Shown: one piece after another, positions 1-32,000 of the stretch
Layout of the letters: every line of letters starts with the position of its first letter
Position numbering within the stretch: the first letter of the stretch is position 1
Source of the DNA: Wolbachia endosymbiont of Cimex lectularius
GTDB lineage: Bacteria > Pseudomonadota > Alphaproteobacteria > Rickettsiales > Anaplasmataceae
Direction: 5' to 3'
Assembly: GCF_000829315.1 (NCBI RefSeq)
Contig: NZ_AP013028.1
Location: forward strand, 1,200,001 to 1,232,000
Length of the DNA stretch: 32,000 bases
Position numbers and translations under genes: made by a program
Notes under the pieces: model-generated
What the model was told of the DNA's origin: nothing
The model's database searches: none
The model's input: the letters and a program-made list of their open reading frames with translations, nothing else

Positions 1-127
1 AATAGATTAGGTCCTTTAATGCACGATCGTATCTATTATGCAGTTGTATGTTGCTACTTGGATAACATCTTTTCGTGCTTGGAATAGAGTTTGCTATAAA
101 ATGAACTACATTAAAGACAGTCATCAT
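1..127 (-). CDS. partial ORF (N-terminal 42 codons, runs off window start) directly downstream of mreB; unidentified, in the position where mreC often sits
   Basis: ATG at 127-125 lies 2 nt after the mreB stop (130-132). The frame stays open to position 1 (MMTVFNVVHFIANSIPSTKRCYPSSNIQLHNRYDRALKDLIY). Tight spacing suggests co-transcription. I recognise no family motif. Confidence 0.3.
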   Translation of the reverse strand, partial: MMTVFNVVHFIANSIPSTKRCYPSSNIQLHNRYDRALKDLIY

Positions 128-129
128 AA

Positions 130-2654
<2,525 letters not shown>

Positions 2655-2925
2655 ATTTGTTCATTTTTTAGAAAACATCTATTTAATATCGTAATAGATT
2701 AATAATAAAGTTAAAAGTATATTTACTCAAAGTACAATAAAAAATTATGTATTCTGTGCCTTTACTAGATTTTTCCACCAAAAGTCTAGCGCTTTATTAG
2801 AAAATTAATTGTAAGATTGTAGAAAAGTATTTAGTATTTTATTTTTCTTGACTATACTGCTATAGAGAGATTATTAAATACTAAAATTTAAAGTTACGCA
2901 CTATTTTAAAATTTATGGAGGTTTA

Positions 2926-3408
2926 GTGATGTGGAGTAGGTTGATTGTAATGTGCTGTTTTTGTTTACTGCTTACTGGTGTAAGCTCTTGTCCAAAGAAA
3001 GGAGTGAACACAGCAAATAAAATGAACTCTGTTGTTAAACAGATGAGCGAAAAAAGAGTTTTTTTTGATTATGATAAATCTAATATTGGCGAAGCAGGTG
3101 CAGATGTATTGCTCGATGTAATGGAGGTATTGCAAAATAACCCTGATATGAAGGTTACTGTAATTGGTCATACTGATAATCGTGGTTCTCATGAGTACAA
3201 TGTTGCACTGGGCGAGAGAAGGGCAGATGCGGCTAAGAAATTTATGGTTAGCTGTACACCTTATCTAGAAAATAGAATAAAAACTGCTTCTAGAGGTGAA
3301 ACCGAGCCTTTAGTTTATGTACAGGACGACTCTAAGAATTCCAAGTATGAAAAACAGCATGCTAAAAACCGTAGGGTGGAGTTCTCATTTTCTGAAGCAA
3401 AGAAATAG
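2926..3408 (+). CDS. pal: peptidoglycan-associated lipoprotein (OmpA-family C-terminal domain)
   Basis: Signal peptide with lipobox LTGVSS-C. OmpA-like domain: VFFDYDKSNI, TVIGHTDNRGSHEYNVALGERRA, NRRVEF. GGAGG at 2916-2920 favours ATG 2929 as the real start; the track starts at GTG 2926. Confidence 0.85.
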   Translation: MMWSRLIVMCCFCLLLTGVSSCPKKGVNTANKMNSVVKQMSEKRVFFDYDKSNIGEAGADVLLDVMEVLQNNPDMKVTVIGHTDNRGSHEYNVALGERRADAAKKFMVSCTPYLENRIKTASRGETEPLVYVQDDSKNSKYEKQHAKNRRVEFSFSEAKK

Positions 3409-3428
3409 TTTTTCGCATTAAAACCTAG

Positions 3429-3451
3429 ATCCCAGTGTTAAGCACTGGGAT
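3429..3451. repeat. palindromic repeat hairpin (atcccagtg-ttaag-cactgggat), member of the family also seen inside ileS and alaS
   Basis: Perfect 9-bp stem with a 5-nt loop, 21 nt after the pal stop. The same core recurs at 20156-20178 and 22061-83, and in degenerate form at 27599-27621, 30766-30790 and elsewhere. Confidence 0.8.
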
Positions 3452-3599
3452 AACTAAAGATAAGGGCACTTGGAATAGTATAAGGACGCTTAGGTTGTAA
3501 GGGGAGGAGGGCACAAAAAAACACAACGCATAGTTGGAATCTAGCAAGTGTTATTTCCTATATAATTGACTTAAGAAAGCAAATTATGCAAGAGACCTA

Positions 3600-4895
3600 A
3601 TGGAATTAGAGTTATTATTTCAAGATGTAATCAAGGGCTTTGCTATCCATAACAATAAAGTTGCAGTTGCAGTGTCAGGTGGTATAGACAGTATAGCTTT
3701 ATTGCATTTAATGATTAATTGGACAAAAAAAAGACAATGTCCTCTTCCTATAGTATTAACAGTAAATCATGCATTGCGTCCAGAGTCTCAGGAGGAAGCC
3801 GAATTTGTTGTAAGTTATGCAAAAGAACTTGGAGTAGAGGAGTCGTTCATATTAAAATGGGAGAAGCAAAATATCAAAGGTAATGTTCAATCACAAGCAC
3901 GAAAAGCACGATATAAGCTACTAACAGAATGGTGTAAAGACAACGATGTTAAGCACCTACTCATTGCTCATCATAAAGATGATCAAGCAGAAACGTTTCT
4001 ACTCAGGCTTGAACGTGGTAGCGGCATAGATGGATTGTCATCTATGGATTGTAAGTCTTTTTTTAATGGTATTTATATACTGAGGCCGTTGTTAAATTTT
4101 AGTCGTAGTGAAATAGAAAAATCTGCAAACTTTCATCGGCTAAGATGGGTTGAAGACAGAAGTAATCAAGATTTGAAATATAGGCGCACGTTATACCGCA
4201 ACCTGCTTAAAGTAAGTGATAATCAGGAGACTTTAATAGGGCGAATATGCCTCACAGCTCTTCACATGAAAAGAGCTGTAAAAGCGTTGATGCACTACAC
4301 GCGTCTTGCGTTTAATGATTGTGTTAATGTTCATGATCTTGGTTACATTGAAATCAAACTAAGTGAATTTCATAAATTGCCTGAGGAAATAGCCTTGAGG
4401 CTTCTTCTCTATTCTATAATGGTAATCAGCAGTAAACATTACAAACCAAGATATAACAATCTTATTGCAACATTTAACCAAATATTGCAAAAGGATAACG
4501 ATCTTCATTGTACGCTTTCTGAGTGTAGAATAAGGAAGTACAAAGAAAGCATATTAGTAATTAGAGAGCCATCAAAAATACAGGAAGTATCCGTAAATTT
4601 GCCACTCAATGGTCCTGTTGAATGGGATAACAGGTTCAGCTGCACAATACTTGGGGATCAGGAGTGTTCAGTAACTATTGCCCCGTTAAAGAAAACACAT
4701 AAGATTCCTACGTTCTTAAAAGATTATAATTGCTGTTCTGAGGTTTTTTACTCTTTACCTGTGGTGCTAAAAGATGAAAAGATACTGGCTTATTCTCATA
4801 TAAATTATGATGAAGAAAATACCCATAACGGTAAGTTTCAATGCATTACTAATAGCATAATAAAACAAAATCTGGTAAACTTAATTGATATTTAG
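3600..4895 (+). CDS. tilS: tRNA(Ile)-lysidine synthase
   Basis: PP-loop ATP pyrophosphatase motif SGGIDS within [17 protein letters not shown]. 431 aa. Sits 12 nt upstream of ftsH, a common tilS-ftsH arrangement. Confidence 0.9.
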
Positions 4896-4907
4896 TCAAA
4901 AATAACA

Positions 4908-6737
4908 ATGAAAAAATTTTTAGAAGGCCTATTGATTTGGTTAGTAATAGTTGTATTTGTTTCGGTTGCTTATATCCAGTTCAGCGGAAATATAGGAAAA
5001 AGTAAAACAACTATACCTTTTTCAGAATTTTTAACTAGGCTGGAAGATAGTGACATAGAAAGTGTTGTCATAAGAAATCAGAACATTGAAGGCAAGTTTA
5101 GAGATGGGTCAAGCTTTAACTCAAGTGGTGTTATATATAGTGACTTAATAAAAAGTTTGCATGACAGAAAAGTGAAATTCTCCTTTTCAACTGGAGATTC
5201 TGCAATGAGCATCATTGGGAGCTTACTTATTCAATGGATCCCAACATTTATCTTTATCGGGTTATTACTGTTCCTTTTAAAACAAACACAAGCAAGAGGC
5301 AACAGAACCATAAGCTTTGGCAAATCAAAAGCTAGGCTCATGACTAGCGGAAAAAAAGTGACATTTGACGATGTTGCTGGAATTGATGAAGCAAAGGAAG
5401 AGTTGGTAGAAATTGTTGATTTTCTTAAACAAAGGCAAAAATTTCAAGTGTTGGGTGGAAAAATACCAAAAGGGTGCCTCTTAATTGGCTCTCCTGGAAC
5501 TGGTAAGACCCTACTTGCTCGTGCGATTGCAGGTGAGGCTAATGTGCCATTTTTTAGCATCTCTGGATCTGATTTTGTCGAAATGTTTGTTGGTGTTGGT
5601 GCAAGCCGTGTACGCGATATGTTCGATCAAGGCAAGAAACACGCTCCGTGTATAATTTTCATAGATGAGATAGACGCAGTGGGTAGGCATCGTGGCATTG
5701 GTCTTGGTGGTGGCAATGATGAAAGAGAACAAACGTTAAATCAGTTATTAGTTGAAATGGATGGTTTTGAGTCTAATGAAGGTGTGATAATAGTTGCTGC
5801 AACCAATCGTCCAGATGTTTTAGATCCAGCTCTGCTTAGACCTGGTCGTTTTGACCGTCAGATCACTATTTCTTTACCTGATATAAATGGGCGTGAAAGG
5901 ATATTAAATACACATATAAAGAAAATATCGATAGCACCAGATGTAAATGTAAAAACAGTTGCAAGAGGAACACCGGGTTTCTCAGGTGCCGATTTAGCAA
6001 ACCTAGTGAATGAATCTGCGCTTATTGCTGCAAGAAGGAACAAGAAAATTGTTACTATGGATGATTTTGAATATGCACGTGATAAAGTGATGATGGGCGT
6101 GGAAAGGCGTTCCTTAATCATGACAGAAGAGGAAAAAAGGCTCACTGCTTACCATGAGGCTGGTCACGCAGTAGTTGCTGTTAATATGCCTGCCTCCGAT
6201 CCGATACACAAAGCAACTATCATTCCAAGGGGTAGAGCCTTAGGTTTAGTTATGAGATTGCCGGAAACAGACAGAGTATCTCATACAAGGGAAAAGATGA
6301 TAGCAGACATAACCGTTGCTATGGGTGGAAGAGTAGCAGAAGAGCTAATTTTTGGTTATGATAAAATCACAAGCGGCGCATCTTCGGATATAAAACAAGC
6401 ATCTGATTTATCACGCGCTATGGTAGCAAAATGGGGGATGAGCGATAAGGTAGGACCGATATATCATAGTCGTGAACAAAACGTGCATGGTTCTGATATA
6501 ATTTCTGAAGACACTCTAAAGCTCATAGATGAGGAAGTAAAACGAGTTGTATCTTCATGCTATGAAAAGGCAAAGGATATCTTGACCAAACGCCGCAAAG
6601 ATCTGGAACTTATCGCTGAAAACCTGCTGGAGTTTGAGACTTTAACAGGAGATGAAATCAAAGATATATTAAGTGGGAAAAAGATTGTGAGAAATGAAAA
6701 CGAAAACAAGGAAAAAGTAAGAAAATCCTCTCTGTGA
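4908..6737 (+). CDS. ftsH: ATP-dependent zinc metalloprotease FtsH
   Basis: Two N-terminal TM helices. AAA+ Walker A GSPGTGKT and Walker B IIFIDEID. Zinc protease motif HEAGH. 609 aa. Confidence 0.97.
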
Positions 6738-6791
6738 TTAGATCTGGCCTAGTAAACCTCTCGCATAAAAAACAGCTTTTGGTATATGCGA

Positions 6792-6998
6792 AAAAACTAC
6801 TTGACAACCTTCGTCGTCACCCTTATAATGATACTGAAGCTATTTGTTTAACTTCCCAATCTGAGCAGGTTAAAATGACAAGAAAACTTGTATTTGGCGT
6901 ACTATTGTTTAATTTTTCGCACTATGTGCACTGCATGTCTTTTTAAAAACTTCGGGTTTTTACCCATACAAGCTGAAACGCGCTTATAAGTCGTTTAA
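6792..6998 (+). repeat. B-type intergenic repeat, copy 1 (promoter-bearing; cut at its distal end by IS copy 1)
   Basis: About 207 bp, clearly homologous by eye to the reverse complement of 17643-17849 and more distantly to 31271-31471. Shared blocks include aaagacatgcagtgcacatagtgc and cttataagtcgtttaa. Confidence 0.75.
6801..6829 (+). promoter_or_regulatory. perfect sigma-70 consensus promoter inside the B-type repeat
   Basis: TTGACA (6801-6806), 17-nt spacer, TATAAT (6824-6829). No convincing ORF lies downstream. Confidence 0.5.
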
Positions 6999-7859
6999 GA
7001 ACCTGTTTAAAATCTTCGTAACAGGAGAGAAATGAAGGAGAGGACTATCATCTGTAAGCTAGTGTTGAGCTTCCGCTCGCAATTTTTCCACAATCGCCTG
7101 CACTTTTCTAACCAGGCAAAAGAGCGTTCAACAACCCATCTTTTTGGCAATACGACGAAAGTGTGTAACTCACTTCGCTTTATTACTTCAACAGTCGCAC
7201 CAATGATAGCTTTTATTTGTGTTGCAAAATTTTCTCCTGTGTAGCCAGCATCAACCAGTATGTTTTTAACTTCAGAGAGGTTTGCTTTAGCATTTTCGAC
7301 CATTTTCACAGCACTGCTACGGTCAGTTGCTTCTGCCGTTGTTACATAAATTGCATGTGGCAAACCTTGTGTATCAACTGCAATATGGCGCTTTATCCCT
7401 GAAATCTTTTTACCTGCATCATAGCCTTTTTTTTTCAGCAGTATCTGCGTTTTTAACGCTTTGAGAATCAATTATACAAAAGCTAGTTTTCTCTTTCCGA
7501 CCATTGCTGATACGGACCTCTCCAACTAATTTTTTTTAAGACTAATTCCAACAAGCTTGGCTCTTCTCCATTCTTTTTACTCCACACTCGAAAATAGTAA
7601 TATACGCTTTCCCATCTTGGAAAACCCTTTGGTAACATCCTCCACTGACAACCACTTTTTAAGACGTACAACACCCCACAAAATACGTCATACAAATCAA
7701 GTTTTCTTGGTTTTGTTTTCTGCTTGCTACTCTCCAAAATTGGCCTGATTTTTTCAAACTGCTCTTGACTTATATTACTTGGATAACTTTTCTGCATAGA
7801 CACCTCATTATTAATCTATGCTTACTTTACCTCACATTTCCAAGATTTTAAACAGGTTC
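6999..7859 (-). mobile_element. IS5-family insertion sequence (ISWpi1-like), copy 1, 861 bp
   Basis: 18-bp terminal inverted repeats: GAACCTGTTTAAAATCTT at 6999-7016 and its complement at 7842-7859. Flanked by TAA at 6996-6998 and 7860-7862. Near-identical to the copies at 8895-9754 and 23329-24187. Confidence 0.95.
7007..7797 (-). pseudogene. IS5-family DDE transposase, copy 1, carrying an extra A in an internal homopolymer
   Basis: orfA is MQKSYPSNISQEQF.... orfB carries the DDE landmarks DSQSVK, VDAGY and ERSFAWL. The run at 7427-7435 is 9 nt here and 8 nt in the other two copies, which breaks the orfB frame between DSQSVKNADTAE and KKGYDAGKK. Confidence 0.8.
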
Positions 7860-8678
7860 TAAGGCCTGTTCAAGCAACTTCTTTTGTTTTCTAGGATTGC
7901 CTAAATCAGAGTATCCATCATCCATCCATACTAATAAGTACACAAGATAATCCTTCTCTATTCTCTGTTTTTCTAAAGGTTTTTTTTCTTCTAGCCAAAC
8001 ATCAATATGTGACAGAAATGCTTCTAAATGCGGCAACAGTTGTCGTTTCTTAGCATAATCTTCTAATTTATCACTACCATAAGGAAAGCTTTCTTTTAAT
8101 AGTTGAAAAACGGTTTTTATTTCTTCTGTACTTTTTCCACTTTCCTCTGACTTTAGCCTTGTCACCTCCTGAACCAAGTTGTGCACTAACATGCTATGAT
8201 CTTTTTTGACAGTTAACATAGAATAACTTGACAATATTCCCAATGTTTCGTAGAAAGTTTCTGAGGAAGGATTATTTTCTTGATTATCAGCAAAAATTTC
8301 TAGTAAAAATTGAGGAATAGGACTACTACCTAAGTAAGCACAGGCAGTAAGCCATTTAACTGCCAATGAAGATTCTCTTTTGATTGCTTCTACTGTAATG
8401 TCCCATGTAACGTACACTATTGCTGCAGTCTCTCTATTAGCACCGACTGGAAATGTTTCAAGCAATGTTTTATCAGATAATAAAGCTCGTTTTCTATCAT
8501 TATATAATTTCACATAGTCTGAAATATTTATATATGTTTTCTTTATATAAGCGCTTGCTTGGGCTAAAGCTAGAGGTAAATGACCTAACGTCTTCGCCAA
8601 TGCATCCACTTGAGTTATATTGAGTTTTTTTCCTTTTACTTCTAGTATCTTACGAATGTAGCTCCTTGATTCTTCAGG
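7860..8678 (-). pseudogene. fragment 4 of the STAND gene: GLPL motif, winged-helix/helical region, start of a TPR-like repeat
   Basis: PEESRSYIRKILEVKGKKLNITQVDALAKTLGHLPLALAQASAYI...GNPRKQKKLLEQAL, then IS copy 1. The track ORF 7848-8609 ends in IS-derived codons. Confidence 0.8.
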
Positions 8679-8894
8679 TCAAAAACATCAACAGAAATAG
8701 TGCTCTGTGGTTGTGGCCAGCCAAAGTTATAACGAGAAGTTAATAATATCTTTCCTCCTTTTGTAGGAAGTAAATCTGCTATATCTTTATAGTTGGGAGC
8801 GTTATCACATATCAGTAGCCATCCGGCACGTTTAGGGTATTCTAGCCAGTACTTAACATGCTTAGCATGATCTTCTTCGAGGACATCTCTTTTA
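8642..8894 (-). pseudogene. fragment 3 of the STAND gene: Walker B / sensor-1 part of NB-ARC
   Basis: Removing IS copy 2 and one TTA duplication restores the frame: ...YDYK-RDVLEEDHAKHVKYWLEYPKRAGWLLICDNAPNYKDIADLLPTKGGKILLTSRYNF. Confidence 0.8.
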
Positions 8895-9754
8895 GAACCT
8901 GTTTAAAATCTTGGAAATGTGAGGTAAAGTAAGCATAGATTAATAATGAGGTGTCTATGCAGAAAAGTTATCCAAGTAATATAAGTCAAGAGCAGTTTGA
9001 AAAAATCAGGCCAATTTTGGAGAGTAGCAAGCAGAAAACAAAACCAAGAAAACTTGATTTGTATGACGTATTTTGTGGGGTGTTGTACGTCTTAAAAAGT
9101 GGTTGTCAGTGGAGGATGTTACCAAAGGGTTTTCCAAGATGGGAAAGCGTATATTACTATTTTCGAGTGTGGAGTAAAAAGAGTGGAGAAGAGCCAAGCT
9201 TGTTGGAATTAGTCTTAAAAAAAATTAGTTGGAGAGGTCCGTATCAGCAATGGTCGGAAAGAGAAAACTAGCTTTTGTATAATTGATTCTCAAAGCGTTA
9301 AAAACGCAGATACTGCTGAAAAAAAAGGCTATGATGCAGGTAAAAAGATTTCAGGGATAAAGCGCCATATTGCAGTTGATACACAAGGTTTGCCACATGC
9401 AATTTATGTAACAACGGCAGAAGCAACTGACCGTAGCAGTGCTGTGAAAATGGTCGAAAATGCTAAAGCAAACCTCTCTGAAGTTAAAAACATACTGGTT
9501 GATGCTGGCTACACAGGAGAAAATTTTGCAACACAAATAAAAGCTATCATTGGTGCGACTGTTGAAGTAATAAAGCGAAGTGAGTTACACACTTTCGTCG
9601 TATTGCCAAAAAGATGGGTTGTTGAACGCTCTTTTGCCTGGTTAGAAAAGTGCAGGCGATTGTGGAAAAATTGCGAGCGGAAGCTCAACACTAGCTTACA
9701 GATGATAGTCCTCTCCTTCATTTCTCTCCTGTTACGAAGATTTTAAACAGGTTC
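8895..9754 (+). mobile_element. IS5-family insertion sequence (ISWpi1-like), copy 2, 860 bp, apparently intact
   Basis: Same 18-bp inverted repeats as copy 1. Flanked by TTA at 8892-8894 and 9755-9757. Inserted inside the STAND gene. Confidence 0.95.
8957..9746 (+). CDS. IS5-family DDE transposase (orfA 8957-9271 plus orfB frame 9219-9746; a frame change is needed at the A8 run 9217-9224)
   Basis: GAGG at 8948-8951 precedes ATG 8957. orfB is in the +1 frame relative to orfA and opens right after TAA 9216-9218 inside the A8 run. The fused product would read ...LVLKK-LVGEVRISNGRKEKTSFCIIDSQSVKNADTAEKKGYDAGKK...VDAGY...ERSFAWL. Confidence 0.85.
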
Positions 9755-10228
9755 TTATAATCATAAATAATGTTTAGTTCACGTCCTAACTTGATGTACT
9801 CGTTAATTAAAGTATTTCTATCTTTTGCATCAAACCAAATTATCCCTTTATATTTTTGGAACTTACTCCAAATAAATTCTAATGCTAATTGTGTTTTACC
9901 TGTTCCACCTAGTCCATGACAAGCAACTAGTGTTGCTGTATCATTAGCGTCCAAACATTCTTCTATTTTATCTAGCAGTACTTCTCTGCCGACAAAGTTA
10001 TAATTTCGAAAAGAGACTTGCCAAAGTTCAGGTAGGCCTTCTTTGGGTTTAAGACTATAAAGATGTTCTATAGCTTCCTTAAAATAATTGTCTTTTCTTG
10101 TTAGATAAGGAACTTTGCTACCCTTTTGTGCCCACCATTTCTCTACCTTGTCATATACACGGACAAAAACCGTGTCAATATCTTCTCCCCTGATATTTTG
10201 TATACATTTCCTATTTCTTTCTTAATAA
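9755..10228 (-). pseudogene. fragment 2 of the STAND gene: linker plus P-loop (Walker A) part of NB-ARC
   Basis: The frame reads DIDTVFVRVYDKVEKWW...NYNFVGREVLLDKIEECLDANDTATLVACHGLGGTGKTQLALEF...NIIYDYK and then runs into the IS copy 2 end at 9754. Confidence 0.8.
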
Positions 10229-10919
10229 TATCATCTAATTCTGAATGATTAGGTTGATTAACTACAAACCTTAGTCTAAGTAGAAAATCTTCTATTTCAT
10301 CATCACTACCACAACTGAAGTATTTTTTCAGTTCAGTATGATTTTTTATTTTGTAGCACGCTCCTCTTTGACCTTTGCAAGTATTTAAAGTGTTATCATC
10401 TGTTAACGTTGATTCTTCCAGATACTTCTCTAATGTCTCTATGCTGCCTTGCTTTGCTGCACCTTTTTTTAAGTTCACATTAACATTAGTATGAATGGCA
10501 AGTGTGATATCGCTGTTCTGGAACTCAGTGCTTTGCTGAATCTCAGGATAAGATTCAACAAAATATTTGTTTAACCCGAAATCTTCTTTCTGTTGCTTTC
10601 TATCATTTTCATCAATAAACAAATCTTCAAAAGTAATATTCTTCGAAGCGCGATGTGTATTGCAGTGCTTAGCTTGAACCAAGACAATTTTCGATTTATT
10701 TTCCTGATCTTTATATTCAAAAAAAATATCATCAAAGGCTCCAAAACCTTCTATGTTTGATGCCAACCGAAAGTCAATTTTACCACTTAGCCCGTGGAGT
10801 AGATACAGCATTAATAATTTTACTTCGTACTTACGACCTTAATCACCTGTTGATGCGCCAGCTCTTTTCTGAAATGTAGAATTACCAAGTTCTTCAGACT
10901 GTTTATTTTCTACATTCAT
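10143..10919 (-). pseudogene. fragment 1 of the STAND gene: nuclease-like N-terminal module
   Basis: ATG 10919, then 26 codons, then an in-frame TAA, and the same frame continues into the 222-aa track ORF. Motif string: GD*GRKYEV...NIEGFGAFDDIFFEY...IVLVQAKH. Confidence 0.65.
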
Positions 10920-11159
10920 ACCCTGTTAAACCTACCAATAACTTCATTCTATAAAAAATTAAAGATTACCAAACACCTAAAATAATGCAATAGAGTCCTT
11001 ACATGTTGATAGAAGGCCTTCAAGAATAGGAATTGCTGAACAAACTCTTAATTCTTGGTTTAAATAAGACTTTCCAAAGATTTCCCAAATCTAATATGTA
11101 ATTGCTGCAGGCTGCGTTTAGTAATATAATCTCATATTAAATGGACGTTACTTAAGTTT

Positions 11160-13820
11160 ATGTCAGATTCTACGTTAGTTTTAACAGTTGTTCTTATATT
11201 CTTCATTTTTACATTGTCATTTCTTTTTATAAGAAAGACATTTGGGTCAACGAATAAGAAGATAATAAAGTCCTTCAGAAAAATTGCTCAACAGATTAAT
11301 GCGCTAGAGCCAGAAATGCAGAGCTTATCTGATGAGGAGCTTGCTGGCAAAACCGAGGAGTTCAAACGAGAGTTGAAAGATGGAAAAACGTTAAATGACC
11401 TTCTCGTACCTGCATTTGCGGTTGTACGCGAAGCATCGCGAAGATTTCTTGGTATGAGGCATTTCGACGTTCAGTTGATCGGTGGAATGGTGCTTCACAG
11501 TGGTATGATATCGGAGATGAAAACAGGAGAGGGAAAGACACTCGTTGCAACTTTAGCTGCATACCTAAATTCCTTAGAAGGCAAAGGTGTGCACGTTGTA
11601 ACTGTTAATGATTACCTTGCAAAACGAGACACAGAATGGATGAGCAAATTATATAATTCTCTCGGGGTCTCTGTTGCATTTATCACGAATAGTTTGACAG
11701 ATGAAGAAAGAAAAGAGGCTTATAGTGCAGATATCGTATATTCAACAAACAACGAGCTTGCCTTTGATTACTTGCGGGACAATATGAAATTTTCTCAAGG
11801 GGATATGGTGCAAAGAGGTTTCAATTATGCGATAGTAGACGAAGTAGACTCCATACTCATTGACGAAGCGCGTACTCCACTTATTATTTCCGGTCCAGTT
11901 GAGGAAAACAATCAGATATATAAGCACATAGACAAAATAGTAACCAAGTTGGTTGATTCTGATTATGAGGTAGATGAAAAGGGTAGGGCAGTATTCCTTA
12001 CTGGAGATGGCATTTCGCGAGTGGAGGAATTACTCAGATCATATAATCTCATTCCTGAAAATTCCTCGCTTTATGATACTGGCAACATGGTAATGACTCA
12101 CTATATAGATCAAGCACTGCGTGCACATAAACTGTTTACTGCTGATAAAGATTATATAGTAAAGGATGGCAAGGTAGTGATTATCGATGAGTTTACTGGG
12201 CGTATGATGGAGGGCAGGAGATATTCCGATGGTCTTCACCAGGCACTTGAAGCAAAGGAGAATCTTGAAATTCAGCATGAAAACCAAACTTTGGCGTCGG
12301 TCACATTTCAGAATTACTTTCGTATGTACAACAAACTTTCTGGTATGACGGGAACAGCAGCAACAGAGGCAGAGGAGTTTCGCGATATATATAAGCTGAA
12401 TGTAGTGAAAATTCCAACTAACGTGTCTGTAAAGAGAATAGATGTTGATGATGAAATTTATGGCACAGAAAAAGAAAAATTTAATGCTGTGTTGAAGTTT
12501 ATAGAAGAATGCCACAAGCGCCTTCAACCGGTCCTTGTTGGCACGGTTAGTATTGAAAACTCTGAAAAACTTTCTGCGCTTTTGCGGAGCCATTCTCTCA
12601 AGCACTCAGTGCTAAACGCTCGTTATCACGAACAAGAGGCGTATATAATAGCGCAAGCTGGAGTGCCAGGCGGCATTACTATAGCAACTAACATGGCAGG
12701 ACGTGGAACTGATATTCAGCTTGGTGGCAATGCTGAAATGATAGCAAAAGTGGAGCTAAATAAGATAAAAAATGCTAATGAAAGAGAAAAAAAATACCAA
12801 GAAATAGTCGAGAGAGTAAAAAAAGATAAGGAAATTGCTATAAAAGCTGGCGGTTTATGTGTGGTTGGAACCGAAAGACATGAAAGCAGGAGAATAGATG
12901 ATCAATTGCGTGGCCGCTCTGGGCGCCAGGGTGATCCTGGACTTTCTAAGTTCTTTTTGTCGCTTGAAGATGATTTAATGAGAATATTTGGCTCCGATAG
13001 AATGAGAAGTTTTTTGCAAAGGGTGGGGCTAAAGAACAACGAAGCTATTCATCATCCATGGATCAATAAGGCACTTGAGAAGGCACAGAAGAAAGTTGAA
13101 GCTCGAAACTATGACGTGCGGAAATCTCTGCTTAAGTTTGATGACGTAATCAACAACCAACGCAGAGTTATTTTTAAGCAGAGAAATCATATTTTAGGCA
13201 ATGAAATCAATGATTTGTTTGAAGTGTATAGTGAAGTAAATGAGAGTGTAATAGAAAGCATAGTGCAAAATGGTTATTACGAAGATTACATCGAAGATAT
13301 TGCCAAAGAATTCCATATAAGATATGGAATAACACTTGATAAAGAAGACTTAGCGAAGTTTTTAAACAAACAAGAAGCTTTGGATTACATAAACAATAAA
13401 GTGCAAGAATTCTTCGCCGAAAAGGAAAAATATTTCAATAGTCAGCAAACCACAGATTTGTGGAATACGGTAGTGAGGCAAGTGATGATTATGACGCTTG
13501 ATCATTTATGGAGGGAACACCTCTCAATTCTGGAGAGCCTAAGACAAAGCATAAATTTGCGTGCTATGGGGCAGAAGGACCCACTGAATGAATTTAAACG
13601 CGAAGCTTTTTTGATGTTTGAGTCGATGCTTGAAAAGTGGAAAGAGCTTACAGTTCATCGCCTAGCACACTTTAAGCTAGCAGATAACCAAGAAATAGGT
13701 AATAGGTTGCACCCTACTAAAAAGGATAGTTTCCCCAAAGTCTCAAGAAATGACAAATGCCCTTGTAACTCTGGAAAGAAATACAAACACTGCCACGGTG
13801 CGGTTACTGTGGTGAATTAG
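11160..13820 (+). CDS. secA: preprotein translocase ATPase SecA
   Basis: MKTGEGKT Walker [20 protein letters not shown], and C-terminal zinc finger [14 protein letters not shown]. The canonical N-terminus (x9-FGS) would start at TTG 11214. The ATG at 11160 adds 18 hydrophobic residues. Confidence 0.95.
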
Positions 13821-14391
13821 TAGCTGAGGTCCGTGTGTGCTCATCTACATTGACCTCACTTAACTCGCTATCCGGTAAACGTTCTGGTTTTATTTGTTGA
13901 GGAGGCCTAGATTCTTCTTCTGGTGGTTTTGTTTGTTTATTAGATATATACTTTTTCACTACTCCGGCAAGCTTAATTGCAATACCTATTCCAATTGCAG
14001 CTACAATTGGAAATAATAGTGCTATAACTCCTATAGATAACAAAGAATTTGCTGTAGTTGATAAAGACAATAAAGAATCTACCTTGGTTATTGGAGTAAC
14101 GCCATATGCAACAAGACCAATTCCAGTTATAACGCTCCCAGTAAATAAGTCACCTAGATACATAATTGCTTTTAGTGAATCACTCATATTACGATTATGT
14201 GGACCTGCAGATGGAGGAGTTGTGATGAGAGCTGCAATTAATGGTACTACAGAGATGCCGCCAACGATTCCACCTATTATCAGAGGTGAAAGACTGGTCA
14301 AAGTACTGAGTACAAGACCTATTAAAATGCTCACTATAGCCCCTATTATTGCCGCTATCCCCACCATCATTAAATAATTTAAACCAAACAC
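13804..14391 (-). CDS. multi-pass membrane protein, Gly/Ile-rich, with Pro/Glu-rich C-terminal tail (orphan)
   Basis: 195-aa ORF with several predicted TM helices. GTG start preceded by GGAG (14396-14399 on the complement). Its 3' end overlaps the secA 3' end by 17 nt. Paralogous to the C-terminal part of the ankyrin gene. Confidence 0.55.
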
Positions 14392-14644
14392 TTTGCTCCT
14401 TTTTATACTTACAATTTTTTTTAGGTTTATCTTGTATTCTAAAATTTATATAAGTATTTTATATGCTATAAATAGCATGTCAATTAATTTATTTTACAGG
14501 ACTGGCTGTTCTCAGCTTAGACTTTGTTTCACGCTAGATATCAGGCCCTAAAAAGCCTATTGTGGAGTTATACCTATCTAGAAACTATTACTCCAAGAAA
14601 AAATAAAGCCTATAGTGCGGTTACTGTGGTAAGAGCGTTATGGA

Positions 14645-14949
14645 TTAACAGTTGTCTTGTTTACCCGCAGTATCATAGCTAACCCCACTTAACGTGCTAT
14701 TTAACGAGTGCTCTGATGACTTGTACGCGACCCCATAGGAAATTCCACCAACTATCAGTGCAGATGCTACAGTAATTCCAATTATTGCTAGCGCAGGTAA
14801 TGTAGTGGCATAAACGAGTGCTAATGGAGCTACAATGGCAGCTAATATACCCATAGTAATTCCTGCTGTTATAGCTTTAGGCCTGTAAATAAATGATGGA
14901 TCTGCACCATAATTTAGTAGAAGTTTTGCTACTTTTGGATTTTTGTAAT
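14645..14949 (-). pseudogene. C-terminal part of the ankyrin gene (last ANK repeat plus two TM helices) in a different frame from the upstream ORF
   Basis: The frame is open upstream of the track ORF: LHHGEHPRLNYKNPKVAKLLLNYGADPSFIYRPKAITAGIT-MGILAAIVAPLALVYATTLPALAIIGITVASALIVGGISYGVAYK. Confidence 0.6.
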
Positions 14950-15789
14950 TTAGCCTTGGGTGTTCACCATGGTGTAATAAACAGCATAATATAAAGGAGT
15001 CCTTCCGTCTTTATCTTGTACATTAACGTCCGCACCTTTTTTTAATAGAGCCTCTGCTATTTGTGTATACTCATTCTCAGCAGCATAATGCAAAGAGGTT
15101 TTTCCTTCTTTATCTTGTAAATTAACCTTTGCTTTTTCTTGTAACAGGATTGCTACTACTTGTATATGTTCTCCTTTCCTACCAGTAGCACGATGTAAAG
15201 GAGTTTTTCCATTTTTATCTTGTAAATCAACATCAGCATTCCCTTCTTTTAATAGGGTTTCTACTGTTTGCACATGTCCACGCTCAGCAGCATAATGCAA
15301 AGGAGTCTGTCCATATTGATTTGGTACGTTAGTAGCTCCTTTTTTTAACAGAAGTTTCACCATTTCTATTTTATTTCCAAGCTCAACAGCATAATCTAAA
15401 GGGGTAAGTTTATATTGATCATGCATGTTAACGTCTGCTTTTGCTGCAAGTAAGATTTCCGCTACTTGTACATGCCCGCGCTCGGCAGCACAATGCAAAG
15501 GAAAGCCATCATTCACATCAATGCCACTTTCTATCAGAGCCTTTGCTAACTTTGCACAATTAAGTTTAGCTGCTAATTGTAGTAAACTACCATATGGAAA
15601 TTTCTTTAAATCAAAATTGTCTTCTTTCCACTGTTTAAAACATTCTTCTAAATCTTTCTTGGTTTGCTCATCTAAATTTTCTTCTTTGAGCTTAGTATCT
15701 ATTTCAGTTCTTATTTTATTAGCTACATTTTCCTTATTTAGATCTGAGCTATAACTGACTGCTAATAGTATTCTATCTAATTCCTGCAT
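14950..15789 (-). CDS. ankyrin-repeat protein (N-terminal helical region plus at least 6 ANK repeats), terminated by a frameshift
   Basis: Repeated TPLHYAAERGH-VQ-VE-LL--GADVN pattern. ATG 15789 is preceded by GGAGG (complement of 15795-15799) at 5-nt spacing. The track start at 15801 is a TTG. Confidence 0.85.
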   Translation of the reverse strand: MQELDRILLAVSYSSDLNKENVANKIRTEIDTKLKEENLDEQTKKDLEECFKQWKEDNFDLKKFPYGSLLQLAAKLNCAKLAKALIESGIDVNDGFPLHCAAERGHVQVAEILLAAKADVNMHDQYKLTPLDYAVELGNKIEMVKLLLKKGATNVPNQYGQTPLHYAAERGHVQTVETLLKEGNADVDLQDKNGKTPLHRATGRKGEHIQVVAILLQEKAKVNLQDKEGKTSLHYAAENEYTQIAEALLKKGADVNVQDKDGRTPLYYAVYYTMVNTQG

Positions 15790-15814
15790 TTTTTCCTCCA
15801 AGCTATAAAACTTT

Positions 15815-15843
15815 ATTATGGCATATTATAAACCCAATGTCAA
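15815..15843 (-). promoter_or_regulatory. candidate sigma-70 promoter of the ankyrin gene
   Basis: On the minus strand: TTGACA (15843-15838), 17-nt spacer, CATAAT (15820-15815), then GGAGG and ATG. Confidence 0.45.
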
Positions 15844-15877
15844 GTTTCGGATAATGCAGGTAACGCAAAGAGACTAA

Positions 15878-16873
15878 TTAGCGCTCTTTGTCATCAGTAT
15901 CATTTTCAGCGAAAGCTTCTTCCCATGTGCCTTGAGTTGCTGCGCGGCTATATTCTGTTACTCTATTTTCAAAGAAATTCGTGTGCTCCACACCATTTAG
16001 TATTTCGTCAAGCCACGGAAGGGGATTATCATTAATATCATATATGGGTTTCAGGCCTAATTGCGTTAACCGTCTGTTTGCTATGTAACGTATATAATTG
16101 CGCACTTCTTCTGCAGATAGTCCTTCAACGTCTCCTAAATCAAAAGCAAGCTTTATAAATTCGTCTTCAAGCCCAACGATAGTGCGACATGCAGAATATA
16201 ATTCCTCTTTGAACTCGTCATTCCAAATTTCATTATTCTCTTTAATAAACGTGTTGAATAAATTGATAATCGAGTTGGTGTGCAAGGTTTCATCACGTGC
16301 TGACCAAGCAATTATTTGCCCCATGCCTTTCATTTTTCCAAAACGTTGAAAATTGAGCAAAATTGCAAATGATGCAAATAACTGCAGTCCTTCAGTGAAT
16401 GCACCAAATACTGCTAGAGTTTTAGCTACATGTTTTTTATCGTGTTTTTTACTTTCCTCGAATTCTAACATGTATTCATACTTTTTCCTCATAGCATCAT
16501 ATTTTAGAAATGCTTGATACTCACTTTCTGGCATGCCAATTGTATCTAGAAGGTATGAGTAGGCTGCAATGTGTATGGTTTCCATGTTAGAAAAGCTGGC
16601 AAGCATCATGCATATTTCTGTTGGCTTAAATATATTTGAATAATGCCTCATATAGCAGTTATTTACTTCAATGTCTGCTTGAGTGAAGAACCTAAAAATC
16701 TGAGTTAGTAGATTTTTCTCCACATTCGAAAGTTTAGTTTTCCAATCTTTTACATCGTCAGCAAGCGGAACTTCTTCCGGTATCCAATGTATCCTTTGTT
16801 GCTGTAGCCATGCATCATATGCCCAAGGGTAGTTGAAGGGTTTATATATTGGATCTGCTTTTAATAATGACAT
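15878..16873 (-). CDS. nrdB: ribonucleoside-diphosphate reductase, beta (R2) subunit
   Basis: 331-aa ORF. Class I R2 di-iron ExxH pairs (METIHIAAY, RDETLHT). Typical N-terminus: KPFNYPWAYDAWLQQQRIHWIPEEV. Confidence 0.93.
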   Translation of the reverse strand: MSLLKADPIYKPFNYPWAYDAWLQQQRIHWIPEEVPLADDVKDWKTKLSNVEKNLLTQIFRFFTQADIEVNNCYMRHYSNIFKPTEICMMLASFSNMETIHIAAYSYLLDTIGMPESEYQAFLKYDAMRKKYEYMLEFEESKKHDKKHVAKTLAVFGAFTEGLQLFASFAILLNFQRFGKMKGMGQIIAWSARDETLHTNSIINLFNTFIKENNEIWNDEFKEELYSACRTIVGLEDEFIKLAFDLGDVEGLSAEEVRNYIRYIANRRLTQLGLKPIYDINDNPLPWLDEILNGVEHTNFFENRVTEYSRAATQGTWEEAFAENDTDDKER

Positions 16874-17006
16874 AGAGCACCTAATTGTTTTCTGAAGTAA
16901 ATATTATATTAAGCGATATCAAAAATCAGTCAATTTAACTTTTGCAAAATTTGACTGCAGGTAGTTTATTAGTGTATTGTAATTTTACAACGATTTATCA
17001 ATAAAA

Positions 17007-17345
17007 ATGCGAGCATTAATGTTTCTTGTTTTACTACTTCTAGTAAGCTGTACACACACTATTCACAATCACGGAGCTCCAGGCATTAGCGTTGAATTGT
17101 GGGACAAGATAAAAGTAGGTGATAACAAAGAAAAAGTGGTTCACACTTTAGGGTCGCCAACATTAGTATCTAAATTTGATAAAAATGTTTGGTATTATAT
17201 CTCATATAAAATTAAACAATCTAATTTCTTAGGAAAAAGGAAGTATAGCAGCAAGTCTTTGCAAATCTCGTTCGATCAGGATGATAGAGTTACAGATATA
17301 AAAGAAATTAACGTTGCGGAGAGATCTTTAGCTGTTATTGATTGA
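17007..17345 (+). CDS. bamE: outer membrane protein assembly factor BamE (SmpA/OmlA lipoprotein)
   Basis: Signal peptide with lipobox LLVS-C. SmpA/OmlA-like body: WDKIKVGDNKEKVVHTLGSPT...VWYY. 112 aa. Confidence 0.75.
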   Translation: MRALMFLVLLLLVSCTHTIHNHGAPGISVELWDKIKVGDNKEKVVHTLGSPTLVSKFDKNVWYYISYKIKQSNFLGKRKYSSKSLQISFDQDDRVTDIKEINVAERSLAVID

Positions 17346-17369
17346 AAATCCGCTGAACAGATACAATCC

Positions 17370-17642
17370 AGGATACTACTTTAGTAATAAATATTTAAGA
17401 AATTTACCAAGCGAGAAAAAAAGCAAAAGAAGCCCCATGGCGGCTAATTATTTACTTTTGTGTCGAAATATCGGCGTTTTTTTTATTCTAAACGCTTGAT
17501 GAATGCGACTTAGCTGCTTTTTAATGTAACTAACCTTAGCTGCAAACGTTTAAAAAATTTACTAAACAGAAAAAACAGCAAAAGAAACCCCGGTAGCTAG
17601 TTATTTACTATCTATCCTATAATATTGGCGTTTTTTTATGTT
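17370..17642. repeat. two tandem A-type intergenic repeat units (the first followed by a truncated B start)
   Basis: 17400-17516 and 17555-17642 align by eye: aatttac(c/t)aa.c.agaaaaaa.agcaaaagaa.cccc...ttatttact...ggcgttttttt. 17370-17490 also matches 30960-31065. Confidence 0.7.
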
Positions 17643-17849
17643 TTAAACGACTTATAAGCGCATTTGAGCTTGTATAGGTAAAAAACCAGAAGTTTTAAAA
17701 AGACGTGAGGTGCACATAGTGCAAAAAATTAAACATGGTACGCCAGATATACTAAGTTTTTTTGTCGTTTAATCTGCACAGACTGAAGATAAATAATAGC
17801 TTCAACCTTATGATAATGGGTTTGGAGGAACTTGTCAAGTAGTTTTTTT
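17643..17849 (-). repeat. B-type intergenic repeat, copy 2 (full length)
   Basis: Its reverse complement aligns along its length with 6792-6998. Confidence 0.75.
17810..17838 (-). promoter_or_regulatory. near-consensus sigma-70 promoter inside B-type repeat copy 2
   Basis: On the minus strand: TTGACA (17838-17833), 17-nt spacer, TATCAT (17815-17810). It points away from miaB. Confidence 0.45.
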
Positions 17850-17935
17850 GTTTCTGTCAGCTACCTAGATAACGGCTAGGATTGTATAATAGTTGTACTG
17901 GAATCCAGTTTTTCGTATAATTTTATTAAAAAAGT

Positions 17936-19270
17936 ATGAAAGGCTTATATATCAAGACTTACGGCTGTCAGATGAACGTTTATGACTCCGTTTTAATGGA
18001 AAATATAGTTAAACCGCTGGGGTTTAATGTTGTTGGCGACGCGGAAAAAGCCGATTTGGTGATATTGAATACCTGCCACATTAGAGAAAAAGCAGCAGAA
18101 AAGCTTTATTCAGAGCTTGGGAAGATCCATTCGTCACGAAAAAATAAGGAAATTACTATAGTGGTAGCCGGATGTGTAGCACAAGCAGAAGGCGAGGAAG
18201 TGTTCAGAAGAGCTCCATTTGTGGACATCGTTGTTGGTCCACAGAGTATCGCTACTCTGCCGGAGCTGATAGTTAAAGCAAACAGAAGTAAAGGTCATGT
18301 GATAAATACCGATTTTCCTGAGGTTGCAAAGTTTGATAAATTACCAGATGAGTGTTACGGCAATAGCCAAGGGTCTTCTGCGTTTCTCTCCATACAAGAG
18401 GGTTGTGATAAGTTTTGTACATTTTGTGTAGTGCCCTACACCCGCGGGGCTGAATATTCACGGCCAGTAAATGAAATATTCCGTGAAGCGCTGAAATTAG
18501 TTGCAAATGGAGCAAAGGAAATCAATTTGCTTGGTCAAAACGTCAATGCTTACCACGGGGAATGCGAAGGAAAAATATGGGATTTAGGAAAATTAATTGG
18601 TCATATCGCTAAAATTGAAAAGCTAGAAAGAATCCGCTATACGACCTCTCATCCGCGAGATATGCATGGATCTCTCTACTTGGCGCATGCGGAAGAGCCG
18701 AAACTCATGCCATTTATTCACCTACCTGTGCAGTCAGGTTCGAATGAAATATTACGCGTGATGAACAGAAAACACACTGCGGAGGAGTATTTGGAGATAG
18801 TAGATAGATTGCGCAAATTGAAACCTGAAATCGAATTTTCTGCTGATTTTATCGTTGGTTTTCCTGGCGAAACCGAAAAAGACTTTGAGGAAACTATGAA
18901 GCTAGTGGAAAAAGTAAAGTACGCTCAGGCTTATAGTTTTAAATATAGCCCAAGGCCGGGGACGCCAGGGGCAGAAAGGAAGGATCAAGTACCAGAAGAA
19001 GTTAAAACAGAGCGCCTTCTTCGTTTACAGAAGCTAATTAGTGCACAACAACTCGAATTTAATCAGAGTGTGGTAGGCAAGATTATTCCTGTTCTGTTTG
19101 GCGATAAAAAAGGCAAACATCAAAACCAAATTATTGGTAAAAGCCTATATATGCAATCAGTTTGCATTGATGATCCTGAGGATAAATATAGAGACAAGAT
19201 AGTAAATGTGAAGATATTGGAAGCTCGGCAGAATAGTTTGCTAGGGACAGGAATGCTTTTGAATTTGTGA
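17936..19270 (+). CDS. miaB: tRNA-2-methylthio-N6-dimethylallyladenosine synthase (radical SAM methylthiotransferase)
   Basis: N-terminal MTTase domain (YGCQMN), radical SAM cluster motif CDKFCTFC, C-terminal TRAM-like region. 444 aa. Confidence 0.92.
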
Positions 19271-19312
19271 TTTTCTAGAAAGTCATATATTCTCTAAATT
19301 TATCAAGTTAGA

Positions 19313-22300
19313 ATGAATATGAAGTCAAAGCATTATCCTGATACAACGAGTAGTTCTGATTTTTCGTCGTTAGAAAAGGAAATCATAAAATTTTGGCAGG
19401 AAAGCAAAATTTTTGAGCGGTCAGTTGAGGAACGTTCCAAGGACAATTGTTTTGTCTTTTACGATGGACCTCCATTTGCAAATGGACTGCCACATTATGG
19501 GCATTTACTCACTGGTTTCATCAAAGACGCATTTGCAAGATATCAAACCATACTACAAAAAAGAGTTGAACGTAGATTTGGTTGGGATTGCCATGGACTG
19601 CCGGCTGAGATGGGTGCGGAAAAGGAACTTGGAATATCCGGCAGAACTGAGATAGAAAAATTCGGTATTGAAAAGTTCAATAACCATTGTCGTACTTCTG
19701 TGATGAAATTTTCATCAGAATGGGAAAAGTATGTAAATAGGCAGGCAAGGTGGGTAGATTTTCATAATGACTACAAAACCATGGATAAGTCATTCATGGA
19801 GTCAGTTATGTGGGCATTTAAGCAGCTTTATAATAAGGGTCTAGTGTATGAATCGGTGCGCGTTGTTCCCTATAGCTGGGCATGTGAAACTCCATTGTCC
19901 AATTTTGAAACAAGGCTTGATAATGCATATAAAGAAAAGACTAGCAAAGCTGTAACTGTTGCATTTGAGCTTTTAGAAAACCCGCAGCAGTTTAAACAAA
20001 AATGTAAGTTACTCGCTTGGACTACAACTCCTTGGACGTTGCCAAGCAACTTGGCACTGGCAATAGGGAAAGACATTGAGTATTGTGCAGTGTCAGTTCA
20101 CTCCTTGGTGTCATTCCAGTGCGTGACGCTGGAATCTAGAGAGAAAGAAACCTGGATCCCAGTGTCAAGCACTGGGATGACAGAGAAGAGCGCTAAAATA
20201 ACATCAGACCAACCTAATGAAATCTACATCTTCGCTGAAAGCTACCTGGAGAAGTTTATCAGCCACCTCGAACAAAACAATATTCCATATGAAAAATGCA
20301 ATATAAAACTCAAAGCAGATGATCTTGTAGGTCTTTCTTATAAGCCACTGTTTGATTACTTTAAAGATACAAAAAATGCTTTCCGCGTTTTCATAGCAGA
20401 TTATGTCACAGCAGAAGATGGTACTGGAGTTGTGCACACTGCTCCTGGATTTGGTGAAGAAGATTTTTATCTTTGCCAAAGCCATAATATTCCAGCCATT
20501 TGTCCAATTGATAACGGTGGAAAGTTTACTGCTGAAGTTTCAGATTTAGCTGGAGTTCATGTTTTTGATACTAACGATACAGTAATAAAGAAGCTGAAAG
20601 AACAAGGAAATTGGTTCAAAACTGAGCAATATATTCACAATTATCCACACTGCTGGAGAACTGATACTCCTTTAATCTATCGCACTATGCCTTCTTGGTA
20701 TGTTACTGTGACAAAATTCAAAAGCAGAATGGTAGAGCTAAATAAGAAAGTTAATTGGATTCCAAGTCATATAAGAGATGGTCAGTTTGGAAAATGGCTC
20801 GAAGGAGCACATGATTGGTCAATTTCACGTAATCGATTCTGGGGTACACCGATTCCCGTATGGAAGTCAGACGATGCAAGATATCCAAGGGTAGATGTGT
20901 ATGGTTCGATAGCGGAACTAGAGCGAGATTTTAATGTTAAAGTGGATGATTTGCACAGACCATTTATTGACACTTTAACAAGGCCAAATCCTGATGACCC
21001 AACAGGAAAATCAGTTATGCGTCGTGTGCCTGACGTATTTGACTGCTGGTTTGAATCTGGCTCAATGCCATTTGCACAAGTCCACTATCCGTTTGAAAAT
21101 AAAGAATGGTTTGAGAGTAATTTCCCGGCGGATTTTATCACCGAATATATAGCGCAAACTAGGGGATGGTTCTATACGCTTTTTGTGCTTTCGACTGCTT
21201 TATTTGACAGTGAACCATTTAAGAACTGCATATGCCACGGTGTTGTTCTCGATGTGAAAGGGCAGAAATTATCCAAGCGTTTGAATAATTATGCGGACCC
21301 AATGGAAGTGTTTGATAAATACGGTTCTGATGCACTACGTTTTCTTATGCTTTCTGGATCTATTGTTTGTGGTGGTAATTTGCTACTTGATAAAGAAGGA
21401 AACTCAATACGAGATGTTCTGAGAAACGTAATAAAGCCTATTTGGAACAGTTATCACTTTTTTACCATGTATGCAAATGCAGATGGAATTAAAGCTGAAG
21501 TTTGTAAGGATTACCAAAGCACTATTGATCGTTACATGATCTCCAAATGTTTTGAAGCTGTAGAAGGTATCCAAGCTTCTATGAACAACTACAATTCCCA
21601 AGAGGCTTGCAAAATTCTGATAGATTTTTTTGAAGTGTTAAATAATTGGTATATTCGTCGCAGTCGTGAGCGTTTTTGGAAAAGTGATTTAGATCAGGAT
21701 AAGACTGACGCTTATAATGTTCTATATAAGGTTTTTTATTACATACTTCGGGCTGCAGCTCCTTTATTGCCGCTTACAACGGAAACTATATGGCAGGGGC
21801 TCAAATATCAAGAAACATCTGTTCATTTGGCTGATTTTCCACAATTAGAAAAGTTTAATAGCGAGCTCATTGCTAAGATGGATTTAGTGAGAGAGATATG
21901 CAACTCTGCACTCTCTATTAGAAACACCTTTAATATACGTATCAGACAGCCACTTGGCAGTATGATCATTTATCACAAGTCTTCCTGTAGTTTTCTTGAA
22001 GGTGAACCGCTTTCTGTTATCCCAGAGTTCTCTCCTATCATCCCAGGGTTCCCCCCTGTCATCCCAGTGCGTGACACTGGGATCCAGTGTGCTGCAGACT
22101 CAAATGAATACCAAGAGATGATAAAAGATGAGGTGAATGTAAAAAGCTTGGAATTAGTAAATAGACTTGAAGGTATTGCATCACTAGAGTTAAAACTAAA
22201 TTTCCCACTACTTGGAAAGAAGGTTCCAGACAAAATCAAGAAACTAGTTCAATATGTCAAGGAGGAAAAATGGAGACAAGTTGGAAATGAGCGGATATTT

Positions 22301-22696
22301 CTAGGAGATGAATCAGAGAACTATATTATAGAAAAAGGTGAGTATGAACTATTATTAAAAGCAAACAGTAAATATTCCTCTGCGTTTGATAATAACAAAG
22401 GAGTTGTTATCCTAAACACTGAACTAAATGATGAATTAATTCTAGAAGGGCTCGCGAGAGATGTCGTGAGGCTCATCCAGGAAACTAGAAAACAAGCTGA
22501 TTTTCATATATCCGATAGAATCAGAGTAGTAATCAAAACAGAGGATGAGAAAATTAAAGAAACGGTGAATATGTGGAGTGAGTATATAAAAGAACAGACT
22601 CTTGCCTTATCTTTAGAAATTAATGTAGAAATTGAAACCAGCTTCTATTCCAAGGAATACCAAGATTTGATTGTTGGTATTAAGTTAGATTGTTAG
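19313..22696 (+). CDS. ileS: isoleucine--tRNA ligase, type 2 (eukaryote-like) form, carrying two palindromic-repeat insertions
   Basis: FYDGPPFANGLPHYGHLL (HIGH region) and KLSKR (KMSKS). 1127 aa. Confidence 0.95.
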   Translation: MNMKSKHYPDTTSSSDFSSLEKEIIKFWQESKIFERSVEERSKDNCFVFYDGPPFANGLPHYGHLLTGFIKDAFARYQTILQKRVERRFGWDCHGLPAEMGAEKELGISGRTEIEKFGIEKFNNHCRTSVMKFSSEWEKYVNRQARWVDFHNDYKTMDKSFMESVMWAFKQLYNKGLVYESVRVVPYSWACETPLSNFETRLDNAYKEKTSKAVTVAFELLENPQQFKQKCKLLAWTTTPWTLPSNLALAIGKDIEYCAVSVHSLVSFQCVTLESREKETWIPVSSTGMTEKSAKITSDQPNEIYIFAESYLEKFISHLEQNNIPYEKCNIKLKADDLVGLSYKPLFDYFKDTKNAFRVFIADYVTAEDGTGVVHTAPGFGEEDFYLCQSHNIPAICPIDNGGKFTAEVSDLAGVHVFDTNDTVIKKLKEQGNWFKTEQYIHNYPHCWRTDTPLIYRTMPSWYVTVTKFKSRMVELNKKVNWIPSHIRDGQFGKWLEGAHDWSISRNRFWGTPIPVWKSDDARYPRVDVYGSIAELERDFNVKVDDLHRPFIDTLTRPNPDDPTGKSVMRRVPDVFDCWFESGSMPFAQVHYPFENKEWFESNFPADFITEYIAQTRGWFYTLFVLSTALFDSEPFKNCICHGVVLDVKGQKLSKRLNNYADPMEVFDKYGSDALRFLMLSGSIVCGGNLLLDKEGNSIRDVLRNVIKPIWNSYHFFTMYANADGIKAEVCKDYQSTIDRYMISKCFEAVEGIQASMNNYNSQEACKILIDFFEVLNNWYIRRSRERFWKSDLDQDKTDAYNVLYKVFYYILRAAAPLLPLTTETIWQGLKYQETSVHLADFPQLEKFNSELIAKMDLVREICNSALSIRNTFNIRIRQPLGSMIIYHKSSCSFLEGEPLSVIPEFSPIIPGFPPVIPVRDTGIQCAADSNEYQEMIKDEVNVKSLELVNRLEGIASLELKLNFPLLGKKVPDKIKKLVQYVKEEKWRQVGNERIFLGDESENYIIEKGEYELLLKANSKYSSAFDNNKGVVILNTELNDELILEGLARDVVRLIQETRKQADFHISDRIRVVIKTEDEKIKETVNMWSEYIKEQTLALSLEINVEIETSFYSKEYQDLIVGIKLDC
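20107..20183. repeat. palindromic repeat element inserted in frame in ileS (insertion 1)
   Basis: ggtgtcattccagtgcgtgacgctggaatctag...cctggatcccagtgtcaagcactgggatgacag, translated as SFQCVTLESREKETWIPVSSTGMT. Hairpins at 20114-20134 and 20156-20178. Boundaries are approximate. Confidence 0.75.
22015..22095. repeat. palindromic repeat element inserted in frame in ileS (insertion 2)
   Basis: Three atcccag half-sites followed by the perfect hairpin atcccagtg-cgtga-cactgggat (22061-22083), translated as LSVIPEFSPIIPGFPPVIPVRDTGIQCAA. Boundaries are approximate. Confidence 0.75.
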
Positions 22697-22754
22697 TAGT
22701 TGCAAATTGTTAGTATTTATGCTATATTTTAGGTAATTGGGGTAAGGTTATGGT

Positions 22755-23138
22755 ATGAATGCTGTTGTAGATCCTGGTGGAGTTATTGGCTTAACTAATG
22801 GTGGTTTAGGTAAAAAAGAACCTGTTGCTGTTTCCAGTTCGGTGAAAGAGGGGAAATTTTTTGGTGGTATGACTTCTGGTTTTAACGTTCCACTGAGTAT
22901 ATCTCGTTATAAAGGTTATGACTCTGACTTTTTTACTTCCTGGTATAATATACTAAGAGAAATATTTGAAGAGATAAAGGGAATGTGCCCGGAAAAACGG
23001 GTGTTAAATTTAGCTCTGTCAGTTTTAATGCTTCCTTATATTGCTTCTGTTTCATTGGGATTAGTAGTATATAACAGATCTAAAGCAGACGGTAAAATAC
23101 AAACCAGTCCGGAGGGAAATGAAACAAAAAAAAAGTGA
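22755..23138 (+). CDS. hypothetical protein with one C-terminal TM helix (orphan)
   Basis: 127-aa ORF 58 nt after ileS. TM segment VLNLALSVLMLPYIASVSLGLVV. I recognise no family. Confidence 0.4.
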   Translation: MNAVVDPGGVIGLTNGGLGKKEPVAVSSSVKEGKFFGGMTSGFNVPLSISRYKGYDSDFFTSWYNILREIFEEIKGMCPEKRVLNLALSVLMLPYIASVSLGLVVYNRSKADGKIQTSPEGNETKKK

Positions 23139-23143
23139 GGTAA

Positions 23144-23328
23144 GTGAAAGTACAGCAAAAAGATTGGCATATAGTGTTCTTGCTAGCAATAGCGATTCTT
23201 GTTAATATAGTTGTGCTTGTCACCTTAATTATTCCTGCAACACTAGCTTTGGCTACTTTTTATCTTTCGAATAAGAAGTTATCTCATTCTTTGATTGCTA
23301 CTGTTAAAATAGGTAGTGGGTTGTATAA
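23144..23328 (+). pseudogene. small membrane protein gene truncated by IS copy 3
   Basis: GTG start 5 nt after the preceding stop. TM helix HIVFLLAIAILVNIVVLVTLIIPATLALATFYL. The last 10 codons of the track ORF (23144-23356) are IS sequence. Confidence 0.4.
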
Positions 23329-24187
23329 GAACCTGTTTAAAATCTTGGAAATGTGAGGTAAAGTAAGCATAGATTAATAATGAGGTGTCTATGCAGAAAA
23401 GTTATCCAAGTAATATAAGTCAAGAGCAGTTTGAAAAAATCAGGCCAATTTTGGAGAGTAGCAAGCAGAAAACAAAACCAAGAAAACTTGATTTGTATGA
23501 CGTATTTTGTGGGGTGTTGTACGTCTTAAAAAGTGGTTGTCAGTGGAGGATGTTACCAAAGGGTTTTCCAAGATGGGAAAGCGTATATTACTATTTTCGA
23601 GTGTGGAGTAAAAAGAGTGGAGAAGAGCCAAGCTTGTTGGAATTAGTCTTAAAAAAAATTAGTTGGAGAGGTCCGTATCAGCAATGGTCGGAAAGAGAAA
23701 ACTAGCTTTTGTATAATTGATTCTCAAAGCGTTAAAAACGCAGATACTGCTGAAAAAAAAGGCTATGATGCAGGTAAAAAGATTTCAGGGATAAAGCGCC
23801 ATATTGCAGTTGATACACAAGGTTTGCCACATGCAATTTATGTAACAACGGCAGAAGCAACTGACCGTAGCAGTGCTGTGAAAATGGTCGAAAATGCTAA
23901 AGCAAACCTCTCTGAAGTTAAAAACATACTGGTTGATGCTGGCTACACAGGAGAAAATTTTGCAACACAAATAAAAGCTATCATTGGTGCGACTGTTGAA
24001 GTAATAAAGCGAAGTGAGTTACACACTTTCGTTGTATTGCCAAAAAGATGGGTTGTTGAACGCTCTTTTGCCTGGTTAGAAAAGTGCAGGCGATTGTGGA
24101 AAAATTGCGAGCGGAAGCTCAACACTAGCTTACAGATGATAGTCCTCTCCTTCATTTCTCTCTGTTACGAAGATTTTAAACAGGTTC
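23329..24187 (+). mobile_element. IS5-family insertion sequence (ISWpi1-like), copy 3, 859 bp
   Basis: Same inverted repeats as the other copies. TAA at 23326-23328 and at 24188-24190. It has a 1-bp deletion relative to copy 2 in tctctcctgttacg (tctctctgttacg at 24157-24169). Confidence 0.95.
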
Positions 24188-24276
24188 TAAGACGTACAAC
24201 ACCCCACAAAATACGTCATACAAATCAAGTTTTCTTGGTTTTGTTTTCTGCTTGCTACTCTCCAAAATTGGCCTGA
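23391..24276 (+). CDS. IS5-family DDE transposase, copy 3 (same A8 recoding site at 23651-23658; C-terminus altered by a 1-bp deletion and reading through into the adjacent IS fragment)
   Basis: orfA is identical to copy 2. orfB ends SFISLCYEDFKQVLRR... instead of SFISLLLRRF-stop. Confidence 0.75.
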
Positions 24277-24387
24277 TTTTTTCAAACTGCTCTTGACTTA
24301 TATTACTTGGATAACTTTTCTGCATAGACACCTCATTATTAATCTATGCTTACTTTACCTCACATTTTCAAGATTTTAAACAGGTTC
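24188..24387 (-). mobile_element. 200-bp 5'-terminal fragment of a fourth IS copy, inverted, abutting copy 3
   Basis: It is the reverse complement of IS positions 1-200 (IRL to the TTA at IS 198-200), with one mismatch in the IR (cacattttcaag versus cacatttccaag). Confidence 0.9.
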
Positions 24388-24389
24388 TT

Positions 24390-26500
24390 AGAGATTTGTG
24401 CGAAGATAAAAATGATAAACTATTTGTTACACAAGATGCAGGGCACAATACCATACTAAAACTATCAGCTAATATCCATTTAAAAATGGTATTGTACCTT
24501 TGCGTGATGAGATCAGGGGTATGCTTACAACTTCGATTCAAGGATTCACAGAAGCTATGGGAGAACTGTTGAAGTTAGACAAAAAAGATATTACATATGA
24601 CAAACTGAAGGAATTGTTGAACGAGTTCAGACTGAAAGCGGTGGACAGTGTAGATTCTAAATTGACAAGTCACTTAATACAAGATGCTTACAGAGTTGCC
24701 TTTATACAAGCAATCAAAATTGCATAGCAAAGAAGAAAAGAAGGTTTTTCATTAGAAGAAAGACTGAAAGAAGTATTAGTAGAACAAGAATTAAAAAGCC
24801 AAGGTAAGAAATTGCCAACTGAAAAAGAGATTATAATAGAAGATTCAAAAAAAGCAGGAGAAGAAGTACCAGATACCTTAAAGGATAGTAATCTTCCTAT
24901 GCTTAAAGTACAATGGAAACAGCTTATAACAGAAGGCAAAATAGCTAAAAGGACAGTAATTAATGTTTGTAAGGATGTGTATCCTACAGAAACAAAGAAA
25001 GCTCTAAATAATGCTGAACAGGAGATTGAACGTTTAAGAAAAGTAAGTCGAGAGATGTGTAAAAAATTAGAAGAAGCACATAATAGAGGAAACGATAACT
25101 TAAGAGATGGCGCTTTAAAAGGGAAATTAGAAGATCTTTTTAAATTTGAAGGTAGTGATCAAGAGGTTGAGAGAAGGCTAATAAGATCGGTAATAAAAAG
25201 AGCTAAAAGTGAATTGAGACAATTGAGTATACTTGATAAAGAAGAGCCGGGCTTAGTGAGACGATTAACACAATCTATGTGGGGTACATCAAGTCAGGAT
25301 AAGGAGGAGCAGAGTCTAATGAAACGGCTTGAAGATTTAGAAAAAGAGGTAGAGGTTCTTTCGAGTGAGGAAGCTTCAAATAAAGTGAATGATTTTGTAG
25401 AAAGAATGTATTTAGAAATAAAACAGCATAAAGTGCAAGGGTTGCTTCAAGAACAAAAAGAGGGTGTCTTATATTCATGCAAGGTATTGAAAAGGTATGA
25501 ATCGGATCTAGCAGAAACTGTAGAGACTTTTCGCAAGCAAGATCTGAGATATTTAGAGGAATCTACATTTGAACAAACACTGAAAGATCAGAATGAGCGT
25601 TTAAAAGCTAAACTAAATGACAGGCAAAAGGGGCACCCGAGCATAGAGTCGATAAGAGAGCTCTTAAAAAATAACCAACAAATCCTAGAAACATTAGAAC
25701 AATTGGAGTTGAAAAAAGAGGGATTATTGATAAATGAAAAAACAGAATATGATTACAAAGAAGAACTAACGTCTCGTGAAAAGATAAAATTTGCAATCAT
25801 AGAAGATAAGCTGTTAGAAATAATAAAGTCTTCTAGTAAAGACAAACTGTTAAAGATAATAGAAAAAGCTTTTTATAAGAGTGAACTGTTGGAAATAAAA
25901 GAGACTTCTAAAGATAAGCCGTTGGAAATAATAAGACAGGTAGCAATCAAGAGGTTATTAGAAAAAGCAGAACTTGAATATTGCTTAGCAGAGAAATGTA
26001 TCAAATATCCCGTGATTGAAACGAAAAATAATATCAAACACTTTTGTCAGGCTTTATTGTCTCCTTTGATAGGCAATTTGGTAGAGAAGATAATAAATCA
26101 TATACCAAAGGATAATAAGAGTAGTGCGTGGAATCTGACAAATTTATATAAACGTGCTTGTATCGCTGTTAATTATAATACACTTGGATTGTCAGCTATT
26201 GGAGGCGAAAATAGTACAGAAGGAAAGGCGTTAAAAGTGGCACACGACACTTATGAAGAAGTAAAGGAATTTCTTCAATATTTCGAGTCAAGTTATGAGG
26301 AAGTGGGTGGCTTGATAGGTAATGTGTTTTCCGATGACGGCGAAACATTTAAAAAGGATATATGGCCTAAAATAAAAGACCATTTGTGTGAAATGTGGGA
26401 TAGATTTTTTAAGGATATTGAATTTACATTGATTAGCAAAGATGAATCAAAAAATGTTAGCAAGGAACTAGATGAGGTAAGCATAATGCAGCCACAGTAG
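24390..26500 (+). pseudogene. 5'-truncated, degraded gene for a Lys/Glu-rich coiled-coil protein (orphan, effector-like)
   Basis: The frame is open from the IS boundary (RDLCEDKNDKLFVTQDAGHNTILKLSANIHLK). A frame change is needed in 24473-24575; an A5 run sits at 24482-24486. The track ORF 24500-24727 follows, then an in-frame TAG (24725-24727), and the same frame continues into the 562-aa ORF. Confidence 0.55.
24812..26500 (+). CDS. largest intact ORF of the coiled-coil gene (562 aa; TTG start is only the track's choice)
   Basis: Highly charged, with heptad-like stretches and an internal repeat: DKLLEIIKSSSKDKLLKIIEKAFYKSELLEIKETSKDKPLEIIRQ. Confidence 0.5.
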   Translation: MPTEKEIIIEDSKKAGEEVPDTLKDSNLPMLKVQWKQLITEGKIAKRTVINVCKDVYPTETKKALNNAEQEIERLRKVSREMCKKLEEAHNRGNDNLRDGALKGKLEDLFKFEGSDQEVERRLIRSVIKRAKSELRQLSILDKEEPGLVRRLTQSMWGTSSQDKEEQSLMKRLEDLEKEVEVLSSEEASNKVNDFVERMYLEIKQHKVQGLLQEQKEGVLYSCKVLKRYESDLAETVETFRKQDLRYLEESTFEQTLKDQNERLKAKLNDRQKGHPSIESIRELLKNNQQILETLEQLELKKEGLLINEKTEYDYKEELTSREKIKFAIIEDKLLEIIKSSSKDKLLKIIEKAFYKSELLEIKETSKDKPLEIIRQVAIKRLLEKAELEYCLAEKCIKYPVIETKNNIKHFCQALLSPLIGNLVEKIINHIPKDNKSSAWNLTNLYKRACIAVNYNTLGLSAIGGENSTEGKALKVAHDTYEEVKEFLQYFESSYEEVGGLIGNVFSDDGETFKKDIWPKIKDHLCEMWDRFFKDIEFTLISKDESKNVSKELDEVSIMQPQ

Positions 26501-26503
26501 GTT

Positions 26504-29155
26504 TTAACTGTTTAGTTCTTTCACATCTGCTACTTTGTTGCAGATAACAGTAATGATATGATTTGTTTTATCGCTATCACAGCCCATTTGAGCAAGTTCA
26601 GCGTTTCCACCGCAACCTCTTCCGGTTACAGTAGATACCAGCTCTTTTGCGCTGATCTTATCAGTTAAGTCTTTGCTTACTTTGATAATCAGCACTGTTT
26701 TGTTTTTTTCCGTTGCTGTGAAAGCTATTACAGTTTTTGGTCTTTGTTGCTGCAGAACAAATTTCCTTATTATACTTGCTGGAATGTCAGTGAAAACGTG
26801 GCTTACGAAATTCATTCCATTTATTTCAGTGCTTTTTGTGTTCTCTGTGCTTACGAGTTTTTTATAAAGGTTTTTTATTTTAGCTTCGGATTCCTTACGC
26901 TCTTGGATTAAAATACTGAGTCGGCTTATTATTTCGTTTACTGGCGCTTTTACGGATTCTGCGACTTTTTTCAAGTTGATTTCATTATCACGGACATAAT
27001 TAATTGCTTCTTGACCGGTCAAAGCTTCGATCCTTCTTACTCCAGATGCAATAGAACATTCTGTTACTATCTTAAACAAGCCAATTTCTCCAGCGCGCTC
27101 CACGTGTGTGCCACCACACAACTCCTTTGAATCTCCAATGCTTACCACTCTTACTTGATCGCCATACTTTTCGCCGAACAATGCCATAGCTCCTTCGTCT
27201 ATTGCCTGATTCATGCTCTGAATTTTTGTAGACGTGGAAAGATTTTCTCTGATTAGAGAGTTTACCATATCTTCTATTGCAAACAGTTGATCCTGAGTAA
27301 CTTGAGTGTTGTGGCTGAAGTCAAATCTCAGTCTATCTGGTGCAACTAAGGAACCTTTTTGAGTAACGTGATCACCCAAGATTTTTCTCAATGCAAAGTG
27401 CAGAAGATGTGTAGCTGAATGGTTTCTTCTTAGGTCTTGCCTTCTCTCCTTATCAATAGTTGCTGTAACTGTGTCACCTTTACAAATTGAGCCAGATTTA
27501 ACCACGCACCTGTGCAAATACAGGTCGTTAATCTTATTGGTGTTTTCCACTGTGATTACACCTAGGTCTGGTGTCATTCCAGTGCGTGGCGCTGGCTGGA
27601 TCCCAGTGTCAGCTACTTGGATAACAGAAGAGATAATGAAACTTCCGGTTTCCCCCGCCTGTCCACCTGATTCGCCATAAAAAGGTGTTTTATCAAGTAT
27701 AATGGTTACCTTCTCTCCTTCTTTTGTAGAATCAATAACTTCATTTTTAGGAGAAATTATGGCTATCACTTTTGCATCCTTTACCTCACTAAACTCATAA
27801 CCGACAAATTCTGTTTTGCCAAATTCATCGATCAAATCGAACCATATTTGCTCAACAGACTTTTCACCAGATCCAGCCCATTTAGCACGTGCTCTCTCTT
27901 TCTGCTCTTTCATTGCGTTATTAAAACCTTTTTGGTCAAAATTTATTTTCCTCTCTTTTAAAATATCAAGAGTGATATCCAGAGGAAACCCATAAGTGTC
28001 ATATAGCTTAAACGCCGATTCTCCTGGCAGAGTATCGCCTGGTTTTAAATCTGCAGTAAATTTTTCCAAAAGACTAATGCCTTTCATCAAAGTATCTTTA
28101 AAGTTCTCTTCCTCTGATTTTAACGTTGTCTCTATTGAGTTTTTAGCTCTAATTAGTTCAGGATAAACATCCCCCATATAAGCTGAGCTTGAGCTATCTA
28201 TCAGCACTGGAAAAATGCGATGGAGTAGAGAGTCATTATATCCAAGCAGGTGGATATAACGTGCAACTCTCCTGATTAATCTGCGCAGTACGTAATTTCT
28301 GCCTTCGTTTCCAGGAAGTACCCCTTCTGCAATGAGAAATATGGCTGCACGAAGATGGTCCGCGATGATTTTATGAGCTACTTTATTTTCTGTATTTCCA
28401 CAGAGCTCTTGCGACTTATTTATCAGAGCAGAAAATAGATCAATATCATAGTTATCATGAACGTTTTGCATGACAGCTGCTATTCTCTCAAGGCCCATTC
28501 CAGTATCGATGCATTTTTTTGGTAATTTTTGTAAATTACCCTCTTCATCTTTATTAAATTCCATGAATACTAGATTCCAAATTTCAACAACTCTATTGTC
28601 GTCTTGTAAGTTAGGTTTTGCATGGTCATAAAAAATTTCAGAACATGGACCACATGGACCAGTATTGCCCATGCTCCAAAAGTTGTCATCTGTTGCAATT
28701 CTGATGATTTTATCATCAGAAAAACCACTTACCTTGCGCCAAATCTCGTATGACTCATCATCAGTGTGATAGACAGTTATGGATAATCTATTTTTGTCAA
28801 GAGACAATTCTTCAGTAATGAATTTCCACGCAAGTTCTATCGCAGTTTCTTTAAAGTAATCACCGAAACTAAAATTTCCGAGCATTTCAAAAAATGTATG
28901 ATGCCGAGTTGTATAGCCAACATTTTCAAGATCGTTGTGCTTGCCACCCGCTCTTAGACACTTTTGACTTGAGACAGCGCGTTTCATCTCAGTTTTTTGT
29001 AAACCGGTGAAGATGTTTTTAAACTGCACCATACCAGCATTTGTAAACATGAGTGTTGGGTCATGCTCTGGGATCAAAGGAGAAGAAGAAACCTGCTCAT
29101 GGTTGTTACTTATAAAAAACTTTATAAATCTTTCTCTAATTTCGTTTAGCTTCAT
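26504..29155 (-). CDS. alaS: alanine--tRNA ligase, carrying one palindromic-repeat insertion
   Basis: Class II AlaRS N-terminus ([10 protein letters not shown]). Editing-domain motifs HSATHLLH and CGGTH. 883 aa. Confidence 0.95.
27561..27627. repeat. palindromic repeat element inserted in frame in alaS
   Basis: cctaggtctggtgtcattccagtgcgtggcgctggctggatcccagtgtcagctacttggataacag. It shares ggtgtcattccagtgcgtg.cgctgg and ggatcccagtgtca with ileS insertion 1. Translated on the minus strand as [23 protein letters not shown]. Confidence 0.75.
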
Positions 29156-29347
29156 CGTTTTTATTGAGATTATCTATGCATAATAAGTTGTAATGAGAGT
29201 AAAATCAATTCATCGATCTAAATATTAATATATAAATTATTTAGTATAATAAAAGTAATACTTACATAAAAATTTTAATAAAAAGACATAGACTGAAACT
29301 TTCGATTTGCTAGTATAGTGAATATTAATAAATTTAGGAGTAGATGT

Positions 29348-30397
29348 ATGACAAAAAGATCAAAAAACGCCTCGCGAAGGGAAGAAATGACACCGTTTGA
29401 GGGAAGGGAAACAGTTACTATTTTTTCTAGCTTGGAAGACATAGAAAAAGGAAGAAAAATATACTTTTCATTAAAAGGAGAGGGTTTAACAATTGATGCT
29501 TTTAGTATATCTGACAATTCATACAGGTTACACTTTGTTGTTGGGATGACAAAAAAGATTCCCACTCCTGAAGGGCATTGTAGATTGATGATTAATAATA
29601 TTATTTCAGATCTGAAGAGTGGGAGAATAAAAAGCAAAACAGAGTATGATTTCAGAAAATTCGACGAAAGATATCTAAAAGATCTAAAAGGACTTTTAAG
29701 TCAAAAGACTACGACAACTAGTTTACAGGAAGAATCTACTACTGAAGAAGTTGAGCATGAGACGCAGGCTACTGGGGTTACTGATAGTACAACAACAGAA
29801 TTATTTAATTCTAGCCAATCGGAAAGACCTACTACTGAAAAAGTTGAATATGAGGCGCAAGAAGATAGCGAATATTTCGCTGTAGAACCAGCTCCTTTAA
29901 AACAACAAAAACTTGATCTTGCACCAGATGAAACAACTGAAGAGATCAAACACGTAATGGAAGAAATAAAAAGGTCGAATGCTAGTCATGGAATTACAAC
30001 TGAAAGTATAGAATATGCTAGGGATATGACAAGAAAAGATGTTGCTTTTTCCTTTAGTAAAGTCACGTCAAGAAACGTACCAGCATTTTCTGAGTTGAGT
30101 AGTACAAATGCGACATTACCTCAATTGTCAAACGAATCAGGGATTGCCGGCACAACAGTAGCAGGATTATCAACATTGAGTGCTTATATTATAGCACCAG
30201 TATTATTAGTAGCTGCTGTTACTGTGGGTGGATGCTGGTTTTTGCGTAAACAGAAGAAAGAAGATAGTTACGATGTTGAAAAAGCTGGTGTAGAAAATGA
30301 AGTAGAAGCTCCATTCTCTGAAGAGCAAAATTCTCTGCTTGATGAAGTAAACATTGAGCCAGGAACATATCGATCTTTCCGACTTGATGATATTTAA
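29348..30397 (+). CDS. orphan single-pass membrane protein with acidic Ser/Thr/Glu-rich repeat region and a C-terminal-proximal TM helix
   Basis: AGGAG at 29336-29340 lies 7 nt before ATG 29348; the track starts at GTG 29318. TM helix AGLSTLSAYIIAPVLLVAAVTVGGCWFL followed by RKQKK. Internal DNA/protein repeat at 29727-29773 and 29820-29866 (TTEEVEHETQA / TTEKVEYEAQE). Confidence 0.6.
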   Translation: MTKRSKNASRREEMTPFEGRETVTIFSSLEDIEKGRKIYFSLKGEGLTIDAFSISDNSYRLHFVVGMTKKIPTPEGHCRLMINNIISDLKSGRIKSKTEYDFRKFDERYLKDLKGLLSQKTTTTSLQEESTTEEVEHETQATGVTDSTTTELFNSSQSERPTTEKVEYEAQEDSEYFAVEPAPLKQQKLDLAPDETTEEIKHVMEEIKRSNASHGITTESIEYARDMTRKDVAFSFSKVTSRNVPAFSELSSTNATLPQLSNESGIAGTTVAGLSTLSAYIIAPVLLVAAVTVGGCWFLRKQKKEDSYDVEKAGVENEVEAPFSEEQNSLLDEVNIEPGTYRSFRLDDI

Positions 30398-30630
30398 TCA
30401 GTATGTAAAAGCCGCCATACTAAACTCTATTTATAAATTTTATAGGGTAGGAACGGAGGAAGGATGGTGGCTTAGATTACGATATGGAATTACTTAAGAG
30501 CACTCGTGAAAGTATGCGTATCAAGTAGTGATAAATGGTTTAAACATAAACTGAGTAATTTGCTCCTAAAGGCTTTTAGATTAGATCTCTTGCATAACCT
30601 AAACTAAGCAGAGAAAAAGCAAAGATTGTT

Positions 30631-30712
30631 AGGGTGTCATCCAAGTACCGAAATCCAAGAAAAAGGACGGTGTCATCCCAGCGCCTCCTTTCTTGTCATT
30701 CCAGTGCTTGAC
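30631..30712. repeat. degenerate array of palindromic-repeat half-sites ending in the left half of a split hairpin
   Basis: gtgtcatccaag..., gtgtcatcccagcg..., tgtcattccagtgcttgac. Same family as 20107-20183. Confidence 0.6.
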
Positions 30713-30943
30713 ACACAGCTGTACGAACATTGCAATTAGCAGGTAATTTGCGTAACAGATGGTGTTATCCCAGTGCTCCGACACTGGGATCTAGCCTTTC
30801 CATAATCATCAAAAACGTCGTATTTTAACATAAAACAGCTACTTTTATACTCACCAACTTAATAAAATTCCTGGATGCCAGTGTCAGCTACTTGCATGAC
30901 ACCCTAGTGGTAGGCTCAAATCACAATGTTCGTACAGTTGTGT
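30713..30943. mobile_element. 231-bp MITE-like non-autonomous element inserted in the loop of a palindromic-repeat hairpin
   Basis: Terminal inverted repeats acacagctgtacgaacattgcaatt (30713-30737) and aatcacaatgttcgtacagttgtgt (30919-30943) match at 22 of 25 positions. Direct repeats gcttgac at 30706-30712 and 30944-30950. No ORF inside. Confidence 0.65.
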
Positions 30944-30959
30944 GCTTGACACTGGAATC

Positions 30960-31085
30960 TAGGATACTACTTTAGTTATAAATATTTAAGGAATTTACCA
31001 AGCGAAAAAAAAGCAAAAGAAGCCCTGGTCAATATCTATTTTAATAACTTGGCGTTAATGTTCTATACGTTTGACAAGTAGCTGA
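30960..31085. repeat. A-type intergenic repeat unit, copy 3
   Basis: aggatactactttagttataaatatttaaggaatttaccaagcgaaaaaaaagcaaaagaagccc matches 17370-17435 almost base for base. Confidence 0.7.
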
Positions 31086-31112
31086 CCTTGGGGTTGTAAA
31101 TACCCATAATTT

Positions 31113-31141
31113 ATGATAAGGGAAACGTCAAAACTTGTCAA
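31113..31141 (-). promoter_or_regulatory. near-consensus sigma-70 promoter on an isolated B-repeat end fragment
   Basis: On the minus strand: TTGACA (31141-31136), 17-nt spacer, TATCAT (31118-31113). Confidence 0.4.
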
Positions 31142-31189
31142 GCAATTTTTTTGTGAAAAAAATGAGATTGGTTAAATTTTTAACTAATT

Positions 31190-31471
31190 TTAAAAAAAGA
31201 CAAAAAAAACCCTGCAACGTGAGTTGTTTACTGTTCTCTCAAAAACTTGGCGTCCGGTTCTCTCTTACACCGCTTAATAAGCGAGGTCCAGCTAATGTAG
31301 ACAAAAAATTATAAAGACATGCAGTGTCCATGCTGCAAAAATAAAACATAACACGCCTTGTTTTATACTGTGCTTTTGTCACTTAATACAAGATTAAAGA
31401 TAAATTTTAGGCCTAAAACACCCACAATTCTATTGCAAGGGGACTGGCGCAGGTTGTCAAGTAGTTTTTTT
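31190..31471 (-). repeat. divergent A-type unit plus B-type repeat, copy 3
   Basis: cttggcgt...cgcttaataagcg...aaagacatgcagtgtccatgctgcaaaaataaaaca...ttgtcaagtagttttttt parallels 17630-17849. Confidence 0.6.
31432..31460 (-). promoter_or_regulatory. sigma-70-like promoter inside B-type repeat copy 3
   Basis: On the minus strand: TTGACA (31460-31455), 17-nt spacer, TGCAAT (31437-31432). It points away from dnaE. Confidence 0.35.
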
Positions 31472-31551
31472 ATGTCGGAACTCTTGAACAAGTTTTTGTT
31501 CCTCATGAGTAAATTAATGCTATTCTTTTATTACTGGTCTGAAGTTTTTTT

Positions 31552-32000
31552 ATGTTCATACACTTGCGTGTTCACAGTGTTTATTCACTGCTTGAGAGTT
31601 CGGTCAAAATTGAGGAGCTGAGTAGCCTTTGTTTGCGGAATAAAATGCCAGCAGTTGCGATAACTGATTCAGGTAACTTATTTGGCTCACTCGAGTTTGC
31701 AGAATATGCGGCAAGTAGAGGAATACAGCTAATAATAGGATGCAATATTATAGTTCGACGCTCAGAGCAAAATCTACCCATATTATTGCTTGCAAAAAAC
31801 GAGCGAGGGTACGCTAATTTGGTCACTTTGGTGAGTGAGTCCTTTAGAAAGCGCGAAAATAGCAACGATATTCCTTACGTTGATTTTAATGAGCTATTAA
31901 GTTTAAGTTCAGGCCTAATCGCCTTAACCGGTGGATATGACGGCATATTGGCTCAACTGTTGTTGAAGCAAGATAAAGAAACGATAAAAAGACTACTCTT
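31552..32000 (+). CDS. dnaE: DNA polymerase III alpha subunit, N-terminal PHP domain (partial, continues beyond window)
   Basis: ATG 31552. MFIHLRVHSVYSLLESSVKIEELSSLCLRNKMPAVAITDSGNLFGSLEFAEYAASRGIQLIIGCNI... is the classic DnaE N-terminus. The frame is open to position 32000. It is absent from the ORF track because there is no stop inside the window. Confidence 0.9.
   Translation, partial: MFIHLRVHSVYSLLESSVKIEELSSLCLRNKMPAVAITDSGNLFGSLEFAEYAASRGIQLIIGCNIIVRRSEQNLPILLLAKNERGYANLVTLVSESFRKRENSNDIPYVDFNELLSLSSGLIALTGGYDGILAQLLLKQDKETIKRLL

Follow-up and report, generated by a model that had tools for sequence, protein, structure and literature searches.

A decayed nuclease-STAND-TPR gene in the Wolbachia endosymbiont of Cimex lectularius

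The 32,000-nucleotide stretch of the Wolbachia chromosome analyzed here (the window) carries on its minus strand, from position 10919 to position 7863, what is very probably a dead gene, destroyed by five events, whose ancestor encoded a single-gene, chromosomal nuclease-STAND-TPR protein of ~1020 to 1135 aa at the secA-sucB locus. Set beside the syntenic intact loci L005 and L006, the gene shows a nonsense codon, a pair of 1-bp deletions, an IS insertion and a truncated 3′ end, and each of these five lesions of the single gene was checked against the intact orthologues P0001 (1022 aa) and P0008 (1028 aa). The remnant (7863..10919, minus strand), read in its successive frames across the IS copy that interrupts it, corresponds to codons 1 to 733 of an ancestral gene of ~1020 to 1135 codons. 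Its repaired product of 736 aa consists of three parts, an N-terminal domain, an NB-ARC-type STAND NTPase and the first TPR helix, and is 79 to 84% identical to P0001, P0002 and P0004 across 100% of its length. The initial annotation had proposed one decayed gene with these five lesions, and all six points of that reading were reproduced; the loci of related genomes and the orthologue alignments agree that the fragments belong to one gene rather than to unrelated ones. As no fragment retains the nuclease start and the NTPase together, the remnant is without function, and "decayed nuclease-STAND-TPR gene" is the right name for it.

The reading frame starts at an ATG at 10919 and proceeds for 26 codons to an in-frame TAA at codon 27 (10839..10841, minus strand), after which, as first described, the same frame runs on as a 222-aa ORF (10143 to 10811). 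Codon 27 specifies His, Gln or Tyr in the protein alignment of the orthologues, and at the DNA level it is CAT in the intact L005 and L006 and CAA in wMoz (L003); the lesion reads as a C-to-T nonsense mutation. Both frame changes are 1-bp deletions on the minus strand. The first was located to 10185..10190 by DNA alignment with the intact L005 and L006, the window having GGGGAGAAGAT where orthologues have GGGGAAGAAGAT or GGGAAAGAAGAT; an A is missing beside a G4 run, at about 10186 (within 10185 to 10187), and the protein alignment across the site reads ...YKISG[K/E]EDIDTVF.... The related locus L004 carries the same shortened sequence, one substitution apart, and the deletion appears to be common to L004 and the window. 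The second (8678..8681; DNA alignment with L003 and L006) reduces GAA to GA, with TTTTTGACCTG in the window versus TTTTTGAACCTG or TTTTTGAATCTG in orthologues; here the A is missing at 8679/8680, right after a T5 run, and the protein alignment reads VDVF[E/T][S/P].ES. The positions first given for the two frame changes and their neighboring runs were thus correct, but the runs themselves are unchanged, each lesion being the loss of an adjacent A.

The NTPase region is interrupted by IS copy 2, an IS5-family element of 860 bp (8895..9754, plus strand) with terminal inverted repeats GAACCTGTTTAAAATCTT and a TTA duplication (8892 to 8894 and 9755 to 9757). Its excision with one TTA restores the frame exactly (...DYK-RDVLEED...), as had been claimed, and L001, L003 and L004 are uninterrupted at the corresponding site. 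IS copy 1 (861 bp; 6999..7859, minus strand) is inverted relative to copy 2, differs from it at 2 positions and has TAA at both flanks. Both interrupting elements bear the features of the IS5 family, i.e., the inverted repeats, a 3-bp TNA duplication and a DDE transposase encoded in two overlapping frames (DUF4096, E = 6e-22; DDE_Tnp_1, E = 5e-24; scored on the near-identical copy 1).

IS copy 1 cuts the frame at 7863/7860, inside GNPRKQKKLLEQAL. The initial annotation had seen here the start of a TPR-like helix with no repeat or sensor domain after it, and tblastn across the 32 kb with orthologue TPR regions indeed found no further remnant of the array. Judging from the length of the orthologue continuation, the cut at 7863 takes away ~290 to 400 codons of TPR repeats. 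No sucB was detected in the window by tblastn, and beyond IS copy 1 lies a dispersed repeat with no gene sequence. IS copy 1 marks a rearrangement that deleted the 3′ TPR part of the gene and sucB from the locus, most likely by recombination between two IS copies. A simple insertion of IS copy 1 into an already short gene, ending three codons on as ...EQALNDL and a stop, was rejected because all IS copies here have TAA or TTA flanks (TTA/TTA for copy 2, TAA/TAA for copies 1 and 3), and because both flanks are native, the one being the TPR codon GCC-TTA and the other the repeat element TTAAACGAC, which is found in L004 and L002 too. The segment past IS copy 1 (6789 to 6998) was rejected as a synteny marker, as further copies of this dispersed repeat occur in L001 to L004 and at other places in the window. 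Destruction of the gene comprised the codon-27 nonsense mutation, the two 1-bp deletions, the IS5-family insertion in the NTPase and the IS-associated rearrangement, the last of which stripped the whole sensor array and the neighboring sucB from the locus. Elsewhere in the genome, beyond the 32-kb window, the missing 3′ portion may persist.

The N-terminal domain (residues 1 to ~295; 10036..10919, minus strand) has, by predicted fold and motifs, a Cap4-type PD-(D/E)xK nuclease fold and is a predicted nuclease. An AlphaFold2 model built on the orthologue domain (pLDDT 87.6, pTM 0.87) was compared with the PDB using Foldseek. The best match was Cap4 (7yib, E = 4e-6), followed by HamA, LmuA, HerA-DUF4297 and Avs3 (8dgc_A, E = 4.6e-3), and all fold matches at E ≤ 0.005 are Cap4-type nucleases, effectors of antiphage systems. 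The TM-score of 0.50 (normalized to the query) is only moderate because the targets have extra domains. Its motifs are G28-RKY-E at 10838 to 10821, FDD at 10736 to 10728 and VQAKH at 10679 to 10665, and they align with HGHDYQ, FDDV and YQIK of Enterobacter cloacae Cap4, K84 falling on the Cap4 catalytic lysine. G28, D64, Q82 and K84 are invariant across 24 homologues; the model, the fold matches and the invariant D64/Q82/K84 together provide the fold, the acidic residue and the (E/Q)xK element of such nucleases, and both FDD and VQAKH are still present in the pseudogene. The nuclease assignment rests on predicted structure and motifs because no Pfam nuclease model matches the domain; single-sequence searches of the PDB gave no significant match, a profile search with the domain gave a below-threshold match to Cap4 (E = 0.08), and the domain, for which 537 homologues were counted, is without a Pfam model. 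The DUF4297-like nuclease proposed at the outset is thus borne out by Foldseek and the aligned catalytic motifs, and the profile check proposed with it came out negative: Pfam PF14130 (DUF4297) matched neither the repaired protein at E ≤ 1 nor 24 family members at E ≤ 5, and none of 23 homologues.

The second part is an NB-ARC-type STAND NTPase core (8556..10008, minus strand; split by IS copy 2), identified by Pfam, NCBIfam and motifs. Walker A (GLGGTGKT, 9915 to 9892), Walker B (WLLICDNA, 8821 to 8798), GGKILLTSR with the sensor-1 Arg (8758 to 8732) and the GLPL motif GHLPLALAQA (8585 to 8556) are invariant in 8 orthologues, and an MHD-like VHNLVQEV (8192 to 8163), whose H626 is invariant in orthologues, completes the ordered series. 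The NB-ARC signature that had been read from four ordered motifs holds, with support from Pfam, NF040586 and P0001. The Pfam match of the repaired ORF (NB-ARC, PF00931; E = 4.6e-4, residues 313 to 465) has 20.0 bits and falls under the gathering cut-off of 23.5, whereas the intact P0001 passes with 27.1 bits and more distant homologues score 39 to 46 bits. NCBIfam NF040586 matched residues 305 to 680 of the repaired product (212.4 bits, E = 1.4e-62; positions 4 to 373 of the 830 of the profile). A winged-helix and helical linker follows (7903..8555, minus strand), which is DUF7779-like (Pfam, E = 0.011, residues 561 to 636) and contains the MHD-like VHNLVQEV, and the gene is then cut within the first half of TPR 1 (7860..7901, minus strand). 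This half-repeat aligns with GNPRRQKELLEWALPI..., the opening of the TPR_12/TPR_10 array in orthologues. The intact array of P0001 (TPR_12, E = 5e-71) resembles kinesin light chain (E = 7e-39). The effector-STAND-repeat architecture assumed at first is real, since the orthologues bear this C-terminal array.

Among solved NTPases, that of AfsR is the closest by sequence (E = 2.4e-8), and orthologue P0008 is named in RefSeq as an "FxSxx-COOH system tetratricopeptide repeat protein" (NF040586). The NF040586 score of the repaired product is, however, below the equivalog cut-off of 300, which places it outside that group; the intact orthologues are flanked by secA and sucB, without FxSxx peptide or maturase genes, and the N-terminal effector is nuclease-type instead of the TIR, SARP or other domain of NF040586/AfsR proteins. 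The structural neighbors of the N-terminal domain, Cap4 (CBASS), HamA (Hachiman), LmuA (Lamassu) and HerA-DUF4297 (E = 4e-6 to 3e-3), share the HG..YQ, FDD and QxK motifs with it, but their sequence identity to it is 9 to 15%, PF14130 matches no member here, and their partners are SAVED, helicase or SMC proteins where the family studied here has STAND NTPases.

The intact gene lies in the order secA, gene, sucB for both P0008 and P0001, and the same synteny is found in L001 to L004. The family is widespread in Wolbachia and often decayed: in each of the four related reference loci (L001 to L004) the syntenic gene was broken independently and carries multiple lesions; erosion in these strains is progressive and fragments are not conserved. 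Intact copies show dN/dS values of 0.19 to 0.28. The value of 0.24 to 0.32 for the window copy against intact genes mostly reflects history preceding inactivation. The gene is an old resident of the core chromosome, which purifying selection keeps intact in part of the strains; its wreck is ordinary for Wolbachia. Two suggestions of the initial annotation, that such a ruin is unusual in an obligate symbiont and that it may be a horizontally acquired module, fare badly here; a recent horizontal origin is unlikely because the family is widespread, occupies a conserved core position between secA and sucB and is broken in related loci. An origin of the secA-sucB copy from phage WO or its eukaryotic association module (EAM) was considered and found unsupported, given the core location between secA and sucB in L005, L006 and L001 to L004, outside WO prophage, and the absence of homologues in phages (tblastn, 50,697 GenBank phage records).

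As to what the ancestor did, the leading but tentative reading is that of an Avs-type antiphage sensor, whose TPRs would sense a conserved phage WO protein (terminase or portal) and whose nuclease would cause abortive infection. The intact orthologues have the three-part architecture of Avs3 (Salmonella SeAvs3, PDB 8dgc), i.e., a Cap4-like nuclease, a STAND NTPase and a helical-repeat sensor in one polypeptide, the sensor being the part missing in the window. The Avs3 nuclease is among the fold matches, every fold neighbor at E ≤ 0.005 belongs to an antiphage system, and a single-gene system with purifying selection on intact copies would fit. Defence-system diversity is reported to fall in intracellular Anaplasmataceae (preprint 10.1101/2023.01.31.526412), which we count in favor of an Avs-type sensor, and its loss here would mirror relaxed selection for phage defence. 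Against this, the gene sits amid housekeeping genes rather than in a defence island, its NTPase is nearest the NB-ARC/AfsR/FxSxx-TPR clade, and its repeats belong to the kinesin-light-chain type, with canonical TPR_10/TPR_12 units of 42 aa, unlike the Avs sensor fold. At E ≤ 1, PADLOC-DB 2.0 gave 0 matches for the repaired protein; it gave, for the intact P0001, P0004 and P0008, generic matches only, all within the TPR region and none to an AVAST/Avs model. As PADLOC returned nothing beyond these generic matches, the Avs membership claimed initially was not upheld; the window copy is dead and without sensor. By analogy with NLR/Avs logic, we infer that the TPR array of the intact protein would bind a ligand, that nucleotide-dependent oligomerization of the NB-ARC module would then gather the nuclease domains, and that DNA cleavage would thereby be switched on. 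The trigger may be phage WO proteins or other ligands, and the architecture is what suggests an antiphage role.

It is possible, if on balance unlikely, that the ancestor was instead a host-directed (eukaryote-facing) effector from the "eukaryotic association" pool, with its nuclease or TPRs acting on host-cell targets. The N-terminal domain, at 53% identity, also heads P0121, a 2622-aa Wolbachia protein with NACHT, ankyrin and latrotoxin-C-terminal domains, and is present in "Ca. Mesenet", in Amoebophilaceae and in a protein of Culex quinquefasciatus; the TPRs are similar to those of animal kinesin light chain. Bordenstein and Bordenstein (2016, PMC5062602) describe a protein of prophage WO that has the NACHT-ankyrin-latrotoxin architecture of P0121 and homologues in animals, and they count the NACHT, NB-ARC and TPR domains of the EAM of this prophage among possible manipulators of host cell death. 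Unlike the EAM proteins, the gene described here combines NB-ARC with TPR, not NACHT with Ank and latrotoxin-CTD, and resides in the core chromosome, with secA and sucB as its neighbors and no tblastn match in the phage collection. Nuclease-effector STAND proteins are, moreover, typically cell-autonomous switches.

A more far-reaching proposal, which we hold to be rather improbable, is that the remnant marks an undescribed NLR-like family. In arthropod endosymbionts (Wolbachia, "Ca. Mesenet" and Amoebophilaceae), the N-terminal domain is paired with NB-ARC, NACHT or nSTAND3 NTPases and joined to TPR, ankyrin or latrotoxin-CTD tails. The secA-sucB copy could then serve Wolbachia itself as an innate sensor of phage WO, maintained by purifying selection in some strains and repeatedly lost in others.

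Survival of fragments as short functional proteins is very unlikely. Both the 222-aa ORF and a 253-aa helical ORF (7848 to 8609) are open, and the dN/dS of the window copy is still low; but the former begins within helix 1 and lacks the invariant G28/Y31 motif, the latter has neither NTPase nor sensor, and both the pre-inactivation history behind the low dN/dS and the erosion in related strains speak against retention. That the gene is truly intact and its lesions are assembly or sequencing errors is barely credible: both frameshifts are single-base losses beside homopolymers (G4 and T5), a typical context of platform errors, but homopolymer errors do not account for a nonsense substitution, an 860-bp IS with target duplication or the loss of the whole TPR array, frameshift 1 is apparently shared with the independent assembly L004, and four further assemblies show multiple breaks in the syntenic gene.

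By itself the window is of small import, as one more IS-riddled Wolbachia pseudogene, at a locus whose counterparts in the related reference loci examined are all eroded. The gene family is more interesting than the wreck and is itself little studied; our literature search returned general EAM and NB-ARC mentions only, and no paper on this nuclease-NB-ARC-TPR gene or on Avs-type systems of Wolbachia. Culture of the symbiont requires host cells, and few antiphage systems have been recognized in it, though phage WO is its companion. A nuclease-STAND-TPR gene that is conserved on the chromosome and selectively kept by part of the strains is a candidate antiphage system or, alternatively, a candidate host-directed effector. 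Its nuclease domain lies outside Pfam and PADLOC coverage, and it is common to prophage-type NACHT-ankyrin-latrotoxin proteins and mosquito genes. If the gene does belong to an undescribed NLR-like family and was a sensor of phage WO, the bacterial phage-defence toolkit would be linked to genes that endosymbionts and animals have exchanged.

Re-reading the minus strand from the ATG at 10919 reproduced every point of the initial annotation. The frame runs for 26 codons to a TAA nonsense codon (10841-10839) and continues as a 222-aa ORF (10143-10811). A -1 shift near 10186 opens into ...NYNFVGRE...GLGGTGKTQLALEF, a second at 8679/8680 opens into ...GHLPLALAQASAY, and the remnant is cut at its 3′ end by IS copy 1 at 7863/7860, all on the minus strand. 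Conceptual repair gave a product of 736 aa. Alignment with orthologous proteins showed that codon 27 encodes His, Gln or Tyr and that both frameshift junctions fit one missing residue (YKISG[K/E]EDID and VDVF[E/T][S/P].ES). At the DNA level, the nonsense site reads CAT in intact genes, CAA in wMoz and TAA in the window. The site of frameshift 1 is GGGGAAGAAGAT in intact genes versus GGGGAGAAGAT in the window, and that of frameshift 2 is TTTTTGAA(C/T)CTG versus TTTTTGACCTG. Relative to the intact genes, the window has therefore gained a nonsense codon through a C-to-T change and lost a single A at each frameshift. The deleted As adjoin the G4 and T5 runs named in the initial annotation rather than lying inside them. 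Frameshift 1 is apparently common to the window and L004, a related reference locus.

The gene is also interrupted by IS copy 2 (860 bp, 8895-9754), which has terminal inverted repeats GAACCTGTTTAAAATCTT and a TTA duplicated at 8892-8894 and 9755-9757. Its removal with one TTA restores the frame ...IIYDYK-RDVLEEDHAK...WLLICDNAP...GGKILLTSR; the insertion point falls in ...DY[E/K]..NV... of the orthologue alignment, and the target is uninterrupted in the related loci L001, L003 and L004. IS copy 1 (6999-7859) is the same element, inverted relative to copy 2 and with TAA on both flanks. The two copies differ at only two positions, by an A/G substitution at 7571/9183 and by a single A of the A-run at 7435, a near-identity that is due to recent transposition or gene conversion. 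Between these mutually inverted copies sits a 1029-bp segment of the gene (7863-8891), and the pair is a substrate for inversion. A third copy of the element (23329-24187, TAA flanks) is inserted in an older one, of which a 200-bp end is left at 24188-24387, making 23329-24387 a nested IS-into-IS insertion.

Orthologues run on past GNPR.QK.LLE.AL with 7 to 10 TPR_10/TPR_12 units, and a tblastn search of the window found no other remnant of this part. In L005, which is the complete chromosome of a group-A Wolbachia, and in L006, the gene is intact; secA is divergent from it and sucB, which follows, is convergent with it. The gene adjoins secA in L001 to L004 too, and in each of these a sucB-like ORF (~390 aa) comes next downstream, on the opposite strand. 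The window retains secA (11160-13820) and lacks sucB; beyond IS copy 1 come a dispersed repeat of ~210 bp (6789-6998) and then ftsH. A second copy of this repeat lies at 17643-17848, and all related loci hold further copies. As TAA or TTA borders every copy of the IS, and both flanks of copy 1 are native in their own contexts, the matching flanks of copy 1 are no proof of a simple insertion. The simplest account of the 3′ loss, we infer, is recombination between two IS copies, with either deletion or inversion as the outcome.

The dispersed repeat is intergenic, and its two window copies are inverted and 72-87% identical; those in L001 to L004 are at non-syntenic places, two of them in L003. 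Two pairs of inverted repeats of 40-43 nt, 80-86% complementary, lie at 20152-20194/22045-22087 and 30698-30737/30919-30958; each arm of the former holds a short palindrome, CCCAGTG...CACTGGG, and this pair is inside or beside a 1127-aa ORF (19313-22696). An ankyrin-repeat gene (14950-15801) with five repeat copies of ~63 nt, spaced 99-105 nt apart, adjoins secA. It shares 35-64% protein identity with its L001 counterpart, compared with 95% for the flanking ribonucleotide reductase gene.

The first 295 residues of the repaired product (window 10036-10919) have no match in Pfam, NCBIfam or PADLOC. Nevertheless, 537 homologues of this N-terminal domain were found in a representative library of 1.8 billion proteins, and an alignment of 24 of them showed G28, D64, Q82 and K84 to be invariant and Y31, F62, D63 and H85 nearly so. 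With the AlphaFold2 model of the domain (pLDDT 87.6, pTM 0.87) as the query, the best Foldseek matches in the PDB (E<=0.005) were all nuclease-bearing defence proteins: Cap4 (7yib, E 4e-6), Hachiman HamA (8zue_A), Lamassu LmuA (9hr5), HerA-DUF4297 (9c1m) and Avs3 (8dgc_A, E 4.6e-3). In a profile-to-sequence alignment, HGHDYQ, FDDV and YQIK of Enterobacter cloacae Cap4 stand opposite HG..YQ, FDD and QxK of the domain, whose lysine aligns at or beside K74, the residue replaced by alanine in PDB 7yia. The predicted fold and motifs thus support the proposed nuclease, but the Pfam DUF4297 profile that had been expected to detect it gave no match.

For the NTPase, residues 305-680 of the repaired product align with the NCBIfam profile of the FxSxx-COOH system TPR proteins, NF040586 (E 1.4e-62); the match extends no further than position 373 of the 830 in the profile, and its score falls short of the cut-off. 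At 20.0 bits, the repaired product lies under the Pfam NB-ARC gathering cut-off of 23.5, but the intact orthologue P0001 reaches 27.1 bits. The motif residues (Walker A, Walker B, TSR, GLPL and the MHD-like His) do not vary among orthologues. The nearest solved relative by sequence is AfsR, and the TPR array of the orthologues resembles kinesin light chain. Avs3 has the same architecture, a Cap4-like nuclease, a STAND NTPase and helical repeats. However, the proposed membership in Avs is not supported by PADLOC, the one membership test applied: it found nothing for the repaired protein, and its matches in intact orthologues were generic and confined to the TPR region. By sequence, the NTPase groups with NB-ARC/AfsR/FxSxx-TPR proteins. 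The anatomical interpretation of the remnant is correct, and it is reasonable to infer that the ancestral protein functioned in the manner of an NLR/Avs; "Avs" and "immune" are, as labels, unproven.

Protein searches identified orthologues of 79-84% identity that span the full repaired product and are longer than it (P0001, 1022 aa; P0004, 1135 aa; P0008, 1028 aa). The family, usually annotated in Wolbachia as "tetratricopeptide repeat protein", is common in Wolbachia of groups A, B and F, and the gene occupies a conserved core locus; the initial view that finding such a gene with at least five lesions in an obligate intracellular symbiont is unusual was wrong. In all four related loci found in the reference-genome collection, the syntenic secA-adjacent gene is broken by different lesions: one frameshift in L001 (8001-11407), several frame changes in L002 (7995-12350) and L003 (7951-10938), and, in L004 (8001-10003), frame changes together with loss of N-terminal sequence by deletion. 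This decay is recurrent independent erosion. The dN/dS of intact copies (0.19-0.28) indicates that the gene is maintained in some strains and repeatedly lost in others. Values of 0.24-0.32 between the window copy and intact genes are consistent with fairly recent inactivation. Separately, comparison of L005 8001-11087 with L006 3810-6878 gave a dS of 0.30 and 83% protein identity in the nuclease domain versus 1.60 and about 58% in the NTPase region. Such mosaic intact orthologues suggest recombination between divergent alleles or paralogues.

The ancestor may have had either of two roles. An antiphage role is favored by the fold neighbors of the N-terminal domain and by the three-part architecture. 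A host-directed role is favored by the eukaryote-like TPRs and by the company that the N-terminal domain keeps: at 53% identity it heads P0121, a 2622-aa Wolbachia NACHT-ankyrin-latrotoxin-CTD protein, and it also occurs in Ca. Mesenet, Amoebophilaceae and one Culex quinquefasciatus protein. Homologues of the domain (P0121, P0129, P0139 and P0150 among them) thus span endosymbionts and arthropods; those in Ca. Mesenet and Amoebophilaceae are ankyrin proteins of very large size, and the C. quinquefasciatus protein is XP_038107929. Wolbachia NB-ARC, NACHT and TPR proteins are already on record, chiefly from the eukaryotic association module of phage WO (PMC5062602; PMC6133264). The window copy lies outside any prophage, and no homologue of the gene was found in the collection of phage records. 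What interest there is, which we consider moderate, rests with the family; the pseudogene at this locus is of the ordinary, IS-mediated kind.
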